Positions 1 through 64,000 of a stretch of DNA of 64,000 nucleotides are shown here, in pieces. Within the stretch, counting starts at the first letter, position 1. Every line of letters starts with the position of its first letter. A model generated the notes under the pieces. It was not told the DNA's origin. It did no database searches and saw only the letters and a list, made by a program, of their open reading frames with translations. The position numbers and the translations under genes are program-made. This stretch comes from Podarcis vaucheri (Eukaryota), in NCBI GenBank assembly GCA_965113315.1, contig OZ220368.1. One strand, given 5' to 3'.

Positions 1-34
1 ATGTTTTTTGACCATTGGTATATATTTCTTCCAG

Positions 35-110
35 TTTTTATGCAGATTTTGGACCTTTAAATGTGGCTCTGGTACATCGATTCTGCTGTAAACTAAACAA
101 GAAATTAAAG
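35..110 (+). CDS. CDC14A: CDC14A coding exon (human exon 3 equivalent), 76 nt: [25 protein letters not shown]
   Basis: ccag acceptor at 31-34, gtgaga donor at 111; the FYADFGPLN motif of the Cdc14 N-terminal DSPn domain. Confidence 0.97.
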
Positions 111-1384
111 GTGAGACCATTGTATTTTCTTCTAAATATTGTTTTTTTGCTAAAATTTAACAAACTGTTATTATTAACAGCCATTTATGATAATTAACAG
201 AATTGCTGGTACATTAAGATTGTGTTTTTCTCTCTCTGAATAAAGAAAATGACAATTTATGCTCCATATGAAAATTAGACCATGGATTTGATAATGCAGT
301 TCCATGACATCTAAAATATATACCACATATATTAACGGTATTCTTCCAGTTAACTCACAAGATGATCTGAAACTTTGTTGGATGAAAAATAGTTTGAAAA
401 TGATTATATTTCATAGAAATTAATGCAGTGGCTTGATTTACATATAAAAGTAAGCCAGGATGAAACAAACCATAGTTTACAGGGAACAAGCATGTATGCT
501 GTTCAGATTGCAGCCATCTCTCTTCCTTTGCTGCATTAAGAGGAAACCAACCAGAGTGTTGACTCACAATTACATGCAAATCAGTGCTTGGGGTCTGTTT
601 TTTCCCTCCAAACCACAAGAGCAAGCAAAGAATATGCCATGGTTTGTTCCTGGCTTTGTTCTAGCTGTGTGTTTGAAGAGAAGTAAACCATGAGTTGCTA
701 GTTTAAAGATAACACAAGGGTTGCCAGACAAGAAAGGGATGAGTGCGATTTGAGCAGTGTGCTAGGATTCTGTTTTGTTTCTCTGTTGGGTGTGAAATAG
801 GCCGTTATCTTAACACGATAAGTTTAAAAATTTCTTAAGGCATAAGCTGTCTTGAACCGTGATCCACGTAGTCTATGCTGTAATAGATCACTCTTCTTTA
901 AGATGCTTCATCCCTATGCTGAGCACAAGAGTAGAAAACAAGTCACTGGTTCATTGTTCTCTAACCCCTATTCATGTGAGAGATTTAACATTTGATATTA
1001 CTGGTGTTTCTGCACAGTAAGCAGCAAGCTAAGAATGGAGCCTGGTGATTGATTTACATGTTCTGGACTTTTCATTCAAAGGTGTGCCTGTCTTGTAAGC
1101 ATTCCCTCTGTCTTTATTGTTGTTGCTGAGTGAATACATGAGGAGACTGTTTGTTCCAGATGTCTTAAAGAGGTTATTTTGGTGTCCCAGTTCCTCAGGC
1201 GTATTGTCTGCTAGAATTTAGGCATTCAGTAGGTTTTATTAGAAGATGAGCACAGGCGATGGGAAGTTAGCCACAGGAATGCCATCACCTGTGGCTGATG
1301 TAATATCCAAACCATCTCAGAAAGAGGCTAAAGAAGAAAAGTAAGAAAGACAAGTGGCCAATTTGCAGGCATACTGTGATTGTC

Positions 1385-1690
1385 TAGGGACAGATGAATC
1401 TGTCAGTTTTGTTTCCCCCTTTTTTTCCCTTTTCCGATCCTAAGTTTGTCCCATTTCTGCAGCAGTTTGTGATTTTTATTTATTTTTAGTCTGCATAAAA
1501 TCTTGTGAGGATTTTTGTGCACATTTCTCCTAATATTTGCATTTTGTGAGTACCTTTTGGGGATCTACATAAGAAAATTCAGAGAAGTACAGATTTCAAA
1601 AGATTAAATGTGTTTTCGTTCACATATTAGTTCGGAAAATGCAAAATTAAGTTTTAATGTGAACCAAATAAATGTATTCTCCCATCCCTA
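1385..1690. mobile_element. Old non-autonomous DNA transposon (hAT-like TAGGGA...CATCCCTA ends); relatives at ~51140-51545 and 58260-58771
   Basis: Inverted termini and three diverged similar copies in the window; no clear TSD. Confidence 0.55.
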
Positions 1691-1845
1691 GTTGAGGAGC
1701 ACTTGACCAGGATGTGAGGTAATTTGAAAGAACTGCCAAGACACACAACGCTAAACTGGTATTACTTAGCTGCCAGTATTTCATTCACTTAAATTTGTGG
1801 TTCTGTGCTAACCATCCCTTCGTACTTTTTTCCCTTTTTAAACAG

Positions 1846-1938
1846 TCATTCAGTCTTTCAAGAAAGAAAATAGTATATTATACCAGCTTTGACCAGCGGA
1901 AACGAGCAAATGCCGCATTTTTGATAGGTGCATATGCA
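1846..1938 (+). CDS. CDC14A: CDC14A exon 4 equivalent, 93 nt: [31 protein letters not shown]
   Basis: Pyrimidine tract + aacag acceptor, gtaagt donor; conserved [10 protein letters not shown] motif; phase 0/0; not in the ORF track. Confidence 0.97.
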
Positions 1939-3085
1939 GTAAGTATCACTTGATAAGTCTGTCTGTCTCACTCGCTCTCTTGCAGGGACTTGCTGACCTA
2001 TATGTTTCTGGCTAAGTACAGATACTATATATGCTAGTATCACTGTCCTTTTGTTATAATTCTTCTACAATCTAGTCCACTATTTAAAAGGTGGGAGAGA
2101 TTTGCCCATTCTGCTGAACCTTTGTCTCTTCTGTTGCTCCCTTTCCTGCTTCTGGTCTTAAGCAGGGAAAGAAGGTAAAAAAGATAGTTACATTTATTGC
2201 TACACTGTGTTCACATAATACAGCATTGTTCGTTCTTGTGTCCAATTTCCTTTCAATATCTTCCTTGGACTGGGAATCCAGATTCTACGATTGGTCCCAG
2301 GGGGTTCAGTCTGCTGCAGGGCCTTTTCCCCTTATTCATTCTTCTTGGATTCAAGGGAACCAGCAGGAGAGACTGCCCTACTGCTTTCATGTTGAGCTGT
2401 GCGCACAGTTTTGACCTCTCCTTTGTTAAAGGGCACTTTGTAAATTATGTTTTTTATAAGATCTACAGCTGTGCTGGTGAGGCAAGACCGCAAAGTTTGT
2501 GTTGGTTTTATTTGGGAAACTTGATATTATTATTATTATTTGAAGCATGCATATAAAATGTTGTAGGCTATTTATCTGTATAGGTAAACAAGGTAAACGT
2601 TTGAAGTTTTGTAGCAGTATGTCTTAAAATAATGCTCTTTTGACAGTAAGTTACGTTTTGGATTTATGTTGTTTAGAAATGGGTCTCCTGTATAGGGAAA
2701 CGGTGTGTAAATACCTGTGCCGAAAAGAAAAAAGAAACATTATCTCTACTGAGATCATCAGCATTACTTTGGGAATATGAACTTGTATAAGTACGTCATA
2801 TGTCATAATCTTCCTGTATGGAGTAATGGAAACAAATGGGCCCTTTGTGGAGCAACTGAGCAAGAGACAAACAAATGAACTAGTTGAGCTTTTTCTAGAG
2901 GAGCATAACATTTGCTTTAACTTCATATGTGTGCTGAGAAACACCAAACAGTAGTCATATGGGGATGGTATTGACATGGAAATGAAATCAACAAAAGACC
3001 AGTACTTCACAAGAAGGCAAGGAGCAATTGCCACAGCTACTGTGTTTCGACTCGTAGTCATTGAAAGGGAGTTAGCTTTAAATTA

Positions 3086-3344
3086 CTGTATTTTTTGCTC
3101 TATAAGACTTACTATTTCCCTCCTAAAAAGTAAGGGGAAATGTATGTGCGTCTTATTGAGCGAATGCAAGTTGCACAGCTATCCCAGAAGCCAGAACAGC
3201 AAGAGGGATTGCTGCTTTCACTGCATAGCGATCCCTCTTGCTGTTCTGGCTTCTGAGATTCAGAATATTTTTTTTCTTGTTTTCCTCCTCCAAAAACTAG
3301 GTGCAACTTGTGGTCTGGTGCGTCTTATAGAGCAAAAAATACAG
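3086..3344. mobile_element. Tc1/mariner-type MITE
   Basis: Perfect 23-bp TIR ctgtattttttgctctataagac flanked by TA on both sides. Confidence 0.9.
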
Positions 3345-6300
3345 TACATTCTTGTGCCTATCAGCCCTCATTGGGCAGTAGGACTTAAACCCAATCTTTT
3401 TTGGATTTCTCTATACATTTGTTCTGTGCTTCTATATGGAAATTCTTCAGCAGGCCCAAATAGTTCCGTATGGTATGACTCAAGGGGGTCCAAGGATGAT
3501 GGTCTGTGGAATGTGGCCTGGGGGATTTGTGTTTCCTGTTCTGTAATTCAACGATGCCATGATGAACTTGGTGTCCCATTTGTCATCCTTTCTGGCTATA
3601 ATGTTGAAATCGTTTCTAAGTCTGTAATGGCATTTATATTCTGCACAGTTGATATTATACTTCTTGGCTGACAACCTCACCCTGGATCTAACAATGGAAG
3701 CCTTCTGTGTTTAAATAAATAAATAAACCTGGTTGCTATTGCAACAGGCGTGATCTTGCAGAACCATTAGTGTTGAGAAGATAGTGCAGCAAAAGTACTG
3801 CAAACAGTGAATTGTGGTAGAAATATTCCTTTTAATAGTAACTAATAAAGCATGTAGAAATGTCCAAGCTCTGTACAGCACTTAGATTGTTTGACTGCAG
3901 ATAGGAATTCTCTAAGAGACACAGTGCAGAAGGAATAAGGAATGAAGAGGAAAACAAGCATTGGCGCAAGGAGGACGGAAACAAGTTTCCTGTAGCTTCT
4001 GCTTCTCTGATTGATGGATGGGGCTAGGCTTGCCTGTCCCTTGCAATTATGTTCATCCTGAGAAGCCTTGGCAGAGCTCAGAGCATGCTTCCCTTTGGCT
4101 CTGCCCTCCCACAGCACTCCTTGTGCCATAGATAGCAGAAACAAACAGCCAGGTTAATGTAGAACTGCACACACACAAAGTGGAGCAGAAGAGCAATTAT
4201 TCAGCTAGGACAGACACGTCTGCCTGGCTTGTGTATGACTGGCTAAATTAATAACATTAATGGTTGAGTTAAGAGTGCCACTGTTGCATCCCTTTTTAGC
4301 ATGGACAGACTAATGGTCTGGTATACTTTCCTGCAGAGGAGTCAGGTGTGTGTTGTTCATGAGGTTTTAACAAGGATTAGGGATGGAGATGCAATCTGTA
4401 TCTCCAGTTGTGGGGGTAAGGATTCTGCAGGGGTTGATACTAGGCACATCATAGCCTCATCTAATTGCTGTTTCCCAGGTGTGGGTGCAAATCAAGCTTA
4501 AAGGTGAGACAGGTAGTGCCAGAAGTGGGTCAGTCCTGCTTTGCACAGTATGCTTCTTAGGATAGTAGGCTGCTCTTTGAAGGAAAATAGAATGAGAGTC
4601 TCTCCTCTCTTGCCAAAATAACCTTCAGTTGAATTACCAGTCCTAAACTTGCATGCAGCCAACAGTTTCCACTCATTTATCTCTCCCTTCATGTGCTAGG
4701 TTTATTATGCATAATGTTACTGTTTCGAAAAACAATGTTTCCTGATGTTTGTGTAGTCTAATACATGACATTCTGAACATTGTTAGTTTAGAGGTTTGCT
4801 TTTTTACTGCCGTAATGCTAAAATATTAATGTGTAAAATGAGAATAGGCAAACACTAGATTAAATTCTAGAATAGAACTTCCACTGGTAGCTGTGTACTA
4901 TAAACAGCCACACAATGTGACTTACGTATTTTCCGTTGAGCCCAGTTCCCAGGAACACATATTTCCCTCTCGTCTTGCTTTATTTATAATGCTGCCTTGA
5001 GTGTTGTTCAAAATGCAAGGTGGGAGCCCCATTCTTTTCCCCCATTTCCTCTACACTGTTAGCAAACTGTGCTCCTAGTTCTACCTAGCGAGGTCTAGTT
5101 AACATTTGACTCTACCATTGTGTGAAACAAATCACTCATGAAACCAGTATCATGTCCTGGTGGCATAGAGCACATCTGGATGAATCTGGGACTCATACTG
5201 TTTACAGTAGAAAGTAATCATACTGTGTAGAGTGTTTTTTTTCCAGGCTGCCTTAAATGCAGCTCTATAATTCTCCCAGAATACTTTTGTTAGTTTCAGT
5301 AGAACTCCTGGTATAACGCCATCAGCTTTAGCAAGGAACTGTTTAGCAGCCACTGGTGTGTGAAATAACAGAAAGCCTGAAATGATTTTGCATGTGCTGC
5401 TGAGCATTTACTCTACCGTCTCAGAATTTGCAGAATGTAGTTTAAAATACCCTTGAAATGCGCCTATGCAGCGTCCTAATCATGGAACAGTTCATTCCTT
5501 AGAAACAACTTTTCAGGAAACTGAGAGAATGAAAATACAGTTTGCAAAACAGTCCTAGAAAGGTTTCCTTGAATCATGTTTTTATCAACTACCGTCAGCA
5601 ATGAAAACATAACGTAAGTTTTGATAAAGGACACAGATCAGTATATTTGTTAGTAATTTATTATTTCATAAAAAATTATATTCCGCTTGATGATTAAAAA
5701 AACAACAACCTCAAAGCAGCTTACAAAAGATAAAACAGTAAAATCAAGAAAAAAGCACAGCCATACTTTAAAACATACAGAAGTTAAGATACTAAAACAG
5801 ATTAAAATGACCTCAAATTTCTAAGCATATTGGTTTTTAACAGGTGCCAAAAGGAATACAGTGAAGGCCCCTGCTTGCTCTCAGTAGGCAGGAAATTACA
5901 AAGTGTAGGCACTGCCACACTGAATGAAAGAGTTCTTACAAATGCAGAATAGCACCTGTAGTAGTGCCAATTCTGACAATTGATGCAGTTGAGTGGGTAA
6001 GGCGATCTTTTATAGAGACAGATTTCATTCATAAGTTTATTAGCACTATTTTTTTATTTGCTACTGCTTACTTCTGTAAGCCGTCATGACCTACATCTTC
6101 ACTACTACAAAAGAGAAGGAAGTAATTTGATTTCCAAGAAGCATACTGAATGGGAATAGGAGTGCTTTATTATAAGAGAGTCAGGAGAAGAATACTGACT
6201 CGAACATAACCACAGAAGTCAGTGGATGTGTTCTCATCAATATAACAGTGGATAGAACTGAACTCAGGATGTTGCAGCAAACTGGGTGGAGTTTCCTGAA

Positions 6301-6453
6301 ATGGTCTCATAATGCAATCCAACTCATACAAAAACATGCCCTAAAATATGATTTACTGGAAAGCGAATTGCAAGCTGTGGTGCTTCTATCAAACATCAGA
6401 TGGGCATATCTACATTAAGAATAATGGATGGTATCCAACCATGTTGCTTAGCT

Positions 6454-6964
6454 CAGTGTTTCCCAACCGGTGTTCCGCGGCACACTAGTGTGCCGTGAGA
6501 CACCGGCTGGTGTGCCGTGGGAGGGAGGCGGGCGAGTCGGGCGGCGAGAGGCGGCGGCGGCGAGGATCTGCGTCGAGCCGGGGGCGGCTCCGCGGTGGTG
6601 GTGCCGAGCGGCGGGGCAGCGCGCGCAAAAGGGAGGAGCGCGAGACAGCGGAGGAGGAGGAGGCCGGCATGTCCGGGCAGCAACAGCAGCAGCAGCAACT
6701 CCCGGCGACGGCTCCTCCGCCCGCTATCGCCGCCACCACCACAACAGCCGCCGCCGCCTCAGCTGCCGCCGTCCCTCAGTCCCTCGCTCTGCTGCCTCCT
6801 CCCACCCCGGCAAGGGGAAGGGAAAAAACGTTCACTTTTGTGCGTCCCTCCCGGCGTGACGCTGCGTGCTGACGTCACGGGGCGGGGCTTTAATGGTGGT
6901 GTGCCGCGAGATTTTTTTCCGGTAAACAGGTGTGCCGTTGCCCAAAAACGTTTGGGAAACACTG
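6454..6964. mobile_element. Young non-autonomous hAT element with a GC/CpG-rich interior
   Basis: Perfect 13-bp TIR cagtgtttcccaa; perfect 8-bp TSD gcttagct (6446-6453, 6965-6972); subterminal gtgtgccg repeats. Confidence 0.93.
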
Positions 6965-7352
6965 GCTTAGCTAATGGTAAGAATTATGTCGGTAGAAAGG
7001 TGGGGGAATATATTTTGGGCAATTCTCCTCCTCCCTGCAGCCCTTTCCAAATCTTCTGCAGCAGATCAGGTGTGGGGGGCTGTAGGGGGAAGGGGAAATC
7101 TCTGAAAACTGCTTCCCTCCCTGTTCCTCACTGTCTGCTGAGCAACAGCATTGTATACAGCCTATTGGCATTTCTCTGACCGATTGAAGCATGAAAATAC
7201 TCTTTTTAAGGCTGTGTAGCAGATGCTAAAGAATGGCAGGTTTCATCCAATTCACATTAAGGTCTTGTTTTGAGAAAATATATTGTACCACTGCAAATAC
7301 CATTTTAGCTTTTCTAAGACAGTGTGCTGCTCACGTTGGTGTTCTTTTGCAG

Positions 7353-7432
7353 GTAATCTCCTTAAAGAAAACACCAGAAGAAGCTTACCGAATACTTTTA
7401 TCCGGATCTAATCCACCATATCTTCCATTTAG
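7353..7432 (+). CDS. CDC14A: CDC14A exon 5 equivalent, 80 nt: [27 protein letters not shown]
   Basis: ttttgcag acceptor, gtatgg donor; phase 0/2 fits neighbouring exons. Confidence 0.97.
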
Positions 7433-10400
7433 GTATGGCTGCCGCAGTAATAATACCTAACATTTGCCTAGCACTTCCATGTGTAATGCATTATCTAGTT
7501 GCAATCCTTAACAACAACCCTATAAGATAAGTCTGTATTTGATATCCCCCACATTGCAGGGGGAGCCTAAGAGACAGTAGTTTGCCTGCAGCCTCCTAGT
7601 GAGTTTGTGGCAGAGGTGGGAGTCCAGGCACTTCCTGATTCATTGCTCAGCCTCTTAGCCATTACATTATGCCAGCTGTAGTTACAAATTAAACAGATTA
7701 GCTTCAAAGCTTCTAAATAGGTGTTTGAGGCTGGCATATTGTGTTGCAGTCGCTGCCTAGCATTTAAATTACCATGATACGTGGATGATGATGTGTAGCT
7801 TCCTTCAGGCACCATGATACTTCCCTTAGTCTACATTTCTCTTGCTTAATTTTTGGACCTGTTTTTCTGACTGCTTTTTGTTCCTTTTGCTTGCTACCCA
7901 CCAAAGGTCCAAAGAGCTGTACATGCTCTAATTTTTTTTTTCTGGCTCCCTACTGCATTCCTTCTCCCACACACCACCTTACCACCTCCCAATAACAAAT
8001 CTCTGGAAGATTTCCAGCACAGACCTTTGGGGTGGCAGCCCTATATTTGTGGAAGCTCTGCTAGCACCAACTTTGACAGATTTTGGGCACCAGGTAAAAA
8101 TGTGTTGTTGTTTTTTAATCCTCCCAGGCATTTGGATCCTAATATTGTTGGGGTTCTTGTGGCTATCTCAGTTGGAATCCTTGTGTTGTGTGAGGGAAGG
8201 GCATTTTTGCTTGGTTTTGGTGATTGTGGATCATTGGTTTTAGTGTGTTGTTGATTTTACACATCATACATATTTGTGGTTGCATGAATGCTATTGTTGT
8301 AACTCACTTTGAGACTTTTCTGGTAGAAAATGACAAATAAATTCAATGATTAATATTACTTGAATGGTTTTGGCTTCATTGATAAAAATTAGCTAAACTT
8401 TCGCTTTTGTGTTCTTTACCGTGTCATTTGGTACATTTTTGCATATTAAATATGCATGTCTTCTTTTCAACCAGATTTAAGAGGCTATGTCTCCAGGCTT
8501 GTATTATGGGCTTGTAACTGCTGAGGAACTGATTTGCACTTCACCGCAAAACCTAGAGAGTTAGTGTTTGGCAGATATAGTTAAATAGAAAATGTAGGTC
8601 CAGCATGGGCTTGACGTGCCTGTCACAGCCTTGGAGCCTTATTGAGACAGATGTGAGTCACAGATGCCAATGAATTAAGTTTGACCATTAGGTAGATGGT
8701 GACAGAAGCCGTTCCTTTGTCATTATCAGAATGACTTTCTACCTTCTGCCTGAAAATGTAGGAAAGAGTAGAAGGATAGGTACATAAGGCTGGCATTTCC
8801 TGACAGTCATTTTCATTAGGGCAAAATTGCTGCTGATTTAGCTGCTTAAAGAAGCTGGCTGGATGCCAAGCATCAAAGCTTTCTCAGCACAGAACTGTTT
8901 GTAATACCTGGAGTTTAGATAGCTGCCACGAATGTATTCTGAGCTGTAGGCATCAAATATTTAAAGCAAGGGCAACTTATCAATGATAGCAATGCTATTT
9001 TGAAGCCTACATAGCTACTGTGTATGCTCACTTGGTGGGGTCAGTGCATGGAACATGGTAGTTCTAACACATACACTGTTTAGTTATTTACTTGTTTTTT
9101 TAGTTGAGAGCAGAAATGACTTGTGCTGCTTGGTTACTTTTCTCCTGGAGCCTGTTTATTCATTATAGGCCTCCCAGTGCCAACTGTAAAGCGTTTGACA
9201 CAAACTGCTTGTTTTTCCCTCTGAAATCTACCTGAGAAAGGACCAGAAGCACAGTTCAAACATGCATACATAGTCTCCTCATTGTGTTCCCCTGCAGGAA
9301 TACCCAGTTTTCTCTATCTAGGTACGATTTCAAGAGAAATGCATGTCTGAATCTAGTTGATAGGTATGAATGGAAGAGCAGAAAAAAGATACATATTTCC
9401 ATGATCCAAATCAGCTTGTTGTTTGTTCCTGAACAACAAAAATGCTTTTCTTCATTGGTAAAGATTCTCAGTTTAAATGACTGTGGATACCAGGATTTCT
9501 CAGTCTAGTGATCCAAGAAGGACCAGTTACGGGATGCCATTATAAGACACTTTTAGGAGATTTTTACATTGTGATATCTATTAATGGGGAGGGTTCTTGT
9601 AATTTTGTTTATAAGGCAACATGCCTGTCTCTTGTGCTTCAAGGAGCATTAAGAGCAGCTTACAAATCACATAATTAAAAACAAAGCCAATACTGAAATA
9701 ACCAAACAATCATAAAGTACTCCTGGGCCTAGAATCAATAATCAAAAACCAGAACCAATTCTAGGAGGATATCTAGACCCAATGCCTGATTATGTAAAGT
9801 GAATCAGATTGCTGGGTATCTTGAGATAACAAATTCTACAATCCAGATGCTGCTACTGTGGAGACCTACTCTCAGGTCTGTTTTCTGCACCTCCTAGGCA
9901 CCAGGACACAGTCATTGCACGACCGAGTCTCTTGAAATATGTAGTATTAGTTTTCATTCAAATAGATCTGGTTTCATTTAGCTCAATGACCTGGAAAATC
10001 TTAATCTGCTTAGAAATTCAGACATCATTTCATTTTAGGACTGTAGGGGCAAAAGACTGCTGAAATACCAGTATTCAGCTAGATCATATATACCACGCAG
10101 CCAGGTTCCAACCTCTGTGCATGGTGGAAAGACAGGGGAGAAGTTAATGCTGGCTGAAGGGATTAATATTGCATTGAGGGCACTTAACGTTAGGTTTTTA
10201 GTCAAATCGCTTTATCAATGCCAGACCTTCTAGCTTCCCAAAGGATCTGTTGCAGTGAAATACGACTGCATTCTTTCACAATAGGCAGCGGTACCCATTT
10301 TATAATGCTCAATATTTTGTTTTAAAGAGTTTTCATATATGGAAGTGCATACCTCCAGTTTTTCTGCTTAGCCTTTGCCCCTTCATTAGGCAATACAAAC

Positions 10401-12321
10401 AACTGAGGAGAGTCTGCCACAAGCGAATTGCTTTCTATGCAAGTGACTGCCAGTGGACTGCAATAAGGGGAGGTTCAGCCGAATGTCCCCAGTGCTCCCT
10501 TGTCTCTGCCTCTTTGCATTCCAGTGGTGCCAGATACAATCATCTGTGGCCGGCCCAGGGTACAACAGCTGAGTAAACATTGACAGCAGAAAAGGACCAA
10601 GCTGTATAGGAAAATAGGTGTACACGCAGCTGTCCTTCCTGTCCCAATTGGAAACCATGGAAGTCTTCCAAAGGCAGTCACTTCCACTCATTCAGAAAAC
10701 TCTTGATTTTAGTTATTTCCGCTCTGCCTCTTTAAGGCAAACTTTCACAAGGTAGTTTACAATAAAAATGTCAAAAACAATACAACAATGGAATATCGTA
10801 ATAATACAGCGAGGGGCATTTGAATAGAAAGAGCGACAGATATAATTGTCAATAAAAAGCTTGGTGGCATACAGAAATTTTTGAATCTCCTTAAAGGCCA
10901 CAAGAGGGGGCCCATAGAGTTCACAGCAATTGCACAGGTGTGGGAACCACTGGGAAGTCCCTGGTACCCACAAGTCTGCTCAACTTTAACAGCAGGCAAG
11001 GGAGCATTGGTTCATCGTGTTAAAGTGTGTTCATCTGGAATGTTATGTCTATGCTATCCATGGCTAACCCAGTGCAGTTTGCTGCCTAAAGCAAAGGACA
11101 AGGTGGCCCCCACTCCCCACTTCCACATAGAGAAGCTGGCTGGACTGGCAGTTTAATCTTTCTTCAACACTGGTCATTGCATAGCATCCTCCACTTGACG
11201 TGAGGGCAGTAAGCTAACCTAGTGGGTACAAAACAGCTTGGGTGGCCCCTAGCATCTGCTGCCTGAGGTTGATTGTGTTTCTGGTAGAGCTTGTCTTAGC
11301 ACCAACCTAAAGCAGTTATGCACATGCAAATCAATGAGTTGGGGGGGTGGGATCTGATGTTTAAAACTTGAGTGAAATTATGGGTAATATTGAACTAAGA
11401 TTTATCCAGAGTAGACCCATTGAAATGAATGGATCTAATTTAGTAACGTTCATTAATTTCTCTGAGTAAAACTTAGTAGAATACCACCCAATTGTTTTCT
11501 TAAATGTTTGGCGAAATGCCATAACTTTATTTTTATTTTATTCCAAACCCACCACCACCACCATTTGGGATCTTAGCGAACCACTTAATGGTTTCTCTGC
11601 TTGCTGTGGCATTTGTAATTCCATAGAATTTGAATTGTAAATACAATACAACCTAAGAAATAAAAGACAGTGGGAGAATACAATTAACAATCATTATTCA
11701 GTACAGTGGATGTGCATCCACAAATCCAGACACACTGTTGGCTACCTGAATAAAGCTCACAAACCACTGGCGGCCCACAGTTTGTAAACCACAGATCTAG
11801 GGTATGGCCATTGGTTTTATTGGGACTGACACTTTACCCTGTGATTCCTGGATAAAAAAGATATGTGCTGGTAAGTTTTGCATCTCTCTTTGTAGACACT
11901 CAATTCATAAATGAGAGAAATGACGGTTAACTTGAAACTTGGCATTAGTAGGTACATTTCTTTCAAAAGGACGGGGAATATTTAAGGCTGATTCCACTGC
12001 AAGAGTTTAGTAAAGCACATACTTTAAACGATCACTATACACAAATGGTGTACAGCATTAGAGAATGTTTGGCACGTGAAAGCATTTGTTTGCAAGGGTA
12101 GTCTATAGTGACAGTTGCTGCTGTGGAAGGGATATATGGTGTTGCCACAGCTTTGTTAATAGTATATGACAAAGACTTTCTGGGCTTGCCTGAACTTGCT
12201 GGATTCCTATGCAAAGGAAAATAAAGACAAGTCTTTCTGAAAGCTTCCTTTCGAAAAACCATTGCATTAGTATTGGCAGGTAAATTTTTTGATAGGAAAG
12301 CTTCTAGAAACAACAAGACTA

Positions 12322-12751
12322 CCGTATTTTTCGTCCCATAGGATGCTCCGTCCCATAGGACGCACCTAGTTTTTTTGGGGGGGGAATAAAGGAAATTTTT
12401 TTCCCTTTATTTTCCCCCCAAAACCAGGTCGGGGAAACCAAACCAGGTCGGGGAACAGCGGGATGGTGGCGCTGCGCCTCCCCGCTGTCCCCCGAGCTTG
12501 TGGGGCTGGCCAATGTCTGCCCGGCGCGCGGGGTGCTCTGCTTCAGGGCGCCCCACCCTATGTGCAGCAGGCTGCTATCCGCAGCCTAGGGCTGCCTAGG
12601 CTGTGGATGGTTTCCTGAAGCGCCGGGCGCTCTGCTTTCAGCGCGCCCGGCGCTCCGGGAAACAGGCTGCTATGCGCAGCCTAGACAGCCCTGCAGGAAC
12701 TCCCGCGGGCTGCCTAGGTTGCAGATGGCTTCCTGAAGCCTGGAGAGCGAG
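12322..12751. mobile_element. Left part of a Tc1/mariner-type MITE (right end missing)
   Basis: TA + ccgtatttttcg...gacgcacctagtttt terminus resembling the elements at 3086 and 47382. Confidence 0.75.
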
Positions 12752-12989
12752 AGCAGGGGGCCAGTCCACTGTCTCTCAGACCTTGTGGGGGGCCGAACTA
12801 TATTTTGGGGAAAAAATAAAATGAACAAATTCCTGTGCCCCACAAATAACCCAGAGATGCATTTTAAATAAAAGCACACATTCTACTCATGTAAAAAACG
12901 CTGATTCCCAGACCATCCGTGGGTTGGATTGAGAAGGCGATTGGGCCAGATCCGCGCCCCCCCCCCCAGCCTTAGTTTGCCTACCCATG
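12752..12989. mobile_element. hAT-Charlie MITE lacking its left ~17 nt; same family as 21061 and 48654
   Basis: Direct similarity to the other two copies; intact right end agtttgcctacccatg. Confidence 0.88.
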
Positions 12990-13240
12990 CGCTAGAACTT
13001 GGGGACATCCAATGAAGCTGAGTGTTGGAAGATTTGCGACAGACAAAAGAAAGTGCTTTTTTCACACAGCCCATCAACTATGAGATTTGCTCCCACAGGA
13101 GGCAGTTTTGGCTACCAGCAGGGATGGGTTTAAAAGAGGGTGAGACAAACTGATGGAGGAGAAGGCTATCAGTAGCTGTTTACCACAATGGCTACGCTTT
13201 GCTTCCATGCTTGGAGACATTATGCTTCCGAATACCAGTT
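12990..13240 (+). mobile_element. CR1 LINE 3' fragment (decayed), resuming briefly at ~13491
   Basis: Degenerate RT C-terminus (RTxGHPMKL...F.TDKRK.FFTQ...GFKRGxDK.ME) followed by CR1-type 3'UTR. Confidence 0.7.
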
Positions 13241-13486
13241 TGGAGCCAGTGTGGTGTAGTGGTTAAGAGCGGTGGACTCGTAATCTGGTGAAGCGGGTTC
13301 GCTTCCCCGCTCCTCCACATGCAGCTGCTGGGTGACCTTGGGCTAGTCACACTTCTGTGAAGTCTCTCAGCCCCACTCACCTCACAGTGTGTTTGTTGTG
13401 GGGGAGGAAGGGAAAGGAGATTGTTAGCCACTTTGATACTCCTTAAGGGGAGTGAAAGGCAGGATTTCAAGTCCAAACTCTTCTTC
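13241..13486 (+). mobile_element. tRNA-derived CORE-type SINE (resembles squamate Squam3), inserted into the CR1 fragment
   Basis: A box tggtgtagtgg, B-box-like gggttcgcttcc, CORE gggtgaccttgggctagtcac, (ttc)n tail; cagtt duplicated on both sides. Confidence 0.82.
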
Positions 13487-13538
13487 AGTTGCTGGAAAAA
13501 ATAAATACTGTACATAGCAAGTGAATGATAGCTTATAG

Positions 13539-13669
13539 CAGTGCTGGGAAACCTTTTTGCAAGCAGAGGGCCACATTCCCTTCCAAGGCTGCATGCTGAT
13601 GGTGGATGGAGCAGAGACAAAAATGGGTGGAGCAGTAAATGTAAATATTACCTTTGCACGATAGACTAG

Positions 13670-13710
<41 letters not shown>

Positions 13711-13904
13711 CACTCTATTCTTTGAGGCAAGCAGAAGTTGTTTTCAGGGTTCAATGACACATTCTAGCCAGACAAAAAGAAGGAAGGAAGAAGATGTGAA
13801 GTCAGGCCATTGGTGGATGTGACCTAGAGAAAGTCCTGGGGGCCAGAGAGAGCCCCGGGAGGCCACATTTGTGCCCCCCCCCGGCCTGAAGTTCTCTACT
13901 CCTG
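13539..13904. mobile_element. hAT MITE containing a (CA)n microsatellite (~13675-13708)
   Basis: Perfect 8-bp TSD gcttatag (13531-13538, 13905-13912); CAG...CTG degenerate TIRs. Confidence 0.8.
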
Positions 13905-15747
13905 GCTTATAGGTTTGTAGTGTCTGAAATCTTGAATATATGTTCAGTCTTTCTTCAGGAGAATAAGTTGTCAGTGGGAATAAGGATTTACCCACAAAGG
14001 ATAAGATCTCTCACTACAATATAAAACATGGACTTGGTATCTGGGCAGCAGTATTAGGTGCCTTGTAATCAGATCGTGAATAAAGGGCTTATTGTACACA
14101 GAGGGATAAAGGCAGTATTTACATGCAAGTGGGAATGGAACGGCTGAAAGAAAGTGTAAAGGTGGTACGAGGTTTCTAGAAAAAACATCTTTCAGGAAGA
14201 AAGTTCCCCTTTTTCACTTCACTTTCCTCTACCTAGGCACAGAATCTGCAGCAATCTTAGTAGCACCTTGCACAGAGTCAGGGCTTGTGCTTGTGGGAGC
14301 ACTGTTGCCATAATATACCAGTCGGCCTGGGGCTAGGGCCTTTGTATATACTCTTCTCTAAAGCTGAAATTCAGCACCAAGGATGATACATCATATGCCA
14401 AGAGAAGCTGGATTCTGCTGGGTTTTAAACCTTGAAAATACACAGAGGTCTGTTTCCCACCCTTACCTCATAGAAAACAGGAGACTTGTTTGTTCTTACC
14501 CTATCCATTGGTGTGTGATATTTCTCCAGCCATCGCCTGTCTTTGCAGTTATAAGCCCCAGAAACTTGCTTTTTCAGTGAAAGCTGACAGGTCCTCAGGA
14601 TGCTGAACTGAGTGGACCACGCAATTAAGCAGAAGAGCAAAACATGATTGTGATCAAACAGCAGCGGCTGAAGCCTTTAAACACTTGGGTTTGTTACATT
14701 CCAGTAGAAATTATCATATGAAAAAATATAGAAGGTATTCTCTTTTGCACACACTTGTGTTAAAATGTGATGTGAGGAGTATTCAAGTTAATGGTTCACA
14801 TTGAGTATTGTTTATTTTGTTTCATAAACTTTATACACCTCTGAAATGTAAAAAAATCCTCAGCGGTTTATAAAAAGATAAATTTACTAACAATTAACAG
14901 CAAGAATATAAAACAAATCAGAATACTAAAACCAGCAATAAACTAGAAAAACAGATTAAAACACAAATTACCTATCCAGAGTTTTATTTCAAGGTCAGCG
15001 TTGTTGCAGATCTAGAACCTGGTACTCGAGAAGGCTCAGCTTTTGGCCCTGGAGCTGCCATGTTTAGTAAAAATGAAAAAGGAAAAAAAATCAATTATAT
15101 CTTTTAAAAAAATCAATTGATTAATAGGATGGCATACTTTCAAGAAATGGTTTCGGCACAATTGACAAATGATTATCAAGTTGCTTTGTGGCTTCATTGT
15201 ATAAAGGCCTGAGCGTGAATAATAATAATTATAAATTAATCTGGTTGTCTATAATAGCAGCAACTTCTCGCTGATGTTACTGGTGGTTCTGGCAGTCTTG
15301 CCCTTGGTAAAGAGCAGACCATTCCTGGAAGCACCCTTTGCCTCCAAATCCCATCAGCTCCAGGAGCAGATCAGTTGACCATGTCCAGGACAGGGCATTT
15401 CCTCCCAAGACAGCTGACTTGATGGTTGTTAGAGTCCTTTATATAGCAGCTTAAGAAGCTGGTACACAATTGTCTGAACACAGCCATTTCCCCCCCCGAG
15501 AGAGTTGTATAAGCAGATCTGATTAAAACTCGTGATTAATCAAGTAACGCTTTTTACGTCGGCCTTGCAGAGTGCATCAGAGAATGTGCACTTTATGCTT
15601 TTCCTTCTTGAGAGTAATTGCAGCCTGCCTTCACACATCTGGGATTCCTTGCACATCTGGCATTCAGATTTTGCATTAAACATCCAATCATTGCCTATTG
15701 CAAATTCAGATTCCCTTGAAGCTACCTTTACAACATCCTCCATTAGC

Positions 15748-15783
<36 letters not shown>

Positions 15784-15987
15784 TTATTATTTGTACCCCG
15801 CCCATCTGGCTGGGTTTCCCCAGCCACTCTGGGCGGCTTCCACAGAAACCAAAAAACACTAAAATATCATACATTAAAAGCTTCCCTGAATAGGGCCGCC
15901 TTAAGATGTCTTCTGAATGTCAGGTAGTTGTCCATCACCTTGACATCCGATGGGAGGGCATTCCACAGGGCGGGCGCCACCACCGAA
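15748..15987 (-). mobile_element. L2-clade LINE 3' end with (ATT)n tail
   Basis: Minus-strand SVVAPALWNALPSDVK...FRRHLKAALFREAF; same family as 19582 and 29283. Confidence 0.88.
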
Positions 15988-16277
15988 ATGTGGTTAAAAT
16001 ACTTCTTAATTCTTTTAGCATTGCTTGCCTTAGCCGTATTATGGCAACTAAAGGGGAAAACATAAGCCTGTTCATCGGCCAGAGAATGTGTTGCAGGGAA
16101 TTTCCTTATTCCCCTCCACTCCACAAAGAACAAACACACTCCTTTAGCTGCCACTTGCCCTAGGACTGCTAAACCAAAGGGAGACATACTTTGGCCTCTG
16201 CCACCAGCCAAGGCACCCACAATCACTCTGGAAGACTGCCCCCAAGTTGCATTCAACTAACATTTACTCAGAGTAGG

Positions 16278-16616
16278 CAGTGCCAGATTTACGTATAAGC
16301 TAAGCAAGCTATAGCTTAGGGCCCCACTCTCTTGGGGGCTCCCCCAAAAAATGAAAGGAAAAAAACCTGTTCATTTCCAAAATATAAGATAAAAAAGCAA
16401 ATAAAACCTACATACAGCAACAGTGTTTTGTGTTGTGCAGGTTCCTATTTTGTTATGTCCAAATGGCTTTAGATACCTATTAGGTCCATAAATTACCATA
16501 TAGCATATAATCAACACAAAAAACAGCGACAATTTGTTGTTGACAAAGGACAGCTGGACATATAAAGGGCCCCATTACCTTCAGTAGCTCAGGGCCTCAT
16601 CAAACCTAAATCCCTG
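16278..16616. mobile_element. hAT (Tip100-like) non-autonomous element
   Basis: Perfect 8-bp TSD agagtagg (16270-16277, 16617-16624); TIR cagtgccagattta / taaatccctg with a small deletion. Confidence 0.8.
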
Positions 16617-16807
16617 AGAGTAGGCCTATTGAAATCAATGTCCATGTCTAACTTGAGGCCTGTTAATTTCATTGGAGTGAATAAGCAGTTGCTCCAATAT
16701 TTGCCTTCCTTTCCCTCACCATCCTTTTTTCCATTTGTTATTTTATCTGTTAGATTATCTTTTACAGACCATCCCTGTCTTAGAAAATGTTAGGTTCTTT
16801 GTGCGTT

Positions 16808-16850
<43 letters not shown>
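16808..16850. repeat. (AAC)n microsatellite
   Basis: About 14 perfect units. Confidence 0.97.
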
Positions 16851-18505
16851 GGCTTTCAGACTAACACTGGTTTCTTGTCAAGTATCTAGCCTTATTTCTT
16901 CTTTAACTAGCCCTGGCTAGACTGTCCAAAACACAGTAAAGTGTCGCTGAATGATGAATGATTAAACAGGAATCTATATTTAGATTTGGATTCTCAAAGC
17001 TCAGGAGATCATGTTGTCAGTTTGACTTTTCCCACGCAAACGTTTCAGGCAAGCATTATGTACGGACTAAGTTTCAGTAGCCAGCATATGGTGCATTAGC
17101 AAAAGTCTTGCTTCTGCTGCTTCTGTGAATAGACTTTCCAGATAAATGCCATACATATTCTAAATACAGTATTACAAAAACTCATTAAATAGTATTGTCA
17201 ATGGATGAAAGATCATTCTGCAGTGCACGGGCAAGGTTTCTCTTTAACTTGGTTCCTATCGCTTCTTCTTTTGTAGCAGTTAGTAATATATGTGTGTCAG
17301 GGAGAAGATGCAAATAGCCCTCTTGGAGGTCAGAGGTGTGGGTGCAGATTAAGACATATCTAAGAATACTTATAATGGAAAACTGCAGAGTATTGAAATT
17401 AGACTTGAAAGTGAATTATTCTCCCAGCTATTTGTGCTGATCCGGTGAAGCACAGCCAAAACTGCTATCTACATTGTAGTTCTGATTTCCCAGTTGTGGT
17501 GACCACCCTAGATTTATTAATATCTATTTAAATGAGGTGAAAATAGTCCAAGCAAAGTCTGTGGAGTATCCATTTTAAGTAGAATTGCCAAACATTGAGG
17601 AGGATATTGTTTCAAATTATTTTTATGCTCCATTTTTGTCTTCAGTGTTATACTCCCTTTTTTTTTTTTTTTACATAAGTATTTTAAATGCTGAGGAGTG
17701 GTGAAGTATACATAGAGAAGCGGAGAACTATCATCTTAATTGTAATTTGAAATACTAGTCCTGTGTGCTATGTATAGTCCCGATTTTGAGTAATCTCATA
17801 TATGTGTAAGGCTTCATAGACTCTTATGAAACAAACAAAAACAAACAAAACCTATTTCTTAATCCAGGAAGATATGGTGAATATAATAGTCTAATAGTCT
17901 GAAAAGCTGGTTTGGGGAAGCATCATTTACCTTCTCTTCTTTCTGCCTTCAGCTTTCTTTTGCGCCATGTTCCATTCAGTCTCTGGAGGGAACTGTGATT
18001 TAAAATAGTAGCAGTAAAATACACTTGAAAGGTGTCTGTAGGACTAATTCCAGAAGCGTGAATTATATTTAAGTAGCCAGAAGTGCAATGACTAAGGTGC
18101 TGGACTGAGGCCAGGGACCAAGGTTCATATCCCCACTCTGCCATGAAGCCAGTCTCTCTCTCTCAGGCTGGCCTACCTCATAGGGTTGTTGTTACGGTAA
18201 AGTTGAGTGCGAAGCAGGAGAAACATGTATGCTTCCTTGTATACATGGTATACAAACTATACATGTAGCTAATAATCAATAATAAAAATCAATAACTTTT
18301 TATTTGAGTTCATCCTATTAACATTTTAAATGAACTTACCATCAATAAATTGAGGAGAATTGTGTGTAGAAGTGTTTTCATGTGTAACCTTCATGTTCAG
18401 GTTCAAATTTCAGAAATTTAAAACATTGCCATCTATTAAAATGGGGTATGATAGGTAGATGTTTTTGTATTTATCTGGAATATGCTGATATTTCTCTTTT
18501 CGTAG

Positions 18506-18572
18506 GGATGCCTCATTTGGGAACAGTACATATAATCTGACTATTCTGGATTGTCTACAAGGAATAAAAAAG
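18506..18572 (+). CDS. CDC14A: CDC14A exon 6 equivalent, 67 nt: [22 protein letters not shown]
   Basis: tttcgtag acceptor, gtaacg donor; completes the PFRDAS motif; phase 2/0. Confidence 0.97.
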
Positions 18573-18623
18573 GTAACGTCACAAAATGCATTTGAAAGAG
18601 AAATCATATCCTAAGGCACATGC

Positions 18624-18884
18624 AGGTAAAAAGGTAAAGGACCCCTGGATGGTTAAAATCCAGTCAAAGGCAACTATGGGGTGTGGCGCTCATTTTTCTT
18701 CAGGCCGAGGGAACTGGCATTTGTCCACAGACAGCTTTCCGAGTCATGTGGCCAGCATGACTAAGCAGCTTCTGGCTCAATGGAACACCGTGACGGAAAC
18801 CAGAGCGCATGGAAACACCGTTTACCTTCCCGCCACAGTGGTATCTATTTATCTACTTGCACTGGTGTGCTTTCAAACAGCTAG
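18624..18884 (-). mobile_element. Sauria SINE, 5'-truncated, about 50 nt downstream of the exon 6 donor
   Basis: (aggtaaa) tail and body nearly co-linear with 59350-59610. Confidence 0.9.
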
Positions 18885-19581
18885 ACAGGTGCACTACTCA
18901 GTTTTAGCAGATTTTTTTGTAGTGACCTATAGTGGATGCCCTCATTGGACAAAGCAACAAAACTGCTATATCAGCTAGCCCTGTTATATTATCAGCTACT
19001 ATATTAACCCACCCTGACATTAGATGTGGCATTCATACACGTGACTGTGTAGCAGCACCTGTGTCTCAGGTTTTTGCTTCCTTCCTCCCTTCCCTCCCAG
19101 TAACTCCCCAGGAAGTCAGTTTCTGGAGGATGGGGCAGGTTGTATCAGAACTGTTATCCTTTTTAGGTAAAATAACTGCCGCATCACAACCACCACTGCT
19201 CAGGATGGCATGAGTGGCAAGGCTTTATATACAGTGGTGGCTCCACAACTCCATTCAGCCGCAGTTCTCTATTGACTGGGAGTTAGGATTGCTCCCTGCA
19301 TTTAAGCTTTTAATATATACCACACATTCAGCTGTCTGTCTGAGCTTAGGGCCCAGTGTTTTTGATTTTTGGAAGCCAGAATAAATTAACTAAAATGCAT
19401 TTTCAGCTCATCCTGCTCTGTGCTTCTGATGTTATCCAACAGAAACCAACAGCCTTATCATTGCCTTTTTAAAAGTATAATGATAAAAAATAATATCTGG
19501 TAATGCTGCTTCTCCACATCATTTAGATCTAAATAATGCTTTGTAGGCAGCTCTTGTATATTTACCATACCATACATACCC

Positions 19582-20000
19582 AATACGTGTCTGAGCACAA
19601 TTCAAAGTGTTGGTGTTGACCTTTAAAGCCCTAAACGGCCTTGGCCCAGTATACCTGAAGGAGTGTCTCCACCCCCATCGTTCAGCCCAGACACTGAGGT
19701 CCAGCACCAAGGGCCTTCTGGTGGTTCCCTCACTGCGAGAAGTGAGGTTACAGGGAACCAGGCAGAGGGCCTTCTCGGTAGTGGCACCCGCCCTGTGGAA
19801 TGCCCTCCCATAAGATGTCAAGGAAATAAACAACTATCTGACTTTTAGAATACATCTGAAAGCAACCGGGTTTAGGGAAGTTTTTTATGACTGATGTTTT
19901 AATGTATTTTTAATCTTTTGTTGGAAGCTGCCCAGAGTGGCTGAGGAAACCTAGCCAGATGGGTGGGGTAGAAATAATAAATTATTATTATGATGATGAT
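19582..20000 (+). mobile_element. L2-clade LINE 3' fragment
   Basis: FKVLVLTFKALNGLGPVYLKE...LRSS...RAFSVVAPALWNALP, then 3'UTR and (ATT/ATG)n tail. Confidence 0.9.
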
Positions 20001-20066
20001 CATACTGAACTATTTGATTTGTGTTTGTTCTTTTGAAACTAAATTGCTAGATATTTAATTTGTGTG

Positions 20067-20295
20067 CAGTGGTACCGTGGTTTACAGACTTAATACGTTC
20101 CGGAAGTCCGTTCTTAAACCGAAACTGTTCTTAAACTGAGGTGTGCTTTCCCTAATGAGGCTTCCCGCAGCCAGTGCCCTTCCACCATTCTTAGACCGAG
20201 GTAAAGTTCGCAAACCAGGACACTACTTCCAGTTTTGCGGAGTTTGTAAATCAAATAGTTAATTAACAGGACTGTCTTAAACCGAGGTACCACTA
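20067..20295. mobile_element. Tigger/pogo-like MITE
   Basis: cagtggtacc...ggtaccacta inverted termini. Confidence 0.8.
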
Positions 20296-20747
20296 TATTA
20301 GTATCAGGAACAGAATGTTTTTAACAATACTATCTACAGTTCGCGTAGATTAATTCCAGATCGTTTGGATAGGATGGTATGTCTTACAACCAGAAAGTAT
20401 ATTACAGTTCAACAAAATTGGGAACATGGAGACAATAGATTATTCCTATTAGTGTCCTTAGAGATGCATCAAATGCGTAGACACATATTTTAATTTCTTG
20501 CTTTACTATTTGAACCCCAGAGATAAATCTGTTTAACCTAATTGGTATAGTTTAAAGGTTCAGTAGCTAAGGCAAGTAATAGAGGGGACAAGGGAGACAC
20601 CAAAAAAAAAACCCCAAGAAAAAATCCTATGAAAACTGCCTTCCTTTTGTCCCATATATTTGACCAGCTTGGTGCTCATTCAGATTTAAATGGTTCAAAA
20701 TGTCCTTTGGGCGGTTGCCTGTGAACTTGACTTTTTTTGCTTTCTAG

Positions 20748-20810
20748 GCCTTACAGCATGGATTTATTGACTTCAAGACATTTGATGCAGATGAGTATGA
20801 GCATTATGAG
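20748..20810 (+). CDS. CDC14A: CDC14A exon 7 equivalent, 63 nt: [21 protein letters not shown]
   Basis: tttctag acceptor, gtttgt donor; acidic linker EYEHYE. Confidence 0.96.
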
Positions 20811-21060
20811 GTTTGTGCGTCTTCTGAACTGAATAGTTTGCCTGAGTTTCAACATGCACTTATTAAGCACACGTAGTTCTGCTTTGCGGCGAAGTTTGAG
20901 CTTTCCTAAATTGTAGGTGCCGCATAATTGGTGCACTGATGCTTTCTTTCCCAATTACCTTCCAGTTATTGATGCATTTCTTTTTCAGTAAAAGAGCAAA
21001 TGCAAAGAAGTGAAAGGCTGCTAAGCGCCATGGCATGATCCACCTATAATGAGATTAGAG

Positions 21061-21312
21061 CAGGGGTCAGCAACCTTTTTCAGCCGTGGGCTGGTCCAGC
21101 ATCCCTCAGACCATGTGAGGGGCCGAACTATATTTTTTTGGGGGGGGGGATGAATGAATTCCTATGCTCCACAAATAACCCAGAGGTGCATTTTAAATAA
21201 AAGGACACATTCTACTCATGTAAAAACACGCTGATTCCCGGACGTCCGCGGTCCAGATTTAGAAGACGATTGGGCCGCATCTGGCCCCCGGGCCTTAGGT
21301 TGCCCACTCCTG
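21061..21312. mobile_element. hAT-Charlie MITE, complete
   Basis: caggggtcagcaacct...aggttgcccactcctg termini; 8-bp TSD gattagag/aattagag. Confidence 0.9.
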
Positions 21313-23106
21313 AATTAGAGGATCTCTATTGCATGGTACTGTGCAAATGCCATCCTTTAAAAAAATGAGTTCTCAATATAAGGGGGGGGGGGACTCCTTC
21401 TCTTCTCGTTTTCTCTTCACTTAATCCGAAGAGGGAAATGTATTCTTAGGGTAGTTGACCAGTGTTAAATGCTACTTATGTCTACCTGGTTCTTAGCTTG
21501 TGGAGTCTGAGTAATGGCTATTGCACGCCTCAAGTTTACTGCTGCGTCATTTTACTGGGCAAGTAATGTCACTTCTATTTGCCTTGCACAGTATTTTATG
21601 TGTTCTAAGTCTGAAACATTGTTGTTTGAAGAGAGTACTTGAGAATGTGTATTTAGAACATGTCTGGTCAAGTTTTTCCAACAGGAAGAGTAGGTAGGTG
21701 GATTAACCAATAGTCGCATTGTGAAATGCTTGCACTACTTGTTAAATATTAACTTTGGGGTTAAGTTTTTTTAAAAAAAAAAACACCTGATGCTTCCAGA
21801 AGCAGCACCTCTTGTCCTTAAAGAAAAATATGAATTTTGAACCTTTTCTATATAATCTTTTTCATTTAAAATTTGCTGACTTCTTTTCATCTCAACCTAA
21901 TACAAATTGCTAAGAATGACAGCGTCACTTATTTTTAATGCTTACAGAGGTTTAGCTTCATGCTGTATCTAAGCAAACACACTGGCCAGGATCTAAAGAA
22001 TTAATAATAATAATTATAAAATGTGTATGCCGCTCTTCAGCTGAAGATCTCAGGGCAGTTAACAACAGAAAAATAAAAAATGAGAATACAAAAATACATA
22101 ATAAAACAAAAACAAAAGAACTGCTTAAGGCCTTACAAGAGGGGGCTTGGACACACCTAGTTGAGTTCTGGAATTCTTTTTAATCTCTCATGCCCTATGA
22201 CAACCTCTCTTTCAAAAATAGCTTGCTATGCAGCATAGGTGCTTGCAGTTGCTAGAAAAACAAGTCTTAAAGCCACAGTGGGCTCATGAATCTAGTTCCA
22301 CAAGCATTTCCTTGGATCCTGAACCCTGTTATTCGCTTCCCTTAAATCTGCCATCTGCACCCAATTAAATATGCCTAGGCCTATTGAAGACCTTGGAATT
22401 CTGTTTGTGTGTATGTAAAATAGAGGAGTGTTTTACAAAATACACAGCAGTGAACTACCACAGCCAACCCTGTCTCTGTTACAAGTATACCTGTAAAATT
22501 AAGATTTTATTAAGTGTGCACTTTAAAAAGGAACATGAAGTGGCTTTTAATACATTATTGTGGTACTCTCAACATCTAGGTTTAAAATGGAAGCTATTGA
22601 GGATGGATAGTACCCAACTTGGTTGTTCCATTTGTATCCTACCTGATGACTTCAGCTGACACACACCCCTGCTTCATCTCTGCTTCACACTTGGCATAAT
22701 AAGAGGCTGAAGCATGAAAGTGAGAGTTGGCAAGAAGCTTGTATTTACCACATTAAAAAAACAAAACAAAGCTAATTGGCCTTAATTTGTCTTCCCTTAA
22801 AGATTAGTTTTGAAAGTCTTAATCATGTCACAGACTTCCATTGCTGCTCTCAACTGGCGATTAGTCCCTGGAGGAAAACACATTGAGACACTTCTTTGGT
22901 CCTGGAAGAAGTGCTTTGGGTAAAATTTGAGCAAACTGACAAATCTCTCCAAGTAGATATTGCAAGCAGGTAAATTGTACAATGTCCATACAGCTCTCAT
23001 GAGCAGATAACGAATGACTTTTCAAAAGCTTTGCAGAAGAGGATGTTGTTCAAAAACTATTGTGAAGATAAATATTTTTCTAAGTCTCTGCTTTTGTTTT
23101 CACTAG

Positions 23107-23277
<171 letters not shown>

Positions 23278-25168
23278 TGATCCACATGTGTGAAAAGTAG
23301 ATATTGAGACCTTGCTGTATGCACAGGAACATTGTATGCACCCCTTTGGAGAACACCATGCTATTTGTGCTATTGAGCTGTTGTCTGGAAGTACCCATAG
23401 AGGCCAAATGAACATTGTTTCATGTCTGCATTTTTTAAAAAATTGTAATTATCGTTAGATGAAAATAGCTTATAAGTGGAGAAGACAATGAACCTTCCTT
23501 CTTTCATTCTTAAAACTGGCAGTTTGCATGAACTACAAGTTTAATTACAAATGACCTACAAAGCTAACATCTGGGGAGAAGTCAGGCACTGCCTATGAGG
23601 ACTATTAAACATAAGAGTTGAAAATGAAGGCAGGACGGTTGGAAGGACTAGCCCAGCATCTATAATACCTAGATAATGGTCTTAGATAGTTGTAAGGATT
23701 CCTAAGGTTATGTTTGAACATGCTACATAAAATATGAGTTCTTTATTGTCAATGAGGCAGATTCTGGGGCCTTCCTTCTCTGCCAGTGGAGTCCAGGCAT
23801 ACAGTCTTGCAGACTGAGGACTTCATGAATACATACCCTATGATTCTAATCTAGAGTGAAACCTATACAGTGGCATTATTCCCTGTTTTAGATACTGTAC
23901 TGGCTAAAATAATACTCACTTCTTTTAGACCAATATGCTAGTTTTCTGTTCTCCTGTTCAGAATGAATGTTTTATTCCTAAAAGCAAAAAAAGCAAAAAT
24001 CCAAACTCAAGTGGTTGGGCACTCTTTTTTTGTTGTAAATCATTTTCCTTTTGATGCCCTATTTAAGCCCAGGGAACATCTTGCTATTAAGAATTGCCCT
24101 AGGGTATTCTTGTATCTCAGACTCTTGTATCTAGCCTTAAATTTGTTCTGCTTTCTTTAAACGAGCCATAGCTCTTATCAGTTTGGTAGCTACTGAACTA
24201 TAAAACATATCTTCAAAAGCTATATAAAAAGGAAACTGTGGGGGGCAGCATAGAAAGGAAGAGCATGCATATTTCAGTGTGTTGCTGACTTGCTGAGTTA
24301 GCTAAGGGAAGAAATAGAAAATACATTAGTTGCTGTATCCCACAGCTGTAAATGTTCTACTCCAATATACAGATACCTGGAGAGTTTTGTGTTAATGCTT
24401 GTTTTAATCAAGTCATTTTCATGGTGATGAGGAAGATGCAAGAATGCTGCATTCTGGTCTACATCTAATCGAAGACGGGGGTTTTCCACTCATACTTCTT
24501 CTACCCTGTTAGTTGTTCAGCTTCTTGCAACATTAGCTAATATCATTAGTTTGTTCCTTGTTCACATGTCACTGTTACAGGCTTAGCAATACTGTGCAGG
24601 CTCCCAGGAGTGAGCTTGCAGATGCTTTGCTCATCCTCTGTATTTTCCGCTTCATGAAGATAAGCCAAGGTTTGGCTTAGCATGACATCTGAGCAAAGAC
24701 TCGTGGCTGTCTCCACACCAACCATGAGCTATAAACCAAGATATGGCTACACCTCATAGTTAGGTGAGAGTGCATAACACCAACATGCTAGGGCAACCTT
24801 GACTATGGCAACACAGCAGATTATATCTGTATATCTATATCTGCGTATATCTATCTCCAACGAAAGACCAAAGCAGTGAACATTTGCACAGTCTCACTAA
24901 GCTATATTTGGCTTAATGCGTTGTGCAAACTAAGGTTCCGTGACTGAAAGTTTATTGACTACAATTTTAGGCCACTCAACTTTGTATACTTGCACAGATT
25001 TTTTTAGTAACGTTTGCTTTCTTTTTACACTATGTTGATTACATTAGTAATGTTCGTTTTAAAACAAAAAGTGTTTAAAGTCTGGTGTTGTAGTTGTTGT
25101 CTGTACCAGTAGGAAGTTTTTGGAGGTCGTATACAAACAGCCAGGCATTTTCGCTCTTCCTGTTACAG

Positions 25169-25399
25169 GCTACCCTCTCCACGCACCGGAAGCCTATTTC
25201 CCATATTTCAGGAAGCACAACATAACAACTGTCATAAGACTCAACAAGAAGATTTATGAGGCAAAGCGTTTCACAGATGGTGGGTTTGACCATTACGACC
25301 TGTTCTTCATAGACGGAAGCACGCCGAGTGACAGTATATTGCAACAGTTCTTGACCATCTCCGAGGAAGCAGAAGGTGCCATAGCTGTGCATTGTAAAG
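25169..25399 (+). CDS. CDC14A: CDC14A exon 9 equivalent, 231 nt: [13 protein letters not shown]...[10 protein letters not shown]...AIAVHCK
   Basis: tgttacag acceptor, gtgagt donor; general-acid loop FIDGSTP and catalytic HC; phase 1/1. Confidence 0.98.
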
Positions 25400-26989
25400 G
25401 TGAGTTCTTCCAAAAGGAAAAGCAATTCAGTGGTATTGTATTCTGGCACGAAGAGGAATTAATAACCAGGTTTGAAAATAGCATCCTCCGATCTTAATTT
25501 TAAAAATGCTGCATTGGGTAAAATAGTCTAAATTATGAAAAGCTTCGATTGTGATTTTGAGCAGAAATTTCATAGTGGTTCCCCCTGTTTTTAATGCAGA
25601 CCCTATTTTATTCCACTGAGTGATGCTATTGCCTTTCTTTTTAGTGAAGCGTGTCTTTTCAATATTTTTAAAAATTATCTTGTAGACATAGAAATTACTG
25701 TTCTTATGCTGTTGGGATAGCAGTGATAAATTTCGCCATTTGTCTATGGTGTGCTGTGCTGTGCTCAACTGAAACGATTTTTATTTGGAAAGCAGGGATG
25801 TAAAAGTATAGTGTTGCCCTTTCCTCTCTCTGTGCTCCTTCTTTCTTATTAATTAGCTGAAAGCAGAGGGCAAGGTGCTTTTTTGGCTTTTGTTCATTTT
25901 CTTTTAAAAAGCCAATCAGCTTCTGTTCTTGGGCCCACAACCATCCTAGAGATTCATTCTCTGTCTTCTGAAGGGAAAATATCAGTGTTTCTTTTGAACT
26001 GGAACAAACTTTTCCAGAACAAAACTATTTCAGTCCCAGGCTGACCAGGGTTAAAACTAATAAAAGACATTTCACAGGAGCCATGTACTAAGCTAATGAA
26101 AGAACTTGGAGAGGTAACAGCATTGGACACCAGTTGTTGCGGTGCTCTGTTGGCTGAAGATTACCTTGGCTTCTTCATTGCAGCTTGTGCCTATGCAATT
26201 CTCATGATCCTGAATTCACAACCCTAAAAAACACATTCTGGATAAAAATGCATCCGCAGGAAATCATAAACTGCTAGCTGAGGAGATGAAGATCAGCTGT
26301 GTTGGTGGCTTTTTCATTAGGTGCTGAAATCCTAGTAAATCTTGCACTAAACATGTTTGGGGTGGGGTGGGGAAAAGAGCCATTTTTTAAAAAAAAGAAT
26401 ACTTAGGATGGAGTTACACTGAGAATGAATCAGAATTGTAGCAGAATAAATGCAGATTCAGTTTCACCCTATATTGTGACATCCTCCAGCTATGAGCAGC
26501 CACAGCAGTGGCAGCTAATGGTGTGTGACAGAAATACTCCCATATTCCGAAATCTTCACGCCATGTAAATAAATGATCTTTCACATTAAAAGGGAAGGGA
26601 GACCTTGACAAGGTAATGCCTTTTCATGTGACAAACATCACATATAGCTTCACTTTTCGCATACGCCTTCAGTTTGACTTGGGCAGCAAAGCGGTACACC
26701 TTTGTTCAGTAGATTTACCCAGAGCAGGAATAGAAAGGGCAGTGGAGGTTAAGACAGGAATTAGCAGGGCTCTGTGGGATCTAGCAGGATGTTTGTACTA
26801 CGATGGCTTCCTGGTGTTTAAAATAGACATCAGTAATGTTCTTTTGTAAAACATTAGCACATGGTACAAGGAAACAAGTTTTATGAAATATCACACATTT
26901 AGAGGAATTCGTCGATATTCTTAAACACGTGTAGTTCTGTACCTAATATCAATTTTATGTCTCCCCCCCCCCCCATTTTCTCACTGTAG

Positions 26990-27128
26990 CTGGGCTAGGA
27001 AGAACAGGAACACTGATAGCCTGTTATATAATGAAGCACTATAGATTCACACATTCTGAAGCCATTGCCTGGCTACGAATGTGCAGGCCAGGTTCTATTA
27101 TTGGACCCCAGCAGCACTTCCTTGAAGA
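26990..27128 (+). CDS. CDC14A: CDC14A exon 10 equivalent, 139 nt: (A)[46 protein letters not shown]
   Basis: cactgtag acceptor, gtaagt donor; completes the PTP loop HCKAGLGRTG; [10 protein letters not shown] motif. Confidence 0.98.
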
Positions 27129-27464
27129 GTAAGTATGACACCTCTGTTAGTCATATAATTTGCTGTTCCACACCAGACGCTTTCCCCTCTCTGTAGAGCT
27201 TAGCAAGTCTGCTGCATGAATGCCAGATTATTCAGTGACTTTCTTAGAATTCTCTCGGCTGAAATTGCGAGTGCGATTCCTGGTCTGTACTCTTAATTTA
27301 TTGAAGCTCTGATTTATTGTGTTACGCAGAGTATGGTGGCTATTGTAGCTTCAGGGCATGGGTTAAGAAGTTGTAAAGTAGTTTAATCCTCCTGTGTGAC
27401 TTTTTGGCTGAGCATAGTGAGTCAGTCTTTTGTATGCATTTGTAATGTGGTATCTTTGTTGATA

Positions 27465-27620
27465 ACCGCAGACAGCTCAGTTGGTAGAACGTGAGACTCT
27501 TAATCTTAGGGTCTTGGGTTCGAATCCCACATTGGGCAAAAGATTCCTGCATTGCAGGGGGTTAGACTACATGACCCTCATGGTCCCTTCCAACTCTACA
27601 ATTCATATGAATTGTATGAA
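27465..27620 (+). mobile_element. SINE with a tRNA-Lys(CTT)-derived head and a CR1-derived tail
   Basis: agctcagttggtagaacgtgagactcttaatcttagggtcttgggttcgaatcccacattgggc resembles tRNA-Lys(CTT); the tail resembles the CR1 3' end at 32381-32450. Confidence 0.85.
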
Positions 27621-29282
27621 TTAAGGTATCAGGATGTACTTACAATTCTGTCATGAATGTACGTAACTTATTTCAAAGCGGAATACTGGCCCTTTTCTCC
27701 TACCTGTTCTTGAAGAGGGAGGAAAGATCTAAAATATATTTTCTGGATTCACTCAAGCCGTAGCACCCATAGAAAAAAAAAAGCCACAAGAAGTAGTAGG
27801 GCTACCCACTTCAGATGATAGATTGGCCATCTGATTTGCCTTACGGGATTTGTAGTTGTGATAGTGTTGCATTTGGTAATGATGTTGTAGTGGCGCTAAA
27901 TATTGTAGCTGGTCAGGGAAATTGGTCAGGGAAATGTGTCAGCAAAATGCAAGGTTCTGATTCCATGCCGCACATTCTCCATCGTTGTATTTATCCCTCA
28001 CACATACATGTCACATTACTCATGAAACCCACACATGCTAAAACACAGACACACTGCAATGTATCGCCCAAGGGTAAAGGTTAACACAGAGCTATATTTT
28101 TTAAAAAATTTGTTTTCGTGTTTTAATGCTGCATGCTGCATTTTGTTTTCCGAAGGGTAATCTACACATCTTTTAAATAAATAGGTGCTACACAATCTCT
28201 AACTCTCCAAAGAAAAGTAATTTGTATGTATATGGAATGTCCCCTTACCCTTCTCTGTGGTATCAGTGGCCATGAGGTTGCATTTCTGGGGGTGGCTCAG
28301 TCACCTGAAGCCCCTCTCTCACTCACTCTAGCTTAAGGTTGAGAAACAATCTGAACTTGTCCTCTATGACGAGTCTCTTGCCCTGTTGCCCCATACATAA
28401 GGGGTGGGACTCACCTAACTAGCCCCATCAGCTGAACCCTGAACAACAACTTCTGCTTGCTCCTTTGGGCTCCCTCCCCCTCCCTCTTTCCCTTCCCCAT
28501 ATGCTCCCTGAAATTGGATCTGTGGAATTGGGAGAACCGCCATAACAGTACATGGAGGGAGGAGAAGGGGGCATCATTCCATCTGGCTTGCACAGACAGC
28601 GCAATTGGAAGATGTAATGGCGTTGCCTCCCATTCCTGTAACCTTGTTACAATGACTGATTAGCCGTGAGAGGACTTTTCAGCCCCCCTCCCCCCAATTC
28701 ATGGAACCGTTGACAATTATCTTAGCCTTGTCTTGAATCTCCTTCACTTGATTCATGCATATATAGGCCCCCTACATTAGCTAGGCACTCATTTGCAAGA
28801 TGCAGCTTAATGTGATGGTGGGCAACCCCAGGCCAAATGTGGCCATTCCTTGACCCTCTCAGTTTGGCCCTCTGGACTCTTCTTTTGCCCCCGGTACATT
28901 TGCCTGGCTGGAATGTGTCCTTGAACTGTGATAATTTCCCTTGCTTGCCCAGAAAGGAGGAAGGAGACTTTGGTAGTCTAGGTATGTGTCAACCTCCAAC
29001 TTTCACATGGCTGGAATGTAACCTCTTGCACAAAAGGAAAGAGTCACATCCATTGCTCTGCCCACCTTTACATCTGGGCCCCACATCTCACTGGTATGTA
29101 GCCTCAGAAGTTTGCCCATGAGGGGATGAAGCAGCCCTCTGGCTGAGAAAAGTTCACCACCAGCATTTTTATGGCCATTTCCCCTGGGAATAAGTCACTA
29201 TTTACCGCCCAACAGTAATTAAGCAGAATATGCTAGATATGGTTATGTGGTATCCAGTTATCTGACAGGATTAATCCCACGA

Positions 29283-29668
29283 TTATTAATACCCTTCCCA
29301 TCTCCCTGGGTTTCCCCAGCTACTCTGGGCGGCTTCCAACAGAAGATTAAAAACACGATAAAAGATCAAACATTAAAAACCTCCCTAAACAGGGCTGCCT
29401 TCAGATGTCTTCTAAAAGTCAGATTGTTCTTTATCTCCTTGACATCTGATGGGAGGGCGTTCCACAGAGCGGCCGCCACTACCGAGAAGGCCCTCTGCCC
29501 GGTTCCCTGTAACTTCACTTCTCGCAGGGAGGGAACCGCCAGAAGGCCCTTGGAGCTGGACTTCAGTGTCCAGTGGAGACTCTCCTTCAGGTATACTGTG
29601 CCGAGTGCTGTTTAGGGCTTTAAAGGTCAGCACCAACACTTTGAATTGTGCTCGGAAATGTACTGGTT
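29283..29668 (-). mobile_element. L2-clade LINE 3' fragment with internal deletions
   Basis: Reverse complement of the 19582-20000 family. Confidence 0.88.
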
Positions 29669-31609
29669 ACTGAAAGGTGCAGAGCTAGGAAAGCTGAGGG
29701 CATATTGATATTAGCAAGACAGAATGTAGGCGTTTTAACATCCGAGAATGACCACATGAGCACATTGGCAAATCGGCTGAGAAAGAGGTTTCAGAGTTTA
29801 TCCTCTTTGCTAAAGGTCGCAAGTTTAAATGCCAGAGATGAACAAAAGTTGCTTTCTCACAAAGCGATGATTCACTGTTGGAATTTTGGCTCTTTTCAGA
29901 GAGGTTTTTTTTATTAAAAAAAAGTTCAGTTTTTAATGCTTTGACACAAATAACTATCTAGAACAAACATCATAAAACAACAGTGAACGATGCTCCTAAT
30001 TCATACTGCCACTGTTTTGTAGTTTATAGAAAATAATGCTTTTGACACAGGGAGTTCTGTATTCCTGGCTGTTCCAAAAGGCACATATTCCCTAACTTTG
30101 GGATTTAAAAGGTTAAACGCATTGAGTCCCAGTTCTTTTTGTAGTGATAACTTTCTCACCTTTGCAGTCCCTGGATCCCTATGTGAGACAGAAGAATAGC
30201 ACTCGAAAGCATTTGAAACCTGCTAGAACATATTTTAGTTTTCAGTAGGAAAGCCTGAACAATAATGTTCAGGTCCAGGTGAAGAACCCATGTTTTCTCA
30301 TTAGTGTCAAGAAAACTTCCTTGCATTCATTTTTCAATTGTGGCCTGTACATCTGATAAGAACACAAAATCCTTTGCTTGCCTGAAGCTCTGTGTTGATA
30401 TCGAAGCTCATCAATGAACATGCAAATTGCTAGACTGGAGTCCTAACCTTCCCTGTAAGAACTGTGCTGTTTAGAGTAAAAAGGATGTCATTGCAGAAGC
30501 AGGGTGCAAAGGAACTTGAACTGTTCAGGGTCTCTGTTCTTTTAGGTTGTGTTTTTCAGTTGCCCAAAATACTCCAAGCGTTACTTCTGGACAGTTAGCC
30601 TCCTAACAAATAAATGCTGGGAAATAATTGTAAACAGTTGTTCACATGCACTTTGCAATGTATGAATAAGATAATCTAAAGGAGAAACAAAAGCTTCCTC
30701 GATACTTAGGAGAAAGGATAACATATATTTCACCTCTTAATCTTTGTTCATATGTGACACAGATTCCCAGCATGTTATTTCAAGAGTTAATGGCTTTCAT
30801 CATCAGCAGTATAATCTCAGATCACACTTAATTATACTGGATATCAACTTCCTCACTCTAAGCAGAAATAACTCCACCCACCCCATCTTTCTAATCCTGA
30901 CCTATTCACCAGTTATGTAACCTCCCTGTGGGAGCTTTTCTCTGAGTCAAAGTATGTGGATAATGCTATTTCTTTTGGCTCACTTCCAGAGTTGTCACAC
31001 TTCGTTCTACTAAGCAAAACTGCAGGGGGGGGGGAATTGCTTGTGGAGGAAATCAGTAAAATTTAGCATAACAAAGTTTTTTAAAAAAACCTGCAACACC
31101 CAGCTACATTATTTTTTATGTGAAGGAAAAGGCAATGGTCACACAAAGTAACTACTTTTTTTAGATGCATCCTGTTTATATGTGCATCAATTGAACATAT
31201 TTGTATTTTCATCAGTTCATTTCAAGAAAATATTTAAAAGTTTATTTAAAATGAACATTTAACGACACAATAAAATAAAATTTTCACAATTTTGTAATGC
31301 AGTATATTAGAATTGATTTTTTCCCCTGGTTATGATAAACTTTCCCAATCAAATGTCTGAAGAAGCAAGAATACCCAAAATAAACTTCCAGATAAAATTA
31401 TTTAAAATAAAGTTATGTATACTGTAATGAGTGATTTCCAATGCTACAGTATGTGTAACCAAGTTGAAAGTCCTATTTTACTGTACTCTACCCTGGGGCT
31501 ACTCTGCAAAGAAGTCTTAAATATTTTTAAAAATAAATAGTTGTTTTTACTGTGACTTTGACGTGCATTTTGCTGGAACTAATTTTGCCCTTTTTTCACT
31601 GTTTAATAG

Positions 31610-31772
31610 AAAGCAGTCGATGTTATGGCTCCAAGGTGACCTCTTCCGATCCAAACAGAAACCAAGATTAGTAGATGAAGACAGCATGAGCAGAATTCTG
31701 TCTGGCTTGGATGACATTTCCATCAGTGGGACTTTGAATAAAATAGAAAGTAATTTGGATAAATATGTAGAG
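31610..31772 (+). CDS. CDC14A: CDC14A exon 11 equivalent, 163 nt: KQSMLWLQGDLFRSK...ILSGLDDISI...DKYVE
   Basis: gtttaatag acceptor, gtaaaa donor; phase 2/0; contains the leucine-rich NES-like ILSGLDDISI. Confidence 0.94.
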
Positions 31773-32380
31773 GTAAAATTTCACTGGAATTATCTCCTTA
31801 ATATCCCAAGTAGAAAAGCTGCAATGGAGTAGTTTTTGAAATATAATAATGCTTGATATACGTCTTTTATCCATCTATCTCACTATTGTGTGTTCAGAGC
31901 ACTTCACAGGTTCTCAAATAACTTCATATATTTTACTCTTGTAAAAAGTGTTCAGTATTATTATTGCTATAGTACACCGGGGGAAGGTGTGTGCAAGAAG
32001 ACTGAGAGAGAGCATGTCTAAGACTACCTAGTAAGTTCTTAGAATAGATAAACATCATCAATATACGCTGACAATTAACCGTAAATTCCCAATTGACCTC
32101 TCCGGTGCCCTCATATTGAAATTAAATAGTTTGGGAGACAACACAGTTTCCTGGGGACCCCATCAGCACAAGTGTAATGGGTCCAAGCAGTCTTCCCCCC
32201 AAACTATTTCCTAGAGTCGGCCTTTTAGCTATTATGCTACCCCAGTGTATATTCTAAGGATTGCAGCCAACAAAGTTCTACTTGGAGGAGGCTCATTGGG
32301 ATTAACGGACTCAAGCTACTTCAACAGGTCTCCTCTGAGTATGACAAACATTAGATACCACCTTCAGTGCCCTCACATTA

Positions 32381-32794
32381 TCATAGAATAGAATCATAGA
32401 ATCATAGAGTTGGAATAGACCACAAGGGCCATCGAGTCCAACCCCCTGCCAAGCAGGAAACACCATCAGAGCACTCCTGACATATGGTTGTCAAGCCTCT
32501 GCTTAAAGACCTCCAAAGAAGGAGACTCCATCACACTCCTTGGCAGCAAATTCCACTGTTGAACAGCTCTTACTGTCAGGAAGTTCTTCCTAATGTTTAG
32601 GTGGAATCTTCTTTCTTGTAGTTTGGATCCATTGCTCCGTGTCCGCTTCTCTGGAGCAGCAGAAAACAACCTTTCTCCCTCCTCTATGTGACATCCTTTT
32701 ATATATTTGAACATGGCTATCATATCACCCCTTAGCCTCCTCTTCTCCAGGCTAAACATGCCCAGCTCCCTTAGCCGTTCCTCATAAGGCATCG
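32381..32794 (-). mobile_element. CR1 LINE 3' end, young, 5'-truncated
   Basis: Uninterrupted ORF 32466-32792 (YEERLRELGMFSLEKRRLRGD...SPSLEVFKQRLD) and (attctatg)n tail. Confidence 0.95.
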
Positions 32795-33234
32795 ACCATT
32801 ATATCCTGGTCTGTTTTCCTGGTTAGCTCACTGACAGTAAGTTCAGGTTTCCAGGCTCAGTCATAACTGGAATACAAGCTAAGATGTTCTTTGTGAAGCC
32901 AGCATGGAAGAGCACTTGGCCCCAGCTTGGGAACTACAACTTATGAAGCCAGGAACGTTTGTCCAAATGTGTTTCAGTGTTAGCACATTGATTGGCATTC
33001 AGGTTAATTGCAAGCTAATGGGTCGTCCCCCCCCCCAAACAACGCAAGGTATGTTGGAATGGAGAGAAAGCAAAATGCAGATTTGGCAACACTATGTCCA
33101 ATCTTGGTTGTGTTAACTGATGTGACGGCACTACATTGTGCTTTTGGCCTTTGTCCATCTTAGAATGTGGAACAGGATAAATCCAAAGTTACCCGAGGGC
33201 AGGTGTAGCTTTGCTTTTATAATTTGAGCTAGAG

Positions 33235-33371
33235 CACGCATAGGCAAACTCGGCCCTCCAGATATTTTTGGGACTACAACTCCCATGATCCCTAGCTAAC
33301 AGGACCAGTGGTCAGGGATGATGGGAATTGTGGTCCCAAAACATCTGGAGAGTCAAGTTTGCCTGTGCCTG
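33235..33371. mobile_element. Short palindromic hAT MITE; relatives at 42668-42792 (TSD ctccaaat/ctctaaat), ~49430-49560 and ~59225-59330
   Basis: TSD agctagag/agctagaa; long internal inverted repeat gggactacaactcccat...atgggaattgtggtccc. Confidence 0.88.
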
Positions 33372-33679
33372 AGCTAGAATATCTCCTCTCAAACCACTGG
33401 TCATCAGCTTTTAAATTCCAACCTGTTAGATAAGATGCACTCGGCTGTTTATGTGTGAAATATCTCTGTTGTGGAAAGCGTACCCTGAGAGGGCTTTGTG
33501 GGAAATGGCAACTTGAGCCCGTGGGTTATCTGTGTGGTTGATAATGGGCCCAAAACAATATGGCACAAGAAGGAAAGGTCTATTGCCTTCAAAGGGCTGG
33601 GCCCCAGGTAAAGTAAAAGAAAAAAACACAATCCTGTTTTGAATCTCCTTAATTTTGTTGAACTGTACCTATTTTCCAG

Positions 33680-33795
33680 AATGAATTGGAAGACACTTCA
33701 GAGCAGGAAATCAAGAATGGCATGACGCAGGGGGACAAACTTCGTGCCTTGAAACTTCGGAGGCAGCCACGTTCAGCTACAACGGGAACTCTTAG
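33680..33795 (+). CDS. CDC14A: CDC14A exon 12 equivalent, 116 nt: NELEDTSEQEIKNGMTQGDKLRALKLRRQPRSATTGTLR
   Basis: ttttccag acceptor, gtgaca donor; conserved TQGDKLRALK motif; phase 0/2. Confidence 0.95.
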
Positions 33796-34620
33796 GTGAC
33801 ACATTCAAAGTTCTCGTGTTCGGAGAGCTATCTAGATTAGCAGGTGGTATTCCACCAATACTTTAAAACACCTAATTTCGCAGGTCTGGCACTAAAAGAT
33901 TTGTTACTTTGGACAACGATGCCTATCTAGGCTTTGACAACAACTTTCCCGGGACGTGGGGCAAGAGGCCAGAGACAGCTCTTTGTCTAAAGATGTTAGT
34001 TTTAATGGGAAAAGAGGCTTAAAATATTTCATAGAAGTCAGATTCTGAGTTACCTGAAGAAATGTAACTTTGTGTATGAATGTGGTCCACCCACATTCTT
34101 ACTCTGCAACATCTATCTAGGATTCAGGAAGAGGCATCTAATCACCGGCTACCTGATCCTTTTGTTTTTACTTGAGATGCCAGGGACTGAACCTCGGACC
34201 TTGTCCATGAAAGGCTGTGTCTTCCTTCTGAATGTGGCTCTCTGTGCCTTAAGACTGTTGAAGGAGACCCTGCTTTGGGTGGTCAGTATCTGAGGGGTAC
34301 AGCATGAGATTGAGGGCCTTCTTAGCACAGACACATGCCCTGTGGAGCTCCCTCCTCAGGGACATTGGACAAGATCCCAATCTTCCTGAGCATGGGTAAA
34401 ATGTTTTTCCTTTCCTTTCCTTTTTGGGAATCAGTTTCCGGATTGGGAGAGAAATGTGGTGAACAGCCTGGTACTTTGTATATTAGTAAACTCCTATTTC
34501 ATTAATACGTAGTATTCTTGTTGGTTCCTTAATTAGAGTTATACTGTATATATTTTAAGGATTTTAGGTTTGGCTGTATAGTGGGAATACTTTTGATTTA
34601 AAATGCCATTGATTTTCTAG

Positions 34621-34668
34621 GCTTGAGGATATGAAACTGCACTCCAGATCCAGGTCCCAGCCTTTCAG
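34621..34668 (+). CDS. CDC14A: CDC14A exon 13 equivalent, 48 nt: LEDMKLHSRSRSQPFR
   Basis: ttttctag acceptor, gtactt donor; phase 2/2; SQPFR ending as in CDC14A. Confidence 0.9.
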
Positions 34669-35238
34669 GTACTTATTTCCATAGTTCACAGAGAAGCAAT
34701 TGGGATTATATTTTCACTGACTTTTTGGCAGATCTTGAAACGTCCCGTTTCCCCCTCGCCCTCTCACTTAAAAGTGATTGTCCCTGTAAGTTGTGTGTGT
34801 TACAGCCGCTTCTCATAACACGATTCTTGTTCAGAGAACTGTTGTTGGAATTTGCTCCCGTTAACAGCCTTTTGTAGTGGGACATATTTTATACCTACTT
34901 CTCCTTGTGAGCCTGCCGTGGGTATGTTAAATGTCGGGAATGTCGCTTAGCCATTCTTGTGTCTGATTCACAAGTAAATATGTATATAAACCTTTCGTTC
35001 TCTTAAAATTATCCCACACTGAAAGTGACTTTGAGCATCATTCCAGCGAGCAAAATGTGTATTCAGAAAGCTGCCCTGACTCATCTGCTTAATGGCTTTA
35101 AATGCATTCTTCCACACAGATAAGTGTGGACTTCTGAATGTGAGTCTTTGCAGTGATGTGGCAATTGAAACCAAATCTCTAAAGCAGAGTTCGCTAATCT
35201 GTGGCTCTCCACTTATTACTGGAATACAATTCCCATTA

Positions 35239-35731
35239 CAGTGGTACCTCGGGTTACATACGCTTCAGGTTACAGACTCTGCTAACCCAGAAATATTACC
35301 TCGGGTTAAGAACTTTGCTTCAGGATGAGAACAGAAATCGTGCAGTGGCAACACAGTGGCAGCAGGAGGCCCCATTAGCCAAAGTGGTGCTTCAGGTTAA
35401 GAACAGTTTCAGGTTAATGTGATGAATTTATATGTTTAATGTTGAATTGTAAAGAAAGAAAGATGTTAAGTGATGAAGTTAATTTTATAAGAATATTGGT
35501 TTTGGAAAACCGTTAAAATGATATACAATGAAATCCAATCAGGGGGATACGAGGAAGCCACTTAACAATGTTATTAAGTTTGGCTTAAATACGGTTGAGA
35601 TTTATGTTTGTTTGTTTGTTTGTTTGTCAAAAAAACTTTTTGGGAAAATCAATAAAAGGGGGGGAGAGAACAGTTTCAGGTTAAGAACAGACCTCCAGAA
35701 CGAATTAAGTTCTTAACCCGTGGTACCACTG
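35239..35731. mobile_element. Tigger-like MITE interrupted by a retro-insertion; uninterrupted copies at 45851-46072 and 47123-47346
   Basis: TA-cagtggtacc...ggtaccactg-TA; co-linear with the other two copies apart from the insert. Confidence 0.92.
35418..35666 (+). mobile_element. L1/Tx1-type LINE 3'UTR fragment
   Basis: 18-bp TSD agaacagtttcaggttaa; AATAAA at 35651-35656; motif similarity to the L1 end at 36713. Confidence 0.7.
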
Positions 35732-36712
35732 TATCCCTGATCCCTGGCCATGCTGGCTGGGGCTGGGAGTTGGGAATGCAGCAACATCTGGAATGCCAGA
35801 GGTTTCCCACCCCAGCTCTGAAGCCTGCTCCATACATTGGAATATATTCACTTGGGTGGCTCTTCATAAGTCAGATTATCTCTGTGAGCAGTTGCCCTTA
35901 CAGTTGGATAACGAAAAAACCCAACATCCTGAAAATTAGGGGTGGGGTTGAATTTCCATGGATGCATGCTACGTGAATTCTGTGTGTGCCCCTTCATCCA
36001 AAAAAGTTTATTTTTGTTTTATATCTTTGAAGAAATATTTTATCACCCCCCCCTTTTTTCAATTCAACAAAAGCACTGGGGGACATTACAATTTTGCATA
36101 AAAATTGAAACAATAAAACAAAACAGCGTTAAAAAAAATGTGAATGCACAGCGGAAACTCAGGTGAATCACAGCAAGCGCCACACAACTGAAATCTGATT
36201 GCTAGGCAGCATCAAATGCCCACCAGAAAAGTGCCTCTTTTTTTCTGGCTCTGAAAAGAGCAAGAGCAAGCCAGACTTCTCTAGGAAGATAGTAGGTAAG
36301 AACCAGCAATCTGCCTAGGTTAACGTCTTGGCAGCTTCATTCTGTGAAACTCCTCTGTAGTTTCCAAGCCATCTTAAAGGCAGCCTCATGGAGAGCTCAT
36401 TACCACTCTTATTGTTTTGATGTCATGGCTTGCCGGTCACACAAAGCTGGTGAAATTCATTTCTGGTCACTGTTGCTACCCGGACATCCAAAAATGCGCA
36501 GCATCTAAGAGTACATCCAGACTGGGGACCCGAGTCTTCAGGGAACAGCACTTTGCATGAATTGGTCCATATAACAGTCTTCAGTGTTTCCATCTCACCA
36601 GGCTAGTTTGTTTGTTTGCTGACCATCGCTAACCTCAGACGCCTAGAGTGGTGTTTCCACTGCCTCCCTGGGATTTGATGGAACTCTGGGAGAAGATAAT
36701 CTGCATCTTATC

Positions 36713-37066
36713 TTTTTTTAAAAAAAAAAATTATTGAATTTTCACAAATTATAAAAACACACACAATACACAATACAAACATACACACACAAAAACAAAC
36801 ATGTATAATTTCAAATCCTTTTTTTCTTAAAACTTACTTCACCGACTTCCCCATACCTCCCCTTTCTGCGTTCCAATTCCCAAATTTATTTCAGCAAATC
36901 CTCCCCCTTAATTTTATCTAATTTTTTTCTTTTCTTTTCTTTTACTTAAACTTTTACAGCTATAATCCCTTATTTTCTATAACCACAACATTTTAACACT
37001 CATTAATTTTGCAATATTTCTTAAGATAAATTTTAAATTTCTTCCAATCTTCTTCTGCCGTCTCCA
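36713..37066 (-). mobile_element. L1/Tx1-type LINE 3' end, 5'-truncated
   Basis: ~20-bp TSD aagataatctgcatYttatc (36693-36712, 37067-37086); minus strand encodes ETAEEDWKKFKIYLKKYCKINEC-stop, like an ORF2 C-terminus, then 3'UTR and A/T tail. Confidence 0.82.
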
Positions 37067-37255
37067 AAGATAATCTGCATTTTATCAATATACTGGGGTC
37101 ACTATATCCCAAATCCCCAAATGAATTCCCCAGTGGTTTCAATCCTACCGATAGGTAGCCTAAGTATTAAGCTTGCGTTTCTCAAAATGTTAGTTTAAGC
37201 GAGATGCTTCTGTCTAAATGATTAAAACATACTTTTGTTCTTCTTCTTCTTTCAG

Positions 37256-37387
37256 ACTGAATACGGCATCTATCTCTCAGGGATCTGTATCTCCTTTGAA
37301 GTCCTCCAAAGTGGCCGCTGCTACATCACCTGCAGCGAAGAGAATAAGCAGAAGTTCTCACTCCTCCTCAAGCCCAAATTTTAAAAG
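37256..37387 (+). CDS. CDC14A: CDC14A exon 14 equivalent, 132 nt: LNTASISQGSVSPLKSSKVAAATSPAAKRISRSSHSSSSPNFK
   Basis: Long (ttc)n pyrimidine tract + cag acceptor, gtatgc donor; phase 2/2; Ser-rich tail. Confidence 0.92.
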
Positions 37388-38001
37388 GTATGCCTTACTC
37401 TAGTCTATCTATTCCTTTGTGGGTGGGGAGATATAAAGAAAGGGCAATATCAAGTTTATTTTGGAGAGGGGTGGATCTCAGTTTCATAGATTTGCATCTT
37501 GGTCTTTGTGATTGGACTCCTGATTGTAGTAAATTAGTTTGATAGTCTGAACAAGTCGCCTTTAGTACTAATGCAACTGTGGCTGTGATACTGAGAGGGC
37601 CCTGTATTGAAATATCCACATACAGGGGTTTCTGCAGAGTCGTCATTCCCCCCCACCCACCCAGAAGCACTTTTCAGCTGTTTATAGAACCAAGAAATAG
37701 ATAAATGGCAAATGAGTCAGCTAGGAGCCTGGAAATTCCAAATACCCATGGTCATCTCTTACGCATGGCTTTGGGGGTGGTCTTCACTTACAATTCCAGG
37801 CCTTTTTGATGGTTGCTTCATCGTTTGCCTTACGGGAGAGAATGAAGCTGTGTATCGCCATCACTTAATTTTGTGGCAATGGTTCTTTTGTTGTTTCCTC
37901 CCCCTTAGTACCTTTTATAAATGTGCCTTGCATTAACCATCACGTTATGTACATTTTGTGTGTGTGTGTGTGTTTTTACCCCGCATGTGTTTTCCGTTCA
38001 G

Positions 38002-38326
38002 CATTTCCATAAACTCCAGGCTAGCCAGTTCTCTAGGGAACCTGTATGCCGCTTCAGATGATGCCGAGAGCAAATTGACATCATCGTCCTCTAGGACAGG
38101 TTATTCTGTAAACCAAATCTGCAGTCACTTGAATGGCAGCGCGCACCTGCCTGCCAGAAATTACCATGAGCAGAACAACAACATGTACAACAGGAGCGGC
38201 AGTAGCACTACCAACCTCAACAGCTATGCCAATTCTCCCAGCGTCCTGACAGACGAGTACAGCACCTACAGATCCTTTACGGGGCTCGCTGCTTCTCCAG
38301 CAAGATACCTGAGTCGCTCAATTCCT
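38002..38326 (+). CDS. CDC14A: CDC14A exon 15 equivalent, 325 nt: ISINSRLASSLGNLYAA...ARYLSRSIP
   Basis: ccgttcag acceptor, gtaagt donor; conserved SINSRLASSLGNL and LSRSIP; phase 2/0. Confidence 0.94.
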
Positions 38327-40584
38327 GTAAGTTCACAGCCAAAGCAGCCCTTCCAGGAACCCGACAGGATCTCCCTTAAGCCTGAGCTCTCTCTCTCAAA
38401 AGGGTTTCTAACCATTCTAGATCTCCGTTTCCGGTCTTTTTTTCCTACCTAGGACATGCAGATCTTTTCACTGTTGCCATTTCCTCTAAGCCAAACTGAT
38501 AAGCTGCTCTTTACTTCTGCTTCTTCAACGTTTGCTCTAAAAAGCTGATTCTCTTAACTCTCTAACATCTTCCATGAGCGTATCATTCTTGCATTAATCT
38601 ATCCATTTCAAATCATTCATAATAAAACGCTGAAAACCTGAACCTCACCTGACAGTGTGAGGTCTTCCTGAGTCAATAGGTGTATTTAAAGGTAGCATAA
38701 AGAATGTTAAATAGGGCATAGCATTCTCACCATTATAAAGGAATCAGCCCAATTTGTAAAACGATGTAATGGACTAAAGCAATGGAAGTCTTTTACTTGC
38801 CCTAAAAACAAGCTTCCCTGTTTTTATATCTTCTGAAACTTTTCATCTTTATGGTGCCTTTTTCCTATGTGTGAATGAAATGTGCAGATAACTTAAGTAC
38901 ATACTATTAATGTATAGTATTTGACATACATTCATTATATTTTTGAAAGTTTCAGACAGAAAAGCCAATATATGTTTCTTTTACATTCCATAATCTACCT
39001 CAAATTGTACATGATGTACAATTTTTATTTTTATTTTTAAAATCCTTTCTTTAACCCCCCTTGACTTCTTTGAATTCTGTTTAATGGTACAGCACAGCAG
39101 TGCCTAGGATCAGGCTGCAGAATTATTGCAACTATTAGTGAATACCGCAGTATCTGAAGCCAAAACCATCACCCCTGCAGCTACTTTGGCATGAGTTATC
39201 TGTCATAAAGGTCACTTGAGGTCAGTGTGGAAACCTGCTTCCCAGAACTGAGCATTGGGTTTCTTCATATTAATTTGTTCCTGAAAATTTGTGATGGTGC
39301 TCTTGAGAGCATCCAGCGTCTCGCTTCACTTAGGGATAAAAAAAAACCTGTAATTTTTTTCTCTTTGGAAATAATATTGTAATCCCAGAAGTTTATTGCA
39401 AGAAGTGTCTGTGGCAGTTGCCTTTATATATATATATATATATTAAAAAGTGCATTTGTTTTTTGTGACAGAACATTGTATAAAACACCCTAAAATGTCA
39501 GCAGTTTTAAGGTGTTATAAAAGGAAGGCACCATGGCTGAAGCAGACCATTTCTCGGTGCTTTTTTCCTGGCATATACTACCTTAAGTTGCAGGTGTTCT
39601 AAATTACATTTTGGAATATTATTCTGTAGCAGAGGCTTGCGCTAAATCTCCTGAATGTTATATATATATATTGCATCCTTTTGTGCAAAGGATGAGAGCT
39701 GATATATGCAGTGTCAGTGATCCTTAACAAACAAGAATGGATTGGACAACTAGTTTGTCACAGTTTACTTACAGTATGATTCCTATGAATAATGGTGCGC
39801 AAGGAGATCTGGTAGGGTCTCTATAGCTGCCATGTTACTGAAAAACAACACAGTTGTGGCTACTCAAAATCATGGTAGCCCTGTTAGGTACATTCATCCT
39901 CCACTCTCTGTCTGCCACTAAGTGCAGATTGAGACAAAAGAAAGTTAAGAATTGGACGGGGAGGGGAAAGAGATAGGTTTGAATTGGGCTGCAGGCCATA
40001 CTGAATGCATTTAATATTGAATTGGGCTGTAGGCCATACATACTGCATTTGATATTTAATGACAGTTCTTGGCTTTTATTTATCTTGCTTAGAAACATCT
40101 CTTGTTTAATGCAAATTGATTATATAGCCGGGAATGTATCTTAATAGCCCTTTCCTCTGGTTGCACAGCGGGCTATAACAGGTAGATTACATTTCATATT
40201 GGGGGATCTGCATACATAAGATTAGATTAGTTCTGACTGTACATAGCAGCCTGCTTGATAGCATGATAGCAGAATGGCACACACTTTAGGATAATATAGC
40301 ATTAGAGAAGCAGTTTAGGGCCTGCACCTGTTGGCAAGAAAGTCAAAAACAAATGTACTGTGTCAAAACGTTGATCTTAATCATAAGTGCCTTGCTATAC
40401 TTCTAATCAACGTCACTTAGACTTGGAAATAGCAAAGTAATTTGGGGCGAAAGTGTAGATGCAATAAATACACTGCCAAAAATTGAGTCATCCTGGGATC
40501 TGTATCCTTTTTTGCTCCCTTCATCTGAGTAAAAGCTGGCTTAGCTCTTCCTTGTGAAAGTCTGAAAAATCTCAAAAGCATATA

Positions 40585-40796
40585 CAGTGGAACCTTGGAT
40601 TACGTCGCGGATCCGTTCCGGAGGCCCCGCCACAACCCGAAAACAACGCAACCCAAAGCGTCACGTCTGCGCATGTGCACGATTTAGCGCTTCTGCAAAT
40701 GTGCAAACGGCGCGAACCTGGAAGTAACCCATTCCGGCACTGGTCTCAAGCCAAGGGTGACATAAGCCGGAGGCAATGTAACCCGAGGCTCCACTG
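40585..40796. mobile_element. Tigger-like MITE
   Basis: TA-cagtggaaccttggattac...gtaacccgaggctccactg-TA. Confidence 0.85.
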
Positions 40797-43131
40797 TAGA
40801 AAGCTTTATTATTATTATTATTATTATTGCTACAAAGAAGATAAGGAAGGCAAGATGGGCATTTTGAGTTCCAAAATAGAAAAATCTCCCCCAATACGGA
40901 GACCATAAAGCAAAACTTTGACATTTTAATTTTTCATCGCTTGTGCCGTATTCAGAAATTTAGACATTGGGTGTATTGCTATGTTCGTTTTTTCTTCTGT
41001 CAAATGGGCAGAGACTGGCTCCAGTGCTGTGAATATGCAGCACAAGTCAAGGCTGGTTCAAACATTCAGTGTCTGCACATTTTCTTCACGTGGTTATTTA
41101 CATGGGGACAGCACGCAGCCTGCCAGCCGCCATTTCCAGGAACACAGATACGGCTTTCCACCAGTGGCTTTGATTACTACTGAATGATGGGGAGCATGTC
41201 TCTTTATATAGGTACATACACACAGGCATAACCAAATGGAGAGAAGAATCTGGGCTTGTTCTGAAGTTCTGATAACGTGGAGCATATTCAACTGTGTAAG
41301 GGTTTTTGTTTTTACCTTAATCCAGAAATGTTACTCAAACAAGTAAACACAATGATGGGAGAAGCAGTAGAGCAGCAGGATGCGAGTATTGATAGCTGAC
41401 AGTTCTAATGGTTGACAGTTTATTACACTGACCTTTGGACCATTATAAACCTGCAGAAGCTTGCGTACAGCTTTCTCCCTCCTTAGATGTCTTAGTAAAG
41501 TTACTCCTGCAATTGAACGAGGTCTTTTCGGTGTTATCTGTCTTAGCTGGCATGTGGCTGGAAGGGTTTCTTCTAACATATTTACCTGGAGGTAAGTCCC
41601 ATTGACTTCACTGGAGCTTACTGCCAGGTAAGTGAGCTTAGGTTTGGGACGAACGATGAGCAGTGTCGTGGATAATACTTGTGCCAGTTGCAAGAATGAG
41701 CAGGGTTTCAAAAGTCGGCCTTTGAAATCCACTTTCTCTTCTCAGAGTTCACAGGACTTTGTTAATACAAATACCGGCATGCAATATACACTAACTACGG
41801 AATGCAATTTTATGGCTTGCTCTTAACTCTGCTAACTTTCTCCCCCATCCATCTTTGCTGCTTGCAGTACTATTGGTTCTCATTTGTACTTCCTACTGCT
41901 CCTTCCCCTTCTCAAAAATGTATAGCTAAAATGTTTCATTGTGCTTTAAAGTGTGCTTCTATTTCAACACAAGTTAGCCGTGCTACACTCACTTCCTGAA
42001 CAAAGTTAAAACCTGAAGGGCGTTCTTTCATTGTTGAAGCTAACGTGAATGTGATTAAACTACAAATTACTGCAATTTCATCTTGCCACTTTCTTTACGG
42101 AGATGAATTTTAGAGGTGATTATGACTGCGCCTTTTGTTTTAAAGCACTTAATGCAAAAGGCAGCGAGAATTCTTAATTGGTAGCAACAATGAAAACGTG
42201 GAATACCGTGGAACAAAGTGGGTCTCTGAAGATATGTCAGCTGCCAAAAAGAAAGAAAGAAAAGAAAAACAACACATTTCTATTCCTCATAATTTAACAT
42301 TCATCTTTAATTACCATAACACAAAAGAAGTTTGCTATAGTAGTTCCGTTGGTTTTTGTGGGACACACTATACATTACAGGAAAAAGAGTCCTTATTTAT
42401 AAAGATCCTATTAGCTGAAGTGCTTTTCCAGCCCAATCTTACTGTTAATTTTTGCTTTCTTTGCATGGCTGCAGCTGATACAAAACCACATCAAAATTTG
42501 CGTCCTCAAGCAAGAATGTCCCTTGTGTGTCTGCATGAGTCTCTCTACTGGGGTTGCCTCCTTCCTGATATAAAGGAGGAAAGGCCAGACCAGAGACTCT
42601 TGCAGAGAAACACCAGGAGGTAGATTCCTCTGAGGGCGGATAATCCTTCCTCTTTCACACTCCAAATCAGTGTTCCCCAAACTTGGATACTGAACTACAA
42701 TTCCCATCATCCCTGACCACTGGTCCCGCTAACTAGGGATGATCTGATTTGTAGTCCAAAAACAGGTGGAGACCTACGTTTCCCGAACATGGCTCTAAAT
42801 GTAAACTTGCCTGGTTGTAAAGGCCCGAGTGTGCCTCCCATTTTAAATGGGGGTGTGCTGCAGCTAGCAGACATTTGGGAAACCTGATTTTACCACTTCC
42901 CTTTTACTCCTCCTAAGTCCATTTGTACTGGATTTCTCATAGTGTGAGTGTATTAACTTTGCTTCCTGGCCATGCCCTGGATATCTCTAGTCAGTGTTTT
43001 TGGTTTTGTTTTTAGAACAAAAATAATGATAATCACAAGCTTGTTTGATATGGAAAAGTTGATTGTTAATTGAACCTCACTGTGTCTCTTAACTGAATCT
43101 TAACACTAGTTTTTGTTTCTCGCCTGCACAG

Positions 43132-43161
43132 TCCCTTCAGTCTGAATATGTTCAGTACTAA
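43132..43161 (+). CDS. CDC14A: CDC14A last coding exon: SLQSEYVQY-stop
   Basis: tttctcgcctgcacag acceptor; matches the recalled mammalian C-terminus SLQSEYVHY; the 14 exons total 1651 nt = 1+550x3 with no internal stop. Confidence 0.95.
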   Translation, partial: SLQSEYVQY

Positions 43162-45360
43162 AGCCTTGTTGCTTCGGTGAAAGCTGGACAATTCTTAAAA
43201 TTCGGTTCTCTTCAAGAAGAGCAATGTTGTGGGGAAAACAACCCGCCCAAGGGGACGAGGCCTCTTCACAGACGATTAGAGCTAAAGACACCAAAATCTC
43301 TGAATTACCTAGAGACTTCAGTTACTGACTACTACGAATGCACTGAAGTTAAAACTTACGACTAGTACAATTTTGTGTATAGATGCAAGATTTTAAAATG
43401 GAGACTATTTCTAATGGATTTTAGCAATATATTTGTAATTATGGTTCTCGATGACAGTGTTATTATAATGTGTGTATATAAGTATATATATATATAAATA
43501 TATATATAAATATATATTGAGTAAAATATTTTGTGTGTATATAAATATCTATAAATTGTGTAAACATAGGCTATATTTTGATTTAAGCTTCACTTTTTTA
43601 ATCCCTCCAAAACTGTGTGTATTTTCAAATGTCTTGTTTTACATTTCAAACATTAGCCAGCACCCAGAGGAAGCAACGGGTGAAAACCACTTCTGTGTAC
43701 ACCTGGAGGGGAATGGGTTTGCTGATAAGTGACAGCCTGCCCCCCACACCTCAGCCTTGTGGGTTGCTGCATCTCAGAGGGTCCTTCAACTTCTGCAGCA
43801 TGCAACAAGGTGTCAGAAGAGGGGAACTAAAAAATCTATGTGCCTATTTGGAAGCCTCCTGTTCATATCTCTTGAACCTGGCCGTGGAGAACAGAGCTGC
43901 TTGCTGATTTTATTTTCATGCACTGTGGCTACAGTATTACAAATAATTTTTAATAGTGGGAAGAAAGTTAATATCAGCCTCATTGCTTTGGCTTTGAAAA
44001 TGCTAATGTTTGAAATGGACATTTTTTCAAAGGGATATAGAATGCCTATGAAGCAGGCCTGTTCTAGCATCCTTAATTAAGTGTCTTTTCCATGGAAAGG
44101 GAAAGTAATTTTTAAATAAATAATTAGTATGTTACCTTGTTAACATTTTCAGCCCAGTAATTTGTTCTGCAAAGATGTTCTGTTCTTTAGAGCCTTGCCT
44201 TTCTGCATTTTCCTTTTCTGTATAATTCAGTTCTAGAAACTGTACTGTATCAGAATGCAAAGCCAGGATGAAATATCCATCTATGTATAGTGACCAAAGT
44301 GTTTGTGCATACCACGGAAGACACGTACTGTCTGAATTTGTAATAGTTGCAAAGATTTTGTCGCTGCATATTTAGACATGGAGGCAGGAGTTGCACGTTT
44401 CCACTATGGATTTTAGATGCACTGTTAAAACTATGCCCCTCTTTGTGATTTACTCCTTCCATGTTCAGCCATGCTGTCGTACTTACTATACCGGTAAATG
44501 CTGTTGCTTTTCGCTAATGTCTCTTTCCCAATTCAATTTAATCACGAAACTATTTCAAACAATGCTATTGTAGGTCTTCACCATAACCCTTCAAAATTAG
44601 TTCTGAAATAACTGCAGTATTGTCAGTGTCTTTCAGAGTGCAATAATTGTGAAAGTGAAATGGTAACGGTCATTTCACTTACAATTCATATTATGTGAAG
44701 AAGAAACCACTGCACTCCTTGGTCATGTTCAAGCAATCACATCTCAGCTTAGTTGACCAAGATAAGAACAAAACTTTTGCATTCATAGGCAGCCCCATTT
44801 CTCATCTCTTCACAGTGCAAACAATCAAACCCACAAACCTCTAACCATAATTTCCTATTTCAGCCAAACCAGAAAATTTATGAGCAATAGTTTCAGAAGA
44901 AATTGGAATATTAAATCAAGGTTTGAAGTTGATTTAATTTCCTGGCTTGTTGCAAAGCTGGTAACTGCTGTTTTCCAGTTCTCTTATTTTAACCAAGATA
45001 CGGTTGTCTAAACCAGGCCACCGCCCCAGGAATGTATTTTTTGGTCCTATCAAGGAGAGATAATTACTGATGAGTTTTTTTAAAAAAAAATAAATCATTA
45101 TTTTGAAGGGAAATAGTCCTAATTATGATGGATAAATTCTTCTTGACGGAAGCTGGTTTAATCACTGAATTCAATATTTTTTTATCATATGTACATAAAA
45201 TGTACTGTATATGAGTAAGCGATAGGCAGATTCTAAGGTAATTCTACCTCTCTAAAGTTTGACATGTATTTTGTTACTAGCTTAGTTACTAGAAAGATGT
45301 ACTATTTTTGCAATGTAGAAATAATAAACGCTAATAGATAATAAAAGTAAAAATTATGCA
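43162..45360 (+). other. CDC14A: Probable CDC14A 3'UTR (~2.2 kb)
   Basis: AT-rich stretch after the stop with no recognisable transposon, ending in paired AATAAA with upstream TGTA motifs and a T-rich downstream tract. Confidence 0.7.
45323..45345 (+). terminator. Candidate CDC14A polyadenylation signals (AATAAA at 45323-45328 and 45340-45345)
   Basis: Two canonical hexamers; tttctttgtttt about 25 nt downstream; transposons resume shortly after. Confidence 0.6.
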
Positions 45361-45850
45361 CAGCTTAATTTCTTTGTTTTAATGAGGTGCTGGTGCACCC
45401 AATACTTCAGTTTTGTGAAATGTATTTTGAGGTTCCCCTAGAATCTAAAACCACCTTCCCTCAAATTCAAGCCTTCCTTCATAGTAGCTGTTAATGTGGA
45501 TTCTTTCTCTCTTGCAGCTCCTCACCCATCTCGCTGCTCTTTTCTTGAATGCTAGCCTTTCTTGTTCTGGTGGCAACCTTGTCTTAGGGACCCCTCGCAG
45601 TCTTCCTTTTCCTGGTCTTGCAATTGAGGCCAGCCTTATTTCTTCCCAACCATGGCCAACATCTCTCCTAAGGCATTCACATTTGTTTTAAACCATCCTC
45701 TCAATCTTGCTGTGCTAAAAAGACATGTCAGCATCACGTACAAAGGTGTCCCCTTGCTCTGTTAGCTGGAAGGTGTTTGGCAGACCTACCAGGAGGCAAA
45801 CCATGAGCAAGTAGAGAGTGTTTCTTCATAGAGAATAGGAAAACCCTGTA

Positions 45851-46072
45851 CAGTGGCACCTCGGGTTACAGACGCTTCAGGTTACAGACTCCGCTAACCC
45901 AGAAATAGTACCTTGGATAGTACCTGTTCAGGATGAGAACAGAAATCGTGCTCCGGCAGTGCGGTGGCAGCAGGAGGCCCCATTAGCTAAAGTGGTGCTT
46001 CAGGTTAAGAACAGTTTCAGGTTAAGAACAGACCTCCAGAACGAATTAAGTTCTTAACCCGAGGTACCACTG
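45851..46072. mobile_element. Tigger-like MITE
   Basis: TA TSD; TIR cagtggcacctcgggtta/taacccgaggtaccactg. Confidence 0.92.
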
Positions 46073-47122
46073 TATAAGCAAGGCCTGGGCAGTAGCTATC
46101 TGGCCTGAAATTAAGAAAGAAATGTTAGAAGTTCACACACATTTCCACTTCCACTTTTTACTGCTGAAGCGGAACAGACGTCAATCAGAACAAAAGCAAA
46201 ATTTTGTAGTGTATATGCACGTTTATATGGAATTCCCAAACAATGCCCTTATCATTTCAGTCTGCTCATAGCAGCCCGGTTCGCATGACAGTATATGGCA
46301 AGCCATATTATGGCTTACCTTACCCCGATGATGTGGGTACCCAGAGAGCATCTTGAAGCCTCTTTGCTGCTTCTGCTCAGTCCTTTTTGCTTTCTCAACA
46401 CACTGAGCTGTGTGGATGTGGGTGTAGATATTCTCCTAAAAGCATCTGCTTTACATTTTCTAGTGAAAATTAAGTCCCGTTTTTTCCTCCCCTGTAAAAC
46501 ATTTTATACCACTGAAATGATTTCTCGCCTGACATTTTCCTGCAGTTTAGCGCTATTCACACATCTAATAAAAGGATGCCACTTTTCTGGAAAGAGGTTG
46601 CTGTAACGTCGACCCTTCCATAGATGTTTTACTGCAAGTTGTTTCATGAACAGCACATGCCATGGCCTTCCTTCTCGGATTACCTTTTCGGAACAAATTC
46701 ATCCAGTCTTGAGGAAGGAGGCCTCAAAGACTCTCAGACCCTGTCCAAGCTTTCCCAGGAGGAAAGTAGCGTGAGGGCTAGGGGCAGTTTCAAATGCTGC
46801 AGAGAGCTGCCCCAAAAGGCCTCGGGGGTGGGGGAGAGCTGCATGTTGGACCATCTTGATTTAGGTGTTTCAAACTCTGGGTTTAGCTGTTTTCCCCTAT
46901 GTGGTCAGCTGACAGCATAGGTGCCATAAATGGCACACAGAGAGATCACAAATTCCTTGTGGCATATGCCGCAAGAAGCTGGAGAAACTACAGCTTGTGG
47001 TCTCCGGCGCTGGGTTGCTCCCTTGTTTGGTGTGATTTCCGCTTGAATCTGCTAAGGTATGTGATGCTGTACGTACAACTGCAGTATGTGCTGGAGTGAC
47101 ATGACAGTGTTTTTACGCTGTA

Positions 47123-47346
47123 CAATGGTACTTCAGGTTACATACGCTTCAGGTTACAGACTCCGCTAACCCAGAAATAGTTCTTCAGGTTAAGAACTTT
47201 GCTTCAGGATGAGAACAGAAATCGTGCTCCAGCGGCGCAGCAGCAGCAGGAGGCCCCCATTAGCTAAAGTGATGCTTCAGGTTAACAGTTTCAGGTTAAG
47301 TACAGACCTCCGGAACGAATTAAGTACTTAACCTGAGGTACCACTG
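47123..47346. mobile_element. Tigger-like MITE (same family as 45851)
   Basis: TA TSD, inverted termini, high similarity to 45851-46072. Confidence 0.92.
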
Positions 47347-47381
47347 TATACCGCACTGTGATCCTCAGAGGAAAGGCAGTA

Positions 47382-47866
47382 CCATATTTTCTGACCGTAT
47401 AAGACGCACCACACAAGACGCACTGTATTTTTCAGCCATACAAGACGCATATAAGACCGTATAAGAGGCACCCGATCGTAAGACGCACCTAGTTTTAGAG
47501 AACAAGGAAAAAAAGTTCTCTCCCTCTCTACTCAGCGCCTCTCCAGCAAAGCGGGAAGAGAAACAGATAGGGCTCTGTTTCTCCTCCTGCTTCGCTGAAG
47601 GGGCGCTGCGCAGAGAGGGAAAGCGGCGCAGCGGCTCTCCAGCGAAGCGAAGACAGGAGAGCAAGAGGGATCGATCCCTCTTGCTCTCCTGGCTTCAGCG
47701 AAAGCAATGCAAAGCCTCTGGAGCACAGCGGTGCGCACCAATCCCTCTTGCTCTCCTGGCTTCCGGGATAGCCGCCCGAAGCCTGCATTCGCTCCCTAAG
47801 ACACACACACATTTCCCCTTACTTTTTAGGAGGGGAAAAGCACATCTTACAGAGCGAAAGATATGG
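47382..47866. mobile_element. Tc1/mariner-type MITE with a GC-rich interior
   Basis: TA-ccatattttc...gaaagatatgg-TA; multiple taagacgcac subterminal motifs; related to 3086-3344. Confidence 0.85.
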
Positions 47867-48653
47867 TATATAAATTTAATACTATAATCATGCCATTTCC
47901 ACCACCCCCTCCCAAAAAGCAAACCTGATTGCACACTGCCTAAATGACCTTACTGAGTCAGACCACTGATGCATATATCTCAGTATTGTCCACACTGACT
48001 GACAGCTGCTCATCTGGCTTTAAGACGAGACGTTCCCAGCGCCACAGCCTTTCAGTGACTGCTAACTGCATTTCTTGCCCTTTCTGAAAGTGATCTCTTA
48101 AGAAAGGGAACACTTCTCTTTTTTTTTAACATGCAGAGAACAGGAATTGCTCTGCGAGGTTTTGTCTTTTGTTCCAAGTGCAGGCTGGCATCTTGGGAAG
48201 GGGAAGTTACGGAAGAAGAGAGGTGGCGGGAGTAGCACGTCAGACTGCCATTGCCAAGCTAGCACTTCACAGTTTCGATGGCGGCTGTGCTTTTGCACTC
48301 ATTGCGGCTCTCGATATCTTTCCAAGGCGGCCCAGCAGGAAAAAAAATGTTGTGCCCGCCTTTTTGAAGTAGCAGACTTGAGGAGCCTGAACAAGAGAGC
48401 TGGCTTAGAGAGGCGGGTTCGAATCATGCTCCTCATTCCAGTGCAGTGTGGGGGCGTCAGGAGGTGGCTTTCAACTCCAAAAGCCGGGTGGGGGGGGAGA
48501 AGAAATTGCCGTTCCCATGCTTTGAGTAGCTTTTGTTTCTTTGAAATTGTTTTGCCCGCCCAGGGCCCATTCCTACTTTTTGCATGGCGAATGCATACAG
48601 CGTGGGGAGGCTGTAATCATGTCAGTCTTTGCAGTTGGATAAAGGCTAAGCCG

Positions 48654-49045
48654 CAGGGGTCAGCAAACTTTTTCAGCAGGGGGCTGGTCCACTGTCCCTC
48701 AGACCTTGTGGGGGGGCCAGACTATATTTGGAGGGGGAAATGAACGGATTTCTGTGCCCCACAAATAACCCAGAGATGCATTTTAAATAAAAGCACACAT
48801 TCTACTCATGTAAAAACACTAGGCAGGCCCCACAAATAACCCAGAGATGCATTTTAAATAAAAGCACACCTTCTGCTCATGTAAAAACACTAGGCAGGCC
48901 CCACAAATAACCCAGAGATGCATTTTAAATAAAAGGACACATTCTACTCATGTAAAAACACGCTGATTCCTGGACCATCCGTGGGCCAGATTTAGAAGGC
49001 GACTGGGCCGGATTCGGCCCCCAGGCCTTAGTTTGCCTACCCATG
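48654..49045. mobile_element. hAT-Charlie MITE with an internal 71-bp unit repeated about 3 times
   Basis: caggggtcagcaaact...agtttgcctacccatg; ggctaag on both flanks; units start at 48757, 48828 and 48899. Confidence 0.92.
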
Positions 49046-49904
49046 GGCTAAGGTGTTTGATGGATCTGTGCAACTGGAAGCAAACATGCACCATTGGGCT
49101 TCCTGGTGCACGGCCGAAGCATGCACCCTTGATTTTTTTAAAAAATGTTTTTTTTATTATATACCATAAATTGTAAAAATGCAAGGAGGTGTGGCAGATG
49201 TTCACACACTACATATCCCCTTTGACATGTTTCAGCTGTTTTTACAGCAAAGAAACCTCTCCACTTTTATAGCATTTAGCTCGACAGACAACACTCCTAT
49301 TATTTGCAGCTGATATCCAAGTCTAGCTTTGATTGTGTATGGACGGAGGTGTCCAATGATAGCGGCCATCAGTCACAGCCAGTGGTATATAGTCTGAAGC
49401 CTTAATTGTTACTATTTGCACACCAAAACTCTGGCTCCTCCAGATATTTGTTGGACTCCGACTCCCATCAGCCCCTGCCAGCATGGCTTCAAGGTCAGGA
49501 TGATGGGAGTTGTAGTCCAACGACAGGTGGAAGGCCGCAACTTCCCCATCCCTGTCCTGAAACAGGTGAGGTAATACAGAGCAAGCGCTTCTTTAAGCAT
49601 GTGCCGAGTGTTTTTTTCCTCTCCTCCAATGCCCACCCCCAGATACAGGACTGTTTGTAGGGAATCTACAGCAGATGGGGATGGATCACATTTTTTTAAA
49701 AAAAGATTCTAACAAAAGCAACCTGCTTTCTGGTAGAGAGAAGGCTGCGAGATAAACCTACCTTGCTGTTGTACTAGAGGTTTTCAACTTTGCAATTTTG
49801 GATTTTGTTTGCTTGTTTAACACACAGGAGCATACAGGCATCTGAAGGCAGCCCTGTGTAGGGAAGTTTTTAATGTTTAATTATGTTTTTGTATATGCTA
49901 GACA

Positions 49905-50051
49905 CAGTGGCGTAGCGTGGGGGGTGCAGGGGGGGCCGGCCGCACCGGGCGCAACATCTGGGGGTTAGGGTTAGGGGGCGCAAATCCACGGGTTAGTAGG
50001 CGCAAATTACTTGCCTTGCCCCGGGTGCTGACAACCCACGCTACGCCACTG
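49905..50051. mobile_element. 147-bp hAT MITE inserted into an L2 3' tail (~49837-50130)
   Basis: Perfect 17-bp TIR cagtggcgtagcgtggg; TSD gctagaca/gctagacg. Confidence 0.92.
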
Positions 50052-50506
50052 GCTAGACGCCACCCATAGTGGCTGGAGCAACCCAGTCAGATGCACGGGG
50101 TACAAATAACAAAATGATGATGATGATGAAAAAGAGTATGTACCCACCTGCTATCTGAACTGGGATGGCCTGCTTAGCTGCCTTTAGATTTTATCGCTTC
50201 AGTTTACTGCATGTGATCTTCATATAGGCTGCATTGATATAATACCGGTATATTTAAAGCACACACCCCCCCAAAAAAATACTGGGAACTGCCGTTTGTT
50301 AAGTGTGCTGGGAATCGTAGCCCTTGGAGGGGGGGGTTGAACTACAGTTCCCAGAGTGATTTGGGTGGGTGTTTTAAATGTATGGTGTGTACAGACAAAG
50401 CTTTGCATATGCTGCAAGATGTCAAATATAGAGTTCTCAAGTGATGTGCATTGCTGGGGAAACCCAGAGTACGGGGGAAACCTAGCTAGGTGGGCGGGGT
50501 ATAAAT

Positions 50507-50507
50507 A

Positions 50508-50556
<49 letters not shown>

Positions 50557-50558
50557 TA
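50507..50558. repeat. (ATT)n microsatellite (tail of an L2 remnant)
   Basis: About 16 units preceded by gggcggggtataaat, as in L2 3' ends in this window. Confidence 0.93.
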
Positions 50559-51084
50559 TTGCATGTGTGAGCCGGTCCTCAAAAATATACAGAAGTGTTC
50601 ACAAAATCTGTCCATAGATAGATAAAGAGAAGATGAATGAATGAAAATGCCTCGGTTTTAGAATGCTGCTTCTTGGGATATTTCATTCTTATCCACTATT
50701 TTGTTAATTTATTTAATAATTTACTTTCAAAATGCTGTCCTTCCATTGATGCAAGTTTGTATTAGCTGTACAGTCTTTTTAAGTTTAATAAATAATTTTG
50801 TTTATTTATGACAGTGGCATACAAGGGAATAGCAAAAGGGGGAAAAAGAGCAATAGAAAATCTCAGTAAAATATGCACAAAACAGAACAGCAGCATTTAA
50901 AAAAAAAAATCAGAGTTGACAAAACCTTACCAGTGGGTTCACGTTCTGTCTGGTCAAATGGATACATATTCTTTGCCTGGGAGCAAAAGAGCAGCAGGTG
51001 GCTATAGATTCTTGGAAGGGCCTTACAAAATGGGAGCATCACAATGAAGAAGCAGCATTATGATTTGTGCCTCCCCCCACCCCC

Positions 51085-51085
<1 letters not shown>

Positions 51086-51133
<48 letters not shown>
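51086..51133. repeat. (GAAA)n microsatellite
   Basis: 12 perfect units. Confidence 0.97.
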
Positions 51134-51134
<1 letters not shown>

Positions 51135-51939
51135 GGAAGAGAGGATTTGGTTTTAATCCAGTTGTAAATCAGTGTTGGTAACTCTGAATTAGAGACAGAG
51201 CAATTTCAGCCCTCTCTGTTCCCGATTCTTCTCAAATCTTAAATCCGGTTCTCCACATTTCTGCAGCAATTTGCAATCCTCGTGAAAATTCTTCCGCGTG
51301 TTGTTGTCAATTTATCCCAATAAGCACATTTTTGTATGCGGCTTTGACTTACAGAGTCCAGATTTTTTGCAAGCAATTCCTCCTAAAAGAACACATTTTT
51401 GAATGTTATTTTCTCCAATATATTCATATTTATGCGTATTTTTTTACCTTACAAATATGCATTTTTGTAAACCGTACTTGGTTGGAGAACTGCATCATTT
51501 ATTATTATTTTTGGATGAATGCGGAAGGCTGTGCTTCAGTTTTCGTATTACAGGTGTCCCCCCCCCCAATCTATGTGGGGGGTTACATTCCAGGAGCTCA
51601 TACGCATAAGTGAACTTGCATAAAGTGGGGAGCACCCTCTGAAAAACCTCTTAAAAGCCTCTAAACACCTGTTTCTTCCTGCTGTCCAGCTCTCTCTCCA
51701 CACAACTCCCTCTCCAACTAGAGTCAAAGCTCTGGGGCCGGCTGGACGCTGGACGATGCACGGAAAAGCATCTGTGCAGCTACTGCTGCGCTACTCCGAG
51801 TGTTTGCTGCTAGACGGGGAGCCGAGCAGCCTAAACAAAGCCCCACTGTGCCTCAGGTCTCTTTGGGGCTTCCTCCGCCCTCACTGACATCTTCTCCAGG
51901 CTCTGAGGAGATCTCCAGAGCTCTCCTTCCACTTCCTGG

Positions 51940-52621
51940 TTTGTTGTTGTTTAGTTGTTTAGTCGTGTCTGACTCTTCGTGACCCCATGGACCAGAGCAC
52001 TCCAGGCACTCCTGTCTTCCACTGCCTCCCGCAGCTTGGTCAAACTCATGCTGGTAGCTTCGAGAACATTGTCCAACCATCTCATCCTCTGTCATCCCCT
52101 TCTCCCTGTGCCCTCAATCTTTCCCAGCAACAGGGACTTTTCCAGGGAGTCTTCTCTTCTCATGAGGTGGCCAAAGTATTGGAGTCTTAGCTTCAGGATC
52201 TGTCCTTCCAGTGAGTGCTCAGGGCTGCTTTCCTTCAGAATGGATAGGTTTGATTTTCTTGCAGTCCACGGGACCCTCAAGAGTCTCCTCCAGCACCATA
52301 ATTCAAAAGCATCAATTCTTCGGCGATCAGCCTTCTTTATGGTCCAGCTCTCACTTCCAAACATCACTACTGGGGAAACCACAGCTTTAACTATATGGAG
52401 CTTTGATGGCAAGGTGATGTCTCTGCTTTTTAAGATGCTGTCTAGGTTTGCCATTGCTTTTCTCCCAAGAAGCAGGCGTCTTTTAATTTTGTGACTGCTG
52501 TTCCCATCTGCAGTGATCATGGAGCCCAAGAAGGTAGAATCTCTCACTGCCTCCATTTCTTCCCCTTCTATTTGCCAGGAGGTGATGGGACCAGTGACCA
52601 TGATCTTCCTTTTTTTGATGT
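51940..52621 (-). mobile_element. RTE-BovB LINE 3' fragment
   Basis: Minus-strand KIMVTGPITSWQIEGEEME...IKRRLLLGRKAM...IDAFELWCWRRLLRVPWTAR...LQYFGHLMRREDSLEK; (AAC)n tail; premature TGA at 52092-52094. Confidence 0.95.
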
Positions 52622-52779
52622 ACCGTTCTATTTATTTATTTAATTATTTCCTGGCAAAGCATGCATGCGCGGCTGCGCACGAGTCGGTGGGGGGTGCCTG
52701 CATTTCAGAAACTGCGGATTGGGTCGATTTGGCTTTGAAATGTGACCCGAGTCGCCTTTTTGTCCTCCGTACAGTCTCT

Positions 52780-53078
52780 GAATAGGTATGTATCTCCCCA
52801 GGTGCATTGAAACACACATCCAGAAACAGGTGCATTGAAACAGGCTCATCTCAGCTATCTGCCAATCTCCCATTCCCACCACCCTTCTGAGTAATACCCC
52901 TCCCCACCTTCTCACTATATAGAAGGGTCTGGCAAATTCTGTTTCAGTGTATCTGAAGAAGTGTGCGTGCACACGAAAGCTCATACCAAGAACTAACTTA
53001 GTTGGTCTTTAAGGTGCTACTGGAAGGATTTTTTTTATTTTGACTATGGCAGACCAACACGGCTACCTATCTGTAACT
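52780..53078 (+). mobile_element. Penelope-like element terminal (pLTR) fragment
   Basis: TATA-like ctatatag, hammerhead core, then ttagttggtctttaaggtgctac and accaacacggctacc, as recalled for reptile Penelope ends; left boundary approximate. Confidence 0.75.
52949..52986 (+). ncRNA. Minimal type I hammerhead ribozyme motif
   Basis: gtat-CTGAAGA-a-gtgtgc-gt-gcacac-GAAA-gc-TC-atac: core boxes intact, stem I gtat/atac, stem II gtgtg/cacac, palindromic AGCT in place of stem III. Confidence 0.85.
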
Positions 53079-53362
53079 GAAACAACATCCAGAAAGTATA
53101 AGGTGTCTGGAATTCGCATCAGCTACACGCCTAGCAGACAACTTCTTGGGCGTAGCAGCATTTATGTTGGGGGGGGGGCGCCCGCTTGTCCTCATCCTCC
53201 GTCTGGCTCCGTCTAGCAGATTCGGAACGAAACATCTCCACAACAATTGTTTTAAATGACTTTCTGTTGACCTCAAGCTCTCGGGGAAAAATCTGTCAAA
53301 ATCTTCAATGGTTTCAAAACTAGGGAATTAAATAAAAATAATAACATCGTTGACTGAGGCCC

Positions 53363-53502
53363 GAGGGCTTTCCGCAGTATAAATAGCCTGTGGGGAATTT
53401 CCAGTCGTTTCTAGACAGGCCTCGCAGGGGCGCACTCTCAGGAGAGAAGGCCAAGAACTATGAGAAGCTTCTAGAAGCTGAGCTACCTGTGATGCGATTG
53501 GT
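53363..53502. promoter_or_regulatory. Putative promoter/enhancer module: TATA box, two kB-like sites, heat-shock element, CCAAT box
   Basis: TATAAATA 53378-53385; GGGAATTTCC 53393-53402; aGAAgcTTCtaGAAg 53463-53477; ATTGG ~53497-53501; locally CpG-rich. Motif evidence only. Confidence 0.45.
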
Positions 53503-54260
53503 CGGTTTGCGGAAGCCACACCTATCGCTCTGCCGGTTGCGTCTCTCGAACGCGCCACAACACCATCCAAGTGACCTCCGTGAGCGCTTTCAAATATTCT
53601 GATCATTCCTACTTTTGGCTAAGTGTTTTATTTATTTACTTACTTGATTTAGGGGGAGCAGTTCCCGCCCCCCTGACCAAGCCCATGGGAAACTTCCACC
53701 TTGTTAGATTGGGGCATTTTGGTGCACCCACCTTGGACATTTTCAGGCAGGGAGATCACTTTGTGCGTGGTAATGACAGCTTTCAATATAAGGACAGCAC
53801 CTGCCCCCTCCCTCTCTTAGGAAAAGCCATGTACTGCATCCCTCCTATTTTGTACCTTTCTCAACTCCGTTGCCACGATGCTTTGCGTTCACAAGGACAG
53901 GTTTCCGGAGGTGGGGGAACCCTATGGCGAAAATACACTAGAGAATCGGCACAGTAATATGATGAAGACACTGTTGCCAAGGAGCAGAATGTTTTAAGCA
54001 AGAGCGTGGTTTTTTCCTCCCCATATTGCAACTAAAGATTTGATCTAAAATTAGATTTTTTTGATTTTTTTAAAAAAGGGGGAAAGGAGGAAATAAACCA
54101 ACCACATCCTCACGGGGGGGGGGGGCGTCGGAGGAAATGGAAGTAAATGTGAGCAAAGGAATTTCTTCTCCATCCTGGAAATCAGTGCTGCGGGAGAGGT
54201 CCAGGAAGAGACCAGAGGGGTGTGATTTGAGAACTCCAGTGGGTGGCGATGGAGGCAGGG

Positions 54261-54299
54261 GGAGAGAGATCTGGGAGAGAGATCTGGGAGAGAGATCTG
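54261..54299. repeat. 13-bp tandem repeat ggagagagatctg x3
   Basis: Three perfect units upstream of GPR88. Confidence 0.95.
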
Positions 54300-55117
54300 T
54301 CTCTGTAATTGCAGGCTTTTCAGTGCAAGCTAGGTTCTTTCTTTTTCTTTCCCCCCTCCCCTCCCCTCTCTCCCCCTCTCTCCTGCTCTCGCAAGCCTGA
54401 AACCTGCTGAATAATTCATAAACATGAGAAGCGCCGAATTTCCCCAGGCTGATAATACAGTGTGCATGCTGTAAAGCGAGAGAAGATGCTCCAGGTCTTC
54501 GGATGAGCTGCTGCCGCTCTTGAGGCCATTGCCCAGAGGGTGCTGGGACTCCTGGTATTTCCACAGCTGAGGTTTCTTTTTTTTTCTGCCTTGCTTCCTT
54601 CCTTGCTCGCCTGCCTGTCTTTGGGCACTCGTTGCTGCCTGCACTCGACCAGGAGAATCTAACTTTGCTGCAGTCATGGAGATTTGGATGCAAGCTCTGG
54701 ATTTCGCCCTCCTTCTGCTTGCCTGGCTTGCAAACACCAGCCTTGGATCCATCAGCAAGCTTGTTCTTTCGTGATCTGGCATACTTGCAGCCTCCTCTGT
54801 GTAGAAATATGGTGAAGAAGACTCACGTATCCCTTCTTTCACCTCTGCCAACAACTGACTCTGGAGACCTGGCACGATCGGAGAAGTTGGTGTTTATCCA
54901 TGGGAGCCAGTCTTGCTCTCTGCCTGTTTTGGAGATCGCCGTCTACATTCTGGGACGTCATGTATGTTTGGTACTTTTGTGACGATCTGCTTTGGCTCCT
55001 GCTGTGTTCTGCCTGGTCTAGGAGATTTTCCTGGATTTCTTCCTGGCTCAGCTTAGCCTTCTCCAGAACTGAGCAGTGCTGAGGTTGGTCTGGAGCGCCT
55101 CACTGGTGCGCCACACA

Positions 55118-56233
55118 ATGCCCAATATCTCCTTCTCCTCTTCTTCTTCCTCCTCCTCCTGGAGCTCTAGATCCTTGCAACAGCTGCTTTGCGAAGAAGA
55201 CTCCTTGGGGACGAGGATCTCTTTGTCTCTCTTCTACTTGCTGCTAGCCATCTACGGGACCATATCCAACATCATGGTCATCTACCTGGTCTTCACCTTC
55301 AGGAAGCTACGCACCACCAGCAACGCTTTCATTGTCAATGGTTGCGTTGCGGACCTGAGTGTCTGTGGCCTTTGGATGCCGCAAGAAGCGGTGCAGGGGC
55401 TGCTCCCTTCTGGGTCCCCGACAGTGCGGTCAGAAGGGTACCGGTTGCTCCGTGCTGGGCTGGTGGGCCTTGGGCTCATCGTCTCACTGCTCTCCCACCT
55501 GCTGGTGGCCCTCAACCGCTATGTCCTCATCACCAAGCCGCCCATCACGTACCAGGCTGTTTACCAGAGGAAGCACACGGCCTGGATGATCAGCTTGTCC
55601 TGGGGGCTGGCCCTCCTCCTCGCCTCCGTCCCCCCAGGACTGCAGATGTGGCAACCCAGCCGACAGGAGTCTCAAAATGGCACCAGTACCAAGAGCTCAA
55701 ACTACGTGGGCCTTCTGGTAGCCCTGGCTGTCCTCATCCAGACAGTCCTCCTGCTCCACTGCTACATGGGGATTGTCAGGAGGGTGAGGGGCAGCGTCAA
55801 GCGCGTCAGCGTCCTCAACTTCCACCTGCTCCAGCAGCTCCCCTTCCCAGCAGCCCCGGGGGCTCCCCGCCGGGCCCGGCGCCTCAGCAGCATCTCTGTC
55901 TTGCTTCTCTGCCTCGCGTTCCTCCTGGCCACACAGCCTTTGGTGTGGGTCAGCTTGCTGGGCTTTTTCGTCTGGCCCATGCCCCGGGGGCTGCAGATCG
56001 CCAGCTGGCTGCTCTTCTGCTCTCTCTCGGCCTTCAACCCGCTGCTCTATACGTGGAAGAACGAGGAGTTCCGCCGCTGTGCCCGCTTAGTGCTACCCGG
56101 AGGGGAAAACCCGGCGGTGGCGGTAGCTGCCGCAGCGGCCACTACCGCCCTCCCCACAGTGTCTCTTCCCTCGCAGGAGCCATCGCAGCTGGGGACCAAA
56201 GTGGAAAGTCTAGGCAGCTTAGTGCTTCACTGA
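55118..56233 (+). CDS. GPR88: G protein-coupled receptor 88, 371 aa, single coding exon
   Basis: acaATG start (the ORF-track start at 55076 is an upstream GTG); seven hydrophobic segments; GPR88 motifs LLCEE, FRKLRTTSNAFIVNGC, WMPQEAV, VALNRY, VKRVSVLNFHLL, LATQPLVWVSL, NPLLYTW; synteny with CDC14A as in mammals. Confidence 0.97.
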   Translation: MPNISFSSSSSSSSWSSRSLQQLLCEEDSLGTRISLSLFYLLLAIYGTISNIMVIYLVFTFRKLRTTSNAFIVNGCVADLSVCGLWMPQEAVQGLLPSGSPTVRSEGYRLLRAGLVGLGLIVSLLSHLLVALNRYVLITKPPITYQAVYQRKHTAWMISLSWGLALLLASVPPGLQMWQPSRQESQNGTSTKSSNYVGLLVALAVLIQTVLLLHCYMGIVRRVRGSVKRVSVLNFHLLQQLPFPAAPGAPRRARRLSSISVLLLCLAFLLATQPLVWVSLLGFFVWPMPRGLQIASWLLFCSLSAFNPLLYTWKNEEFRRCARLVLPGGENPAVAVAAAAATTALPTVSLPSQEPSQLGTKVESLGSLVLH

Positions 56234-56299
56234 CACCCCCCCTAAATTCGCACGCTCTTAGGTGAAAAGGTGTTGGGAGACGTTAGCCTTGGACTCAGG

Positions 56300-56640
56300 C
56301 AGGGGTCAGCAAAGTTTTTGTGGTTCACGGTCCCGCAGATGCCGCAGTGGGCTGGAGTGTGTGTGTGTGCATGCATGCACGCTCAAATGATATTTCCGGC
56401 ACTACTTCCTGCATGGAGGAGGCGTGCAAAGCTTCCCATTGGCTGCAGGAGCTTCCTGCAGCCAATGGGAAGCCGGCCAGCATTGTGAAAGGCGGTCCCA
56501 GCTCTGCTCTGGTGTGTGGCACACGGGAGCTGACAAAGCGGGCAGCGCGGGTCCCCGAGGGGGCTGTGGGGGTCCATGGGCTGATTAAATGACCCCCATG
56601 GGCTGCTTGTGACCCATGGGCCTTAGGTTGCTGACCCCTG
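56300..56640. mobile_element. hAT MITE in the proximal GPR88 3'UTR
   Basis: Perfect 13-bp TIR caggggtcagcaa; TSD gactcagg/aactcagg; starts 67 nt after the stop codon. Confidence 0.92.
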
Positions 56641-59349
56641 AACTCAGGTATCGCATGTGGGCCATTGTCAGCAGGTGGACATGTTGTCCTTTACGGAGGT
56701 TGCTTCCAGATAACCTGCTTAGCCATCATTTACGTTGATTCGTTTGCGCAAAGTCCACAGGGAGGTTAGATGATGCTAGCTATTTATTGTCTGTTCTGAT
56801 TGGTTTGCAGTGAGGTCAGGTGACCTCATGCTGGGCAAGTGTCACGGCAAACTTTCTGGTGCCACTTTCCTCATGGCAAAAAAAAGTTCCCTTTGGGAGA
56901 GCAAGTGGTTTAGTTGCTCAATATCCATTTTTAATGGTACAACCTGAATTTGCCTGGACGGGACGAAATCCCATCTGAAAATAGCAACAGTCTGGAAGAG
57001 CCCTTATTAGATTTCCCCCCCCCCCCAGAAATGGGAAGTCTGGATTAAACAGGGTATGGCCGGGGGCGGGGAGGAGGATACAACTGAGGCTGCATGCACG
57101 AAGAACGGCAATCCCATAATAAGCAGCCATCTGGAAGCACCCACCAAATGACTCACTGAACTGCACAGTACTCCACTCCCTACGGAGAGGCTTTTAAAAA
57201 ATAAAATAATGCACAGACACTTGTCAGCTTTAAAATATATATATTTGTATCAAATCTCTTTCGCACTTTGTGGAGTTTTTCAGAAAAAACTCAGTGCAGT
57301 CAAGCGGATGAAAAGGTCTGATTATATACCTCAATTTTTGGCCTCTCCGTGTCTTCACTGTTTCGCCTGAACGTTTTGCATTCCTTCTTGGCTTTTACAA
57401 ACTGCCAACGGAGGAGACTGGCTTGAAAAGGAGAGATTGCCTTAGCCGATGGATAAGGAGCACACGGTGGCCACGGATAAGATGCAAAGGATGCATCTGA
57501 AAGATTTCGGAAAACAGGGGGAAAGACTTTCCGTCTGAGCCATTGGAAACCTATCACCAGAGGCAGACAAGGCTTCACTCCTTAGAGAATCTCGGGCATT
57601 AAGACTCCTGGAAACTGTGGTTTCTTAAGGATGCTGGGCTATGTAGTTCTGTGAGAGGCAAACTACAGTTCCCATGATTATTTGGGGATGTTTTTTAAAT
57701 GTACGCTGGTGCTGTCTTTCTGCTTGGTTTACGAACAGTGGACTTTTTTTTGGCACACCCAAGGCAGAAGTAATCTACCCCTCAGTTCGTAATTATCCAA
57801 AGCAAGTGAGCTAGGGCAAATATCTCCCTTTTTTAGGGTTGAGAACTCCCCATGATGAGAAACGACGGCAGAGAGCACAGAGGGGGGAGTTAAAGCAGCT
57901 GCTGTGAGGTCCTAAATTCTCCAACCGAACAGCTCACTGGGCAACCTGTGGGCAAGTAGCCATTTTGGGTTGTATCTGACTCTACGTAGGATAGACCCAA
58001 CTGGAATGAACGAACTGAAGTGAGTCATGCCCATTAATTTCAATGGGTCGACTGGGGATGGCTAGTGTTGAATGAACCCCTACAATCTTAGCCTACCTCA
58101 TGAAAGGGGTTGTGTGTGTGTGACAGGTGCCCTTAGGGCATGAGGAAAAGGCAACAGTGAACATAGAGGTTCTGTTCATAGGTTAGGAGAGGAGAATCTC
58201 TCCTATGGCCCCATCAGTGGAAGTAAAGGTTCCCAGTCTCATGGGCAGTGGCTCAACCCTAGGAATTGGGTGGGGTGGGGGGTTCAGTCTAATTTGCATT
58301 TAAAGGTGAAGCTTCCCTCGTTCGCACTTCCCAGTACAATAAGTGGACCAAAGCACTTCTCTGAATTCTCCAGTGGTGTTTTCCAGGCAAATAATGTGTA
58401 CTAAAATGCATATATTATGGAGAAATGTACTTAAAGATGCATATATTGATGACAATGGCATATCTCCTTCCTAAATCATTACGTTAGAGGGAAACGGCTT
58501 GCCGGAAAAGGTATATATAGTAAATAAAATTGCATACAAACTTGTGTTAGGAGAAATTCCCCTAAGAACGTGGGTGAATTTTCATGACGACTTTTTTAAA
58601 AAAAAAATCACAAACTAATATGTTTTCATATTTAGCGTTGTAAAAATCATACAAAATCCAATGAAAATAATATTTTTAAAAGACTAAAAAGAAAAGAAAT
58701 GTGGAGAACTGAGCTCAAGATTGAAAAAATGAGAAACAGAAAAATCAAAATGGACTCTTTCCTCATCCCTGATGTCCCTGAATTCAGTCATTTACTTCCA
58801 GCCATTTTATGGAACGGCAGCCATTTTTTAATGGGCAGGAAAACCAAAGCACTGCCATATCCTGAAGCTGTTGACCCTAAACATTGCCAGACTTCAGCAC
58901 TCACTATTCCTGACCATGCTAGCGAAGGCTGATTGGAGTTGGGCGTCCGAACCATTGAGAAACCACCATGTTGGGGAAGGCCGCTGTAATGTTACAGTCA
59001 TGTTTGCAAGCACTGTCCCAGGCTTGCACAAATATATGCTGTAGTAATGATGAAACCCCTACTGCTAGCTGGCTTTCTTGTGGAGATCTTGGAAGGAATG
59101 GAGCTGTGTGGCCAATACACTCTTGGTCCCTGGATCACAGGAGAGAGAGAACAGAGTGGCTTCTGACTGAGTCTATGAACGTTGACCAAACTTGGTCTAC
59201 ATTACATTGGTTGTGGTAGCTACCATGTTCTCCAGATGTTCCTGGACTCCAGCTCCTGCCAGCCCCAAGCCAGCATGGCCAGAGGCCAAAGATAATGAGA
59301 GTTGTAGTCCAACAACATCTGGAGAGTACAGTATTGCCTACTCTTAATA

Positions 59350-59734
59350 AAGGTAAAAAGGTAAAGGACCCCTGGACGGTTAAGTCCAGTCAAAGGCGAC
59401 TCTGGGGTTGTGGAGCTCATTTCGCTTTCAGGCCAAGGGAGCCGGTGTTTGTCCGCAGACAGCTTTCCAGGTCATGTGGCCAGCATGACTGAACCGCTTC
59501 TGGCGCAACAGAACACCGTGACAGAAACCAGAGTGCACGGAAACACAGTTTACCTTCCCACCACAGCAGTACCTATTTATCTACTTGCACTGGTATGCTT
59601 TCGAACTGCTAGGTTGGCAGGAGCTGGGACAGAGCAACGAGAGCTCACCCCGTCGCAGGGATTTGAACCGCCGACCTTCTGATCAGCAAGCTCAAGAAGC
59701 TCAGTGGTTTAGACCACAGCGCCACCCGCATCCC
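59350..59734 (-). mobile_element. Sauria SINE, full length
   Basis: tRNA-like head on the minus strand, (aggtaa) tail; diverged ~16-bp TSD ttgcctactcttaata/ttacctactgctaata. Confidence 0.93.
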
Positions 59735-60318
59735 TTTACCTACTGCTAATAGTATACGTTGATGCAGGTTTCTACAGAACATTTTCCCTGGCACTGAGCC
59801 AAGATGGGATGGCCATCTGGCCCCTTCCATCCTATGACTCAGTGAACAATCTCCTTGAATAAGGTGGGAGAACTATTTTTACAGGTACAGATTTACCAGC
59901 TCTACCTATGAACAAAAGCAGGTTTCATCTTTCCTAATATGGAATTTTGCAGCCCGCTTGAACGTTGCTCTCTCTCTCCCCAGAATGCAGAGGCTGATGA
60001 CAGCTGACAGTGGGTAGGCTGCTAAGTTAAGCCTCCAAGGGGGCACGATGTGAGCTAGTACTGAACACATGTCATTGTTTGTGCTGCTGCAGCAGATCTA
60101 AAAGGCAGAATTAATGCGCTGGGTACAAGGCTGTGCTCCCATGCTTTCCATGGGAAGGATTTGGGAGGGTCCAGCTTTGTGATTAGGCAAAGCCATTATA
60201 GGATATACTGCAGCCATCGAGATGCTTTTTAATATATTGTTTTCGTATTTATTTTTAGGGCACAATATATCACCATAACAGTTAGAATTCCATATATATT
60301 TACCTAATATTGATATTA

Positions 60319-60680
60319 GGGAAGCAGGTGGCGCTGTGGGTTAAACCACAGAGTCTAGGACTTGCCGATCAGAAGGTCAGTGGTTCGAATCCCCATGACG
60401 GGGTGAGCTCCCGTTGCTCGGTCCCTGCTCCTGCCAACCTAGCAGTTTGAAAGCACTACGTCAAAGTGCAAGTAGATAAATAGGTACCGCTCCGGCGGGA
60501 AGGTAAACGGCGTTTCCATGTGCTGCTCTGGTTCGCCAGAAGCGGCTTAGTCATGCTGGCCACATGACCTGGAAGCTGTACACCGGCTCCCTCGGCCAAT
60601 AAAGCAAGATGAGTGCCGCAACCCCAGAATCAGTCATGACTAGACATAATAGTCAAGGGTCCCTTTACCCCTTTACCTTT
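60319..60680 (+). mobile_element. Sauria SINE, full length, different subfamily
   Basis: A box ggtggcgctgtgg, B box ggttcgaatcc, (tttacc) tail; perfect TSD aatattgatatta (60306-60318, 60681-60693). Confidence 0.95.
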
Positions 60681-61828
60681 AATATTGATATTATCAAAAT
60701 AGATGTATTATTATTTCTAATGCACTTCTATAACTATCATTTCCCCCCTCCCCCCTCAACCTACTGTATTTTATATAAATGAGTTCCAAACTTCATTATA
60801 CTTGGTCATGAAACGTCTCCATCTATAAGCAATCCGCCTTGAGTCCATTGAATAAATGGAGCTGTACATTTATTGTCCCAGCATAGCAGTATCAGTCTTT
60901 TGGCCATAGTGAGGGCACAGAGATATGTAGCCCCGTTGTCAAATTCCCTATAGCTCAAAAGAATATTATCCTTTTAAAATGTTTGCCTTTTTTCGCACAG
61001 AGGCAGAGAGTCTTCAAGGCTTGGGAGAACCCTGTCTTGTATTGTGTTGCAATATTGCAGCGATAACACTTAATTTTGCAATTAATACGTTTCATTCTAC
61101 TGCATTGCCGTTCCAACCTAATTGCCAACTTAATCTCAGAGCAATTTCAAAAACCATGGCACTCAAATAAAGTATTTGGAGACTCGGGATCTCTGGGTGC
61201 TTTTTAAGGGTGAATGGAGAGTAGGACAGGCAAATATTCAGATATATTCTGCTTGATTCACACTTTCTAGGCACAGGGGTAAGTGGTTCTCCCGTTGTCC
61301 TGCTCCTTTCCCAGGGAAAACCCACTCTTTAGTGATAAATTGGAACAAATGGCAATCCATAGGAAACCCGAATTGCCGTTTGCTCCGATTGAGCACTTAA
61401 GAGCAGTTTTCCCCCGAGGTAAGCAGCGGCGCAAGAGGAACTGTAGATAGGCACAAAGAGTGAGCAGGGGGAAAGGGGTGTTCAGAGGCTTTTCAGAGGG
61501 TGCTCTCCACTTTACGCAATTTCATTTATGGGGTGGGCAATATAACCCCATGTAAGTGAGGCAACACCTATATTCAAAGGTGTTGATATCCATGATTGCC
61601 TTTTAATAGCCTGTTACTTTGACATAAACTAGAAAGAGGTGCTTCCAAGCTTCTCCAGGTGATTTTCTTGAGCATCCATCCAGATTTTCTTGCATAAAGC
61701 TTGCACAGAGGTTAGATAGTGTGCAGTCTATATAGAGCAATCATTCTGATTTGTTTCGGGGTGGTATTTACATGACCATGGCTACTCATCTTGATTTGCT
61801 TGCATGGAAGTTTTGCACTTTCCCATTA

Positions 61829-62068
61829 TAGTTGTACCTTGGATCCCGAACGCCTTGCAAGTCGAACATTTTGACTCCTGAAGGCCACAAACCCAGAAGT
61901 GAGTGTTCCGGTTTGCGAACGTTCTTTGGAACCCGAACGCCTGATGTTGCTTCCGCGGCTTCCGATTGGCTGCAGGAGTTTCCTGCAGCCAATCAGAAGC
62001 TGCGCCTTGGTTTTGGAAGTCAAACGGACTTCCGGAACAGATTCTGTTCGACTTCCGAGGTATGACTG
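61829..62068. mobile_element. Tigger-like MITE
   Basis: TA-tagttgtaccttgga...tccgaggtatgactg-TA; repeated cgaac subterminal motifs. Confidence 0.82.
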
Positions 62069-62384
62069 TAATTGGTTGGTTAGCCCACAGTTTTTTAGTC
62101 TATATTTCCCTGTCACTTTCCTAACTGCAAAAGAAATGTGTTGCTTCTTTTGAAGTTGATTTGTTGTGCCAGAGCATTTCAACTGCGCAAACCTAAATTT
62201 CCAGTGTGCAACTGAATCCTTTCTGCAAAACATTGACAGTCTGGAGGCGACTCCAGATGCAGAAATAGTGGGGAGCACTGCATCCTTCACCTTGCCTTGG
62301 GAAATGTACAGTACATCTAAAGGTTTTCCTTTCCTGTCCCTGTTGTTCACAGTGCAGCATCTAAAAGGATTTGGGAATCAAAGT

Positions 62385-62448
62385 AGATAGAGATAGAGAT
62401 AGAGATAGAGATAGAGATAGAGATAGAGATAGAGATAGAGATAGAGAT
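62385..62448. repeat. (AGAGAT)n microsatellite
   Basis: About 10 perfect hexamer units. Confidence 0.97.
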
Positions 62449-62944
62449 CCTTTTAAAATTCTTTCTATAAACTGCCATCCTTTTTCTCGGAGGCTGATTT
62501 TAAAGAATGTGCACTTTAAAAGAAACAAACAAATGGAAACCTGAGCAAAATCTCACCCGTTTTCAATGTCAAGCTGTAGCCGTACTTCCAAGTTGGCAGT
62601 AAACAACCAAGCATCTGCTCAGAACTCGATATTTAGTGGAGTCGTGACAGCTCTCGTCCTCTATTAACTAGTTATACATCATGCATTTCCAGTTTTATCT
62701 AATATCCACAGACATTCCAGGAGCTATTGAAACTGATGTGTGTTGAATTTTGGGGTGGCCCTAGCCGTGACAGGAACCAGAGTGGGAAGCCATTTTTTCT
62801 GATACTGAGGCTCAGTTGTCCCGTGCTCATGGTAGCTTTAAGTGATAACTTGTCTGCATGAACCCAAAGGCCTGGTTCCCAGGTCACTATAAGCTCCAGT
62901 TTGTCTTAAACCATGGTTTAATTGTGAACATACTGCTCCCCTGC

Positions 62945-63265
62945 CGACGCGGGCGGCACTGTAGTCTAAACCACTGAGCTTCTTGGACTTGCCGATCAAA
63001 AGGTTGGCAGTTCGAATGCCCGCGATGGGGTGAGCTCCCACTTCTGTCCCAGCTCCTGCCAGCCTATCCGTTCGAAAGCACGCCAATGCAAGTAGATAAA
63101 TAGGTACTGCTGCGGCAGAAAGGTAAACGGTGTTTCCATGCACTCTGGTTTCTGTCACAGTGTTTCGTTGCGCCAGAAGTGCTTTAGTCATGCTGGCCAC
63201 ATGACCCAGAAAGCTGTCTGCGGATAAACACCAGCTCCTTCGGCCTGAAAGCAAGATGAGTGCTG
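62945..63265 (+). mobile_element. Sauria SINE, 3'-truncated
   Basis: Co-linear with the reverse complement of 59420-59734; tail absent. Confidence 0.9.
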
Positions 63266-63623
63266 AACAGCTTTTCTCCCTGTCTCAGATGTGTGATGGG
63301 CATATGACTCAAATAAGCCAAATTGTGACTTCTCAGCTCATCTGAACCTAGACGGAGACATGTTTGTTTGTTTCGAACAAGCCACAAGTGGCAAGCCAGA
63401 AAAGTTTATGTCTGTATCATAGGCAATCACTTGTTTGAAACAAACAAACTATGGTTTGGGTTCAGATGACATGGCAAGCCATGGTATAGCTTGTCTGAGT
63501 TATGCAGGGACCCTCATAGCAGGGAGGGGCACATTCGTAACCATGGTTCAACACAATTTGCTGCTTATCATGACATGCAACCAAGACCATAATGTCCACT
63601 CAACCACAATGCTTTTCCATTTA

Positions 63624-64000
63624 CAGTGGTGCCTCGCAAGACGAAATTAATTCCGGGGCTTGCGGCGGGAGGAGGGTTTTTCCTCCCCACCGCCAACATT
63701 CAGAACAGCATTCTGAATGTTGGCGGTGGGAAGGAAAACCCTCCTCCCACCGCAAGTCTTCAGGACAGCCATCCGAAGGCTGGTGCGGGGAGAAGGGCTT
63801 TCCGCCCCACTGCCAGCCTTCGGAGCAGCCTTCCGAAGGCTGGTGCGGGGAGAAGGGCTTTCCGCCCCACCGCCAGCCTTCGGAGGAGGTCCGAGGACAG
63901 TGGGGAAGACGCGCTGCGCTTCCCCGCTGTCCCGGAGATTTCCCTATGGGCTTTCGTCTTGCGAAGGAAGCCCATAGGGAAATTCATTTTGCGAAGCGCC
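63624..64000. mobile_element. Tigger-like non-autonomous element running off the window end
   Basis: TA-cagtggtgcctcgcaagacg terminus; GC-rich interior of hairpins and a 60-bp duplication. Confidence 0.8.

Follow-up and report, generated by a model that had tools for sequence, protein, structure and literature searches.

Does a solitary hammerhead ribozyme on the sense strand upstream of GPR88 act on the transcripts of its neighbors? An earlier note on this DNA had proposed that it could, by cutting CDC14A read-through RNA or RNA upstream of GPR88 in trans when its element family is expressed. From our analysis of the window (the whole stretch of DNA, 64,000 nucleotides), we assign a probability of about 0.88 to a different reading, in which the locus is a recent, 5′-truncated stub of a Neptune-type Penelope-like element (PLE) and the hammerhead is likely an inactive passenger. 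The genomic setting had been described correctly. The GPR88 ATG at 55118 lies 2,135 nt after the predicted cut site, in agreement with a placement about 2.1 kb upstream on the sense strand, and the identities of both neighboring genes hold, with a CDC14A exon matching 9rib (E 5e-40) and GPR88 matching 7ejx. The likely CDC14A stop (43159-43161) is 9.8 kb upstream of the hammerhead.

52949..52986, + strand: minimal type I hammerhead motif, assigned from sequence and its fit to the min-HHR description of PMC4209133; predicted cut at 52982/52983
55118..56233, + strand: GPR88 coding sequence (match to 7ejx, E 1e-114), a neighboring gene and not part of the element

Sequence inspection places CUGAAGA at 52953-52959, GAAA at 52975-52978, and C17 at 52982, and the CUGANGA and GAAA boxes and the UH cleavage site of the min-HHR are thereby present at the locus. 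Stem I is the 4-bp helix GUAU/AUAC (52949-52952/52983-52986), stem II pairs GUGUG with CACAC (52961-52965/52970-52974) around a CGUG loop, and AGCU (52978-52981) supplies the palindromic 15.2-16.2 pairs without a loop 3. A52960 is unpaired after A9, and G52961-C52974 constitutes the G10.1-C11.1 pair. The earlier note had listed the same parts at the same positions, and each was found. Its assignment to the Penelope-type minimal type I hammerheads with a palindromic stem III also stands, given the class features and the location in a pLTR, as does its description of the copy as solitary, with one unit in the window and no partner in cis.

A PLE end carrying a min-HHR is an already known kind (Cervera and de la Pena 2014, PMC4209133). 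The min-HHRs described there from metazoan PLE pLTRs, including reptilian ones, share with the window motif the type I core, the unpaired base between 9 and 10.1, the G10.1-C11.1 pair, the 4-bp stem I, and the palindromic 15.2-16.2 pairs without loop 3; they too occur mostly as solitary truncated copies, often in opposite-strand pairs. The differences lie in stem II, which here has 5 bp and a 4-nt loop versus 7-8 bp in the Schistosoma examples (PMC4209133) and is itself a 14-nt near-palindrome, and in the window element's family, which is very uniform in sequence. Taken alone, a single hammerhead site is weak evidence: the window contains one match to the core pattern where 0.12 would be expected, but shuffling the window also produced a match in 10 of 100 cases, and the 46-nt fold is no better than its shuffles (z −0.06). 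The site is not a chance occurrence, because it belongs to a repeat family. A scan of the kind the earlier note had suggested gave no support, as the Rfam hammerhead models returned nothing here at gathering score or at E<=10; this null result is not evidence against the motif, because minimal forms lack stem III. Within the family, stem II (52961-52974) is a 14-nt palindrome, with one change in the window copy. The family stem II loop also carries an ATG that opens a 9-codon upstream frame spanning 52967-52996, and the A-to-G change at 52967 in the window copy abolishes this ATG.

What kind of element carries the motif was addressed with a DNA search of the same genome, which gave 1,131 candidates, the best 40 of these being 97-100% identical. 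Comparison with 29 other loci delimited the stretch as follows.

52839..53079, + strand: 5′-truncated end of a probable Neptune-type PLE, pLTR plus tail, 241 bp, with 97-99% identity to most of the 29 other loci
53046..53079, + strand: first in-frame ATG of the element ORF and a roughly 35-bp tail; the ATG corresponds to the first Met of the 921-aa frame of L043

Longer family copies run on upstream into the end of a GIY-YIG coding region, and one locus, L043, is a full-length copy consisting of a pLTR, the 921-aa frame (RVT_1, E 3e-12; GIY-YIG, E 3e-5), and a second pLTR. The window copy is 96% identical to both of these pLTRs and comprises a pLTR and the first 34 nt of the ORF; the single ORF with reverse transcriptase (RT) and C-terminal GIY-YIG between pLTRs is found in the parent L043, of which the window holds the end only. 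L043 and L044, the two long-ORF copies, encode a C-x4-C-x2-C linker. According to Craig et al. 2021 (PMC8557442), a CX2-5CxxC linker occurs in Neptune and Nematis but is lacking in Penelope/Poseidon, which suggests a Neptune-type element, with the choice of Neptune over Nematis drawn from linker and host group rather than from an RT tree. The Neptune clade as described (PMC8557442) shares with the window element's family the single ORF with RT, linker, and C-terminal GIY-YIG, as well as 5′ truncation, inverted 5′ copies (30 of 69 insertion clusters here are inverted pairs), and an optional tail; the window copy differs in having a clear target duplication and in lying outside a microsatellite. 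Another lizard PLE, PAc (Poseidon_Ac) of Anolis carolinensis (Frangieh et al. 2024, PMC11167929), likewise has a hammerhead at the pLTR-ORF junction, two internal reverse-transcription starts that define a 30-40-bp tail, and an uncut RNA template. It differs from the window element's family in that Poseidon lacks the linker, and its first in-frame ATG is 26 nt before the cut (PMC11167929), compared with 63 nt after it here. L043 and L044 both have U17 (AGCUU) rather than C17.

The junctions and the age of the insertion can be read from the following features.

52816..52826, no strand: left copy of an 11-bp target-site duplication, identical to 53085-53095
52827..52842, no strand: 16-bp duplicate of host 52799-52814 at the 5′ junction, from sequence, with four bases common with the element
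53085..53095, no strand: right copy of the 11-bp target-site duplication, from sequence and the empty site of a relative

The 16-bp duplicate may represent repair filler. One contig of one related species joins 52601-52815 directly to 53085-53227, and at this orthologous empty site the hammerhead is absent, contrary to what a host-domesticated regulatory ribozyme would show. Both insertion junctions are present in the sequencing run closest to the window. The contig of a second individual with the same species label ends at 52815, with 43 letters not shown, and is suggestive of an empty site rather than proof of one. When each of its 241 positions is set against the majority letter in 29 close copies, the window copy shows 3 differences, one of them in the stem II loop; this is a low estimate of divergence, given that these loci were chosen for likeness. 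Judged from these comparisons of sequence, the insertion at the locus is recent.

The element landed between a LINE fragment (approximately 52002-52621) and an old repeat (53143-53620). The LINE fragment, which we take to be RTE/BovB, is high-copy, on the − strand, and directly upstream of the insertion. We had considered the CpG-rich right flank, with TATAAA near 53379, as a GPR88 promoter; this candidate was dropped, as 53143-53620 is an old CpG-rich dispersed repeat (48 matches listed, 47 of them non-self at 70-86% identity). A literature search at the level of record listings gave no GPR88 start site. In the CDC14A region, a tRNA-like sequence (27475-27538; 40 bits, D arm shortened) is likely a pseudogene or SINE head.

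Whether family RNAs are cut before they are copied should be visible in where the copies end. A 31-nt anchor located 3′ of the cut site has 13,676 matches, and we mapped the copy ends of the first 100 of these relative to L043. The sample covers 5.1 Mb of one contig and 69 clusters; thirteen loci chosen for having the core (L123-L135) were excluded from the count. The 5′ ends fall at 52945-52951 in 42 copies, at 52952-52977 in 28 (many of them fold-back junctions), and further upstream in 30, with none at 52978-52989, around the cut site. Among the 37 copy ends joined to non-element DNA, 16 lie at 52945-52951 and none at the cut. Genome-wide counts show the same pattern: extending the query by 8 bases across 52950-52942 reduces 13,420 matches to 4,803 (a 64% fall), whereas 8 places added across the cut site reduce 14,042 to 12,679 (9.7%), a fall that 1.4% substitution per site would explain. 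At the other end, 47 of the 100 copies stop at 53035-53048 and 50 at 53067-53085. These classes are separated by about 35 nt, a layout expected of a tail and a pair of internal priming sites like those of the anole element (PMC11167929). The U17 copies in this sample are nearly all short, with 5′ starts at 52945-52950.

52916..52923, + strand: TATA-like box TATATAGA, likely the element's promoter; its first T is 30 nt before A52946
52944..52951, + strand: initiator-like TCAGT and putative transcription start, from copy 5′ ends and genome-wide counts

A TATA box typically precedes the transcription start by about 30 nt. Copy 5′ ends pile up at about this distance from the TATA-like box, which is therefore likely the element's own promoter. 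The earlier note had remarked on this ctatatag; the motif is indeed meaningful, though likely in that role. The box is retained in the window copy, as in 26 of the 100 sampled copies. The start itself is one that we infer from DNA ends as opposed to cap-mapped RNA, and the TATA-less, internal promoter of Drosophila Penelope (PMC2377424) counts against it. Since 5′ ends cluster at the putative start and are missing from the cut site, most copies probably arose by run-off on an uncut mRNA leader. The lack of copies that start at the cut could instead mean that cut RNA is unusable as a template. For the window copy, which includes the cut site and begins upstream of the start, the template was likely an uncut read-through RNA. 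Our literature search, of limited depth, found no published account of this run-off pattern.

The short copies might alternatively belong to a distinct SINE- or retrozyme-like family, non-autonomous and with a fixed 5′ end of its own, rather than being run-offs of the parent mRNA; the window copy would still be an inert stub. We consider this improbable. A tandem array of five 101-104-bp hammerhead units (L045) and the description of pLTR-derived retrozymes (10.64898/2026.07.22.740005) speak for such a family, but the 5′ ends are spread over 52945-52951, the short copies match the long ones in sequence with both core variants represented, they lack a TATA box, and their 3′ ends fall into the same two classes as those of the parent.

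In the preferred reading, that of a 5′-truncated stub, the element would be transcribed from the TATA box at 52916 with a start near 52946-52949, and the mRNA would open with the hammerhead, in its first 40 nt. Reverse transcription would begin internally, near 53041 or 53079, and cross the uncut hammerhead; the usual run-off at the RNA 5′ end would give the commonest copies, of 95-135 bp. The window copy reaches 107 nt further upstream, and its source would be a tandem or full-length element transcribed as read-through RNA. Any cleavage would likely depend on a second copy and the element's own protein. More tentatively, and with doubt outweighing belief, we suggest that copy ends record the element's life cycle, in which tail priming and run-off at a capped 5′ end would yield the strong-stop-like copies of 95-135 bp that make up most of the family, transcription would start under TATA control 3-6 nt before the hammerhead, and the ribozyme would be a protein- and dose-dependent switch on its own mRNA and not a monomer cutter of tandem RNA. 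With such a start, cleavage would remove only the cap and a 35-nt leader. The role of PLE hammerheads is described as still an open question (PMC8557442). The window locus, one of thousands of recent stubs, is likely of no consequence in itself; the wider interest lies in the family pattern, in which copy ends mark the transcription start and the two priming sites and point to a lack of cut templates, giving exact coordinates for asking whether and when the ribozyme cuts.

Several points weigh against an inert stub: the core is intact, stem I is predicted to form in an RNA that starts at 52946, the copy keeps its TATA box and points towards GPR88, and family RNA occurs on both strands in a relative, making trans partners available. 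In another reading, the window copy acts as a new weak promoter, from whose TATA box and initiator sense RNA would start about 2.2 kb ahead of the GPR88 ATG, so that carriers would make an additional GPR88 transcript, upstream or ectopic. Both motifs survive in the sense direction, and the copy ends suggest that this promoter works in source elements. Nonetheless, we regard the proposal as very unlikely: the layout is common, with 4,803 copies extending upstream of the start, the insertion is recent, and a T run and the element ATG at 53046 stand in the way. One sample without locus-specific RNA, itself without GPR88 reads, argues weakly in the same direction. This sample, single-cell RNA of another species, comprised two runs covered to about 12% each (1,894 and 1,679 reads; 90-nt fragments). 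Family reads were found on both strands; the left flank and GPR88 had no reads and the right flank hardly any, and read ends did not pile up among the 90-nt fragments. Owing to the fragment length, the tissue, and the insertion status of that species, nothing follows from these reads for the window locus.

Would two family RNAs assemble into an active ribozyme? For the 45-nt motif, nearest-neighbor energies, which are computed without tertiary contacts, Mg2+, or protein help, were predicted at −12.7 kcal/mol for the active-type dimer and −15.6 kcal/mol for two monomers, while a stem-II-swapped dimer, palindrome-paired and without stem III, was predicted at −26.8 to −30.6 kcal/mol. The AGCU duplex contributes only −2.5 kcal/mol by prediction. 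Stem I has a pairing probability of 0.0 in 241-nt and 600-nt contexts, as in read-through RNA, and a predicted probability of about 0.75 if the RNA starts at 52946. Pairing of two RNAs through the stem II palindrome is predicted to be far stabler than pairing through AGCU; in this model the stem II-palindrome dimer would be an inactive trap, and the palindrome may drive fold-back junctions. Published tests of related ribozymes lean in the same direction. A min-HHR monomer was not cleaved and dimers were cleaved weakly (PMC4209133), the anole PLE ribozyme cleaved only with the PLE protein, its main template being uncut RNA and no RNA-seq ends being found at the cut (PMC11167929), and one of nine frog dimers was active, the other eight showing no cleavage (10.64898/2026.07.22.740005).

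Least credible of all is the trans cutter itself, in which a family RNA, once expressed, would pair in trans at AGCU and cleave read-through RNA from CDC14A or RNA made upstream of GPR88. In its favor, the core is intact, family RNA is found on both strands in a relative, and dimer cleavage is described for the class (PMC4209133; review PMC6765202). Against it, the active-type dimer is predicted to be less stable than the monomers or the stem-II-swapped dimer, the AGCU duplex is weak and stem I unformed in long contexts, the site is 9.8 kb past the CDC14A stop with several AATAAA signals between, the insertion is absent in a relative, and the family has no cut-site footprint. The earlier note's proposal is accordingly unsupported, on the evidence of more than 11,000 copies, a recent insertion absent in a relative, an unfavorable active dimer energy, and no sign of cut templates among family copies.

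The copy number, which the earlier note had suggested counting, amounts to 11,217 exact 30-nt cores genome-wide (9,620 with C17 and 1,597 with U17; reversed control, 0), or 0.38-0.44 copies per 64 kb. At this density, the chance of a sense copy within 2.2 kb is P = 0.0066-0.0076 per gene, and 131-153 genes would have one by chance (20,000 genes assumed). The hammerhead copy near GPR88 is thus likely there by chance, without controlling GPR88.

A relaxed hammerhead pattern gave 99 matches versus 17 for its control. Among 20 retrieved loci, 13 belong to other families in which the core is kept and stem II has another sequence, mostly still paired: across these 13 loci, 36 of the 52 inner pairs of stem II form, against 21.4 by shuffle (three of the loci are one sister family, and not all are independent), and stem I has at least 3 bp in 6 of 13. 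The hammerhead class is probably under selection in source elements, which says nothing about the window copy. In older hammerhead-like families of this genome (L138-L155), the core reads CUGAUGA or CUGACGA and stem II differs in sequence.

At L045:941-1404 (G000:C1:5631941-5632404, − strand), the array mentioned above runs head to tail with an intact hammerhead in each unit. It is a retrozyme-like array of the window element's family and would be a natural substrate for a test of dimer cleavage. It fits the non-LTR retrozymes (10.64898/2026.07.22.740005; PMC7229834), whose type I hammerhead units come from PLE pLTRs; the window copy differs from these as a single unit outside any tandem array.
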